A stretch of 55,442 bases of DNA, the filler included, from Ionaspis alba (lineage: Eukaryota), in assembly GCA_964255285.1 (NCBI GenBank). It is 4 parts of 4 records of this genome, joined end to end, with 100 filler letters (N's around TTAATTAATTAA, not from the genome) between each part and the next. Parts side by side here need not be neighbours in the genome. Positions count along the whole stretch, not along the records: positions 41,693 to 55,442 come from CAXUUL010000451.1; 3 more parts are not named here. One strand, given 5' to 3'. Below the pieces are notes generated by a model that was not told where the DNA came from, made no database searches, and saw nothing but the letters and a program-made list of their open reading frames with translations. Below, piece after piece: positions 1 through 55,442 of the stretch. Numbering within the stretch: position 1 is the stretch's first letter; each line of letters begins with the position of its first letter. Both the position numbers and the translations under genes were made by a program.

Positions 1-1535
1 GTCATATAGATACATGAACGCATAATGTAAGTCCAAGGCTTCAGGGGAATGCAAATACTCGAGATGAAGAAGCGGGAAGAGGGTAAACGACACGAAAGAG
101 AGTGAACTCATAGGAGAACAGTATAAGCAGCTCATCTATGTGCTTCGCTGCCAACCACGAAGCGACTAGTGCCATCTGTCGTGTCCTTGGGTATTCATAA
201 TCTCCGTGAACAAGGCATACCTACGTTTGAGAAGATAAAGAATATGTATCCGCTATGCATGATTGCAGACTGCATGCCTCATTGCACAAACAGACGGGAA
301 TTAAAGGTAGAGCACAGGCTCTTGTAGATTGTTGAATATGAAATTATGCACGTTATGCAGAAAGAGATCGAAGAACGCTGTTTGCAAGTAGAAATCGAAA
401 CTACTTTAGAGAGCTCGAGAGTGGAGTAATAACGAAGTACTAGCGTCGTAGTGTGCTGGCATCTGTAAGATGGTTCAGAAACGAAGCATCAGCGGCGTCT
501 GGAAGAATCATACCTGCGATCGACCACTAGTCTTCATTGTTGCATTATCAAAGACGCGGAAATATGCTTGTTCTGGTGACGTCTGGACTAGCGGACTTTG
601 TGCAGAGAGGACTTGCCTGCCCTCCTAGCGAACATGATGATAATGTTAGAGGATATGCCAAGGCAAATGCTTTGATGACGGAAATGCTGGCTTAAATACC
701 TGATGGTAGTCGTGGGACAAGACTGCTACATCATGGTAAATAATGGGAAAAGTATATGGGGATGGTGAAGTGATAACCATTTCTGCTAGTCAGCTCTGTT
801 CTAATTAGGAGTCAGTAGCACCTCTCTCCGATGGTAAGTGTTGAGCTGCACTAGGTCTAGGAAGGTATGATCGGATAACACCATAACGCGATACCTGATC
901 TGGCAATAGGGTTGTGCTAAGCGCGACTGCCAGAACAAGCCGCCGTCCTCTTGTAAACACTTAACCTCCGTCTTTCCATCTCAATTCCAGGACTGCTGCA
1001 ACAGTGTTCGCAACCATCCACATTCGCTACAAGTTGCTTCCTCCTGGCCCATCGCTTCAAACGAACATAGCGTAACTAACACACTCGGTAAGTGGTGTTG
1101 TACTTGGTCCCCCCTGCCGTCACATTTCAACACCATTAGCCACGATAACACCACTGATAGAAGAGCTGCATGAAAGATATGCAGCATTACCCAATGAACG
1201 ACTTCCAAAGCGCCGGCAGGCAAGGCAAACATCAAGCTGACTGAACTTGCTGCAGACCAACCTAAGACCAAGCTCCTCCACTCAGCGACGTTCACAATAA
1301 TCCGTCTTCCGGCAAGGAAATGTTGACCTAGAACCAGTGAAGTACCGAATCTATCATCCATGAGCGTTTCCTGAAGGTTCCTGCACTTTCAGCTCCGTAA
1401 ATTGAGTATCCACTTCAAGCTCAATCTCAGATCTTCGCCTTGTGCGCATATTGGTAGAAGCTGGCTCCGCTAGAGTCTGCTCACTGAACTGTTCAGTGCC
1501 AACGAGTCGCCACGCCTAAAGTGTCTTTGCACATC

Positions 1536-4500
1536 ATGGAATCCTCTGGTATGTCATCAATTTCGGACATGGTACAGGTCACTAAGCTTGTGATCTTGCA
1601 GTACTAGCAGAAGTCACGAACAACGATGAGCGGATTACCAGCTCCAGCCACATCTATGACACTGCGACGCTGGTCAAGCTCGGCATGAATTCTCGTCTAT
1701 CACGACGAGAACTGCGATTCAGCGAAGAAGCTCCACTTGGTTAGTAGTACAAGCGTTGTACTTTTGCCGAATTGGCAAGCCCAACTTGTGCATCTTCGTC
1801 TTTTCACATCTTGTGGCGTTCATCCTCAACCCTGTCCTTCACCCTTCACGCATCCACCATTTGCTCCCTGTATCGAGACTTCTTCTGCGGTACAACACTT
1901 TCCGAGATTGTTCATGATCACGTTCTCCTTGTCTTTTCGCCCTTTTCAATCAAGAAAGAAACAGCGTACTCAACTTCAATAAGCACTTCCCCAGCTCTGT
2001 CTGTGGGGATTGTCGACGATCTCATCTCATTTGTCGCGTTCACATCAGTACAAGTCCTCTTCCTGATCACAAAGTCAAAGTCAATCTCCTAAACTCGTAC
2101 TGACATATCTGTAGAGCATGTTCTGAAAGAGCCTGTCTCAAAACATAGCTTCAGAGCCATTATGGATCCAGAGCGGTATGAAGACTCATCTGGGCCGTAC
2201 ACGCTCGTGAGCGATGATGAGGATGCTGCATGCCAGGGAGGTGTATCACTGGTGCAGCCCAAACTGTTCTTAGTTCCTGAGCGTCAGCCATTGTTTCCTC
2301 CCCAATCAGAGGTCGCTCAACAACATGCAGGCTTTGCTCGTTTTATGAAGGAGCATGCTTCTCCAACATCTCAACGAGTAACTGCCGGAGGTCGTATAGT
2401 CCCTGCTGGACCGAAGTCACCTCCTCCCACCTTCCATATGGACTTCATCGACCACATTCTCCGCGAAGCAGAAGCAGCCCACAAGACTACCGAAGCTGTG
2501 ACTGAACGCACTGACCGCTGGAATGAGCCATTTGGCACTGGGATCCGAACAACAAAGGCCGATGCAAAGACAGTAAAGGTCAGCGATCAGCGCCATGGGG
2601 AGGGCGAATCGCTCAAATACAATGACGAGGCAAAAGCCGAACCGTCTTACAACACGACGGCACCACCTCTCGGCAATCCTACCGTGGCAGCAGAACCAGC
2701 CCAGTTTGGTAATGCTGCTAACACTCAACGTACTAGCAGTGGCCCTGTTGAGATTCCTGCCTTTGCACAACCGGTTGCAATGCTCGCTGATGGTACCGCA
2801 ATTGTTAACATTGGTGGTGCATTCCTCCNNNNNNNNNNNNNNNNNNNNNNNNNNNNNNNNNNNNNNNNNNNNNNNNNNNNNNNNNNNNNNNNNNNNNNNN
2901 NNNNNNNNNNNNNNNNNNNNNNNNNNNNTCTCATAGCAATGCTCAAGCGATCGAGCCAAGCAAGGGCAATGAAGCACAATACCCATCTGAACCATCAACT
3001 CCCACGTGGGCCAAAGCACCAACTGAGTGGGGAGAAGTGAAAGACTTCCGAGGAGGTCCGATCCTGCAGGAAGACATGGACTACTGTGAGAAAATTGGAT
3101 TCAACAATCCTCATGTTCCCAAAAAGTATTGTACGACAGTCTTGGAAATGCAGGAAGCAATTTCCCAGGCCCGTGAGCGCGTCAAGAGATATGGTTCCTT
3201 GCTCGGCGATGACGAAGATGCCCAATGGTCCGCGGAACTTGACCTTCGACAAGCCATGCGTGAAGAAGTGCCGATTCCGATACCGCCCAGACCTGCGGAA
3301 TTCGTGACCAATCAGACTCCTTATGATTGGCAAGATTCTGTCTTCAATGTTCGCAGAGGACAAGATTCCGATTGGCTGCCCGAGACCTATGCTCGCTTCC
3401 CTGGTGAGGTACAGATGGAGGCTGATAGAGGACATTGGACTGTCAGCGGCCTCGAAAGACAAAAGGCGTATATGGATGTACTTGCTGATGACAAGACCAA
3501 AGCAGAGGCGGCAATGGCTGCAGACACCGCAAAAGCTGCAAGGACAGCGTCATTGACTCGTTCCGGTAATAAGTGGTCTAGCAACAGCAACAGCTTTGGA
3601 GACCCCAAAACTCCTACACGCAGCAGCTCTAGCATAAATGCGCGCGGCGGAATCCAAAGTTCTGTGCGATCTGGGCATGCATGGACTGCAAGTCGCTATC
3701 AAAGTTTTGCTGAAGAAGCAAATGAGGATTCTGGCGTCGCTCAAGGCGGACGCGGTAGCGCAGCAGCGGTTGGTATTCGACCTTTCGATTCTTCAAAGTA
3801 AGTATCAGACTTTGTTAAGATTGATTGACGATGCTAATCCTCGATCGAGTAGAGCTCGCAGCAATCGTCCGAAAAAGGGTCAGGCTTCATTCAAATACAC
3901 ACCAGATAGCAAAGTCGACTCGCCAGGAAATTTGAAGGCCGATGAATTCAAATCAGTGCCGATTGCGAGGTTAGTCATTGCGTTACTAATTCAAACCATC
4001 TTGCTTGACCTCTGATGGAATATCTAGCACAAGTGACCTCGACAATTCGAAAAATATCTTGCGTCACACTCTCGAAACAGTCCAGAACGCTATGAATTGG
4101 AATCAGATGCCCAACGAAACCTCCAAAGAGTTCGGCGTCCGCTACTACGGGCAGCACGCAATCCTGGAGAAGATTAAGAACGATGCTCGCGCGAAGGCAG
4201 AGGCAGAGGCAGACCGCAGCTTGGACGCGAAACAGGAGAATCAGCGTATTCAGAACGTCAAAGCCCGTTCTTCTCTCGCCTCCCCAACATACAATGCCAG
4301 AGGCACTGTCAGGAACGTCAGCAACCCCACGGCGCCCACCTATCTCTTAGCTGGCCAGGCAACTGGCTCGAAAGGTGGACAGTCCGCTTTTCACCCAACT
4401 GCAGGTAACCTTGGCTCTGCCGCTTCTCCCTTCCCTCGGACCCCAATGTTCGACGGAACCAATGTTGGAGCGCGTGGCTGGTATTCCACTGTGAGGAGCC

Positions 4501-4595
4501 AACCTCCGAATCGTCCCAACTATGGCCATCCACATCTTCAGTCATTCCAGACTTGGAGTCCGCACCAAGGCCCTCGCAACCCAGCTGGTTGGTAA
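1536..4595 (+). CDS. Uncharacterised fungal protein, multi-exon and largely low-complexity; spans an assembly gap
   Basis: Manual splicing: exon 1536-1548, intron GTATGT..CAG 1549-1601, exon 1602-1739, intron GTTAGT..CTGAC..TAG 1740-2114, then an exon from 2115 in frame with ORF 2162. The frame is open again after the gap (2929 onward, ORF 3037-3801), with further GTAAGT/GTTAGT introns to ORF 4005-4595. Contains the block FARFMKEHASPTSQRVTAGGRIVP, which resembles motifs in hypothetical ascomycete proteins. Confidence 0.6.
2829..2928. other. Assembly gap (100 N)
   Basis: Run of N; the reading frame differs on either side, so the true size is not 100. Confidence 0.98.
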
Positions 4596-6413
4596 ACGTG
4601 CACCGCCTCACCGGATCGGTAGAATTGGATAGAAGAGAGACGCGTTAGAGTTGAGACCGATTCGTGATTGCTTTTCTTGCAACATGAGTTTTCTTGACTC
4701 GGATCTCCCTCGTTGACACTTATCCGCTCGTTCCCACCTTTCTGGAATAGCTGCTTGTTGCATCACATCTTTCGGTCTCGATCGGTCGACCACCATTTGT
4801 CCAGTATCTTGAACTTTCTCTTTCTAGCCAGCTGGAGGCTCCCTATTCGATCGATCGCAAGAACACTTTATTGTCCATGACTCGACGCACATACACACAT
4901 ACACGAGAGTATCTTTGAGGTTGATGAATTTGGTAGAGCAACGACGGGAGTAGCAGCACGTTGTTAGATATCGTTTCTGGCATGTATGCGTTTCTCGGTC
5001 TGTATGAGACTCTCTGGAAAGCTATGATTGGTGTGTACTATTCTCTCGATGTGTATGTGTGGTCGAGGTACTCTTTTGTCCAGAACAGGAGATAGGTCAG
5101 AAGATTGACTTTGTTTTCGGGATGCTTGCTCTTGTATCTAAGAAATTATGAAGAGCTTAGGCCGCCATATACGGTGCCTCGTGTTGTGATGCTGGTGATG
5201 GTGTTGATGGTAGTGCGAGTGCTAAGGGTTGAAGAAGTGTAAATGGAATTTGAGCAGACGAGGGGGCATGAGTGAATCAAGGAGATCGATATCCACAATA
5301 GGTGATTACAGCAGCATCCACACGATGACAATGGGCTGTGAGAGATTTGCAGTCAAGGGAAAGTGGACCAGCACAGCTAGAGAAGACAATAGTAAATCGC
5401 CTCACAATATCCGTGCCATCCCCTATATCTTGGGACAGACAGTTATGTCTTCAATGAAACTTCATAGACACCAATCCCCTACCTAGAAACCCGAGTCAAG
5501 ACATTGTAGGAGAGGACAAGCACGGCACGGCAAAACATGTGAAATCTCTGTCCAATGACGGCGCCGCGGCGCCAAAACCGCCACCGCATGTCATCCCCTG
5601 CACTATTGGCCGCCCGCGCCAACCACAACGGTTCCTGTGACTGGCATCAACATGGGACTGCGTCACTCGAGCCTGTAGATTCCCACAAACTCCCGTAAAC
5701 CAAAACGTGGATGGTGGAGAGTTCCTCCGGGCATACTTCGAGAATGTGCCTCGAGGGATCTCTGAGATCTGCCACTTGCCGGTAGCCATGGCAATCGACT
5801 CGTTATCGTGTTCTGGCGTATGCGTTGTGGTGGACTAGATTCCGGGAATCAATGTCCATGTAAGAATGTCTTTCCCCTACACCCTCTTATAACGGTAATC
5901 TGATAAGAACGGTTGCGAAGAGGGGAATCAGTGCTGACCGCCCTTCTTTTTCGACTTCTAGAATCAGTGATCTTCAAGCAACTAGCATGCACGACATGAG
6001 ATAGATACTACGATCCTCGTTAGTGCCACGGCCTAGTCGTCGATATAAGCTCAAGCATTGAGTGGGTCTCAGGGCTAGGATGATGGCAGTCGAGCTCTTT
6101 GTTCGCTCGTCTCCGCATTAGCCAACGAGATTTCGTGATTCCTGCACGCCTTCCATCCCTCGACTTCACATGGGCAGCAGGTAAACTTTACTTCGCGACA
6201 ACAGCGAGCCTTCATTTCCATCGTATGTGCTAGTGAACCGCAACACGCCCATTTCTCCATGGCGAACTTCACATCAGCAAAGCAATTGTGCGACTTTGCT
6301 GGCTGCAGGGTGCGCCTACGCTCCGGTCTTTAACGATCAAAGACTTGGAACATACGAATCAACACTCGAAAGCTGTTTAAGGAGGATCGAAGCATCATTG
6401 CCATCGAGCAATC

Positions 6414-9400
6414 ATGAAGTTCGGAAGGAATCTACCACGCAATCAGGTGCCAGAGTGGGCATCGTCATACATCAATTACAAAGCTTTGAAGAAGCTCATC
6501 AAGACTGCTGCGGAGACTGCTAAGCAGGGAGGGGTGGCTGACACTGCTGGTAGGTCATTTGCTTGCAAGCGGCTTCTAACATTCACTGATTTCCCTTCCT
6601 TCAGAATTTTTCTTCTCCCTGGATAGAAACCTCGAAGACGTCGACAATTTTTACAACAAGAAGTTCAGTGACGCCGCAAGACGGCTAAAGCTGCTTCAAG
6701 ATCAATATGGCAAATCTACCACAACACCGGCTGGTCTTGATAGAGATGAAGTGGAAGACCTCATGGGAGCTCTGCTCGAGCTGCGAGGAGCACTCAGAAA
6801 ACTACAATGGTATGGCGAGGTCAACCGTAGAGGGTTCATCAAGATTACAAAGAAACTGGATAAGAAGGTGCCAGAGGTGACAGCTCAGAGACGGTATCTT
6901 GAGTCCAAGGTAGATCTGAAGCCTTTTGCTACCAATGTGATCTTGCAAGACTTGTTCAAGACTATCAACGATTGGCTTTCGAAGCTTGGAGACATCAAAC
7001 AATTTGACGATAACAGCTCAACTCACTCAGCCCACTCGATCGCACGAGTGTCGGCCAAAGCGATCTTAAATCTCCCACAAGGTCTACTGGACACAGTTGA
7101 CCAAGCTATACGCACTGATGACGCTGCAATCCTAATGGAGTTGCTTGAAGAAGCCAACGTGGAACATAGAGACCCCGAAGGTGCCTATCAACGATTGTTG
7201 CTCAACCTCTTGCAGCGATCCATCTCCTGCCATGCAAAGTCTTGCATTGCGAAGCTACTCGACAACCTCGACACGTTGGAGGAAGCTGACGACATCAATC
7301 AACGAAACTGTCTTCACCGCCTCGTCATCTCTCTGGGCAGGACCAAGTCGGCGGAAGATGCTGAAAAGCTTGCTGACCTTACCGCCAGAGATTCGATAGA
7401 CAACTCGCACTTTATCACACCTGCTGCGCCTCCTCTACTTGCACCACCTGCACGTGTGATTAAGGAGATCGATGGGGCCAAAGATTTCGGTCGCAACGAT
7501 AGATCTATCGTACTTCTAGAATATTTTCTCGACCAATTAAAACCTCGACAACGATTTGCTCTGCAAGCACGAGATGTCTACGGGCGCATGCCTCTTCACT
7601 ACGCAGCTCAATATGGCTTCGTCGTGATTTGTCAGGTTATTATTTCCCGCATGCAGGCATGGGATCAATTCGAGGTCTCTCAGGGCATTGATGCACCCTT
7701 CTGGCAAGACGCTGAGGGCTGGGCACCTCTGCATCTCAGCGTCATGGGCGGTCATCCCTTGACCACACAAGCATTGCTCGAGTCCGAAGACTGGAGAGGT
7801 GCCCAAGATCGAAAAGCCGCAGTCCGCAAGCATATGTCCAAGTCCGGTGAAGTACTGGCGCTAGCTACGAAGGAAAACTTTGAAGTTATCGTGCAACTGC
7901 TAGTCGATGCTGGAGTGGATCTGAACCACCAGGATGAGCACGGTGAAACTGCTCTTCATGTGGCAGCCAGATTCGGACACTCCAAATGTGCTGAAGCCTT
8001 GTTGAGAGGCACTGCCACTCAGAAGTCTGACACCGAGATCGCAGAGAATACGTTTGGCTGGACTCCGCTCTTCGTTGCTTGTGTCGACGGTCACTTGAGT
8101 GTGGTAGAACTGCTCATAGAGGCTGGAGCTGACCTCGAACGATGTGATACCTCTGGCTGGACTGCAAAGGAGCACGCCTCGCTTAGAGGTCATCTGGACA
8201 TTGCAAAAGTCTTGGCAGAGAAGACATCATCGCCTGTCCTAAGCAGCTCGAGCTCCTCAGTGAAGTCCTCTTCTCCTCCTTCGTCATCCTCGCTCGCAGA
8301 ACGAAAGTCGAATGGACTTACCAGCACGAACGGATCATTGAAGACTACTGAGCCGGTCAAGACGTTCGGACACCGCTACTTGACAGACGAGAGTATGGTT
8401 TTGGTTAGCCTTGGCACTATGGATATGCGTAAAGCTGTTCAGGCAGTCAAGCTCGACCGGATTCCAATTGCCGATGCTCATTCCACTCAGCTCGATACTG
8501 CTCTTTCCGTCGTCGTATCAGCCTTCGGAGCCCATGGTGAACCTTCGATCGTTGATCTTCCAGTGCAAGAGAATATCAGCACGGAGCCTATTGTCTTTTA
8601 TACCAAGGATGCAAGCAAAGTCAAGTTGATGTTTGATATTGTCCCCACCTATGCCGGCTCCAAAGACCAGATTGTCGGTCGCGGCGTTGCGCTCCTCTCC
8701 ACCATCAAGCCCAGCATTGGCTCCAAGCGTATCAGTCTTCAAGGGGACGTCGCTGTTCCCATCATGGCAGCACACAATCTTGAAGTCATCGGGTCCGTCA
8801 ACTTCAACTTTCTGATCATCACACCCTTCAAACACCCCAATATGTCGATCACAGAGAATGCGACTTATTGGAAGAGCATGACTTCGACAATGGTCATCGG
8901 ACATCGAGGTAATGGCTTGCCTAATGATTTCCTTTCTTCTGTTGCCTCTCCTAATATTTGGGTGAAGGTCTGGGAAAGAATTTGGCTTCGAGGAAGTCGT
9001 TACAGCTTGGGGAGAATACCATTCAGGTATGACAGTACAGCTCTCTAGGACCAGCGTTGCTGATACAGAGCAGTCGTTCATTGCGGCTGCGAATCTTGGA
9101 GCTTCTTATGTTGAAGTACGTCCATTCCTGACACCATGTATGCCAAATTGTGCTAATACTATGTAGTTCGGTATGCGATCTACGTTTAGAAATGACTGTT
9201 TCTCTAAATTAATGCAAGTTAGATGTGCAATTGACCAAGGACCATGTACCCGTCATCTATCATGACTTTCTCGTCAGCGAGACAGGCATTGATGCTCCTG
9301 TCCACACTCTGACTCTTGAGCAAGTAAGAACTTTTCTCGCCTACCGTTTGATCCATACATCTGACCCTTGCACGCCTAGTTCATGCATGTCAGCGACGGC

Positions 9401-10489
9401 CGAACTCCACGAACATCTCGCCCAGCATCCCCGACTCCTATGAATGACTCCTCAGTCAAAGGCATCAGAGGCACCGAGTCTCGCAAGCAGCGGTCGATGT
9501 CCGTTGGGGTCTCCAATGTAGACGATGCCTCAGACATGCGCGAGCGCATGAAGCACACGCGTGACTTCAAGAAGAAAGGTTACAAAGGCAACAGCCGCGG
9601 GAATTTCATTCAGGCACCTTTCACCACACTAGAAGAGATGTTCAAGAAGCTGCCTGAGAGCATCGGCTTCAATATCGAAATGAGTGCGTCCTTTTCCTGT
9701 CCGCCAGTCGACGTATTGTTGTTTTCCACTCCTCACTAATTCAAGTCGCAGAATACCCAATGCTGCACGAGTCCGAAGAGCAAGAAATGGACACCTACGC
9801 CGTCGAACTCAATTCCTTCGTCGACACCGTGCTAACCAAAGTCTACGAGCTCGGTAAAAAGCGCAATATAATCTTCTCGTCCTTCAACCCTGACGTCTGT
9901 CTCATACTCTCGTTCAAGCAGCCTTCTATCCCTGTTCTCTTTCTAACGGATGCTGGGACTGAACCGGTATCTGACATCAGAGCTAGTAGTTTGCAAGAGG
10001 CGATTCGGTTCGCGAGTCGCTGGAATTTGCTGGGCGTGGTGAGTATTGCTGAGCCACTAGTGATGGCACCAAGACTGGTGAAAGTGGTAAAGGAGAGTGG
10101 GTTGGTTTGTGTTAGTTATGGATTACTGAATAATGATCCGGAGAATGTCAAGGTATGTTCATGAGTCCTACAGTCCTACATTCTTCTTTGGCGTACCTTC
10201 ATTACCGAGCCTCGGCTTACAATGTGTCGTCTAGTTGCAAGTCCAAGAGGGAATTGACGCTGTCATCGTTGATAGCGTGCTGGCTATCCGTAAGGGGCTC
10301 ACTGGGACGGATTCAACAGCAGCTCCGAAACCGACAGGCGATGCACCTGTGAATATCAACGGGAGCGCTGCTTCCACACCACGACCAAATGGAAAATTCA
10401 GAAATGAAGCTGATCTAGCTAACGGAACAAGTGAGAAGGGCAAAGACTCTACTATGATAAATGGTAACGTAAAAGATGCGGGAGGGTAG
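6414..10489 (+). CDS. GDE1: Glycerophosphocholine phosphodiesterase (SPX + ankyrin repeats + GDPD domain)
   Basis: SPX start MKFGRNLPRNQVPEWASSYINYKALKK; ankyrin repeats (GRMPLHYAA, GETALHVAA, GWTPLFVAC); GDPD motifs VIGHRG, GENTIQSF, YVEFDVQLTKD, FNIEMKYP, IIFSSFNPD. Exons 6414-6549, 6605-8908, 8968-9026, 9074-9115, 9167-9170, 9223-9323, 9380-9683, 9752-10152, 10235-10489, all GT-AG and in phase. Confidence 0.96.
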
Positions 10490-10589
10490 NNNNNNNNNNN
10501 NNNNNNNNNNNNNNNNNNNNNNNNNNNNNNNNNNNNNNNNNNNNNNNNNNNNNNNNNNNNNNNNNNNNNNNNNNNNNNNNNNNNNNNNN
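10490..10589. other. Assembly gap (100 N) between the convergent GDE1 and PRMT5 stop codons
   Basis: Run of N immediately after the GDE1 TAG. Confidence 0.98.
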
Positions 10590-10591
10590 AA

Positions 10592-13507
10592 TCACATTAA
10601 GCATCCACCCTTCCAGCTACTACACAGCTCAGTCATCCCCAGCCTGACCTTGCTCTTTCCGCCGCCCTGCTTTGGTTTCAAGGCCCAGGACTCAACTTGC
10701 CACTCGTACCAGACTTTGCGGTCGTCGGTTTGGCGCCAGATATGGACGGTTAGGAGGGAAGCGTCGGGGATGTAGAGGGGTGACTGGGAGATCAAATATC
10801 AGTACAGTCAAAGGAAGGGGAATGAGAGGGCTCAACAAAGGTGCCATTGCCGGAGGACAGTAATGGAACAGATAGGGAAAAGGACAGTGAAAAGGTTATA
10901 AGATCCTTATGCATACCTTGAGGGGAAAGAATATCGGAAACCAGCTGATCATGCCGTCCGATTTCGCCTCCATCGTATTGGGATTCGTGCTCAGCTCGAC
11001 TCCAGGATATAAGACTGATTCGAAATAGCCGGCCAGGCCATGACAGACACCGCGATCGCGAGTAGGAAACTCGAGACGGGCGTAGCGTGTATTGTGGGTG
11101 TTCGATAGTGGCGTTGGGGGCGGCTGAGCTTGAGGAGCATGGTGGAAAGACCAGACGGGAAGAATGGTAGGTGAGGGTGACGGCGTCGACGAGGTGGGGA
11201 CTTGTGGAGCAGCGGGGTGGACCGGTGTCGTGGTAGCCTTGGAGGAGTCGCTGCCTTTGTCTTTAGTGGATGTGGACGGCGAGGGGGTGAGAGGCGGTTG
11301 GAAGGATGCCGTGCTGAGGTAATCGATTGCGTGTAACCAAACGACGGAAGGAGTCTCAGGCGCTGTTGGATCCCAGCTTGTGCGCGAGGCGATGTCAGCG
11401 TGCAGTTTAGGGGCTGCAATGGGTGTGAGGAAGGCCGTGTAGGAGGCTGGGATTGAGATGCCGTGAGATGGGTTCAGCAGGTGTAGGATTCCATCCAGGC
11501 ATTCGGGGGAGAGTTCGTTATCGGCGAAAGAGCCGAGGAGCTCGGAGATGAGGATGTCGATTGGAGTGTGGCCTGATTGAGGGGATTGAGGAACGGAGAT
11601 TGGCGGTGATGAGGGTGGTTCTAAAGCATCTTTGTTGCTGGTCCTTGTGGTTCCGTCTGATCTGAGGGTCTCTCGATCCTGGAGTAGAGAGGCATCTCTG
11701 CGCCAAGGTCCTTTCCATGAGCGCATGTCAGATTGAACTACTGTCACCTGTTCCCGCCAGTCCTCGATGTTGTGCCTCTGAAGCAAGACATAGGCATTAG
11801 GATTCTTCTCAACAGCCCAAAGCTCGATTTCCACACCTTCGGCCTCACTCGCTTGAAGTGCTCTTGTCACCAATGGACCACGACCAGCACCGGCAACAGC
11901 GACGACGACCTTTCCGCTAGGGCTTGAAGTTGGCCTGCCTTGGTCTGCCCAATCTCTCAAGGCTTTCCGGATGGCAAGCTCGTACTGCTCGTATTTGATC
12001 GGATCTTTCTCGAAGACTTCATAGGTCATGCTCTCCAGATTATCGGTGAGCGGTTGAAGCGGAATTTGAAGGTAGTCTTGATAGCCGGATCCATATTTCT
12101 CCACCACAGTCTGGGGAGGTTGTCGCTCCTGAAGGTGCCTGATATAAGTCAAGTGCGGAGTAGGATCGTTCGATATCTTGTTGTTCTTCTGAGGTCGATC
12201 AGATGCTTCAGCTGGGGTCGGGCATTCTTGAGCGTCAGCCAATACCTCGAAATTCACAGTTCCATTAATGGCTTGAGTAACTGGGTTATGGTTGTCCAAC
12301 CCTGGAATTGGTCCAACGTCACAGAGCAGAATCCATGGAGGGCTTTTCAGTCGCATCAGTCTGCTAATGTAGGCCTGCAAAGGTCTAGACAGAATTGGAT
12401 ATCCGGCGGAACTGGTGTAGAAGGTGTCCTGATTCATTGAGACCAGTCTGACAGGCTCGGAATACCATCTCGACTGGATTGAAAGGGGTAGTGTATGGCG
12501 AGGAAGAGAGAGAGCTGTTCGAAAATGCATCAGCCTCGTCAAAATGGCACCAGCTGCATCTAGCATCGAATGGATTGATTATGGGAAATGGGAAGTTGCA
12601 GTACCTCAACAACGATGACCGGCTCTTTCTCTTCACTAGGTCACAAATTTCATAATCGTCACACGAAAGGAGAGTAGGGGACCACGAGAGAGGGAGTTCA
12701 AGAATGATATTCGATTCTTACCTACGAAAAGCCTATTATTGTATTTACAAAAACTTCTGACAACGTTCCAAGCATCCCAGGTACCAAACACATCCGCTTT
12801 CCTCGGGCCCCTATCTTCTGCATCTCGCAAGTATTCTTCCCGGGCGAATCGAACCAAATCACCCATGTTATCATTTCCATCATCGTCTGGATGGTCAACC
12901 ATCGGCAATTGGATGTGTATTTGAAGGTGGTTTCCCACGTTTATGGCTTCTTGTATAGTGCGAGCGTATTGAGTCGTCCCATATGTTTTATAGTCTCCAT
13001 GGTGTAGTCTCGGGCCAGGTACGAAAACGTATTCAATCCCGCAAAACGCGGCATATGCAACTTCCAAGAGGAGCACCTGTCTCGATATACCAAACACTAG
13101 TGGATCTGGAGAACATAGGTCGATCCAAGGACTGACACAGGCAAGCAGTTGCGGTGTGATATCCCCAGGTGACAAAGCAGTGTCTGGCAGAGATAGTGGA
13201 GGTATTGTAGGTATTGGCGGAGGACTCGTCCGATCATCAGGGTCGTGCAGCAAAGTGCGAGCTGTGTCTTGTTGAGATAGTAGCACGAGTACACGAGAAT
13301 GGAAAAAGTCAGTGGTAATAGGACTGGTAAGCATATCATACTAGGTTTCTCGGTCAGTACGGCAATGGGGTGGAATATGAAGCTACCTGCATTGCAAGAA
13401 GTGGCTTGATACAGGACTTTGCCTGTTATTGGTAATGTTCTTCGGGTCTCATGGTGTCCAACATAAAAACGAGGCCTATACTGCTCATCCCCTGCTGGAT
13501 CGGTCAT
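10592..13507 (-). CDS. skb1: Type II protein arginine N-methyltransferase (PRMT5/Hsl7/Skb1)
   Basis: Motifs YQDYLQIPLQPLTDNLESMTYEVFEKDPIKY, VAGAGRGPLV (SAM binding), DILISELLGSFADNELSPECLDG (double-E loop), HGLAGYFESVLY, MISWFPIFFPL. N-terminal TIM-barrel ORF 12636-13334; start MTDPAGDEQ at 13507; first intron is GC-AG. Confidence 0.95.
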
Positions 13508-13801
13508 GGTGATCGAGGCTTGCGACAGCAAAGACTGACGGGGTTGGTGAGCTTGCGACGTTGCTTAAGTTTTTCAATATGGCTCGTGGAGTAGAAAATT
13601 CTGCTACGAAAGAAAGATGCCATCAGCTCCTTGGGAACCTCTTGATCTGCAATATGCCAGGTAAGTATCGTTTCCTTGCATTGTCGCTCAGGTGAATCTC
13701 TTAGTCGGCTCCGAATTAGGGATCCTGTAAAAGATCCCTGTAAATTTACCGGCGTCTGTTTTTCCGGACCCCATGTTCGAAGCCTGACTGACCTGGCATA
13801 G

Positions 13802-13901
13802 NNNNNNNNNNNNNNNNNNNNNNNNNNNNNNNNNNNNNNNNNNNNTTAATTAATTAANNNNNNNNNNNNNNNNNNNNNNNNNNNNNNNNNNNNNNNNNNN
13901 N
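13802..13901. other. Assembly gap with artificial TTAATTAATTAA six-frame-stop linker
   Basis: An identical 12-mer is centred in the N runs at 13846, 27747 and 41637. Confidence 0.95.
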
Positions 13902-13916
13902 TTTTAACCCCTCTCA

Positions 13917-15896
13917 TCAACACAACAACAACATCCCACCCGCAACCCCCACAATCGCCACAACACTCATCCCCCTCACCGGATTCCACAAGCCCGCCGC
14001 CCCACTCGTCTTACAAACAACCCCAGGCGTCGCAGAAGCGGACGCACTCCCCGTCGCCGTACTATCCGCCGGCGAAGACGACGTCATCGTCGTCGCCTTC
14101 TGCGGTGCCACCGGCGCAGTCGTCAATCCCAGAACTTGGGGTTGGATTTCCATGCCGGAGACCATAGGACACTGGATCGAATTGCAGGACTGAGCGAGCA
14201 TGGAGCCCGGGACGAAGGTGCCGACGAGCGACGAGTTCTTGAGGGCCGACCCGTCCTTGGCGACCGCTTCGGCGATCGTGTAGGCGTAGAATTCCGACTG
14301 ACTGGCCACGGTTTCGAAGCCGTTTTTTTTCGCGTTGCCGATTTGCGTCAGGTTGTCGGCGCTGGCCCCGCTGTAGAAGGTCCAGCTGTCGACTTCCGTT
14401 GCGCCGTTCCAGGATACGTAGTAAGTCGTTGCGGCTGTGTTATTGAGGGCGTAGGTGTAGAGGGCGGGTTGGTCGGCGGGTTTGGAGGTGAAGTTGAATT
14501 TGTAGGCGCGGTAGTGAAGGGCGCCGGTTTCGGCGAACCAGGCGGTCATGACGGGTGTGCCGTCTGCTGTGGACTCGGAGATGACGGCGTTGGAACCCCA
14601 GCCGATGAAGGCGTTGCCGTTGGGAAGGTATTGCATGTTGCCTTGACTGGCGGAGTGGAGACCATCGGCGCCATCGAGGAAGGCATTCGGAGCTCCGTAT
14701 TCCGTGAGAAGTGTGGCGTTCATGGTGCTGTTGTTGAGAGAGATGAGCTTGCCAGTGGAGACTTCTGAGGAGCCGTTGAAGCCGTTGAATGCGTTGTCGA
14801 AGATGGAAATCACGGTAGTGGTGCTGTTCTCGGATATGTACCTGCAGTCGTGCTGGTAGCTGAAGTTGAAACCCTGTATCTGGAACGAAGAGTTCTTTCC
14901 ACCCAGTTGCCAGATGATTGATCCATTGCTTCCCGAGATCTTATAGATGGTGTCTGTGTGTCGAGCAGATATCAGGTAGTCGCCTTCCGCATTCTTATCT
15001 ACAGCGTTGATGTGGCTGGATTGGAGAGTTAGCATATGAAATATTCATTCGAAGCTGGATAAACCTACAAGTAGTCCCATGGGGTGGACGGGGTCTTCCC
15101 ATCTCCAGACACGTCGGTCGTATTCGGTAGGACATATCCCGCTGAAGGGTCAACATGGTTGAGAGCACTCCATTCGAACAATACTTCGGAGCTCTTTGTA
15201 TCAACTTCTTGCATGATGTTTTCCATGATGAAGCCCTGACCATTGGAGACGTTGAACGAAGTCAGATCGTAAGGGAGAGGGCGAAAGACGGTCATTAACG
15301 CGCTCTTGCCTTTATTTATGACATTGAATTCGTGCAGGTCGGCGGCGGCCATGCCACCGCCAGCTCTGACCGACTTGACAGAGCTGAAGCTATCGTCCAT
15401 GATGAGGCCTTGTCCTCTTCCATAGCCTAACAGTTGTTGGCCTTGAAACATGCACAAGTGATCGGCACCTTCGTATGAACAGACATGGAAATCATGGCTG
15501 GCGCCAGGAGCGAGCCCGTAGCCACTCCAGACCAAGTTCTAGGACCGTAAGTGATGGTGTCATATAGAAGAACGGGTCCGACCTTACCCCAGTATTATCA
15601 AAGATGTATGGCCCTGGCTGGGCTATTTGGTAAGGCGCGATGAAAATGTATCCAGGACTTATGAGGCTGTCGTTGTGAAGGGTTATGTTGAGTACCGGAG
15701 GAGAGAGGTCAGGTCGCTGGTCTGGCTGTCAGTTTAATACTTCGAGAATCTTTGCCAAGCAGAAGACCAAGCTTCTCACCGAATAGAAGGGTGCAGCAAC
15801 AGGGAGCGACGTGTTGGTAACTTGGGAACTAGCCAAGGCCAATAGACGAGTAAATATAAGTGCTGATAGCGATCCCACGGCGGAGCGTGCTGCCAT
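13917..15896 (-). CDS. Secreted arylsulfotransferase (ASST)-domain protein with Ser/Thr/Ala-rich tail and probable GPI signal
   Basis: Hydrophobic N-terminus MAARSAVGSLSALIFTRLLALASSQ; ASST-like motifs DLHEFNV, WDYxHINAVDK, YLISARHT, FSYQHDCR, SQGNMQYLPNGNAFIGWG, YVSWNGATEV; hydrophobic C-terminus VVAIVGVAGGMLLLC; several short introns. Confidence 0.88.
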
Positions 15897-16961
15897 TACT
15901 GGCAAGCAGCTTTTCAATATTTACGGGAGGATAGGTAATGGTCGATAAGGACAGAGGAAAAGTAAGGAGTGATATGGTTAGGAATAGGAATGGATTAGGA
16001 GAGGTGAAGAGAAGGAAAAGAGAAAGACGTGGGAAATGAAGGTCGAGAGAGAGAAAAAGAGACAACTGGGAACTCTGCTAGTCCGGAATCTAAATGTCCA
16101 TCTCCCTCCCCTAGGTTGCAGTCAAAGAACCAGAGGCGTAGGATAGGGAGAAAGTCAATGAAAAAGGCTGACCCGAGAGCTAAGACCGGTTTTGGGCGGG
16201 TATGGGATTTGGAAATGAGGTACAAATTCCACCCGCCAGCACTAAAACACCATTGGGCACGCGAGCAGTGTGGCAGTTCGGCGCGATAACAAACCGCACT
16301 CGTGCCTTGTTTGCGACAAACAGTAAGAAGGCCCTTTTTCAAGGAATTTGCCCTGGCTTTGAATCATGCTTGGAAAACCAGGATCTTGTGGCTCAGTTGT
16401 ATTTTGGAACCCGGGAGTCTGCATTCGTAATCGCTGGAACGCTGACTGCATGATGCGATGCGGATGTATTGTCCTGTGGCAGAGAGCGTTTGCCAGATCC
16501 ATCGACTAGGGAATATGGCAAACCAATCATCGCTTCGCGGCTTCTTCCTATGGGCACATTGCGACGCTATTGGGATGAGGTGGCACAACAGTAGCACGGT
16601 AGTCTGTCTTCTGATTGCATGGTCATCGTGTGGCTGAGCAAATACAGCCACATCTAACGCTCGCCGAGTGGGATAGTGCGGTTCCCGGTTTGTGGGGAAT
16701 GGGCCAGAGATAACGGATAGATCGGGGTTTTGCGAGGACAAATCTGATAATAATGATACTAGGCATTGGCTCTACGTCATGCAGTTGTCGTAAGCTGCCT
16801 TACTCATTACAACGGTATATCATGAGGTAGCATGGAAGTACGTATCAGAACACCCACACCACACCATCGGGACGCGTGTCGGGGGCGTTCGAAGCAAGGC
16901 TTAGCGGTCAATTCATCTAACTATCCAATACTAGGGCATTGTACTTTTTGTCTAACCAGGA

Positions 16962-18166
16962 TTATCCATTGATATTGTCGAGCGGAGCCTCATCCTTGAC
17001 GAGTTCCCAGATCTCATCGATCCTTTTCACTGTCTTTTCGTCAAGCGGGCCAGCATCCAGGCTGTTCAACGTCTCTTCAAGCTGCTCTGGTCTTGTCGCT
17101 CCCAAAATAATCCCATCATCATGTTTAGCGCTCAAGAACGAGTTCCACGCGACCCAGCGATAGGCTAACGCGCCTTTGGAGACACCTGACTCCATGGAAA
17201 TCTTGTCCCATTCGTCCAAGGCTTGCATGAGGGTGGGTCTGTTATACAATCTGTGATACATGGCGCCAATCCCAGAGTTTGGATCCCAGCGACCTTCTGT
17301 GGCATTTCTGATGGATTCGGCTGTTTTGACCAGGAAGCCGCCTGCCAGTGGAGAGTAGGCATTGAAGGATATGCTCAGCTTCCGTAGAGTTGGGAAGAGA
17401 AGCTTTTCGGAGATGCGGGCTACCGGGTTGTAGTTTCCCTGGTAGACAGTAGGGAGAACGTAGCCTTTGGATGAACAGAGGTCATAGATTTTCTGCACGT
17501 CTTCGGGTTGGTAATTTGACAATCCGAACTGTAAGTAGAGTCAGCAATTGAGGTTGGTGTCTTTCAATGCGTGCAGATCTTGTCGGAACAGAGAGTCATT
17601 GGTGCAATGATACCTTTTTGAATTTGCCGGCTGTGTACAACTCCTGAATTGCCTCCAGTGTCTCCTCGATAGGGGTGTCCTTGTCTGGAGCATGGAGATA
17701 GTAAGTCTCGACCTACACAAAGTTAACCACGGTCTTAGGTGCCCATCAGGACTCTCTCTACGAATGCTAGGTCGATATCGATATGCATAATGACTTACAC
17801 TATCGACTTTCAGATCCTCAAGTGTCTTTCGAGCACCAGATAATATCGTCTCTTTCTTCAAAGACTTGGGAAAGAAGGCCGGTGCTTTGGTGTCAATGAG
17901 AAACCTCAGAGGTGCCCCAGACTCGCCAAGAGCCTTCTCACTGTCTGGCTGTATTCATGACATTTCAGCGAACTGCTCATTAGTTGACAGCAGCGGGACA
18001 CAATGCCACTGGGGGAAAGGGGAGTAGGCTACCATACGTATGAAGAAGCCGTATCAAGGTATTTAACGTCGTGTCTTTCAAGGATTGTTAGATACTCTTG
18101 TCTCTCCTTGGGAGTCCACGAAGGATAAGGGAAAGTCCCGAAGAGGATCTTGATTCTTTCTGCCAT
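16962..18166 (-). CDS. Aldo-keto reductase, aflatoxin B1 aldehyde reductase (AKR7)-like
   Basis: Spliced product has YLDTASSY (catalytic Asp/Tyr), IDTKAP (Lys), YYLHAPD (His), GLSNY, PTVYQGNYNP, AYSPLAGGFL and GIILGA; ATG at 18166. Confidence 0.9.
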
Positions 18167-19280
18167 TGAGATGTTGAACGACAATAGCAATGTCAGATAA
18201 AGAGACTAGATTAGGGCTTTTGCTGGAATCCACACGTATTAATGAGAAGGTAGTGACTGATGCAAAATAAGGGTACGAAACTGGAGATCGCTGAATGAAT
18301 ATATAGCGACATCGTCACACCACAACACCCGCACACAATGCACTATCAACTTAGTAATGAGATCATGCTTAGCAATATTCATGAAAGCTCGGATATCACA
18401 AAACGCCGACCCGCGTTGAAGGTAGCCCATCTCAAGGCCAACTTAATAGCAAGATCATGCTGGGAACCACTGGGATACCTGGCGATCGGGCTATTGAGTC
18501 CCCGTAACTCCGATCTCAAGCTGAGTAAAGATGGAGCCATTCTCTGTTGTGCAGCCATTTGTGAATTATGTAAAATGCATAAAATGTGTATTACGGCTGC
18601 TCCAAACAGTGAACGACTATATGTACTCCGACTCTGGATTTCATAACACTCTTACAGTCATGAGATAAAGATTGAAAGCCTCATGTTCGAAAATGTTTAT
18701 TACGATCACAAGTGGCTATGTAAGCTCGGCGGTTGGGAGAAGTTAATTCTCTACTAATAGGGTCTTATTCTTAACACTGTCCTTGAGTTGTACTTTGGAA
18801 GGAGGATGACTATGGGTTCAGATTGATTCTAAGACAAGATTGATATAGATGTCAATTATTCCCATCTTTTGGACAAGAGTTCCATGTTTCATTATTAGTT
18901 CACGACATTAGGTCATGAAGTGATAGCCGTAGACACATCAAAGCTCCTAACTAACGTACATAATGGGCGACACGATTACTCACGTCTCCGAATGCAACGC
19001 GCGTGTGGGGGTGATCGGCCGTTAATAGAAAACATGCCCTGGGTATGCCGAAGATGCAGCAGAGGACAGACACACTATTTAAACTTTTAGCAAGGCAGAA
19101 AAGATCATACAAAAGAAGTGAAGATCTTGGAATAACAAAGCTGCTCCTTCCTCGTAACCGTAACAAAGGGGTATGCAGGATTCATCTTCGCGTTGTTAGG
19201 CAAGAAAACCAAATCCGTCCAAATGACCGTCATGGTGCATCGCAATCGGCAGTGGTAGTGACTAGCGATGAGGCGCGGCT

Positions 19281-20290
19281 TTAGTTAGGGCAAGCGGCCT
19301 GGACATGTCCGGGCTGTTTGCACTTATAGCAGACGCGCTCAGATGACGCTTCCGACGGGCAGTCGCGACTCAGATGACCAACTTCACCGCCTATGAAATT
19401 GTGAGCTGTAGACCCTCACAAGTTATGATGTAGGACACTTACAGTTGTAGCACTTCTGGCCCTGGGTACAATCGCGCGACATATGTCCGTAACCGCCGCA
19501 CGAGTAGCAGGTCTGACCTCCAGCACCACCGCCGCGGCCACCCCCGTATCCGCCGCCATAGCCTCCACTCTGATATCCTCCACCATATCCACCGGCGCCA
19601 CCTTCAGTGCAGTTGCGAGCAATGTGTCCAACCTTGCCGCATTTGTAGCATTCCTGACCTCCTCCACCACCAGAGTATCCACCACCACCACGTCCGCCGA
19701 AGCCACCAGATCCTCCGGCTGCTTGGTTGGGGCAGTCACGAGAGATGTGGCCGGTCTCGCCGCAACGGTAGCAAGACTTCTCTTTCTGAGGCTCGGTGCA
19801 CTCGCGGCTCACATGACCTTCTCCGCCACAATTGTAGCAGGTTGGTGTACCGCGCTTCGGGCAGTCACGGGCTTGGTGCGAGCTGTCTCCGCCTTTGTGT
19901 AGGCATTAGCACCCGACCGAATACGCAATAAAAAAGAGGATAGAAAGCCAACGGGATATGGAACGATTATTCGATGAGAAAATAGTAAGAACGTCGTGAG
20001 GAAAACCGGTCTTCCGTCCTAACACATTCATGCTGGTGGTCTGCGTCACTCTACAAGACTGGCGCGTTCATGCCGCACAAACCAAGTCCAGACGCTTGAA
20101 AGATATCTGTAGGGACACAAGAAGACTCGGACATGAAAAGGGCATGAGATTGACAATCCCGTCACAAGAACGACAAGTTGTAGGAAGTAAATATATTGTA
20201 GGCGGATCATGGAACGTTGGTCTCGGTCGGAAAAGATAAGAGTAACTGACAGTTGTAGCAACCACGACCACCTGGAGCTTGGAAGTCCAT
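19281..20290 (-). CDS. GIS2: CNBP/GIS2/Byr3-type protein with seven CCHC zinc knuckles and an RGG linker
   Basis: Exon 20290-20251 [13 protein letters not shown], 358-nt intron (20250-19893), then repeated CYxCGxxGHxxRxC knuckles and Gly/Arg-rich linkers; last exon ends [13 protein letters not shown] at 19281. Confidence 0.92.
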
Positions 20291-20840
20291 ACTGGTATTT
20301 TTGGATGTATCTAGCTTTCCAATATGTCAGTCATGATTTATTTGCGCAGCACCGTTGCACAACGGCACCGAAGTCGGGGCAAGATGTCTGGTCAAGCGGG
20401 AGACCTCAAAATATAGGAAATTGGGGACAAACCTTGAGTGTTGAGAGTTTGGTATCTAAGCAAGTATGCTGGTGCAAGTTTGGGCAGTAGCGAAAGCTTG
20501 GTAGTGGTGTTGCAAAGTCGGTGTTGAAAGCGTGGATTATAACGGTCGTGAAGTTTTGAGATGATGAAAATCTGTTGTTGACTAAGCGATCGTGGGGGGC
20601 AAGGCTGACCAATGACCTGACTCGTGAGACGCGAAAAGCCGTTTGGTTCGCGAACAATACCTAACAGGTTTCTGAAGTTTATTAGGTGATTTGAAGTCAA
20701 GGACCATTGTTTCTTTGCGGAAACGGACTCTCGCAAATTGGCATGTCATGAGAGGCATTTCATGCTAATGGAGCCTTACATGCTACCGTATAAGAGGACC
20801 GCATACTTCCGTCTGAAAATTTGACATGCTTCTATTTTCT

Positions 20841-22560
20841 CTATGAGAAATCATATACCACCAAAGCTTGAGATCCAAGATCTGTCTGTTTTAGAACAAT
20901 GACCCTTTCTTCATCGAAACCAACCCAGCCCTTTGTAGTAGATGACTTGCCTAGACCATGCCTCCAGTTTTCCGCCACATAACTACCGTGGGAAGGGATG
21001 GGTTCAAGAGTTGTTTGGTCCATTGAGATTCTTTCCGGTCTTACTTGGACGCTTACTTCACCCATTCCTGCCCTTCGTTTTGAGGATCCGGAGTTGATGC
21101 CACCTTCGAGCTCCCAGACCCTGATCTCGTCTCCATGAGCACTTACTGATACAGCTTTGCCACGATCGCCTACGTGAGCACCGGATACCGAGGACGTATG
21201 TCCCCATAGTCTGATCCCGTTTCCAATGACAAGATCTGCCTCTGTTGACTGCACCAGATAGAGTGTCAAGGTGTTGTCCGGATGTGAAGCAAGTAGATAT
21301 GGATGACTGTATGACAAGGACGTTGGCCTCGTCAATGACGGGATGGAGCGGCTTTCAAACCCTTTCGCGTCTTTCTTGGGCGGTGAGTCAGAGTCTGACA
21401 GTGGAGTAGAAGATCCAGAGGTCGACTGGAACAGTGGAGTGAAGCCCTGATTTGCAGCAGAGGTCAAACGAGATAGTATTATGGTACCTCCAAGCGTCAG
21501 TCGAAGTTCCTGGAGACCGATAGACCAACCCGACAGATAATTTGGCAAAGCGTAGGCAACCGATGTGATGATTGTAGTCGAGGAGGCCCTGATTGACAAG
21601 GATAGTGGTGGCCAGGCTGTATGAGACTTCAACGAAGAGAGTAATCGTGGTAGCTCGGTGGTTTTGGTCCCAGACACTGCGGGTTGCTTCTCGGGGAAAG
21701 CATACAGTGACAGAAGCTGTGCTTCAGTCATCGTGACGAGGTATGGCGATGAAAAGCCAATGGCAGAAATGATGCCGTTGCTCGAGGGCGCATGGACATA
21801 TGCACGATGGAAGCGTTCTTCCAGTCTATTGAGAGTGTAGATACCAAATCTCCCGTCCTCAAAACCGACCGCGACATTGAGTATATTGGAACCATCCTTC
21901 GAATTATCCACTGCTAACGACGTGGGCGCGCTGGAGTCTCCAGCATGTTCATTGAGTGCCAGTGTAGCTAGCAAGCTTTGCGAACCTTTCATCAACCATG
22001 CCCTGAGACCGTGAGATCCGTCCGCAGTGATCACGATGTCCTCATGGAGCCGTACAAGCATAGGCGGTAACGATGGTCGTTCCGCAATCCGCAATTCACG
22101 GACATCGCAGCTTCCCCTCGACCAGTTATAGCGAAGTTTGTACTGCTTCTTCCAGTCTGTCTCTTTGCCCTTACGAACAAGATGCTCGTCGTCCAACCAC
22201 TTCGATACTTTAGACGAGTAGAGGAGGGAAGATGCAGATGTACTCTGATCCCGAATACCTGGAATTCTAGCTGCACGTGGCCGCACAAACCGAGTATAGT
22301 AGGCAGACTTCCATAGTTGAGAGTCTCCTGCGAGCTTGTAAAATCTATGGGAAAGTCTGCATGATCAGCATAAGAATCTTGCTTGATGGGACCAAGGAAT
22401 CCTCATACCGTTGGCAGATCACAAGGGTCTGGATGGGGAGGTATGATAATGTCCTCAAGATGAGCTCGTCGCTCAAGGATGAAAGCCGATCTTCGTCCTC
22501 ATATCGGAGGCGCTTGCTGTGCTGATGGTCATCTTCCTCTGACCTCGACCGCTTGACCAT
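20841..22560 (-). CDS. F-box protein with C-terminal WD40-like beta-propeller
   Basis: F-box LSSLSDELILRTLSYLPIQTLVICQR/LSHRFYKLAGDSQLWK (intron 22408-22357); WD-like segments LWGHTSSVSG and DEIRVWELE. Confidence 0.85.
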
Positions 22561-22670
22561 TATCTGGAGCACTCGAGGTGATGCTTGGACGGAAGACGAT
22601 GATTTCTCGGCATCACTATCGATACGGGCTTAGCTTGCTCGGAACAGACGAGCAGAAAAGCCTCGGCTGG

Positions 22671-22683
22671 TCGCGTCACGCGT
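22671..22683. promoter_or_regulatory. Tandem MCB (MluI cell-cycle box)-like elements TCGCGT-C-ACGCGT
   Basis: Perfect ACGCGT at 22678-22683 next to a CGCG core, in the ~230-bp divergent promoter about 110 bp upstream of the SAE2/Ctp1 ATG. Confidence 0.6.
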
Positions 22684-22792
22684 CAACCACGCAGTCTGCA
22701 TGCAAACGATCTTCGTATTCTATTCATAATGCCGAGCACAGCGAGTGAGCCGGTAGGCTCATGACTACAGCGTGTGAAGTAGTCATTAGGGC

Positions 22793-25618
22793 ATGGGCTT
22801 GATGGAGGCCTATAGGACATACAGAGCCGCACTAAAGGCTGGCTTTGACCAAGAATCAGATCGATTCGAAAAGATTTTACAGCACGAGCTATGTAAGAGT
22901 AAGCCAATACTTTCCTCCTATGTCGGATACTCCGACACCTATGAATGATACAATAAGAATCCTAATACTAAGCAAACAGGTGAAACGACTTTCTCAGCCG
23001 AGAAGGCAGAATTAGAGGCTCAATTAGACTCTCTCCGCGATCAGTCCAATCGATTAGAGGAAGAGAATAGATCTCTGCGTTCGAAGCTCGAACGTGCCGC
23101 TAGACGTACTCACAGTAATACAGATTTCCCTGTGGTTCCTGCGAATAATAGTACACCGGGCTCGAAGTCTGAGCACCAGAGCATAGACAATCCGCGAAGC
23201 TCTCTACCAGCGGTCGTATCAGAGGACCTTGAAGCTCTTCAACAGTCCCTCGAGAGAAAGAATCATGATTACGCTGTGCTCAAGGAGGCTCATACCTCGC
23301 TTACCAACAAGTTCAGAAAAGTGAAAAGGACCGTGGAGCAATGGATAAACTATGACTCAAGGACGCTGAACGATGCAGAGCCTGGCAATAGGCTCAATGG
23401 TGCTACGGAAGCAGATCGAGGCATTCAGACACCAAGTACGACACCTCTATCTACGACCAGGTCAAATCCGTCTCTCAAGTCAAAAAGTTTCAGCTCTAGT
23501 ACTGCGTCTAGCACGGTCGACATCAGCCGGTATCCTCCTATTCAACCAGGTCGTTCGAATTGTTCCGAATCCTCAAGCCTGGGCCATCCTTCTCACCAGG
23601 AACCAAATGAAAACCAGCCTCTCAATACATTCTCTCTGGGCGCGGGCAACTCAATTAGCAGAGCGGATGTCAATACTGTTACAAGTGCAGAATTAGGAAC
23701 GCATAAGAATTGGTCTCCGAATCTGATTAACCCGCTTACCGTAGGTCCCACAGCACATTCAGTGGGTCAGGCCAATACAAGATCTGAAAGCCCCGAGGTG
23801 GTCTCAGAGAGATGCCTCAAGAGAAAGCGAGCGTCGGGTAGCAGAATTGAGAACTCTGCTATTTACCAGGGCACTAAAGAGCTTAATGGAAGTGCGGCAA
23901 CGCCGGTTCGTGTGAAAAGTGAACATGGCTCTAGCAGCCCATTGATACCAGATGAATCACGCGGCACGGGTCTCATTCAGGATAGTCTTGACCTAGATGA
24001 GGTTGGGACTCGAATTACTACTCCAACGAAAAGGAGACGGGTACAAGACAATGTTGGCATACAAAATAGAAAGGCCTCGTTGGCGTTTTACAATATGAGA
24101 TGGAAGCCTGGGGTGGACGAATCTGCAAGCCTCGGCCACAATGCTTCCGAAGAGGCTTTCGAAACTTCTAGAGAAAGGAATTTTCAGAACCCTGGCCCCT
24201 CTTGTTCCGAGTCACGGGGACATGATCATGCTTCAATGCCATCTGAACGGTTGAAGAACGAGCAACACAGAACCTCCGAGGAAGATGTAGACTCGCACGC
24301 ACCTGACAGGCTTCGCGTACCTCAAAGGCCAAGTCTAGCACGTCGATCTCTGCACGATGAACGCGCCACAAACAGTTGGATAAGGAACGCTGTGAACCAG
24401 ATTCAGTCAAACTCGGCTGAGGAGATGGCACTGACCCGTACTAAGGATCGTACTTGGGTAACGTGTGGTGAGGCTATAGCAACGGATCTCATTCCCCAGC
24501 AACTAGAAACTCACATGTCCCCAGCCTATGTACCTGGTCCTATAAAGCCTCTGCAGCCTCTCACTCCTAATCCTCGGGTGCTTCCCAGGACTTCTGATCC
24601 CAAGCAGATCTCTAAGAAGAGCATCAAGCGTCGAGATCGCGGTCCTCCTTCTGTCTCCCTCTTTGCTGAGGATGGCGAGGAGTATAATGCAGAGGTCAGA
24701 CACAAACCTGAAGCTCTGGCACTGAAGGCAAAAATGGAAAGTTCAATATCAATCCAAAAGCCAGCTGATCCCTATCTTCGTCTCCAAGGACTTCTTACAG
24801 AGAAATCGCCGGAGAAGCCCATACTAGCCAAAAAGCCCACGAATATGTCAGCTCAAAGGCCTAGGCAACGTTTAGAAGGTTTCTTGAAGGGCATTGATGA
24901 GGGTTCGATATTCCAGACTCCAGAATTCAAAATAGTCAAACCCGGCGAAAAGGCGGCTCCATCTCCAATACTTGAGCTGAAGAGCAGAAAAGCCGCAAAC
25001 CCTATATCGTCCAACTCCTCGGAGAAGCCCTTATCGGCAACAAAGGGAGGGCTGAGAGCTCCAAAGGAGACTCCTTTGAGGAACCGCCCCCTCCATCAAT
25101 TGAGCGTGGATGACTTCAAGATCAATCCTGCATGTAATCAGGGCTATAACTACGCTTTCAGCGATGTTATTCGCAATCGCGATCAGCGAAAGTGTCTCCC
25201 GAACTGCACAAATCCTGGATGCTGCGGTGGTAAGTTTCGCAAGATGGTGGAAATCGGCGGCTTCCCCGCCTCTAGCGGTCGCAGGTTATGGGAAACCTCG
25301 TCAAAAGATGAGGAGGATCCGGATACGTCGATGCTTGAGGAGTTTCTGGGCGGAGACGCAAGGCATCTAACTACGGCGGAGAGGAACGAGTTACTTGTTC
25401 AGGCGAGGTCGAAGAAGTTCGCTGACCAGCACGGAAAGCACAGACATCTCAATGAGAGGGCTGCAAGTCCCCCTGGCTTCTGGCGGACGGATATGCCAAC
25501 TACGCAGGAGGAACAGGCGGACAGAGAAGAGGCTATAAGGCTAGAAAGGGCAAGGGTGGAAGAGCGGTTTCGAGAGGCTACACAAATTGGTGGGAGATGG
25601 CTGTTCAGAGATGAGTAA
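22793..25618 (+). CDS. SAE2: DNA end-resection factor SAE2/Ctp1/CtIP family
   Basis: C-terminal CLPNCTNPGCC, HGKHRH and SPPGFWRTDMP motifs; N-terminal coiled coil (EKAELEAQLDSLRDQSNRLEEENRSLRSKLE) joined through exon 22793-22892 and intron GTAAGA..CTAAT..CAG 22893-22979. Confidence 0.88.
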
Positions 25619-25960
25619 AGGCAAGGGTGGTTGGACATAGCGTCCGTGCTCTCACCGCTGGCATCTGCTTCGCTACTGCAGTAATGCCAGGCTGAATGAA
25701 AGTGCTCAGCTGCAACAATACAGTTCAAACATGGTAGTGCAGCAAGCTTGGTCTGTTCTCAATGAATTTATGGCTTCTGAGATATCGCTCTCTTTGCTCT
25801 GCCTGTAAATCGTTGGGCTACCCTTCCCTCGCACTTCGAAGCTCATTGCTGCTCCAGAAAACCTTCCTCCACCAACACCGAAATTCCACAACCTCACATC
25901 CCATTGGGAGATTGTTGCCTGAGGTCGCCGACCAACAATCGTCGATCCCGTGCCAAGATT

Positions 25961-25970
25961 ATCACGTGAC
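25961..25970. promoter_or_regulatory. Palindromic E-box ATCACGTGAC (bHLH/Cbf1-type site)
   Basis: Exact RTCACGTG match about 350 bp upstream of the VOC gene; a single short motif, so weak evidence. Confidence 0.3.
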
Positions 25971-26319
25971 TGCGCGAGGCGTTCGATAAAGCCGGAACGC
26001 GAGATCATGTCGAATCACGTCGTCCGTATACAGCCCATGTGAAACCACTGCATCCCCCCGCAGCTTACATTCCCTTCCCCAAATGCAGATTGTGAGTCAC
26101 TCCCGATGTAACATGCTTTTCTCGGTCTTCGGGATTTGATAAGTCTCCGCATTGGAATGTATAAAGGAATGGTTTTGGTCTGTATGTCTGACTATCGTCC
26201 TCTAGCTCAACTCCATACCACTACTACAAAGATACTGTTGAGATATCGAATTAATACTGAACATGTATGTGCCCAATGCCGTTGCCTTGCGTTGAGCAAT
26301 AGATTGACCATCTCATAGC

Positions 26320-26721
26320 ATGTCGTCCGACTCATCATCTCAGGGCGGGAGTCCCTCTGTCGGCTCCCCATGCTGGATCCAACTCCCAGCCAAAGATATG
26401 TCCCGCGCCAAATCCTTCTACTCTGCCGTTTTCGACTGGACCTTCACGCCCGTCGGCGAAATCGATATGATCCATTTCTCCGACCCAAACTTCAAGTCAC
26501 TGGGAGGGAACATCTACAAGTCTGACGAAGTCGTTCATGCCAAGTACGGTGAAACTCCAGCGATCTATTTCTCGACTAAGGCTATTGGGGAGGCTTTAGA
26601 GAAGGTCGAGAAGGCGGGAGGGACTGTCGTACGGGGTCAGGAGCCGGTGGGTGGCGGTTATACTGCGTCTTTCAGAGACACAGAGGGCAACGTTGAGGGT
26701 ATTTTCGCTATGATCGAGTGA
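26320..26721 (+). CDS. VOC (glyoxalase/bleomycin-resistance) family protein
   Basis: CWIQLPAKDMSRAKSFYSAVFDWTF ... ALEKVEKAGGTVV ... ASFRDTEGNVEGI; probable 5'UTR intron GTATGT(26265)..TAG(26318). Confidence 0.88.
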   Translation: MSSDSSSQGGSPSVGSPCWIQLPAKDMSRAKSFYSAVFDWTFTPVGEIDMIHFSDPNFKSLGGNIYKSDEVVHAKYGETPAIYFSTKAIGEALEKVEKAGGTVVRGQEPVGGGYTASFRDTEGNVEGIFAMIE

Positions 26722-27702
26722 GCGATGTTAACACCTGTTGGCCACATGGCGAATTGTGCGGGCTTGGCAACTCGGAGGGATTATCATGACTGCGAAGACG
26801 ATTTAGCACACTACAGCTCATCAGCAATTAAAAAAAAGACCTATTGGAAAGTGATTTTGCAAGGTCAAACAATCCATCTGAACCCAAGTTGTCTAATTTG
26901 TATGTCTTTTCAGCCTCTCATTCGTAAAAGTCTGTGTAATCCATACGAGTGTGGCCAAGGATGTATTCGGTATTCAAACCACAACGCTCCTATGTCAGAA
27001 TCACAGAAGGAGCACTTCATGCTTTAATTTCGAGTTTCATCCAGTGTCGCTATCGGATCGGAGCCCACGATCGATCCTGACGTTAAGGAAGCGTTGCAAT
27101 TCGAACCAATCCGAATAATAGCACCGCGGGGTAGTTCCCTACGATGCTTGACCTGGCCGGCAAGGGCTTTGGTATCCTCAACGACACCAAGGTAGTGGCT
27201 GGTTGATCCGTTCCAGATAGGTGCATTGACAGCCGAACGTCTACCATCAGGGCATACCCAGTGAGAAGCGGAGGGGGAATAGCAGTGGTGCGATAGTCGT
27301 CTTTAGATAGCGGCCCGTCAGGCACGGTGCATGGCACTCGGGCGATTGCAATAGAATTGATAACGAATGGAGTTGATGCAAAAGGAAATGTGAAGGAAGC
27401 AGCCATCGTCATTTACTAACGCTGGTGCCAGTCACATCATCAGAGGTTGGCTGTCTGTGGTGGTATTATTGTTAGTTCGCCGACAGAAACTCAGAGCTGG
27501 TGAGGCCGAGTTGCACGCGACGCCTCGGGCCCCCCTGATATTCAGCTATGCCCGTTCTGGATAAATCCTACCGCCAAGCCGCGTTCGCTTCCGCCAATCA
27601 CGTCAGAGATTCTCCTTCCATAGTTCGCTTTCCACGTCAATGTAAACCTCGACAGGGGCGAAAGGCTCCGTTGGATCACGACGTGGAAGGAGTGGCCACT
27701 TA

Positions 27703-27802
27703 NNNNNNNNNNNNNNNNNNNNNNNNNNNNNNNNNNNNNNNNNNNNTTAATTAATTAANNNNNNNNNNNNNNNNNNNNNNNNNNNNNNNNNNNNNNNNNN
27801 NN
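27703..27802. other. Assembly gap with TTAATTAATTAA linker (hides the QTRT2 5' end)
   Basis: N run with linker. Confidence 0.95.
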
Positions 27803-29268
27803 CACACCCCACTACATTGCTATCAGCTCTCGTGGGACTGTGCCTCATCTGACACAAGATATGATGCGAGACGAGACCTCCATCCAAGGCATCTATGCTG
27901 GCCTCGAAGACTGTATGTGTGCTCTCCTCCTTTTCCTGACGAGTAATTGTGGGCCGAAATTGTTGCTAACGCTCAGCTCACTGGGGCTAGGAAGATATAG
28001 AGCGCCGCCGACCTCCCGTGTACAAGTTCCCATGTCCTCCATCCGCCTCCCCCCTCCGCCGCTTCATCGCACTCCCCAGTCCCGCACTTCTCGTCCTTGG
28101 TCCACGGCGACTCCCTCCCCTGGCAACACCAGCCTCGAATACATACACAGGCCTCAGCGTTCTCACATCAGTCGGCTTTCGCACGCTCGAAATAGATGAG
28201 TACATTAGAGCGGCCCAAAAGCTACGTCCAGATATCATTATCGGCCCTGCAGATGTCCAAGCTGGTGATGCCCAGGCAAAAGCCGGGGCCAAGAGAAAGG
28301 AGAAGATGAGCGAACGAACCATGGCCTGGATGAAAGGGTTACACCTGGGTTTAAGAGCCGAGGACGCCGTCGGAGCTTTTAGCAATCGGACCAAACTATT
28401 TGCACCGATAATGCCAATAGAAGGCGAATTGCAGGCGGAATATCTAGACTACCTCTCCTCCGACTCTGTGTCTTCCTCTCTAGGCGGCATAGCGCTGTAC
28501 GATGCCGCCAGCACTCTTGACCTTCCTCCACGACTTCTCGATCTTCCGCGCTTAGCCCTTACCAATCCAAACAATCCGCAAGCACTTCTACGAGAGATAG
28601 CCCTCGGTGTTGACGTTGCCACAATTCCGTTCTTGACGGCTGCCACTGATGCCGGAGTGGCCCTAACCTTCTCCTTCCCCGCTCCTGATCAACATGTAAG
28701 CTCTGCCAATGCTCTGTCGCTAGGAATCAACCTTCATCCCGCTACCCATGCAATGTCACTTCTCCCTCTCACACCTGATTGCGACTGCTACACCTGCACG
28801 ACGCACCATCGAGCCTACATCAACCACCTCCTCTCTGCCAAAGAAATGCTGGCCTGGGTCCTGCTCCAAGTCCACAATCACGCGGTGATCCACCGATTTT
28901 ACGTTGGCGTACGTACTAGCATTGCGTCTGGAACATTCGAGAAAGATGCCGAGGACTTCAATCGCGCGTATGAGAGTGATCTGGAGCTTGGCACAGGACT
29001 GGGACCTAGAATCAGGGGCTATCAGGTTCGGAGCGAGGGAGTGGTGAAGGAGAAGATAAATAAGCCGCCATACCAGAAGCTGGAAGAGGATGTAGTTGCG
29101 AATAGAGGGACTGAGAGGGAGCGGGCGTTGGATGAAGGCATGCAGAAGATAGCAGAGGCAACTGGGTTGCCGGGACCAGACGTGGACGGGGCAGAAATGG
29201 ATGACTTGGGGTTTGCAATGTTGATCGGGGACGAGGACGAGGAGGGAGAAATGGATACACCGGCATAG
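27803..29268 (+). CDS. QTRT2: Queuine tRNA-ribosyltransferase accessory subunit 2 (5' partial)
   Basis: TPHYIAISSRGTVPHLTQD, LEDY/IER across intron 27913-27994, LRPDIIIGPAD, Zn site CDCYTCTTHHRAYINHLLSAKEMLAWVLLQVHN; the catalytic DSGG motif of QTRT1 is not seen. Confidence 0.9.
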
Positions 29269-29579
29269 ATTCTGTGTAAACTCGATTGCGAAGTGGAAGT
29301 ATAGAAAGAAAAGAACTAGATGTTGGGTTGCAATACTCCAGCTGATTGTTCTCTGTAGATTTTCGAATCGACTAATTTGGAGAACGTGATACTCAAGAAA
29401 TTTTCTATATGCTTCGATCATAAATACTACGTAGAAATGTCGCCTCTGCCACTTCAACTGACACGCATGCTGATCCCAGCTCCGAGGTCTACCATCTTTT
29501 TCACATTCAACCGATCACACTTCTGGAACTCTCTTTTCACAGAACCAATAATTGCCCTCCTGCCATCTAACAATGTCAT

Positions 29580-32500
29580 TTAGTCCTCCAGCACCATCGC
29601 AGGTGTAAGCTCCCAATCGGGTTTCTGACCCTTACAGATCGGATGATTAGGGAACTTTCCCTTGCCCAGGCAGGCGCTACACGATTGGTAATTGCGGCAC
29701 ACGGTACATTCGAAGCCCGTGAACCCAGCGAACATGTATGCTATGACGGACAAGTCAGTCTACTATGTTCCAGAGAAGAGCGTTCGCCTCTGAGACTACG
29801 TACACTCGCCACAGATATCGCACGACCATTCAGTCATAGGCAAGTGGGAGTTCGTGGCAACTCGTTTGATGAAGAGGCACCGTTGCAACGGATGTCGATG
29901 CCAATAACGCTTGTTGTCCACACACTCCTGACAAATGCCCGCCCCGCATTCGAAACAGACAAGTGTATGGGTGTTGTAAGGGATCCGACAATAGCAGATT
30001 CCGCAATCTATTTTCGTGGCATTTGGGGTTGATATATTGGCCAAGTTGCGCTGGAGACCTCGCGGACAGTCCTTGACGGTGACGTTCCGGATGTTGTCTG
30101 CAAGAGCGTCGCCGAAGCATGTTCTGAAGTTCAGATGATGGTGGTAGACTTGGAGAACGGATAATGTTATTACGGTCCAAGAAACGAAACAGTGTCAAAG
30201 CTCGATGAATGGCTTCCACGTAAATAGGGCATAGAAGGTTTTGGGACGTTCAATACATACTTGGAAACATTGGACCAGCCGCTGTAATCTATTAGCGAGG
30301 AGTCATGATCATATTTTGATTAGAAAGTGCTCACTGAAAGGACATTCCATGCATCTCCACACTGCCTTCTGTTGCATTTCGAGGTCGTCTGGCTTGTCGG
30401 TCGTCCGGGTGATAACATATGAAGTGAACTGATGCGAGCTGATATGTTCCGCTTCTTCTTCCGCCATGCAATTTTCACACAAGCTCATTGCATCACCGTA
30501 TTCCACTCGGCAAGTCTGGCATTGATAATGGGTGTGATCCATCAATAGGTCTATTGGATTGCGTCAGTACCACACGCCAGGACATGAATGAAACGAGAGT
30601 GAAGGATTTCAAGGCTGGGAAATGTGGCTCTATCCACAAGTGCAGATGATATTAAAGATCGGATCAACTTACAGTCAGAGCAGCGACTACAATGTCCACC
30701 ACCACCGTGCGCTGTAAGGCATTTACACTCCCAAGTAGTGGGAGGCTTTATCCAGTCGAAAGGCGTATGAACCTGGCGGAACGATTTCTGTCGATGCTGA
30801 GCATCTGTACTGTGCTCCTCTAGAAAGCTGACCATGCTTGTTTCGATCTCCACACAAGTCTGACACAAAGCCGCAGAACATTCAGTACACTCATGGCGGG
30901 CTCGCACCTCCCTAGAACATTGAGAACAATGAGCAGTCAAGGAGGTTTCCTTCATCGTCGGTGACCACACAACGGATACGAATCGGACGACCTTATTGAT
31001 GTGGGTGAACTCGTGGGGAGTGCAGTTGGAGCAGAGAGGCCTCAAGCAGACTTGGCACATATGCCATCTTTCGCCATAAACGAGACCTGCACGAAGTATC
31101 AGAAATGTTCCTTGAAGCTTATTTGGACTAGAGTCACACCTTTAAGGCAGCCGGAACACAATCTTACAGGAACCGTTTTCAGCTTGGCGGCTTTCATGAT
31201 CTCGGTAAGCTCTATAGATAGCTATATGAGTAAAAGATCACAACCAAGAACAGAATCAGTGGGGAAAGAATTCAACTAGATCAAATGATGGCTCCGTAGT
31301 GCGAATCATACAAGGGAATGGTCAACGACGACTTGCTGTTAGGTGTGGCAAACCTTCCACTGTGTATGCTACACCTAAACGCTGACCACCAGTCCTCAAG
31401 CTCTCAACGCAAGCATTGACCATTCTTCTTGTCTGTGGCGCATTCAAGTACGTGTTCGTGTGGGCAGCGATTAAGTTCACGGCCTTGTACTCTTCCAACC
31501 CGACTTCAGCCAAACCGTGATAGACATTGAAGCGGAAGAGGCGGTTGTTTTGAATCATGGCATCGTTCTCCATCTCGAAATCCTGAGCCGTTTGTTCTGA
31601 GTCCGTGACGATGTCTTTTAATCGCTGTGCAAGACTCAATAGGCCACCAACAACAGATTCGCCCGGTGCGCTTGTAACATCATTAGGACGTTCTCCTCAC
31701 CATGACAAAACTACTTACCTCCCCGTGCCTATGCTAATAATCAATCGCTCCTCGCCAGGCCAAATGTCTCGTGATTCTTTATTCGCCTCTCTAATTGGAT
31801 TGTTCCGACGAAGCGCTCCGTCAACGAAAGTCTGGTGACGTCTGATCAGATACTGCTTTTTGTGGCTCAAATTTACACATACCTCACGATGTGGTCCAAT
31901 TTCAATTGGCTCGAAGAACGTTGAAGCAGCCGAAGTGGCGCGGGCTGCCTCCCATATCTTGCAAATTTCGAGCATGGAATCATTGAGGTCCTCTGGTTCA
32001 TACGATCGTAGAGTTGCAGGGGCGCTATTTTCTAATCAAGACGCTCAGCATCAAGGAGTTGACATTGGGAGATCACTCTTTCTGATAGCCTACCGCCTCG
32101 TGTTGCACAGACAAATACTTTGCACGGTTGATCTGGGTCCTGATCAAATTCCTGTAAGAGGGTCTCTTCGTCCATTTTCTTCATCCGAATCGTGTTCTTA
32201 ATACTCTCCTCTAGAGGATGCTCATCAAACTTGCCATTGGCCTTCAAGAAATCTGTAAGCCTTCGTGGATCCACGTTCTTGCGAACTGGTGTGAAAATGT
32301 TCTGAGAGAGCATTGTGTACGCGTCTTCACATTCTTTCAAGGTCATGCGAAGTCGTCCCAACATTATGGCGATTAGCCTGAAGCAATGAAAAGTCAGTAA
32401 TACTGCTCCAGAACGAAGACTACGACTTCCGCTCGTCATTGTAGCCTCGAACACTGGAGCTGTAATAGTTCTTGGAGATTCAGGAAGAAATGCATCGATC

Positions 32501-33400
32501 ATAGAGGCATCATGAGAGTTCCGCGGTCCATGCTTCATGCTGAAAAGTGTAATCCATTGACAGAGGCGTAGTAGCAGAGGTACCTCTGAAACCGAGTAAA
32601 AGTCTGCGACGGATGTCCAAGCGACGAGATCAAAGAAAGTGACTTACCCTCCTGTACTTGTCCCGCCTATCATGTCAAATTCCTGCCACGGCTCAAGAGC
32701 AGTTCCACGCTTGCGATTGAGGTTTCTCATGATATACTTCAATATCATAATAATGGAAAGTCCGCGAACTCCACCACCATCTATCCGACGAAAGGTTATT
32801 ATATATTGATCACAGTACTATATACACGAAATCAGAAGACATACCCAAGGACAGTATTTTCCGGACCTTGGGGGGCTCTTTCTTCCTAGTTTCAGGAACA
32901 GGTTGAGGCATCTGGTACGGAGAAGGCGACCGTCCTGGACTTGGACTACTCCATTGACTCGATGGTTGAGGAGAAAGGTAGGGAGCAGGAGACACCACAT
33001 TTTGTCGTGGGGGTAGTGGTGGTGGCGGTGACGGTCTGTATACGGCATTCTCTCCACGAAGAGCTAGAGCCTGGGAGTCTTGCGCAGCCGCTGGCAAAGG
33101 ATAGTTTTCGTACGGAGATCTGGTAGCCGTGGGAGCTAGATACGCAGGAGATGGGGATGGCTGAGGAGCTACTGTGGTCTGCCCGTAAGGCGATGTTGGC
33201 GGAGGTGGGAAGTAGGTACCGGCGCCATAGTTGGCAGGTGAAGGATTATAGGCATTCGGGGACGGCGCATAAGTATTCGGAGGAGGGGCATAACTATTCG
33301 GAGGAGCGTACGCAGTTTGAGATTGCCCATAGTTGATCGGAGGGCTCGTGCTGGGATTGTTTCGAGGAGGCTCTCTCGACCTCGATCGCCAGAAACTCAT
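29580..33400 (-). CDS. Patatin-like phospholipase with Pro/Tyr-rich N-terminus and tandem ZZ-like zinc fingers
   Basis: Phase-consistent exons 33400-32845, 32780-32648, 32377-32094, 32031-31883, 31831-31719, 31670-31354, 31211-31140, 31086-30673, 30550-30335, 30281-30261, 30148-29804, 29740-29580. Patatin motifs LSLDGGGVRG, GGTSTGG, ARATSAASTFF, FVDGA, ISIGTG, FRFNV. C-terminal CxxC..CxxC..LCxxC..H..H units. The 30335-30148 junctions are the least certain. Confidence 0.8.
33230..33310 (-). repeat. Imperfect 18-21-nt coding tandem repeat (YAPPNS/YAPPPNT/YAPSPNA/YNPSPAN)
   Basis: Repeats visible in the peptide and DNA (gcataa.tattcggaggagg). Confidence 0.75.
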
Positions 33401-33971
33401 CGCGAACCACGTCCACCCAGAACACTATGAGATGCGAGCAAGAAAAGGAACAAGGAGAAAAGCACGACCGAGAATTCGCGATGCAGAGTATCTATAACGA
33501 AAGAAAAGGACTCTTGCTTTGCTCTTCTATGTTGCAAGAGCTCAGCATGAACAAAGATCGATTGTGCGATGACCGGAGAGATGAGGCTGACAGGTCGTGA
33601 CCCACGGAGGCAGCCATAAATGCCTCGACGGGTCGATCAGACCACTAAGAATAGTCCAGATCTGTGTCCTGGCTCCAAGCTGGAAAGGGAACACGAAGAT
33701 TACTTTCGTCGTATCACGGTCTTCCAGCTGCATGGTGGCTTGTGCATGGATTGGGACTGGCAGTCAGTGACTGGTTCGGAGCACGTCGTTGAACTGCTGC
33801 AACCAAATACAATATTTCCAAGCTTGTGTGAATATTACGCTTTTAAATTACAGAAGCTCTTCAGAGCCAAACCCTAAACAGCATTCGTTATATCGTCGGT
33901 ATTATCACAACATTTCACGCCATTCAACGTCTGTTCAAGCATTTACATCGGTGCTTTGCCACCAGGGCACG

Positions 33972-36045
33972 ATGGAGAAAATCACTGATAAGATATATGC
34001 CCTTCCTCCAGATGGCAACTACTTTTCACTTGAATTCTTCCCCCCAAAGACGGAGATGGCGAGCTTCTTCCCAAACATTAGGTCTCAAAGCCTGCTAATT
34101 CTTCACTTAGGGGACTTCAAACCTCCAGGCTCGTCTATCCCGCATGTCACAAGCTCTTCGACCTTTGTTTGTAACTGTTACATGGGGTGCCGGCGGTTCC
34201 ACCTCGTCCAGATCCCTCGAGCTCGCTGAGATTTGTCAACGACAATTGGGAATGACAACATGCCTACATCTTACGTGCACCAACATGAGTAAAAAGGTAG
34301 TTGATGAAGCGTTGGAAGCTGCGAAGGAGATTGGTGTTCGGAACATTTTAGCACTGCGGGGCGATCCACCTAGAGGGCATGAGTACCGGATGGAAGGGCA
34401 GGAGGTGGATGGTGCGGATGTCTTTGTATGGGCTGTGGATCTTGTCCGATATATCAGGAAGTCCTACGGCGACTATTTCTGTATTGGTGTTGCTGGATAC
34501 CCGGAAGGCCATTCAGATGAATCTTGTCCTGCAAATCAAGATCCGAAGCATGACATGCCTTACTTGGTGGAGAAAGTCCAGGCCGGAGCGGATTTCATTA
34601 TGACCCAGCTGTTCTACGATGGCGATGCCTATCTTGCTTATGAAAAGCTCGTCAGAGAATGGGACCACAACATACTAGGAAATATCCCTATCATACCCGG
34701 TCTAATGCCGATACAAAGCTACCAAATCCTCAAGCGAACCACCAAACTCAGCCACGCCAAGCTTCCTCCCGAAATCATCACCAGACTAGAGACCATCAAG
34801 GGTGATGACGAAGAAGTCAAAAAAGTCGGCGTAGACATCCTCAGCGAAATCGTCACCACCATCAAACAGACTCCATCCACCCCTCCAACCCAACCCCGCG
34901 GATTCCACTTCTACACACTCAACCTCGAAAAAGCCGTCGGCTTCATTCTCGAACGCTGCGCCCTCATCCCCCCAACAAACACATCCGCAATCTCCTCCTC
35001 TCCATCCTCCACCTCTGGCGACAGCACCCCCATCACAAACGGCACCTCTCCCCTTCCCACTTCTCTCCCACCACCAAAACGGCGCTCCCTTCCTCGGCGA
35101 CCCTCCTCGCCTCACAATCACATCGTTCCTCCCGCCCGTCGACCCTCCACCCTAGCTCCACCCACACCCAGCACCACCCTCTCCATTACCCACGGCATCG
35201 GCGCTCTCGGACGAGAAGCAACCTGGGACGACTACCCGAACGGCCGCTTCGGCGATGCCCGATCTCCAGCCTATGCACCACCTCCGAGCTACTCGCCTCT
35301 GCATCTCTCTCCGCCTGTCGCACGCCAGAAATGGGGATTCCCGACCAGTCGCGCAGATATCTCGAGACTGTTTCAAAAGCATGTCTGTGGAGACTTGGAC
35401 GCGTTGCCGTGGAGTGAAGGCACGCTGAGTGCAGAGACGGCGGTCATTAAGGATGAACTCTGCGGGCTAATTGGGCGTGGCTGGTGGAGCGTGGCGAGCC
35501 AGCCTGCGGTCGATGGCGTGGGGAGCGGTGATCAGGTATTTGGTTGGGGACCAAAAGGGGGTTTTGTATTCCAAAAGGCTTTTGTGGAACTCTTTGTTCC
35601 TACAAAGGATTGGCTAGAGGTGCTGAGGCCGAAGCTTATATCCAAGGAGGTGGAAGATGAGGTCTCGTGGTATGCGTCCCCGTGTCCCGGCACAGTCGGG
35701 GAGGACGATAAGGGCTTCTCGACCCCAGACCGGGATGTGGTTGATGAACCGCCAGACAGCCAGTCGTTCGAATCGTCGTCGCCGCCAACAGCTGTCAATA
35801 GTGTGACCTGGGGGGCTTTCCCGGGGAAGGAAATCGTGACTCCGACAATTATCGAGGAAATCTCGTTCAGAGCGTGGGCTGAGGAGGCTTTTGCTATTTG
35901 GCGAGAGTGGGAGAGGTGCTATGCTGTTGGTAGTGAGACGAGGGAATTTTTGAGCAAAGAGAGGGAGAGCGTCTGGCTGGTTAACGTTATCGGGCATGGG
36001 TACCGAGAGCCTGGGAGATTGTGGGAGATCTTGATGTCTGCGTAG
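33972..36045 (+). CDS. MET12: Methylenetetrahydrofolate reductase (MET12-type)
   Basis: MEKITDKI...FSLEFFPPKTEM, GC-AG intron 34059-34110, then VTVTWGAGGS, HLTCTN, NILALRGDPP, VAGYPEGH, FIMTQLFYD, FHFYTLN; regulatory domain WDDYPNGRFGDARSPAY and VTWGAFPGKEI. Confidence 0.93.
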
Positions 36046-36619
36046 TGACTGAAAGACCAGCCATCAGGAACATGGGATTCACCTGCAAACGACAAGACGC
36101 CTAATGGGAAAGGCGACCTTGCAACAGACCAAGCGGTTGTATGGGCTGCGACTGGTATGGCGGGCGAAATACTCTGTACCCTCTATGGACTGTTGTGCAT
36201 TGATCCGCCTGTACGATTAATGAGAGCATTTCTAGGGCGTTGAACTATTAGATATCCTATTCGACCCAGCCAGGAGAGACACAAAGTTTATTGCCACTTG
36301 AGCCAGTGAGCCGCATCGAGGTTCGAAGTATTAAAGACTTGTCCAGCAGGATGGCTCGAGACGAATCGCGTTGTAGACTAGGATTCTGCACAATAGCCTG
36401 TGCAAAGTAGGAAGTAAGGGCCTTCCATTCTAGGAGGTCAATCACAGAGCGGCCATCATTCCCGCGACATTCTAGTCCAGGACAGGAGTCTCAGGCTCAT
36501 AATGCAAGGTAGACATCGTACTGGCATCTTCCATGAGCGACCAGATTTTGTGGTTGATGTACAAGTCAGCAATGTGACTTTGTACGCACAGCTTTGCCGT
36601 CAACGTTGTTCAGTGGTGA

Positions 36620-38164
36620 TCAACAGTCAGCGATCAGTCTCTGCAGAGTTTTGTCGTCCGGAATACCGTGAGGGAATTGAGGCCATCTTTCCTCCGGAGG
36701 AATCTTACCGTCCCGAGAACTGTCGTAATCAGAGCCCATGACCTCTTGCTCTGCTTCAATCTCATATTCGTGGCAGCAGCTGAGAAAAACATGGAAGCTT
36801 TTAAGCCCTTTGAGTTGTCGCATAGGACTAATATAATTCTTGTACATCTCAAGCTCCTCAGCCTCGTCCGCAGTTTTGTCAGCATAGTCAAAGGGATTGT
36901 GGTGGTAATAGTCCCACGCGTATCCAGCATCAACCGTCAGAAAAAGACTTGGTAGATTGAAGTGTGTCGCTATGAAGTCGATCAGTGTTGGCCAATCCTC
37001 TACTGGCTCCATTGGGACCATCATGTCACCAATGGTGATTGGACTCATCTGTAGGTCGAGTCTTCGTATACTTTGAACCGTCTGAGGTGTTCGAGTTCGA
37101 AGGAACGCTAATGACTTTTGAACACTGCCAGATAGTATGAATCGATTGTGTGTATAGAACACCTGCCGTGCTTCCTCACCAAGCTGGCTGTTGGCTCTGA
37201 ACAGGCCATGGGGAAATTGGTAGCATACACAAGTCGTCGCATATGCACACCCACTCGGTCGACAATTGCATCCAACCGCTAGAAAATCCATACATTTACC
37301 GCAGCATCTTTTCTCGCGAAGAGCTATCCTGCCATGCCGAATGACCATACCATGAGAGTCCCATTGGGTCACGTCCCACGGAGTAATCAGGTCAGTGAGA
37401 CCGAGGATCTGGTATCGAATTTCCTTGGGAAGACGCATGAAAGAAAACTGTCCCTGAGGAGCTGTTGGCGTTTCGGTCATTTCAAGCGCCACGTTCTCCG
37501 CTACTTCCGTGAGCGAAGTGGCTGCCTTCTCCCCAAAAGTCGGATAAAGACGAATAGCACAGTGTTTGAGCTTTGGTAAGGTGCGGAGAGGCTCCAGCAA
37601 CGCACTCAATGCATCAAAAGTCCTTGTGTAAAAGAACAGGCTTAGGCTGAGTTGAGATGGCGTGATCTTGGTTGACAAGATCTTACAAGCCACGGCCCAC
37701 TCCTTCTCTGTCTCAACGTTGCCGCTCGAGCCTAAACCAACTTGGAGGCAAGTCATTGAAACCAATGCAGCAGAGCTCAGACGTGTCAATGGTCCCAGTT
37801 GGGAGAACGGGCGCCAGATCATGAACCTGTTCTTGCCGTATAATATGGGTATGATATCGTCGTGTACCACACGGCATGTGTACAGCAAGGGCAAGGTTAA
37901 GAATGGACAGAAACAATCGAAGCTTTCCAGATTACCCTCGTCTCCACTCTGTTGACGTAGAAAGTAGGAGCATCGTCGTTGTGGATCTAGGAGGTATCGG
38001 GGTCGTCTCGCCAAGGCATCCTTCCTCGTCCCCTCCCGACTAAGGTCTATGGGACACGATCGAACAAAACCGCACAGACTGTAGATATTGGTTCGGACGT
38101 GAACTGGAAGATCCAAGAAGGATAGCGTCCTTGACATCTCTGGAATAGGCATAATTGTGTCCAT
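36620..38164 (-). CDS. Hypothetical fungal protein with two tandem F-box-like (FLxLPxEIRxxIY) modules
   Basis: Long intronless ORF. LSFLDLPVHVRTNIY...LLYTCRVVHDDIIPILYGKNRF is repeated as FSFMRLPKEIRYQIL...LFRANSQLGEEARQVFYTHNRF. Start taken as the first ATG (38164). Confidence 0.75.
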   Translation of the reverse strand: MDTIMPIPEMSRTLSFLDLPVHVRTNIYSLCGFVRSCPIDLSREGTRKDALARRPRYLLDPQRRCSYFLRQQSGDEGNLESFDCFCPFLTLPLLYTCRVVHDDIIPILYGKNRFMIWRPFSQLGPLTRLSSAALVSMTCLQVGLGSSGNVETEKEWAVACKILSTKITPSQLSLSLFFYTRTFDALSALLEPLRTLPKLKHCAIRLYPTFGEKAATSLTEVAENVALEMTETPTAPQGQFSFMRLPKEIRYQILGLTDLITPWDVTQWDSHGMVIRHGRIALREKRCCGKCMDFLAVGCNCRPSGCAYATTCVCYQFPHGLFRANSQLGEEARQVFYTHNRFILSGSVQKSLAFLRTRTPQTVQSIRRLDLQMSPITIGDMMVPMEPVEDWPTLIDFIATHFNLPSLFLTVDAGYAWDYYHHNPFDYADKTADEAEELEMYKNYISPMRQLKGLKSFHVFLSCCHEYEIEAEQEVMGSDYDSSRDGKIPPEERWPQFPHGIPDDKTLQRLIADC

Positions 38165-38968
38165 TTCGATGAGGTTGTATTTTAGATTTGTGGAGTAAAG
38201 AGAAACATGATATCTTAGTTGAAAGATCAGAACTGCATAATCCTTCCAGCATACAAAGGTTCTCGGTGAACGTTTTTGCTGAGAGCTAGACAAATATAAT
38301 TCTCGTGAGAGGACAGAAAGCTGTTGCCTGGAAAGGATTACGCAGCTTTGAAGCAGGACAGTGATGGCAAACCAGAGCTTACGACGACAACCGATCTACT
38401 TTCCGGAACTCAGGACAAGAATAGAGGTTGATAAATTGCAATATGATCGCGAATACCTATGCTGATCAGCAAGGAATAGGAAAGTTGGCAAAAGCTGTGA
38501 GATATAGAATTAGGTTCTTTAGAGCTTGGCGGAAGAGAAGCGCATGTCAGCGCGTGCGCTTGAGACTAACCAGGACTAAGTCTTTAGCGTCGCTTTGCAA
38601 TCTCCCTCCCAAGCGAGATCCAGGAACGAAAGTAAACAAAGCAACGTCATTTTCAAGACCAACTTCACAATCACATTCGCTTCATTCTGGTCTTCTTTCT
38701 GTGTTGCTTCAGGCATTGAGCCAGCAAATCAAATTTCTTCCCTTTCTTTCGACTATCTCCTACACTCGTTTGACGTTAATGCGGTTGCAAGGGCGATTCC
38801 ACGGCCGAAGACAATAGTGTAAACAAACACTGCAAGCATTCGGAGCCACGAATCCAGTATCCAGGACTTCCTACATACCTCTTAGACTCGAATTCGTGCT
38901 GTTCTCTTCAACTATCAAAGGGAAGATCATCGAGTTTCGAATCTCTGATTGACTCGCCAGGTCAAACA

Positions 38969-41592
38969 ATGGTCGGTATGACGAATACGACTCCCTCCCT
39001 ACCGACTCGATTTCCCTGCTGGTGCAGGGCCGTCTATTCATGGGGAGGAGAGTCGAAGAAAGATCTTGGTTTTGTGGAGGGGGATCTGATAGAATGCCTG
39101 AATGCTGGTGATGGGTCGTGGTGGATGGGTCGGTTGCGCCGCGACAAACGAGCTATGGGACTCTTTCCTTCGAATTTCGTGCAAGTCCTGGAGGAGAGCT
39201 TCATACCTGTGAGCAGAGCAACTAGCCCACTCCCTGGGCAAAATGGGTCAGGCAGCATATCTCGCGCCTCAAGTCCGAACCCATCGACGAAGAAGGCCGC
39301 TCGAAAACCATTTCAATCCTACTCGACACCTACACCTCAAGCGAGTTCAAAGAGCTTGCAGATCGCTTCCGCAGTTCCCTCGCCGACTCCTAGTCGACAG
39401 AATAGCTTCAATACGCAAACAGCTCATACTCCCATATCACGAAACAACTCCGGCTATCATTCGCGCTCCCCTTCGCCAGCTCCACCCCAACATCACATCG
39501 CGGGCAATGCTTCTCCCACTCCTTACCAAGCCTATGGTTCCTCGCCCCCTCCACCCGTACCGCCTCCACATCGTGTTGCTTATTACAATCCTCCACCTAG
39601 AGCAGCACCATCTCCTACACCTTCCATGAATGATCGATATCCTTCCATTTCACAAGGCCAATCGCCTATACCACACTCACCCAATGTCCATGGACACACG
39701 CCATCTCCCTTACGCGATGCTATGGAAGACGTCATGAGTTCTTTAGATGGTATGGCACTCAGACGAGATGCTCCATCTCCATCACCTGAACGGCCAATTG
39801 ACCCGTGGTCACCCGAGGCATTTGACGAACTACGTACAAAGCCAAGAGGAAGGGAATATGGGAGACCAAGGACGTCTTTGGGGTTAGGAGCTTCTGAGGG
39901 CAGCAGCTGTCAGTATGACAGTGGTTACGGTACTCAACAAGAAGGGCCTAGCCCAGACGAAGATGACGAGCCTCCATACTTGAGCACATACGTCTCACGC
40001 ATGGAGAATCGGCTGCGCAGCATGCAGGACAACTCGCCAAACACACATCGACACACCCTACCAGACAGTGATATGGGCCCCCCGCCAGCGCCACCCCCAA
40101 AGAACTCGCCATACCAGCCAAGGACGGAGTCTTCTCTAGATTACCAACCGCCAATTGCTGATGCGGACCGGAAGCTTCGAAGTCGAAAGTCGGCATTCGA
40201 ATTAGGAAAGGAAATGATTGGTCGGACGTTTACCACAAAATCGACTGTGACCAATGCATCCAACGGGACACAGAGCTCCAGTAGCACCACAAGTACACAA
40301 ATGACGAGTCAGAGTATCATGAGTGGACACTCCGCGGGAGGCTTCAGTGCAACGAGTGCAGGTAGTCTTGCCAGAAGGAAAGGTTGGGGAAGTATCAGAG
40401 GAATGAGACCTTCGAGCGTGGCAGGATTTCGTCAAGACAAGCTGATGGCAATGCAAGGCGGCGGATCGGCCTCGAGACCGATGACACCGCTCACAGGTAT
40501 CAGCTATCATTCTAGCCATGACTCCAGACCAGCGTCTGCTGTTCCGCCAGAATGGGCTGGTAGTGTTGCAGATTCTGGCGGTCCGTTGGGTGGGCTCAGT
40601 GGACTGCCACAAATTAAACCTAAGAAGAGTGGCTTCTTGAGAAAGCTCATGGATTCTGCAAGGACGGGTGCTGCGAGTGCCCGAGGCAGTATTGCTGCGG
40701 GACAGGTGGACTCATCGAGAAGTCCGGTCAAGAGCATGTTTCCGAAAGGTGTTACCGCAATATCTGGAGGTAGCGTCGCGAGGGATATGGGCTTAGGTGG
40801 AGCTGATGGTAGTGGGACAATTGATTGGGTTCAGATTCGACGAGATGTCAATCGGTCCAATTCGCTCAGTCGCAATGAGAGGACTGAACGGGCCGAGAGG
40901 TGTCAGATGATGGATCATCCGGTCATAGCTCCTGTTGACGAACTTTTCGAAGTGGCTGAAGGAGACGAGGGGCTTGACGGAATGCCGATATCAGAACCTA
41001 CCAATTTCCAAACTGTGAACCTTCAACTTGTCGATAAGAACACTCGTTTCATTACCAGCTTGCCTCCGATGACAAACCCAACGAGTCTTGCTCAAGGCTA
41101 TGTCTGCAGGCCCTATAGAAGCGATGTGCAAAGGTTCAGAGCAATCTTTACTTGGTGTAGTGAGAAGGTGGCTTGGGAAGAGGACTTTGAAGGAGAGGTA
41201 GACTCGAGACGAGTGATTCAGATGCGAAGAGGTTGCGCGGAAGAAGTTGCAGTCCTTGTCATGGAGATGTGCTCAGCCGTAGGCCTTCACGCCGAAGTCA
41301 TACGAGGCTATCTCAAACCTCCTGGCGAAGTTACAGATCTCGACAGTATACCCAGACCAAATCACTGGTGGAACGCGGTCCTGGTCGACAACGAATGGCG
41401 CATCATCGACTGCTCTCTTGCCAGTCCCACGAACCCAAAACGGAGTCTCTACTCCAGCGCGCCTTCTCAAGCCGCAGAATCATTCTACTTCCTTACCCGT
41501 CCGCTTGAGATCTGCTACACGCACATCCCTTCCATCCTCACCCAGCAACATATTGTTCCACCCATCGCTCCTGCAGTTCTTCTCGCTCTTCC
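38969..41592 (+). CDS. CYK3: Cytokinesis protein 3 (SH3 + transglutaminase-like domain), 3' partial at gap
   Basis: SH3 CRAVYSWGGESKKDLGFVEGDLIE..WWMG..GLFPSNFV; long Pro/Ser-rich linker; TGase-like VQRFRAIFTW..VIRGYLK..NHWWNAVLVDNEWRIIDC. Confidence 0.93.
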
Positions 41593-41692
41593 NNNNNNNN
41601 NNNNNNNNNNNNNNNNNNNNNNNNNNNNNNNNNNNNTTAATTAATTAANNNNNNNNNNNNNNNNNNNNNNNNNNNNNNNNNNNNNNNNNNNN
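41593..41692. other. Assembly gap with TTAATTAATTAA linker; hides the 3' ends of both CYK3 and the CHAT-STAND gene
   Basis: N run; both flanking ORFs are open into it from opposite strands. Confidence 0.95.
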
Positions 41693-44600
41693 CGGCAGAA
41701 GCTTCCCTGAGGCCCAAGAATTGTGCAACATTGCTTCTGAGCTGGCCGGCCTCCGCCAGAAATTCATTCACTGTTGTCACTTCGAGAGACGATCGACCAC
41801 GCATTATTTCAAATCCCCGTGTGTTCAGGACTATATTCCGAGAGACAAGATCGCGTAAATCTGGATCTGTATGTTTCCAAATTTGAAACATGGGGCGAGT
41901 TTTGACATAACTCCACTGAGTCAAGTATTCTTTTACAGGCTTCTGTAACAGATCGCTACAGAAAATGGCACGCACGAGGGCGTTCACGGTAGCCACCTCC
42001 AGATCTGTTGCAATGCTCCAGGTTTTGTAATCGCAATCCTGAGATTCAGTATCATAACCGCCAGTGTCAGAGTTTGTGAATTTTTGGCGGGTCCAGGTGA
42101 TAACCCGCAGTGCTTTCTGAATGAAGAGACTGAGCACGCGATCTGCAAGTCTCATCCGTCTTGGATCCGACAGAGCTGCTGTTGACATGAAATACTGCAC
42201 TTGCCAGTGTTCTCCGACAGGCCATGAGTCCGTTCGCTGGTAGCTAATTATCAAAGACAGGTAATTGAAGAAGTCAAAGTCGAGTTCAAACTTCATTGCC
42301 TCATGAACTGGAGATGAGGGATGATATGCACTACAACGCGCCCACTCAAATACCCGATATCTGTACTGGGCATCTCGAGCAATCTCAATATCTTCCACAA
42401 CACTTTGTGGATAAAGAGCTCGCACAACTGTACTCTGAGACACCAGCGAGATAAGTGGGTTGATGGAAGAACAAATGCTGCGCAATTGGTGTCCCGAGCT
42501 GCCAAAATTTCGCTCAACTGGACCCTGTACGAAATGCAACAGATGTTTGGTTCGAGCGTCGCAGAATTTGGCGAAAGATTTCGTTGCTGCGTACAAGCAA
42601 TAATGGGCAATGGCTGGGGAAAGCCCGAAGGCTTCCTTGCTCGTCAACTTTTTGTAATTATAGCGTTGGTCGCGAACGCCTTCCTCCGAGAACTCGCAAA
42701 GATGATTACGAAATCTGATGAAAGCTTCATCTTTCAAATAGCGTCTCACTACGAGGAGAATGCCAAATGTAATAATGAAAGGTTCGAGATTATGGGGCAG
42801 ATTATGCCAGAAGCCGAGGAAGACCGCAGCAGAGTAAAACCCACAATTCGCAAGCTTACGGTTAGTTACGGGTTCTCCAATCATCGGATTAAAGGTTCTG
42901 TGACCTTGCCAGAGCATCTGAATGGAATGATTCAGCGCCTCAAGAGAATCATCTGAGATGGTGAGTGGGTAATCTTCTAGAGGTAAGACGTCGTCATGAG
43001 GCGCGTCGACGCTGTGTAACCTTGAATCCGTATTGACATCATCAGCAATCCACTCAAGGATTTCGACCACCGCACGTGCTCCTCCATCGGAGGCAAGTCT
43101 CTCTTTATCCAGGAACACTGGCCGTAGCTGGACCAAAGACAGTAGATGAGACAGTATTGTGGCAGAAGGATCCTCTGCAAAATGCTTCGCCAAATCGTAC
43201 ACTATGACTCGGATGGCCAGGGGATTCCCTTGAGACATTGTGATTAGTTGTTCGAAGTAGGATTTATCATCTTGTGTTGCAAGCTTTGAGGAGAACTCAA
43301 GGTTTCGCAAAATACCGGTAGCCAACGCAATAGTGTTTGACAGATCGATCGGTTCCAAAATGATCCAGGATTGGATCGCGGTACCCAGCCAAAGGTCTTC
43401 TGTTCGAGACAAAACCACGACGGAGCATCTTTTGAGCCTCTTCAAGCACAACCAGATTTCACGTTGATGTTCCGATAGAGTCAGATCAGATGACCAATCT
43501 AAGGCGTCAATACTGTCTAGTACAATTAAGGACGACCGTTCGTCTAATGCTGCTATCAGGGAATTCGTCGAGTGATCTTTGGTATCAATTTGGATTTGTG
43601 ATACCATTGACTTCAAGATTTTGTCTGCAGTACAATCCCGAAATTCTGCGTCGGTCAACTGAATATAAATCGTCCTCTGAAACAGTCCGGTCTGTTGCCA
43701 CCACGCTCTTGCTTCTTGCAGCAGTCTGCTTTTACCGACTCCAGGAGATCCTTGCAGATGTATTCGACTTCCTCCTACTTGAGTCAATAGCCATTCGAGT
43801 CGAAGAAGATCGCCCTCACGTCCAACGAGCTCCGACGCCGCTGGATGGCCGCTGATCGGAGACTCTGCACTCTCAAAAACCGGTGCAGCTTGTCGTAAAT
43901 CTTCTATTTCAGATTCCTGGCAGTGTATGATCGGCACCAGATGGTCTTCGATGCTAATCATTGTGTGGTATTTGCTCATACGGGTGGAATTTCGTCGTAA
44001 CTCTCCTCTCGCGTGTGACACAGCTGCGATTGGCGAGGTTCGTTGACCCAAATATTGGTTGTAAAAGTACCGCATGAACTGATCGGCAGACAAAGAGAAA
44101 ATGTTGAAAGACATGCCAACAGCAATCCTGATACCTGTCCGTACTAGAAGACTAGCAATGTTGGATGCTTCGTTCGACCCTGCAGCCGAGCGACAGGCAT
44201 TGATTACGACAGTCCGAACGCCACATTCGACCAAAAGAGCTGCGACGTCCGCAGCTTGCCTCTCGTCGGGCTGCAGTTTCATGCCCGGGCTAGACTGAGT
44301 AAACATCAACCGTGCCCTGGGAATGACTCACATCGTTAGTATCTGGCATGATTAAGCATCTCCAATCTTCATACCCTTGTCCATCGGAGTCGCCGTGGAG
44401 GTCCAGGTGGACTACACCGAAATGCCCATACGGATGCCGTCTAATATGCCACTCAAGGGCTTTAAATGTTCCTGGGCGTACTATAGTTAACGTGGCTTGC
44501 GAGTTAGAATCATTCCGGATTGTGTCTATCGCGGCGGATATCGATCTGGTGATCAAGCGGTGCGGAATGTCTTTGGTATATGAAGGACGGGCTGTAATGG

Positions 44601-45180
44601 CGAGAACATGTGTTGCCTCCGTACTTGAGGGTAGTGGAGTGTGTATATAATCTCCAATTGTTTGGTGCTGAATTTTGATTTCGTGAACGCGGATAACGGT
44701 CACCTGACGAGGCTCCAAGTGAAAGACATCGCGCCAGAGACTTGTGTCTTCGAGAATTTCCCAGAAGAATCCATGTATGATCGAGCTCCCGGCAACTTCA
44801 CCAGCACCCCAGTCTCGGACCTCTAGAACGAAATGTTCTGGGGCCTTGGGATTTGGACAGATAACGGGCTGCAAAAAGGATTCCAAGAGCTTTCTTCCCT
44901 GGTCTTGAATTTTTTGCGCGATTGTTCGCGCTCGGGCATGTGCGAAAGGTTCTTTGATGATGTACTGCTCAAAGTACCATTGGAAGTCCTCTAAGCTCTC
45001 ACCAGTCACGGTCTTGAGCAGATCTTCGGATGCAGGGCAATGCTTGTGGACTGAGCCAGATTCCACTGACACTAAAACGCTCTCTGCTCCGGCCTTTATT
45101 GAACCAAAGCTCGCATTGGGAGTCTTGTCAACGGCAGCAACCGAGACAGGCTGCAGCGACACTCGGACGATCATGTTCAT
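41693..45180 (-). CDS. NLR-like protein: CHAT (caspase-like) protease + STAND/NB-ARC-type NTPase + helical C-terminal region (3' partial)
   Basis: Exon 1 45180-44375, intron GTATGA..ACTAAC..CAG 44374-44317, exon 2 44316 to the gap. CHAT dyad VVHLDLHG and VVINACRSA, then VGMSF; LVGREGDL, Walker A GSPGVGKS, Walker B LIVLDSID, sensor VVVLSR, GxP motif QGNPLAI. Confidence 0.88.
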
Positions 45181-45465
45181 GTGTCTTATAATCCAAGAAA
45201 TAAACGACGACAAGCAGTTCAGCTCTTTGGAGCGTCTGCGGCCCCAGCTCTCTCTGTGTCAGCGTTTAGATCTGTTGAGCTTGGCGTCCGTGGTCGTTCT
45301 CCTGTAGCCGAGCCCGATGTGGGGTAGAGTCTGGAACCCCCTGGTCTGCGTGTGATAAGGCGCCGACAAGTCGGACACATTGTACAGCGTTGACTTCTAC
45401 CGTATCTCGAGATATAGTGGACGAAAGCCAGATCGCCAAGCCAAGTGACCGGCGTCAGGATTGAC

Positions 45466-46317
45466 ATGATGACGAAGAAAAACAGCTTCTACTTGTTGGA
45501 ACCCTTCCAGGGCATTCCGGTGGACAAGCCCGAGGACTGGCTTGCCCGAATCATTAGCGATTACAATCGCCCTCGCGCCGCCTTCACACCCTCCAAGGCT
45601 CGAGAACCGTATTTCGAGTTCGATACCGATCGCGACTTTTCGGATCTTGAGAGGATTCTCAAGGATGTCCATTCGAAGACGATTGCCTTATCTTTGCGCA
45701 ACGTGTTCGATATATCGCACGAGGACTTCACATCAAAGAAACATACGTTCCGAAGCCGCAAAGTCGAGCGGCTCCGCATCCACCACGATGCGGTTGTGCT
45801 TGAACGGACGCTGGCCGACCCGGAAGTTGTATCCGATATCGAGGGTTGGGATCTGAATGTGTTCAGCCCCATGTATTTCGTAGTCGGGCTGTTGGTGACC
45901 AGCGACATCACGTATAATTCGTCAGAGACGTCAGGGCACAACACCAAGGCCGGCATAGACCCCGTGAACGCCCTCGGCGTGGCAACCGGTGTTCCCGCCG
46001 GCGTCGTGCCGTCTGCCAAGATTGACGCTGAGGGCAAACACCAGGAATCGACGACAGCTCACACTCGAGCGTCCGGCAACAAGCGTGTTTTCGCGGTCGA
46101 ATACCGGTCATTCAGAAAAAAACTGCGGCAACGGCCGGGCAAAGTCGGCAAGCTGGGTGGCTATGGACCGCAAGGGGACCGGACATTTGGGGCTACCGAA
46201 CAGGCGGACGATGACGTTGAAGTCCAGGTTGAGCTGGATCCTGAGCCTTTTTCGGATATCATGGAGGTCGATGGGACGGAAGAACGGTGTCTGCTGCTTG
46301 ATGATAGTGATCAGTAG
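45466..46317 (+). CDS. Fungal gasdermin-like pore-forming protein (RCD-1/HET-Q1 family)
   Basis: 283-aa intronless ORF with the family pattern: FYLL..., WLARIISDYNRP, MYFVVGLLV, Gly/Ala/Val-rich hairpin (ALGVATGVPAGVVP), RVFAVEYR, then TFG and an acidic ~40-aa tail. Lies divergently next to a protease gene. Confidence 0.8.
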   Translation: MMTKKNSFYLLEPFQGIPVDKPEDWLARIISDYNRPRAAFTPSKAREPYFEFDTDRDFSDLERILKDVHSKTIALSLRNVFDISHEDFTSKKHTFRSRKVERLRIHHDAVVLERTLADPEVVSDIEGWDLNVFSPMYFVVGLLVTSDITYNSSETSGHNTKAGIDPVNALGVATGVPAGVVPSAKIDAEGKHQESTTAHTRASGNKRVFAVEYRSFRKKLRQRPGKVGKLGGYGPQGDRTFGATEQADDDVEVQVELDPEPFSDIMEVDGTEERCLLLDDSDQ

Positions 46318-46385
46318 AGACGACTACTTTCCGGACCAAAGTTATAAGCGGTCCATCACCATCAAGATAGTATATTCGCTTAGAT

Positions 46386-46904
46386 GTGTCCAGTGGAATC
46401 ATCTATGTCCCAGTTCAGGGCTTCATAAAAGAAATGTTTAGAAAGGCTTATACCCATTTCATTGTTCTGAGAGCGTCCGAATTCGATCCCTTACAAAACA
46501 TCAGCGAGCAAGCTTTGAGGTCCGTGGATGTAAAGGTAGAGAACGGAAGGCGTACGAGTATACCTAGCCCGCTCGATTCTCTTATTCCAAGTTCCGGATT
46601 CGGATCTCCTGAAAGCTTGATCCTGTTATACAGCATTGTGCATGCAATCAAAGGATGATAGTCCTGCTGCGGACGTGTTGGAATGGTTTGAGACCGTTGG
46701 TGCCCGGTTGGCCGATACAGGCCAGGATTGCGAAACCTTGCTGCACATGTAGCCAAGCATGATACTCCACAGGCAGCTCAGATGGTCAAGTACCTTCGTG
46801 TGGAGGGATTTAACCCCGTGGTGCAGGATGTAAAGGGTAGGACAGCAGTAGATGTGGCGCATGAATATGGCAATAGTAGTCTGCTGGAACTTCTTGAAAG
46901 TTAA
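46386..46904 (+). pseudogene. Degenerate ankyrin-repeat gene remnant with two frameshifts
   Basis: Frame-hopping translation: ..LLYSIVHAIK / DDSPAADVLEWFETVGARLADTGQDCETLLH / VAKHDTPQAAQMVKYLRVEGFNPVVQDVKGRTAVDVAHEYGNSSLLELLES*. Shifts near 46653 and 46748; the 5' boundary is uncertain. Confidence 0.65.
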
Positions 46905-47040
46905 GGCATATGTATGGAACATCAAGCATACGGTTATTACCGTCTATTCCTAAGCCTTTCCAGCGCTGTAGAATTCTCAGAGCTATTCACAGATGTCTCT
47001 CATACATATTGTATACACTTCCCTGCCCCGCCCTTGGTAT

Positions 47041-48504
47041 CTACAATTTATCAATAATCGCCGCTGCATACTCGTGCGTCTTTGCTTTCCCGCCAAGGTC
47101 ACCCGTCAAAAACTTTCACTGTGTCAGCCTTGTCGTTGACACAAACATGGAGTGGCATTTCTTACCTTTCCTTCCGCCAATGCGGCGAATATGGCCTTCT
47201 GGATCCTGTCCGCATGCTCGTTCAAACCCATATGCTGCAACATCATGATACTACTCAACAGCAGCGCCGTCGGATTCGCAAGTCCCTTCCCAGCAATATC
47301 AGGTGCCGAGCCATGGACAGCTTCGAAGATCGAACACTCGTCTCCAATATTGCCCGAGGGTGTAAGACCGAGCCCACCGATCAACCCAGCGCACATATCT
47401 GACAAAATATCACCGTACAAATTCGGCATGACAAGGACCTTATCGGCATATGGTGCAGGATCCGTGACGATCTTTAAGCAAGTGTTATCCAGCAATTCGG
47501 CATCAAACTCAATATTCGGGAAGTCCTTGCTGATTTTCCGCGCTGTGCCGAGGAAGAGTCCATCGGACATCTTCATGATTGTGGCCTTGTGTACTGCGCG
47601 AACCTTCCTCTTGCCAACTTCCTCGGCATACTGGAATGCGAATCTCAGGACGCGCTCTGAGGCTGCCCGTGTGATGAGCTTGATGCTCTGGACGACTCCA
47701 TCTACAACCACGTGTTCGATACCGGAGTATTCGCCCTCGGTGTTTTCTCGGATGAGCACAGTATCAACGTTGTCGTAGGGCGTTTTGTAGCCAGCGATTG
47801 ACTTGCAGGGGCGGACGTTGGCGAAGAGGTTAAATGTCCGGCGGAGAGTGAGATTAAGTGAGACGTGACCCTTACCAATGGGGGTCTGGTATGTGTTAGT
47901 ATATGCTCGAAACAGGCTGGGGTCGAGGGTGTCGAACGGCTAGAGGTCCTTTTAGGGCGACAAAGTTCTTCCTGACACTGTCAATCGCCTCGTCTGGTAT
48001 GACTGTCTTGCCATCCTTCAATTGCGGTGTAACATCAACAGGCTCCCATTGAATTGGTGTCTGGTGTCGTTAGTGAGTAGACATGGGCTAGAGTGTTACG
48101 GCTTGGTACTTTTGCAGCGGCGAAGATGTCCTTGACTGATTGTGCGATCTCGGGTCCGATCCCGTCTCCTTCTATCAATGTCACTGTGAATTTACCCTAA
48201 TGAAACCTCTGATCAGTCCTGCTTCTCTACCGTGTTGTCCCATCGCATAATGATAACAGCTTAATCGGGAGAGGGTCGTACATTGGAGCCTTTCGTTCCC
48301 TTGAATTTGGCGACTTTGTCTTTCTCTGCCACGTACGTCCTCGACTGAACCTTTCGTGAACATCAGCAACCTGTACAATGCAGTTTCTCAAGCATTGACC
48401 CTAGGAGAACTTGCCTTTGCAAATGCAGGAATCCACAGCTGGGGCGCGTTACTTCGTCTGAGACATTGCCTCGAAGTGGCGGCTAAAGAGCGACTGACGA
48501 GCAT
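47041..48504 (-). CDS. IDH2: Mitochondrial NAD-dependent isocitrate dehydrogenase, catalytic subunit 2
   Basis: Mitochondrial presequence [58 protein letters not shown] and [13 protein letters not shown] (catalytic-subunit type); several introns. Confidence 0.96.
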
Positions 48505-48803
48505 ATTGAGCACCAAGTTCGGGTTCTCAAAGCTCACGAGATTGAAGCAAAGTGTATATGCAGGGAGCTTTGGCGGGGACGTTGGAGCCAGCAGAAGCAA
48601 TTTACTCGAGGTCGGCGGCGCTAACCGAGCCCGTCTCCAGGCTTTAGTGTTCGGCCAATTTATGCCGCCGGGCTTCACAACAACACGGCATTCGCGTGAG
48701 GCCTTGGAATCTCAGCCAAAACAATCCATATATCTTCTTACTATTTCTAGATTCCTTACAGAGATGAAAACCCCAAACCCATTGCATTCATGTATATCCA
48801 ATA

Positions 48804-50499
48804 TCAGAACGCCCGCCCTTCTTCCGCTATCTTCCCACTCACGCCTCTCATTCGAGCTCCATCACGCAGTCCATTGTCTGCCCCTGAGCTTACCACTCTG
48901 CCATCCCTGACCATTCCTCGATGCATATCACCATAGAACCGAGCTTTGCTACTGACCACACCCATTCCTCCACTACGGCTTGAATAGTTCTTTTCAGATG
49001 TGATAGAGCTGTTTCCCGACCTCGACGTGAGTGCTCTTTGCTCGACTGGTCTCCGACCATCCCAATTAATTGGAGGCGTAGGAGGGTTCATCTCCAGTGG
49101 CCGCATGGTGGCACCCGTGAAATCGAACTTGTTTGGTTTTGGCGAGGCGTTTGAATTGCGTAGATGCTGAAACTCGGGCGGCGCAACGTGAAGCTCCGGC
49201 GATGGCGAAGGCGAGGGATAAGTGATCCAATTCTCATCAACTGGAGACACGGAAGGAGGTCGAGCTGAACCTGGACGGCTGTTTCTCCGAGACTTCGCGT
49301 GGAGCGATGCTCTTGAAGGTGAACGACTGGTGTATTTGACGAAGTCCGCCATGGAAGAGCGCTCGGAGAATGGCTGCTCATAGATCGTTTGCGTGAGGTC
49401 TACCTGAGAACGCTCTGGAGAACGATCTGGCGAATGTGCCTCCGAGAGATCTATTTGAGACTCACGATTGCTGGTGTTCAAGTTGCGTTGAGAAGGCACA
49501 CTAGAGGAAGAGTCTGTACGAGTGTGCAGAAAAGGTATTTTGCGAGGCGGTCCGATAAGAGGATCGGAGAGATGAGAGTTACGATTGCTGTTAGCTTCTG
49601 TGGCGCTCATAGAAAGTGAAGATTTGTTGCGTTTGTGGCGAGATGTCAGGTTATCCTCCAAAGGATTCATATCAGGCGGAAGCCTAGAGATCTTTCGAAA
49701 GACGAGAGCAAGATATACCGATATGCAGAGAGATACTAGGTGAAGGCCTCCATTGGTGATGGTGATGAGAAAAAGCGAATATATGATTTTGTACCTATCA
49801 TCGGGCCTGTCAGCACCAAACAGAGTCGTCCATCCATCTGGCGAGTCGCTGCTTTGCGTATATTGTGAGCGCGAAATCAATGCCGTAAATACAAAAAACG
49901 GTATCAGGCCTGCGTCCATGATAGCGGAGAAGAGCATGTAGCTAGCGGACGATGCGGGAGTTCGGCCCTTGGAGGATCGCATCAGGTGGTAGACGGCATA
50001 GACGGTGTGCATAATAGCAACTCCAGGCTGCAATCCTCAGTGTTTGATCGTGTGACAAGAACTACCCAACTCACTGGTACTCTGATAATCCATCCCAGAG
50101 TCCCATCTGTCCCCTTGATGCAAATCACACAGACCAACATGCCCAGTGCCCCAAGGAGCGCGCAGATGCGCAACAATAGTAGCAGTATTCTTGTCCATTT
50201 GACATATATTTTTGTATTTGGGCTCATCGACTTCCAATTGAGGTTCCCATAGGGTCTGTTTATGATCGCAATAAGCATTGAATGCATTGACTGGGAGGGG
50301 CGTCTGACATGATGAAGTAGGAATCAGGATGCCTGTTGAATTCCCTCGCATTGATCAATGGACCATCTTGCTTCGGTCTTGGTGCTCGAGGTGTCAGGCT
50401 TGCTTGCGAAACGGCCTTCGGGTTGAAACCCCTCTCTGTTGGACCAGAGAACGAATACTTGGAGGGATGGTCGTAGAGGAACGGCGGTTCGACCCCCAT
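48804..50499 (-). CDS. Conserved fungal four-TM membrane protein with Ser/Pro/Arg-rich cytoplasmic tail
   Basis: Exons MGVEPPFLYDHPSKY..FNRHPDSY, hydrophobic segments LRICALLGALGMLVCVICI, MLFSAIMDAGLIPFFVF and LHLVSLCISVYLALVF, then RKISRLPPDMNPLEDNLT. Confidence 0.75.
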
Positions 50500-50758
50500 A
50501 TCTATACACAGTAATCTAATATATTGTATAGACAAAGCATGAAAGGGTTTATTCAATAAATGGCCCTCAACAAGAGTGAAGAAGATATGTAACAAGGATG
50601 TATGGTTTGGAGCGTATAAGTGTTTGGCCTAATCGGAGGGCTCCCTCCAAGTAAAGGTTGTGCTGCATTGTCCGGGCAACAATCAGTAGCGACCCCTTGG
50701 AGCGCCACTATCAACGCCATCATGATAGATTTGCCATGCTCAATGTGTTTGACCACTA

Positions 50759-52364
50759 ATGATCGTTCGACATGCCACAACCGTAGGCAGTAAACAGGGA
50801 GTGCGATGGAGTCAACGTTCCCCCTTCCTCCCGTCGGTGTCGCAGGCTCTCTGGAAACGGTACAATAGCAATGTGGTCAAGAGTCAGAGACCCTTCAGGG
50901 TCGCCGTCATCGGATCAGGACCGGCGGGATTCTACAGCGCCTCAGAGGTGATAAACAAGGTGGAAAATGCTACCGTCGACATGTATGAGCAGCTGCCAGT
51001 GCCGTTTGGACTAGTGAGGTTCGGCGTGGCGCCAGATCATCCAGAAGTCAAGGTCGGCAAAACGCTGTTCATCGTCAGGGATGATACATAGCTGACAGCA
51101 ATATTGTTAGAACTGCCGAGACAAATTTACAGAGGTCGCCGAATCTCCAAACTTCACATTTATCGGCAACGTCGATGTTGGCAACTCCATACCCCTCTCC
51201 GTCCTCGAGCCACATTATGACGCCTTTATCTTTGCTTACGGCGCCTCGAAAGACCGCCAGCTTGGAATTCCAGGAGAGAAAAACTTGAGTGGTGTCTACT
51301 CTGCGCGCGCCTTCGTCGGCTGGTACAATGGCCTGCCAGAGTACTCCGATTTCTCCCCCGATCTCTCTGGCGAGGAAGCAGTTATCATAGGCCAAGGCAA
51401 TGTCGCTCTAGACATTGCTCGCATGCTCCTCAGCAATCAGGACCGCTTGTGTAGAACAGACATTACCGCTCGAGCCAAGTATGCTCTCCGCAAGAACCAA
51501 GTCAAACGTGTTCACGTGGTCGGGAGAAGAGGGCCTCTACAAGCATCCTTCACTATTAAAGAGGTCCGCGAACTCATGACTTTGCAAAACACCGCATTCT
51601 ATCCCCTCGACCGGTCTCTCTTTCCTCCAGATGTCTCGGCGCTTCCCCGCGCCAAGAAACGATTGTCGCAGCTCCTCCTGAAAGGTTCTGAAACTCCCGT
51701 ACCAGCGCCAAAATGCTGGTGGCTTGACTTCTGCCTGTCTCCTACATCTTTCAATAGCTTACCAGCCGCACCAGGCAAACTTAGTTCGACGACCTTCGCA
51801 AAAACCGCCCTTCAAGGTCCTGATCCCTTTGCTCCGAACGCCAGAATCAATCTCACAGACGAAACCGTAACCATTCCATCCGCCGTTGCTTTCAAAAGCA
51901 TCGGCTACAAGTCGGAAGCTATACCGGGAATGGCTGACCTCGGGATCCCTTTCGACGAAGAGAAGGGTATCGTTCCCAATGACGGGTCCGGCCGGGTCCT
52001 AGCTCCTTCACCCGACTCTGACAATAGTACGCTGAGCCATGTACCCAAAATGTACTGCGCTGGCTGGGTTAAACGTGGACCGACCGGTGTGATTGCTAGA
52101 ACTATGGATGACGCGTTTGAGACTGCAGAGGCGGTTGCTATGGATTGGAGTCTGCAGCAGCAGGAGGGCTCCGCTGAAGCTTCGCAGGTGGAGAAAGGGG
52201 GGTGGGACGCTGTCCGGAGTGATTTACAGAGACAACCTCTGAGGCCCGTGAGCTGGAAACAATGGGAGAAAATTGACAGTGCGGAGAGGGAGAGGGGACG
52301 CAATATGGGAAAGGAGAGAGAAAAGTTCGAAACAGTGGACGAGATGCTGGCCGTCCTGAGTTGA
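50759..52364 (+). CDS. ARH1: Mitochondrial NADPH:adrenodoxin oxidoreductase
   Basis: VAVIGSGPAGFY, PFGLVRFGVAPDHPEVK/NC (intron 51053-51110), AVIIGQGNVALDIAR, VGRRGP, GWVKRGPTGVI. Confidence 0.95.
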
Positions 52365-52571
52365 ACCAATCTTCCGTATGCTCGCTCGTCACCGGTTTGA
52401 GAGGACACTCGAACCACTCATAAGTGACCCTACAGACAGTAGTTGTCCCAAATGTCAGGGCTCCCATGATGCTAGGCGGTCAATATATTCCTAATCTATA
52501 TGCTTTACGCATAATCATAAAATGTGTCCCAAAACATTGGACGTAACGCGACACCAAGCCCAGAGCTTCGT

Positions 52572-54623
52572 CTAAGCTGGCCGTTCCAGTTCGCTCATTC
52601 TCGCTTTCGCCTTCGTAACATGATCATGCCTGATACTCCACAGACTTACAATAACACCCACCAGACTCGCACCAAACGCTATCCAATACGCCGTGCTGTA
52701 GCACTTCAAGCCATCCGGACAATTACGGTGACCGTCAGGGCCAATACTCGAGTGATGATCATAAATAGCGCCATAAACAAGATTGAAAACATTACCGGAG
52801 AAAACAGGTGCCATAGTCATGAAGCCCCAGTTTTGTGAAAGACCGAGGACGCCGAATGTCTCGGCCACGAGGGCTGGGTAGACGCCGAAAAGGAATCCAT
52901 ATGCCACTAGAAACGATCAGCCAGCCCGCAAGATACAAGGAAATACTCAATCATCCAACGTACATCCTGTCAATCCTGAGACGAATATTAAGTGGTTAGG
53001 GTTTTCAATTCGAGCTCCACAAACTTGGGCCACGCAGAAGATACTGCTGGATATGAAGAGACACCAAAAGCGGCTCATATGCAACTTCTTTACTATCAAG
53101 TCGGAGCCGATGCCTGCGATGGAGAATTTTAGCATCATGCTACGTAGACTTGTAAGGGGTGTCTGACCACTGAGAAGTCGACCAAAGAAGCTGAAGACGG
53201 ACAAGTTTGATACGTGCATGAGCTGACGTCGTTGAATCCATCCAGGCGTGGCGCTATCATCATAATGACTCCAAAGTGCTTGAGCCTGTTGGTCGGTCAG
53301 TATACGCATAGCGGAAAAGGATAGACTGTTACTACGTCGTTTCCGATATTGCTAAGTATTTGGTAAGCTATCTCGCATGACCACAAGCATTCAGACTTAC
53401 TTAATCGTCATCAACCCTATTCCTGTCAATAGTCCCAGCATAAGCCACAGCTGCCAAAATTCGACTTTTGACAGTAGTGCGACTCCTCGAATATCTAGTT
53501 GATGTGGATCGTGAGCTACGGTGTCGCCCTTCCCAGAAGCGTCTTCAATGTCCCCAGGACCAGACATCGAAGATTTAGACATCAATGAGGAAGTTTCATC
53601 TGTGTCCGGATTAGGGACCTCAGGTTCCTCGCAACAATTACCCGACTGCGTGGACAAATCGCTCGAACATGAAGTGTAATCGCTATGTGCTGCTTGATGC
53701 GTACCTGGTTCTGGCGAGTGCTCTCGTCTGTGGTGCTTGCTGTCTCCAGACTTGGTACGGTGCAGTGGATTTGAATCGTTTCGAATAAGGCCATCGCGCG
53801 TAGGTACTGCTGAGTATCCAGTGATATGCGGGACGACCCGGAGAATAAATGATGGGAAGAATATCATGCAAAATGCTCCGACCGATAATAATATGAGAAA
53901 GTTTGAAGTGTTATTGGGGAAGGCAAAAATTGATATCGTAGAGAAGAAAAAGGCGCTGAGACCGAAAGCGGAGAGAGGGAATGCTGTAGCTGTTCCTCTA
54001 TGGCCAGGCCAGTTCAGAACAGCTAGAACTATATCAACGCCATTGTGCTAACTCATACGGCGAGGATTCTTACACGTTTTGATGGATCCAGAAAATGCAG
54101 CACAGCCCCCACAACCGGTCATAAACATGAACAAGCACAGCCAAGGGAGGGCGATAGATCCAGCTCCGCTCTCATAAGCTGAGAAGCATCAGTTTCGTTC
54201 AGGCTTGAGGCGTCTTATGTCGAGTCTTACCTCTATGCAGAGAATAGTAGCCCGTGCCAAGCATGACGGACCCGAACAGTACACCAGGTTTCGCACCCTT
54301 TGCATCGACGAGGAGGCCAACTGGTATTCCAGATGCGTACATGCCAATATTACCGCATACCCCCTGGAGCCGTTAGCATCGGAGACATGCCCTTGCGGTG
54401 AAGCTGACTTACTATTAAATTGCTTTGGGTCGAAGACAATTTCATATGCGCCGCAAATTGTGGTGCCCATGCCGAGTAGGCATACTATAGACGACCAGCA
54501 TCAACAAAGCTCCGAATCGATCACTGTCATGTGATAACATACATTTGTGCCACAAGCTAACGATATGATCGTGGCTGCAACTACGGACAATATCCTCGTC
54601 CTCCTCTTGGCTCTTTCAGACAT
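52572..54623 (-). CDS. MFS transporter, MCH1/nodulin-like family
   Basis: RILSVVAATIISLACGTN, NWPGHRGTATAFPLSAFGLSAFFF, LGLLTGIGLMTI, FSFFGRLLSG, AYGFLFGVYPALVAETFG, NWGFMTMAPVFSGNVFNLVYGAIYD; multiple introns. Confidence 0.88.
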
Positions 54624-55088
54624 CTCCGTAGCCGCTCAGCACAATTACACTTTCAAACAGAACCAAATACTACCGCAAGCTCATTTTCGAGGGGAGAAAG
54701 TGGGCGAGCGAAAGTACCGCGGAAGTCCGGCTGATAAGAAGAATCAAGGATAAACGTTTAAGATGAGAAGCTGTTCGTGGGGACGAAGTATTGGACTGAA
54801 GCTTGGTGCAGAAGTTTAGAGTATAGAAGACGCTCTCAAATCAGATTTGTTGAGAATATGAGAAGGCAATTGTGGGGAAATAGATGAGCTGTGAAAGTAA
54901 TGAGATGATTGTTAATACTGCTGATTGTTTGATATCAAACCAATCAACGTCATCTACAACGCCGACCTGTACTAAGCTAGATTAGGCTTGGTACAGCCAC
55001 GCAGCTGCGCATCATAGCCTTCCGCTTCATCATCGGTGCATCAGTTCTACCTAACAGATCAAAGACAGCATCGACGACCCGGCTCACC

Positions 55089-55442
55089 ATGGGTGCTCTA
55101 CTATCCCTTCCGCTGCTCGCTCTTCCGAGCATGGGCACAGTATGTTCTCCATCATCAATTTGAAATGGATAAAATGTTGATCGAGTGATAACCAGCTTGC
55201 TACTTTCGGAGCCTCCTGTTGCGGGGCGGCAACCTGCTCAGCAGTATGCAGCTCCTGTGGAAAGTTCCAAAGCAGGTCAGTACTCTTCTCCCTATACCAT
55301 TATTTAGATCGTTAATATATTTCTAGTATGGCCACTCGCATCGCATATGCCTTCATTCTACTCGTCAACTCCATCCTCTCCTGGCTCATGCTCACACCTT
55401 GGGCGCTGAAGAAGCTTGAACACCTGACTCTCGACTATATGA
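55089..55442 (+). CDS. TMS1: SERINC/TMS1 membrane protein (5' part; runs off the window)
   Basis: MGALLSLPLLALPSMGT / LATFGASCCGAATCSAVCSSCGKFQS / MATRIAYAFILLVNSILSWLMLTPWALKKLEHLTLDY, with two GT-AG introns. Confidence 0.9.

Follow-up and report, generated by a model that had tools for sequence, protein, structure and literature searches.

A gasdermin-like gene paired head-to-head with a spliced CHAT-NLR gene, a probable fungal cell-death module

The window analysed here, meaning the whole 55-kb stretch of DNA, was found to consist of four pieces of ~13.8 kb joined through N-TTAATTAATTAA-N linkers. At a single locus within it, a gasdermin-like gene on the plus strand and a CHAT-NLR gene on the minus strand diverge from neighbouring start codons, with the following features.

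41593..41692, no strand: artificial linker (44 N, TTAATTAATTAA, 44 N), at which the piece ends and the NLR gene is cut off
41693..44316, minus: CHAT-NLR exon 2, partial, open to the piece end without a stop; Pfam CHAT, NB-ARC and NACHT
43182..43793, minus: NB-ARC/NACHT NTPase module; Pfam NB-ARC over exon-2 residues 175-378
43215-43229, minus: GxP motif, GNPLA
43512-43529, minus: Walker B motif, LIVLDS
43728-43751, minus: Walker A motif, GSPGVGKS, with Walker A Lys464
44187-44201, minus: NACRS, sequence motif within the Pfam CHAT match, its Cys (residue 310 after splicing) predicted to be catalytic
44317..44374, minus: intron of 58 nt, GT..AG (GTATGA...TACTAAC...CAG, TACTAAC branch site), between the His and Cys motifs
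44375..45180, minus: CHAT-NLR exon 1, 268 codons and 2 nt, N-terminal half of CHAT, ending just past the catalytic-His motif
44392-44409, minus: HLDLHG, sequence motif, with a His (residue 262 after splicing) predicted to be catalytic
45181..45465, no strand: divergent intergenic region of 285 bp, presumed shared promoter
45466..46317, plus: gasdermin-like gene, intronless CDS of 283 aa and a stop (ORF, RNA contigs, homologues, profile, fold)
45466..46113, plus: pore-forming domain, residues 1-216, from the predicted model
46105..46158, plus: basic stretch of 18 residues (214-231) with a net charge of +8
46159..46191, plus: conserved motif GYGPQGDRTFG, residues 232-242, from 20-row and 124-row alignments
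46189..46314, plus: acidic C-terminal tail of 42 aa and 4.67 kDa (residues 242-283), carrying a net charge of -15

Position 41693 is the first base 3' of the linker and directly adjoins it, and the NLR gene therefore has no 3' end here. Its integrity in the source genome covers the sequence up to 41693 only, and its C-terminal repeat (sensor) end lies outside the window. TPR repeats were seen in the orthologues, whose ORFs are 1,458-1,528 aa long, with TPR families found in P0023, P0025, P0027 and P0029. Neither the four-piece structure nor the truncation of the NLR gene had been recorded in a first-pass annotation of this DNA. That annotation had placed a 283-aa gasdermin-like ORF at 45466-46317 and the ATG of a divergent minus-strand partner at 45180, 285 bp away; the coordinates matched, and the ORF proved to be an open frame of 283 codons followed by a stop.

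The CHAT-NLR gene runs through 1,143 stop-free codons up to the piece end. The first-pass annotation had proposed that it is spliced between its His and Cys motifs, and this was demonstrated in X1, an RNA library of a relative 90-95% alike whose run is labelled lichen metagenome. A 6,618-nt X1 RNA contig lay on 41694-44315 and 44374-45213 and skipped exactly 58 nt, with joint ends CT..AC on the plus strand, that is, GT..AG on the minus strand; the contig extends 3,156 nt beyond 41694. The intron joint was carried by 0 contigs of run X2, the kind of which is not on record and in which 0.94 of sampled words were contained. When exon 2 was searched against Pfam, CHAT (34.6 bits, cut-off 24), NB-ARC (35.7, cut-off 23.5) and NACHT (30.7, cut-off 26.7) all scored above their cut-offs, and exon 1 alone gave no match. 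The CHAT match of exon 2 spans profile positions 180-273. Exon 1 aligns to residues 47-237 of P0178 at 40% identity, the alignment stopping at HLDLHG; P0178 has a single unsplit Pfam CHAT match (residues 182-355), and its exon-1-aligned part corresponds to profile positions 100-179.

All five motifs reported in the first-pass annotation, the HLDLHG and NACRS dyad together with GSPGVGKS, LIVLDS and GNPLA, were found in their places. V-H-L-D-L-H-G was invariant in 5/5 aligned rows and N-A-C in 9/9, and eight NTPase residues (G189, G192, G194, K195, D267, G363, N364 and L366) were invariant in 9/9 aligned rows. We take the His of HLDLHG and the Cys of NACRS to be catalytic by analogy with clan CD peptidases. 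The CHAT domain with its His/Cys dyad, the NTPase motifs and the placing of an N-terminal effector before the NTPase were all found, and on this sequence evidence the gasdermin's partner is a spliced CHAT and NB-ARC/NACHT protein.

We found 21 homologues of the gasdermin-like protein, with identities of 54-90%. Most relatives begin with the Met that is second here, at 45469 (113/119 occupied rows in the 124-row alignment A2), and judged from this alignment the second ATG is more probably the gasdermin start than 45466. Three X1 RNA contigs cover 45427-46656, and the CDS shows no internal joint. Both orthologues are present in contigs of this one RNA library; the contigs end at 45213 and resume at 45427, leaving 45214-45426 uncovered, and transcript ends are not fixable from them. 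For parts of the locus, run X2 held a second contig, 5-10% divergent and at similar depth. At 42881-43095, for example, one X2 contig had 0 differences and another 18, at depths of 72.6 and 66.3, where contig depth does not give copy number.

The gasdermin identity put forward in the first-pass annotation was upheld by profile and fold, and Pfam was blind to it. On the ORF, Pfam gave 0 families at E<=1, and no PADLOC or NCBIfam family matched. The Pfam gathering score was not reached, and the ORF is therefore not filed under the Pfam Gasdermin family; 0/124 relatives matched the gasdermin models in Pfam at E<=0.01, with one stray Paralemmin match. We take the Pfam Gasdermin pore-forming domain model to be animal-centred, and a match to it not to be required of a member of the fungal family. 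Searches of PDB sequences with the single gasdermin protein or a 20-row profile returned 0 matches at E<=10, and relatives surfaced only with the 124-row family profile, which matched RCD-1-1 (E 6.9e-8), the HET-Q1 pore (E 2.4e-5) and RCD-1-2 (E 5.5e-4). The gasdermin pore-forming fold was recovered when the AlphaFold model was compared by Foldseek and structural alignment: the best 9 PDB matches were all gasdermin oligomers, one of them a bacterial slinky-like assembly and the other eight pores, with TM-scores versus RCD-1 of only 0.46-0.62 and identity to RCD-1 in the structural alignments of only 13-14%. The model has four long beta strands (residues 52-76, 81-105, 136-164 and 186-216). A first AlphaFold model, built from 20 close sequences, had a pLDDT of 33.6 and was discarded. 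By profile and predicted structure, we identify the ORF at 45466-46317 as a fungal-type gasdermin.

Between the basic stretch and the acidic tail of the gasdermin sits a motif with the consensus G-P-x-G-D-R-T-F-G. Q236-F241 are invariant across the 20-row gasdermin alignment; in the 124-row alignment, position 241 is F in 91/122 occupied rows, position 242 is G in 77/121 and position 235 is P in 80/122. A net-negative tail follows the motif column in 119/124 relatives, with a median length of 50 aa and a median charge of -14. In the model the acidic tail has a pLDDT of 46-54, that is, low confidence. We predict that GYGPQGDRTFG is a candidate protease recognition and cleavage region, with F241|G242 as the candidate scissile bond and positions after R239 or D238 as alternatives, and that the acidic 42-aa tail is a putative inhibitory peptide. 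Such a motif followed by an acidic tail appears typical of the cleavable form of gasdermin. This predicted release site is what the present analysis adds to the published picture.

Divergent and 285 bp apart, the two start codons lie within the distance (<=10 kb between a gasdermin and an S8 or CHAT protease gene) used in published work to define such clusters. In 2/8 NLR homologues, the gasdermin and NLR members of a homologue pair were on contigs of identical size (P0003/P0023 at 16,875; P0009/P0024 at 13,543), a weak sign of conserved gasdermin-NLR linkage. A metagenome-contig search with the 20-row gasdermin alignment gave one locus of 1,567 bp, too short for any neighbour. Complex prediction with three chains (CHAT half 1, CHAT half 2 and gasdermin), run without alignments and with the partner fold uncertain, scored 0.00, which speaks neither for nor against binding.

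Pairs of this kind have been catalogued. Clavé et al. 2022 (PNAS, PMC8851545) reported that 353/1,884 fungal gasdermin genes (19%) lie <=10 kb from a CHAT gene and that some gasdermin-partner proteases are NLRs, and an NLR-CHAT-gasdermin model is drawn in their Fig. 6. CHAT and P-loop_NTPase occur together in 10 of 21 P-loop_NTPase rows taken from the 83 in their Dataset S2, in Fusarium and Cyphellophora, with C-terminal parts of 1,050-1,300 aa; a phrase search of Dataset S2 found no CHAT, P-loop and TPR architecture. Experimentally, the isolated CHAT domain of Q2L-6 was shown to process Q1-6, encoded next to it, and to give a barrage reaction, and in the available portions of PMC8851545 we found no mapped cleavage site in Q1-6, the sole experimentally processed CHAT-linked fungal gasdermin. 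The first-pass annotation had read the pair as a sensor-protease/pore unit mirroring the NLR-caspase-GSDMD axis. That reading is supported, and its novelty was overstated, because CHAT-NTPase partners are listed, the axis model is published and processing by a TPR-CHAT protein was shown experimentally (PMC8851545). Its remark that CHAT-NLR pairs in fungi are known mainly from genomics agrees with our literature search as far as the search reaches, in which CHAT partners of the NLR kind were catalogued only and no experimentally tested member was found. The pair is thus of an already catalogued kind, the present locus being a clean example that is transcribed in a close relative, and these findings leave the present view of fungal gasdermins as it was.

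We consider it likely that the pair is an NLR-CHAT sensor/protease and cleavable gasdermin cell-death module. The CHAT-NB-ARC/NACHT-TPR protein, with its TPRs seen in orthologues, would act as sensor and activator: ligand sensing by the repeats would lead to NTP-dependent oligomerisation, and CHAT would be activated by proximity. The activated CHAT would then cut the 283-aa gasdermin in or beside GYGPQGDRTFG and remove the acidic 42-residue tail, which may mask both the pore-forming domain and the basic stretch. Once freed, the ~27-kDa domain would insert two beta hairpins in the membrane, forming an oligomeric pore and leading to hyphal death.

The same machine might instead be, or be becoming, a heterokaryon-incompatibility locus like het-Q or rcd-1, where divergent alleles kill on hyphal fusion and nothing foreign is sensed. 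The two fungal gasdermin systems that have been characterised both belong to the het type, and the 5-10% divergent second X2 contig could be a second allele, but that contig could equally well stem from a paralogue or, if the sample is mixed, from a second strain. The partner has retained an entire NTPase and, as seen in orthologues, a long sensor of TPRs, whereas PMC8851545 describes the het-Q2 allele as a protease that has lost its regulatory parts. We regard such a locus as unlikely. That the two genes work independently of each other, with the gasdermin switched on by a different protease or uncleaved and the CHAT-NLR acting on other substrates, seems very unlikely to us. It would accord with the 20% of fungal gasdermins that have no protease neighbour in PMC8851545 and with RCD-1, which according to PDB entry titles and a review acts without cleavage, via allelic partners, and proteolysis is therefore not obligatory for the gasdermin family. 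Against independence, the genes are head-to-head at 285 bp, both orthologues occur in one RNA library, the gasdermin carries the motif and acidic tail of an apparently cleavable form, gasdermin clades track protease type in the published tree (PMC8851545), and the two exact coincidences of contig size fit linkage. Decay of one or both genes into relics, adjacent without present function, would be compatible with an NLR 3' part that lies outside the window; the 1,143 and 283 stop-free codons, the invariant catalytic and NTPase motifs, the homologues 81-90% identical with full-length ORFs and the spliced 6.6-kb RNA contig in the close relative all argue against it, and we hold it to be extremely improbable.

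The pair is a small, seemingly intact representative of the gasdermin clusters in which the CHAT protease is borne on an NLR, and its spliced form is seen in the RNA of a close relative. The protease partners tested so far, in the sources available, are the subtilisin HET-Q2 and the TPR-CHAT protein Q2L-6, which has no NTPase, and the pair offers handles on an oligomerisation-driven protease switch: His262, Cys310, Walker A Lys464, the F241 region and the 42-aa tail. The lichen metagenome label of X1 hints at a symbiosis setting, in which no study of fungal cell-death receptors was found among the matches listed in the literature search. One speculation, which we hold to be quite unlikely, is that in lichen-associated ascomycetes the one-chain CHAT/NB-ARC/TPR receptor and the gasdermin, transcribed in the intact thallus, form an inflammasome-like checkpoint on symbiosis partners or parasites, with local hyphal death on a non-self cue and a cut at G-D-R-T-F-G by an oligomerisation-dependent protease. 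If true, this would be the first time that an axis from NLR through caspase-like protease to gasdermin is directly demonstrated in anything but animals, and also the first case of such an axis with an immune-type function in symbiosis.

The closest known systems are the gene clusters of filamentous fungi that resemble het-Q1/het-Q2, CHAT subtype (PMC8851545), which likewise have a short gasdermin gene beside a CHAT gene; the present locus is not among the Dataset S2 rows examined. In Podospora anserina, Q1-6/Q2L-6 likewise places a CHAT protease gene beside a gasdermin, but Q2L-6 has N-terminal TPRs, a C-terminal CHAT and no NTPase, whereas the order here is CHAT, NB-ARC and, in orthologues, TPR. 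HET-Q1 and RCD-1 have fold and family in common with the present gasdermin, by profile and structure. HET-Q1 is activated when a cut after F238 removes a C-terminal fragment of ~5 kDa (PMC8851545), and here a 4.67-kDa tail follows F241, which by analogy we infer to be the equivalent of F238. HET-Q2 is a subtilisin (S8), in contrast to the CHAT protease found here, and HET-Q and RCD-1 are allorecognition systems, the latter activated by allelic partners without cleavage. The bacterial gasdermin operons described by Johnson et al. 2022, with caspase-like or CHAT proteases, are prokaryotic and on one strand, unlike this eukaryotic divergent pair with an intron, whose gasdermin no PADLOC model matched. 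With the animal NLR/caspase-1/GSDMD axis the pair has a logic in common, in that a sensor with an NLR-type NTPase is combined with a cysteine protease of clan CD and a pore made by a gasdermin. The animal axis uses separate proteins joined via CARD/PYD adaptors, a large GSDMD C-terminal domain and cleavage after Asp, whereas here protease and NLR are in one chain and the putative inhibitory part is the 42-aa tail. We do not claim orthology; the likeness to the animal inflammasome lies in the working principle and in distant homology of the parts.

The open reading frame divergent from the CHAT-NLR gene is a fungal-type gasdermin.

45466-46317, plus strand: gasdermin-like open reading frame, 283 residues

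The protein matched no family in Pfam, PADLOC or NCBIfam and, searched as a single sequence against PDB sequences, gave no match at E≤10. A word-indexed protein search (1,299 candidates) identified 21 relatives at E≤0.001, none of them named, with 54–90% identity and sizes mostly of 279–302 aa. When a 20-row profile was run against 1.84 billion representatives, 178 proteins were found at E≤0.001, 72 of them at ≤1e-10 and 26 at ≤1e-30. The larger alignment (A2, 124 rows) combined the window protein, 14 of the 21 close relatives and 109 of the 150 profile-search representatives among the matches listed; it took in proteins of about 250–360 aa and excluded fragments and four longer proteins. The second methionine of the frame was the usual start in relatives (113 of 119 occupied rows of A2). 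The A2 profile matched five PDB sequences of fungal gasdermins, namely RCD-1-1 (E=6.9e-8), an MBP fusion of RCD-1-1 (E=1.7e-6), the HET-Q1 pore (E=2.4e-5) and RCD-1-2 (E=5.5e-4 and 0.04), and the sole non-gasdermin row was a zinc-finger protein at E=7.1. The AlphaFold model built from 20 rows had a pLDDT of 33.6, and that from 124 rows a pLDDT of 79.5 and a pTM of 0.72. The latter was extended and pore-like, with long strands at residues 52–76, 81–105, 136–164 and 186–216. When it was compared with the PDB by Foldseek, ranks 1–9 were all gasdermin oligomers: two RCD-1 matches (E=1.1e-8 and 7.1e-8, with modest TM-scores of 0.46–0.62), Trichoplax, two bacterial entries (one slinky-like oligomer and one pore model), two GSDME, GSDMD and GSDMA3. 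MACPF/CDC pores ranked under them. The gasdermin-like assignment made in the first-pass annotation was therefore upheld by both profile and fold.

We found that the last long strand was followed by a basic stretch (residues 214–231, net charge +8), an 11-residue motif, GYGPQGDRTFG (residues 232–242), and a tail of 42 residues (4.67 kDa) with a net charge of −15. Residues Q236 to F241 were invariant in the 20-row alignment. In A2, the column of F241 held F in 91 of 122 occupied rows, Y in 12 and L in 9, while G occupied column G242 in 77 of 121 and P occupied column P235 in 80 of 122. The tails past that column were net negative in 119 of the 124 rows, with a median length of 50 aa and a median charge of −14. 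In HET-Q1, cleavage after F238 removes about 5 kDa (PMC8851545), a fragment of which the 4.67-kDa tail would be the putative counterpart. We infer that the GYGPQGDRTFG motif is the predicted release site and the acidic tail a predicted inhibitor; alternatively, R239 or D238 might be the residue after which a clan CD protease cuts.

The partner lies on the opposite strand, at the extreme start of the fourth piece of the window (41693-55442).

45180 (ATG) to 44375, minus strand: CHAT-NLR exon 1
44374-44317, minus strand: CHAT-NLR intron, 58 nt, GTATGA...TACTAAC...CAG
44316 to the piece end (41693), minus strand: CHAT-NLR exon 2, partial
13802-13901, 27703-27802 and 41593-41692: linkers, each 44 N + TTAATTAATTAA + 44 N
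2829-2928 and 10490-10589: additional 100-N gaps in piece one

In the whole window TTAATTAATTAA occurred three times with 44 N on either side (at 13846, 27747 and 41637), with no copy expected by chance, indicating that the window consists of four pieces of about 13.8 kb each. The linkers cut genes artificially at piece ends, and adjacency across a linker is not genomic adjacency. Position 41693 is the first base past a linker, and the CHAT-NLR sequence leftwards of it is outside the window. In a different piece, and unrelated to the gasdermin pair, an open frame at 38780-41592 (plus strand, 937 aa read) contained SH3 (E=1.2e-5) and a transglutaminase-like core (E=2.5e-10), and its 3′ end was lost to the linker.

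The spliced CHAT-NLR frame ran for 1,143 codons, stop-free up to the piece end. Exon 2 matched CHAT at 34.6 bits (cut-off 24; profile positions 180–273), NB-ARC at 35.7 bits (cut-off 23.5) and NACHT at 30.7 bits (cut-off 26.7), and exon 1 alone had no Pfam match. Exon 1 was 40% identical to residues 47–237 of the database homologue P0178, the alignment stopping exactly at HLDLHG, and the exon 2 alignment began at residue 259 of P0178. In P0178 a single continuous CHAT match (residues 182–355, profile 100–273) is followed by NACHT. Splicing therefore yields a product collinear with an unsplit relative, the loop differing in length by one residue, and by this comparison exon 1 is the first half of the CHAT domain. 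The V-H-L-D-L-H-G motif was invariant in five of five rows, and N-A-C, the Walker A G/G/G/K, the Walker B D and the GxP G-N-x-L in nine of nine. These results bear out the earlier reading of a divergent spliced gene with a CHAT dyad (HLDLHG and NACRS) followed by a STAND NTPase, an observation that held in every detail, with the caveat that the NLR gene is truncated by the construction of the window.

Eight CHAT-NLR relatives were found in the protein database, where the gene calls are plain open reading frames and hence begin in exon 2. Four of them (P0023, P0025, P0027 and P0029; 1,458–1,528 aa) carry C-terminal TPR families, as confirmed for P0023. Because these exon-2-start relatives end in TPRs, the full protein would be expected to have the order CHAT, NB-ARC, long linker and TPR, with about 1,750–1,800 aa. 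Exon-2 residues ~400–874 (41694-43115, minus strand; ~470 aa) had no Pfam match and were well conserved among orthologues, and full-length relatives contained ~300 further residues ahead of the first TPR match; the region between NB-ARC and the TPRs is an unannotated middle domain. Three relatives of the CHAT half (P0179, P0180 and P0181, the last from Trichoderma sp.; 1,587–1,607 aa) carry paired EF-hands, not TPRs, at the C terminus, with an NTPase-like region after CHAT in which GPPGVGKS and GNPLA were visible in the alignment. They may represent a form of this receptor type that senses calcium.

Two public runs contained the stretch: X1, an RNA-seq run labelled lichen metagenome (0.15 of sampled words), and X2, a run whose kind is not on record (0.94) and which probably represents the source itself or a closely related sample. 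Contigs were placed on the locus at a likeness of at least 85%. All four X1 contigs were 90–95% alike to the window and so derive from a relative. One of them, of 6,618 nt, spanned 41694-44315 and 44374-45213, omitting 58 nt; the joint read CT..AC on the plus strand (the cut shiftable by one base), which is the predicted intron, GT..AG on the minus strand. This joint, absent from all X2 contigs, proved RNA origin for the NLR gene. The same contig continued for 3,156 nt past the piece end, as expected of a full-length message. Three more X1 contigs spanned 45427-46656 and ran through the gasdermin coding sequence without a joint, so that orthologues of both genes were present in an RNA library; contig depth gives no ranking of the two genes, and the contigs do not fix transcript ends. 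Between the window and the X1 relative, the coding sequence of the gasdermin was free of indels and its 3′ untranslated region diverged by indels, 11 nt being replaced by 44 other letters at 46498-46510 and 3 nt being deleted at 46462 in the relative.

Next to these genes we found no second protease or gasdermin in the fourth piece by Pfam searches of open reading frames.

47124-47939, minus strand: isocitrate/isopropylmalate dehydrogenase exon (Pfam Iso_dh, E=6.4e-80)
48804-50036, minus strand: open frame without Pfam match, 410 aa
51111-52364, plus strand: open frame without Pfam match, 417 aa

Some 800 bp separate the gasdermin stop from the dehydrogenase exon downstream of it, placing the cell-death pair among housekeeping genes. 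Four neighbouring frames had no Pfam match and a further neighbour had a weak Nodulin-like match. Two of the eight NLR homologues lay on contigs base-for-base equal in size to those of gasdermin homologues (P0023 and P0003 at 16,875; P0024 and P0009 at 13,543), a weak and indirect sign of conserved linkage, and a metagenome scan for the gasdermin gave one locus, of just 1,567 bp. Of 1,884 homologues of het-Q1 in fungi, 80% lie within 10 kb of a protease gene, S8 in 63% and CHAT in 19% (353), and protease type is tracked by gasdermin clades (PMC8851545). This survey supports a gasdermin–protease linkage of the sort seen here. We consider it improbable that the two neighbours are functionally independent.

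Collectively, we conclude that a protease-activated pore mechanism probably holds for the gasdermin/CHAT-NLR pair. The same machine might instead serve allorecognition, which we regard as unlikely, though less so than independent neighbours. Bearing on that role, X2 covered parts of 41861-45701 twice at similar depth, with a contig identical to the window and another 5–10% divergent; at 42881-43095, for example, records 7 and 6 showed 0 and 18 differences at depths of 72.6 and 66.3. Among the 32 X2 contigs, 7 were 90–95% alike and 1 was under 90% alike. A second allele, a paralogue or a further strain might each explain the divergent contigs. A pair in decay, set beside the stop-free spliced frame and the invariant motifs, seems the most far-fetched of these readings.

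The evidence from profiles, fold, domains and RNA supported the interpretation offered in the first-pass annotation, an inflammasome-like unit of sensor-protease and pore; that interpretation is not new, restating a published model and catalogue. Clavé et al. (2022) described some gasdermin partners as NLRs with a protease as N-terminal effector and depicted an NLR-CHAT-gasdermin model in their Fig. 6 (PMC8851545), and a 2025 review likewise lists NLRs carrying an S8 or CHAT domain as a subset of gasdermin-controlling proteins (PMC12881547). A P-loop NTPase occurs in 83 rows of Dataset S2 of the former; among 21 of these, CHAT preceded P-loop_NTPase in 10, from Fusarium species and Cyphellophora europaea, where the C-terminal part measured 677–1,305 aa, and the remaining 11 were S8/P-loop/beta-propeller (PMC8851545). 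In the literature on fungal gasdermin, CHAT and NLR, we found no experimental work on a CHAT-NLR/gasdermin pair after Clavé et al.; for gasdermin and lichen, the matches listed were all unrelated. The present analysis contributes a further member of the clade, from a setting tied to a lichen-labelled run; it also confirms the CHAT-NLR splice by means of an RNA library and proposes a concrete release site, followed by an acidic tail predicted to be inhibitory. An experimental case is that of Q2L-6, whose CHAT domain processes its neighbour, the gasdermin Q1-6, and sets off a barrage (PMC8851545); Q2L-6 is a TPR-CHAT protein without an NTPase, whereas the partner in the window has CHAT together with NB-ARC/NACHT.

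Follow-up and report, generated by a model that had tools for sequence, protein, structure and literature searches.

The window analysed here, a 55,442-nucleotide stretch of DNA (filler included) from Ionaspis alba, carries two divergently oriented genes whose features are collected in Table 1. The evidence supports the plus-strand gene as a fungal gasdermin of HET-Q1 type with a short C-terminal tail and a caspase-fold (CHAT) partner, whose gene starts 285 nt from the gasdermin on the opposite strand. Translation from the ATG at 45466 places the start of Y213 at 46102, F241 on the TTT codon at 46186-46188, G242 on GGG at 46189-46191 and the TAG stop codon at 46315-46317, in agreement with the positions and residues assigned in the first-pass annotation. 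The next codon, at 45469, is also ATG and serves as the start in some orthologues, so the residue numbers could be one lower. Twenty full-length orthologues were collected, with identities of 54-90%.

RNA contigs of a relative, from a lichen metatranscriptome, span the gasdermin gene from 45427 to 46350, and both genes flanking the interval 45214-45426 are covered in this material while the interval itself has no RNA contig. At 45427 the RNA contig has a loose end with Illumina adapter. A scan of metagenome contigs gave a single locus of 1567 nt without neighbours.

Table 1. Features of the gasdermin/CHAT locus, in coordinates of the window; in sequences, a slash marks a mapped or candidate scissile bond here and in the text.
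Feature	Position	Strand	Details or basis
CHAT-NB-ARC NLR gene	41693..45180	-	exon 1 45180-44375; intron 44374-44317; exon 2 from 44316, ends with the contig at 41693
Divergent promoter region common to both genes	45214..45426	.	between CHAT gene and gasdermin gene
Gasdermin gene, HET-Q1/RCD-1 family, P0001	45466..46317	+	one exon, 283 aa; ORF, translation, orthologues, profile, model
Predicted pore-forming fragment, residues 1-241	45466..46188	+	27.2 kDa, pI 9.15; structure alignments, pLDDT
Basic cluster R214-K229 after last core strand (VFAVEYR)	46105..46152	+	8 K/R, no D/E
Motif G234-P-Q-G-D-R-T-F241/G242, candidate cleavage site (P8-P1, P1')	46165..46191	+	conservation
Putative inhibitory tail, residues 242-283	46189..46314	+	net charge -15; conserved hydrophobic columns

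Fold of the predicted pore-forming domain

As a single sequence the gasdermin matched no Pfam family at E <= 0.01, and PDB searches with the single sequence or with a profile of the 20 orthologues returned no match. A profile built from 88 relatives matched RCD-1-1 (8jyz_A, E 1.6e-6), RCD-1-2 (E 0.0019) and the HET-Q1 pore (9uv9_A, E 5.4e-4), pointing to a detectable sequence relationship with characterised gasdermins. Structure prediction is consistent with this assignment. The AF2 model in use has a pLDDT of 76.6 and a pTM of 0.70 and represents the extended, pore-like state only; AF2 prediction from the 20-orthologue alignment had reached a pLDDT of 34.5. The top Foldseek matches of the model were gasdermin pores throughout, comprising RCD-1 (E 5.5e-9), TrichoGSDM, bacterial gasdermins, GSDME and GSDMD, and VIA comparison gave Z 12.1 against the RCD-1 pore 8jyz_B (rmsd 4.9 over 201 aligned residues) and Z 11.1 against the bacterial gasdermin pore 9a84_A. 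The model thus shows the gasdermin N-domain fold. Known gasdermin structures align on the model from residues 1-7 to residues 233-242, and the predicted order drops at the same boundary, with a pLDDT of 82 at residues 231-240, 57 at 241-250 and values below 50 from residue 246.

Neurospora crassa RCD-1-1/RCD-1-2 (8jyz, 8jyy), to which the predicted pore-forming domain is closest both in structure and by profile, differs from the gasdermin described here in that it lacks an inhibitory tail and becomes active uncleaved when two alleles are co-expressed; RCD-1 is described as resembling a lone N-domain (PMC13475620).

The CHAT-NB-ARC partner and its pairing with the gasdermin

The first-pass annotation had called the partner a caspase-fold protease, which the Pfam matches bear out, as the CHAT family PF12770 scores 34.5 bits against a cut-off of 24 and NB-ARC 35.7 bits against 23.5. 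The CHAT score comes from the exon-2 part only; exon 1 on its own matches no Pfam family. The two exons are separated by a 58-nt intron (GTATGA...ACTAAC...CAG) that is removed in a 6618-nt RNA contig of a close relative from the lichen metatranscriptome. Across 33 sequences the HLDLHG motif keeps H258, L259, D260 and G263 without exception and H262 in at least 90%, and the Cys of INACRS is invariant in eight; going by the CHAT motif rather than by a structure, we take these to be the catalytic His-Gly and Cys dyad. Searched against the PDB, an exon-1 profile matched nothing meaningful, and the matches of an exon-2 profile were limited to TPR and NACHT proteins. The contig stops at 41693, adjoining the filler at 41593-41692 (N44-TTAATTAATTAA-N44), which leaves no C-terminal repeats of the NLR inside the window. 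TPR Pfam families are present in NLR orthologues of 1279-1528 aa, which also match kinesin-light-chain TPRs.

The protease gene lies within the 10 kb of the gasdermin by which Clave et al. define a cluster. For 12 of the 21 gasdermin matches, the longest contig equals in size that of a CHAT/NLR match, and from these equal-sized longest contigs the CHAT-gasdermin pairing appears to be retained in orthologues with as little as 54% identity. Such clusters are a known class, with 353 CHAT-clustered gasdermins making up 19% of 1,884 fungal gasdermins, against 1,187 that are paired with S8 proteases (Clave et al., PMC8851545, Dataset S1). Q1-6 (Pa_6_6615) of Podospora anserina, a gasdermin of the CHAT-paired type, is reported to be processed by a CHAT domain with localized cell death (PMC8851545). 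As here, Q1-6 adjoins a CHAT caspase-like multidomain protein, Q2L-6 (Pa_6_6610), although the latter is a TPR-CHAT protein with a C-terminal protease, whereas in our NLR the CHAT domain is N-terminal to NB-ARC and the orthologues end in TPRs. Another ascomycete, Coccidioides posadasii, has a syntenic gasdermin (het-q1) and CHAT protease (het-q2-like) whose knock-outs phenocopy each other; since they share one developmental defect, the pair is argued to be one pathway (bioRxiv 10.64898/2026.10.27.762035). The Coccidioides gasdermin is a separate gene with a developmental role, in spore-chain maturation, and two of its published oligonucleotides, a primer and a guide, match nowhere in the window even with up to 3 mismatches allowed. 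These pairs make it plausible that the gasdermin at our locus is a substrate of its CHAT neighbour.

Conservation of the candidate site and of the acidic tail

Beyond the last core strand the gasdermin passes through a basic patch and a Gly-rich linker ending in DRTF-G into a strongly acidic tail that holds its only Cys, a layout already described in the first-pass annotation and reproduced in every element. Residues 214-229 (RSFRKKLRQRPGKVGK) have a net charge of +8, residues 226-242 contain 6 Gly, and the 42-aa tail (4669 Da, pI 4.05) contains 16 D/E and a single R. Its length falls inside the class of 38-43 residues given for HET-Q1-like members in PMC13475620. A variable acidic linker (242-255) leads into a conserved V-E-L-D, then F262, I265/M266 and a terminal R-C-L-L-L. 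The sole Cys, C275, leaves residues 1-241 Cys-free; it was considered as a counterpart of the bacterial palmitoyl-Cys and rejected, since it lies in the part that would be removed and the column is Cys in just 15 of 20 orthologues and 10 of 70 distant relatives.

The boundary between domain and tail is the most informative region. G234, Q236, G237, D238, R239, T240 and F241 are invariant in all 20 orthologues and P235 is at least 90% conserved, while residue 242 is confined to G (14 sequences), S (4) and A (2). Conservation is then lost across residues 243-255, where no single linker position is kept, and resumes with E256, L257, D258, E260, F262, E267 and D269, all invariant. In a more distant set of 70 family representatives clustered at 50%, column 241 is F in 51, Y in 6, L in 6, M in 4 and I in 1, hence hydrophobic in 68 of 70, though this set is unsorted by partner and its Phe could mainly reflect subtilisin-paired members. 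Column 242 holds G, A or S in 59 of the 70 (38, 12 and 9, respectively). Because orthologues and the wider family alike keep a Phe-small dipeptide where domain meets tail, F241/G242 is the best candidate activation site, and we regard it with reasonable confidence as the probable one. The conservation may already be visible in the supplementary alignment figures of Clave et al.

The charge pattern is also widespread. Among the 70 distant relatives, R/K occupies column 214 in 64, column 217 in 51, column 218 in 56 and column 219 in 41; of 69 relatives, all have a net positive charge on segment 214-233 (mean +4.3) and 68 a net negative tail (mean -14). The two charges do not co-vary (Spearman rho +0.15, p 0.23), that of the tail being far the larger. 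Tail columns 255, 257, 262, 265, 266, 276 and 278 are hydrophobic and conserved family-wide.

Among the closest known systems is HET-Q1/HET-Q2 of P. anserina, with a gasdermin of 278 rather than 283 aa, an inhibitory tail of about 40 aa (about 5 kDa), a protease partner, and, at the equivalent relative position, a Phe with small residues after it (F238/A239-G-G versus F241/G242-A). The two differ in P4-P2 (V-L before the Phe versus D-R-T), in the P1' residue (Ala versus Gly) and in the partner: HET-Q1 has a small S8 protease of the subtilisin type encoded at an idiomorphic allorecognition locus, our gasdermin a CHAT-NB-ARC NLR from a cluster of two divergent genes. Overall sequence similarity is remote: the 88-relative profile alignment covers the HET-Q1 chain only at residues 55-175, short of its C-terminal part, and the proposed correspondence of F241 to F238 rests on position (241 of 283 versus 238 of 278) and local pattern. 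The first-pass annotation had given a Phe-Gly bond as the HET-Q1 cleavage site and had our site as its retained equivalent; in print the bond is F238/A239, followed by G240-G241 (PMC13475620, PMC8851545), so that the candidate stands by its conservation and the identity of the bonds does not.

In HET-Q1, cleavage is blocked by F238A and L237A, and fragment 1-238 is toxic, 1-237 non-toxic and 1-239 weakly toxic (PMC8851545). In the pore, the new C-terminal Phe carboxylate and the preceding residue take part in protomer-protomer interfaces, the F238 carboxylate hydrogen-bonding Y21 and L237 lining a pocket, and R213, close in position to our basic cluster, forms inter-protomer salt bridges rather than a demonstrated lipid contact; liposome binding is restrained by the tail, acidic lipids are bound by the N-fragment, and the authors' AF3 model places the tail on the N-terminus (PMC13475620). 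In the portions of the literature available to our search, a cleavage site was not found for any CHAT-paired fungal gasdermin, Q1-6 included.

For a caspase-like protease the mapped microbial precedent is bacterial. The caspase-like protease of Runella zeae cuts its gasdermin at L247/G248 and requires the Leu-Gly pair, and Phe residues of the C-terminal peptide of bacterial gasdermins dock on the core (bioRxiv 10.1101/2021.06.07.447441). The Runella system resembles ours, where the cut is predicted, in a caspase-fold cut with hydrophobic P1 and Gly P1' in a loop before a short inhibitory C-terminal peptide with hydrophobic residues. It differs in its bacterial origin, 21-aa tail, N-terminal palmitoyl-Cys, P1 Leu rather than Phe, and much larger pores.

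A proposed activation mechanism and its alternatives

Taken together, these observations are probably best explained by a tail-inhibited gasdermin of HET-Q1 type that is cut at F241/G242 by the CHAT-NLR. In the resting state the gasdermin would be kept inactive by its own 42-aa C-terminal tail, which probably docks through the conserved hydrophobic anchors L257, F262, I265 and L276-L278; being strongly negative, the tail may in addition shield the basic cluster or make approach to anionic lipids less favourable. Upon activation of the CHAT-NLR, its protease domain would most likely cut between F241 (P1) and G242 (P1'), freeing a 4.7-kDa acidic peptide and leaving the basic 27-kDa fragment to bind membranes and assemble a beta-barrel pore. 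The Phe at P1 is probably set by the gasdermin and not by the protease: given the HET-Q1 Phe interface and the toxicity of the HET-Q1 truncations, any partner, subtilisin-like or CHAT, would have to cut exactly there. On this reasoning pore assembly would dictate the scissile bond, and the S8 and CHAT folds, unrelated to each other, would have been driven to converge on cutting after the same aromatic residue, an idea that we hold tentatively and at slightly under an even chance. The first-pass annotation had read a Phe site beside a caspase-fold partner as implying either hydrophobic-P1 specificity or a swap of partner protease. The swap is unneeded, since a bacterial caspase-like protease cuts at Leu/Gly, and no recent swap need be invoked because the CHAT pairing is apparently conserved in orthologues to 54% identity.

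Where the bond lies could be read differently. The CHAT protease might cut within the same motif after a polar residue, at R239/T240 as a metacaspase or separase would or at D238/R239 as a caspase would, with F241 being purely structural. D238 and R239 are as invariant among the orthologues as F241, column 239 is R/K in 39 and column 238 D/E in 36 of the 70 representatives, and the P1 of caspase-family enzymes is commonly Asp or Arg/Lys (bioRxiv 10.1101/2021.06.07.447441). Both columns are nevertheless much less conserved family-wide than column 241, the restriction of residue 242 to G/S/A would go unexplained, and cutting after R239 or D238 would probably yield an inactive product, because HET-Q1 ending one residue short of its Phe (1-237) is non-toxic. 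With the sole mapped microbial caspase-like gasdermin cut falling at Leu/Gly, we consider cleavage after a polar residue unlikely. Somewhat less probable still is a cut further along, in the tail or its variable acidic linker (after one of D248-D250, say, or at ELD258), or several cuts, with trimming exposing F241 afterwards or F241 unneeded. Residues 243-255 are variable, acidic and of low predicted order, as expected for an accessible loop, and offer a caspase-fold partner plentiful Asp; against this, no linker position is conserved singly among orthologues, and D258 is followed in most of them by Pro, a poor P1' residue for most proteases. Lengthening the toxic HET-Q1 fragment by a single residue (1-239) already leaves it just weakly toxic (PMC8851545).

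A different objection concerns whether the tail is removed at all. The gasdermin might be activated with its tail in place, as in RCD-1 or TrichoGSDM, or the CHAT-NLR might have other substrates, the pairing reflecting co-regulation. Cleavage-independent gasdermins exist in fungi and placozoans (cited in PMC13475620), RCD-1 is the best structural match of the model, and in two CHAT pieces from orthologues the HG dyad is without its His (P0159, HLDLPG; P0164, HLDLRG), although P0019, the presumed gasdermin partner of P0164, retains the motif. Yet a 42-aa tail is present here, whereas RCD-1 has none; tail and boundary motif are strongly conserved; and the CHAT processing of a neighbouring gasdermin in Podospora and the matching knock-out phenotypes in Coccidioides speak for a protease-substrate pair, leaving activation without tail removal very improbable. 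How the tail inhibits is a separate matter. The first-pass annotation had suggested that it may mask a lipid-binding basic patch, and inhibition mainly by electrostatic masking of cluster 214-229 agrees with the opposite signs of cluster and tail throughout the family, with the shift in pI from 5.27 for the whole gasdermin to 9.15 for fragment 1-241, and with the restraint that the HET-Q1 tail exerts on liposome binding. The co-occurrence of opposite charges has held up; their magnitudes do not compensate, the tail is far more charged than the cluster, and its hydrophobic anchors (257, 262, 265-266, 276, 278) recall the docking Phe residues of bacterial gasdermins. The placement of the HET-Q1 tail on the N-terminus and the inter-protomer role of R213 (PMC13475620) likewise argue against a lipid-facing cluster shielded by the tail, and masking as the main mode is doubtful, though it deserves more weight than the alternatives concerning the cut.

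Fungal gasdermin/CHAT-NLR clusters are already known, and the locus is an ordinary example of a known family, with a small conceptual gain beyond Clave et al. 2022, Johnson et al. 2022 and the 2026 HET-Q1 pore structure. What it offers is a sharply defined candidate site, GPQGDRTF/G, together with a conserved partner and transcription evidence from lichen material, and it opens the question of whether the activation bond is fixed by the pore-forming domain whatever the fold of the protease. If the site is indeed dictated by the substrate, the CHAT-NLR would be a caspase-fold protease accepting P1 Phe together with a small P1' residue, which to our knowledge is a specificity so far undescribed for the caspase clan, and the invariant G-P-Q-G-D-R-T would be its extended recognition motif.

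The gasdermin and its predicted fold

The gasdermin is encoded by 283 uninterrupted codons (45466-46317, plus strand), and a recount from 45466 returned exactly the coordinates and residues of the first-pass annotation. A second ATG (45469) adjoins the first and a single Met starts several orthologues; given this second ATG, residue numbers may be one lower. The C-terminal third is also composed as first described, with a basic cluster at residues 214-229 (RSFRKKLRQRPGKVGK; eight K/R, no acidic residue), six Gly in residues 226-242, and an acidic 42-residue tail (242-283; 4669 Da, pI 4.05, 16 D/E, one Arg) holding the sole Cys, C275.

A Pfam scan of the protein matched no family, and PDB searches with the single sequence and then with a 20-orthologue profile gave no match. 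A phmmer search, all against the library, collected 100 relatives at E <= 0.001, and a full-length profile of 88 relatives matched Neurospora RCD-1-1 (8jyz_A, E 1.6e-6), RCD-1-2 (E 0.0019) and the pore of the Podospora gasdermin HET-Q1 (9uv9_A, E 5.4e-4). AF2 with 88 sequences gave pLDDT 76.6 and pTM 0.70, against a pLDDT of only 34.5 from a shallow alignment; the model is extended and resembles the pore state, its four long strands lying at 52-77, 81-105, 136-164 and 186-216. The top Foldseek matches are gasdermin pores, RCD-1 (E 5.5e-9) followed by TrichoGSDM, bacterial gasdermins, GSDME and GSDMD, and VIA-align placed the model on the RCD-1 pore (Z 12.1, rmsd 4.9, 201 aligned) and the Vitiosangium pore (Z 11.1). 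The product is thus, by its modelled fold, a gasdermin. The order of the pore-forming domain ends at about F241, because alignments of gasdermin chains to the model stop at residues 233-242 and block pLDDT falls from 82 (231-240) to 57 (241-250), and below 50 from 246 onward.

Two N-terminal motifs recur in the family: F8-Y-L-L (45487-45498; family FYLL, F48/Y43/L37/L59 of 70) and W25-L-A-R-I-I (45538-45555; family WLGRIV, W43, L64, G64 and R53 of 70). N-terminal F10 and W16 of HET-Q1 serve protomer contacts and cleavage competence, but their spacing differs from that of these motifs. Residues 1-241 (45466-46188) contain no Cys, so that N-terminal palmitoylation as in bacterial gasdermins cannot apply; a Cys lies within the first six residues in 2 of 70 distant relatives.

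Coordinates of features at the gasdermin locus
Feature	Position	Strand	Remark
First ATG	45466	+	gasdermin start used for numbering
Y213 codon start	46102	+	count from first ATG
F241, TTT	46186-46188	+	count from first ATG
G242, GGG	46189-46191	+	count from first ATG
Stop codon, gasdermin	46315-46317	+	
Partner ORF	45213-44290	-	
Partner ORF	44309-41637	-	
Partner intron, 58 nt	44374-44317	-	canonical fungal, GTATGA...ACTAAC...CAG

Conservation at the candidate site

When 20 full-length orthologues (54-90% identity) were aligned end to end, G234, Q236, G237, D238, R239, T240 and F241 were invariant, P235 was conserved in at least 90%, and residue 242 was G in 14, S in four and A in two. Residues 243-255 vary freely while keeping their acidic character, and invariance returns in the tail at E256, L257, D258, E260, F262, E267 and D269; C275 is Cys in 15 of 20. 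A fixed non-prime side, a small P1' residue and a variable linker have the look of a protease site at the head of an accessible loop. The wider family was sampled by aligning 90 near-full-length sequences (fragments outside 240-345 aa excluded), with 70 representatives of 50%-identity clusters pooled irrespective of partner type, CHAT or S8. Among these 70, column 241 is F51 Y6 L6 M4 I1 A1 with one gap, and column 242 is G38 A12 S9; upstream, P46 (column 235), G48 (237), D25 E11 (238) and R31 K8 (239) prevail. Judged from these alignments, the pattern is family-wide rather than peculiar to the gasdermin's own clade. Beyond column 241 the tail spans 30-95 aa in all except the short relative P0068 (4 aa).

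The CHAT-NB-ARC partner

Splicing of the divergent partner gene gives an in-frame ...HLDLHGDSDGQ-G-ARLMFTQ..., and its exon-2 part clears the Pfam thresholds of CHAT (34.5 bits versus 24) and NB-ARC (35.7 versus 23.5); exon-2 orthologue products (1279-1528 aa) carry TPR families as well. HLDLHG is conserved among 33 sequences and INACRS among eight, and we take them to be the predicted His-Gly and Cys dyad of the CHAT motif. In alignment A3 of CHAT exon-1 products, the His before Gly is replaced in orthologues P0159 (HLDLPG) and P0164 (HLDLRG), which could reflect protease decay or a variant from sequencing, or could mean that H258 is the residue that matters. P0019, the presumed gasdermin partner of P0164 (both on a contig of 16539), retains GPQGDRTF|A and the tail.

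Of 21 gasdermin matches, 12 have a longest contig of exactly the size recorded for some CHAT or NLR match, and a member of the P0017 cluster likewise agrees with P0161 (34645). One CHAT match is named as a lichen-forming fungus MAG. The equal-sized contigs point indirectly to gasdermin and partner gene staying paired at gasdermin identities as low as 54%. A recent event of the partner swap entertained in the first-pass annotation is therefore not needed.

Gasdermin matches and CHAT/NLR matches sharing a contig size
Gasdermin	CHAT/NLR	Shared contig size
P0004	P0175	16875
P0006	P0152	20263
P0007	P0144	51665
P0008	P0147	36982
P0009	P0149	8511
P0010	P0173	13543
P0014	P0153	4575
P0015	P0154	15027
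P0018	P0160	8514
P0019	P0164	16539
P0020	P0162	24839
P0022	P0163	10305

A lichen metatranscriptome run yielded RNA contigs from a relative about 92-96% identical. One of 6618 nt runs through the NLR gene as far as 45213, with precisely the 58-nt intron missing (ends CT..AC on the plus strand, GT..AG on the partner strand), and three span the gasdermin from 45427, where an adapter loose end lies, to past 46350; their depths permit no valid comparison between genes. Expression and gene model are thus confirmed in a close relative. The 213 nt at 45214-45426, over which this run gave no RNA contig, are the untranscribed shared promoter of the two genes.

The locus contig (41693-55442, 13,750 nt) ends within the partner gene, which stops early there without a deletion. 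The contig joints (13802-13901, 27703-27802 and 41593-41692) are N44-TTAATTAATTAA-N44 six-frame-stop spacers, and N100 runs also occur at 2829-2928 and 10490-10589. The window being an artificial concatenation, linkage of genes below 41593 to this locus is therefore not shown. On the gasdermin's downstream side, an ORF fragment (47124-47778, minus strand) appears by its motifs to be part of an intron-split isocitrate/isopropylmalate dehydrogenase-type gene.

Predicted activation by cleavage and proposed inhibition by the tail

According to Clave et al. 2022 (PMC8851545), the subtilisin-like HET-Q2 removes about 5 kDa from HET-Q1; L237A and F238A block cleavage, and fragment 1-238 is toxic, 1-237 non-toxic and 1-239 weakly toxic. 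The same text places CHAT genes beside 19% of 1,884 fungal gasdermins and has the Podospora gasdermin Q1-6 processed by the CHAT domain of its neighbour Q2L-6, at a position that the text does not state. The HET-Q1 bond, given in the first-pass annotation as F|G, is in fact F238-A239 (Su et al. 2026, PMC13475620). In the 2.68 angstrom pore described there, the F238 carboxylate hydrogen-bonds Y21 and L237 lines a pocket receiving F10, contacts that the authors assign to inter-protomer interfaces I and II, and R213 forms salt bridges between protomers; the tail limits binding to liposomes and, in the authors' AF3 model, sits on the N-terminus. A Runella caspase-like protease cuts at L247|G248 and requires the Leu-Gly pair, and the C-terminal peptide docks on the core through Phe residues (Johnson et al., bioRxiv 10.1101/2021.06.07.447441). 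In Coccidioides, gasdermin and CHAT-neighbour deletions share a developmental phenotype (2026 preprint, 10.64898/2026.10.27.762035); two published oligonucleotides of that gasdermin gene, a primer and a guide, had no match in the window. A literature search for a mapped cleavage site in a CHAT-type fungal gasdermin found none.

On the best explanation, which is the standard one for this family, the NLR-controlled CHAT protease would take off the tail, whereupon the N-fragment would form pores. The bond cut is probably F241|G242, because F241 is the most conserved boundary residue family-wide, P1' is limited to small residues, fold and model confidence both stop there, HET-Q1 assembly structurally requires the exact C-terminal Phe, and there is direct precedent for a caspase-fold gasdermin protease that cuts between a hydrophobic P1 residue and a P1' Gly. 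The smaller remaining likelihood is shared by cutting after a polar residue inside the motif, cutting in the linker, and action that needs no cleavage. By analogy with HET-Q1, a cut that falls two or three residues short of F241, behind R239 or D238, or a cut that falls past F241, would be expected to leave a weak or dead product.

Removing the tail flips the computed pI from 5.27 (full length) to 9.15 (1-241). The proposal that the acidic tail masks a basic lipid-binding patch holds as to sign: of 69 distant relatives, 68 have a tail of negative net charge (mean -14) and all 69 have a segment 214-233 of positive net charge (mean +4.3), a pattern that, in the sequences compared, is real and family-wide. 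Simple masking fares less well, since the charge magnitudes do not co-vary across these relatives (rho +0.15, p 0.23), hydrophobic tail anchors are conserved (columns 255, 257, 262, 265-266, 276 and 278), and the putatively equivalent Arg of HET-Q1 is an oligomer contact. A tail that inhibits through both docking and charge is thus likelier than one that does no more than mask a lipid patch. The first-pass observation and annotation are sound, and its interpretation is partly right and less surprising than was held; the gasdermin locus gives a clean, testable candidate site.
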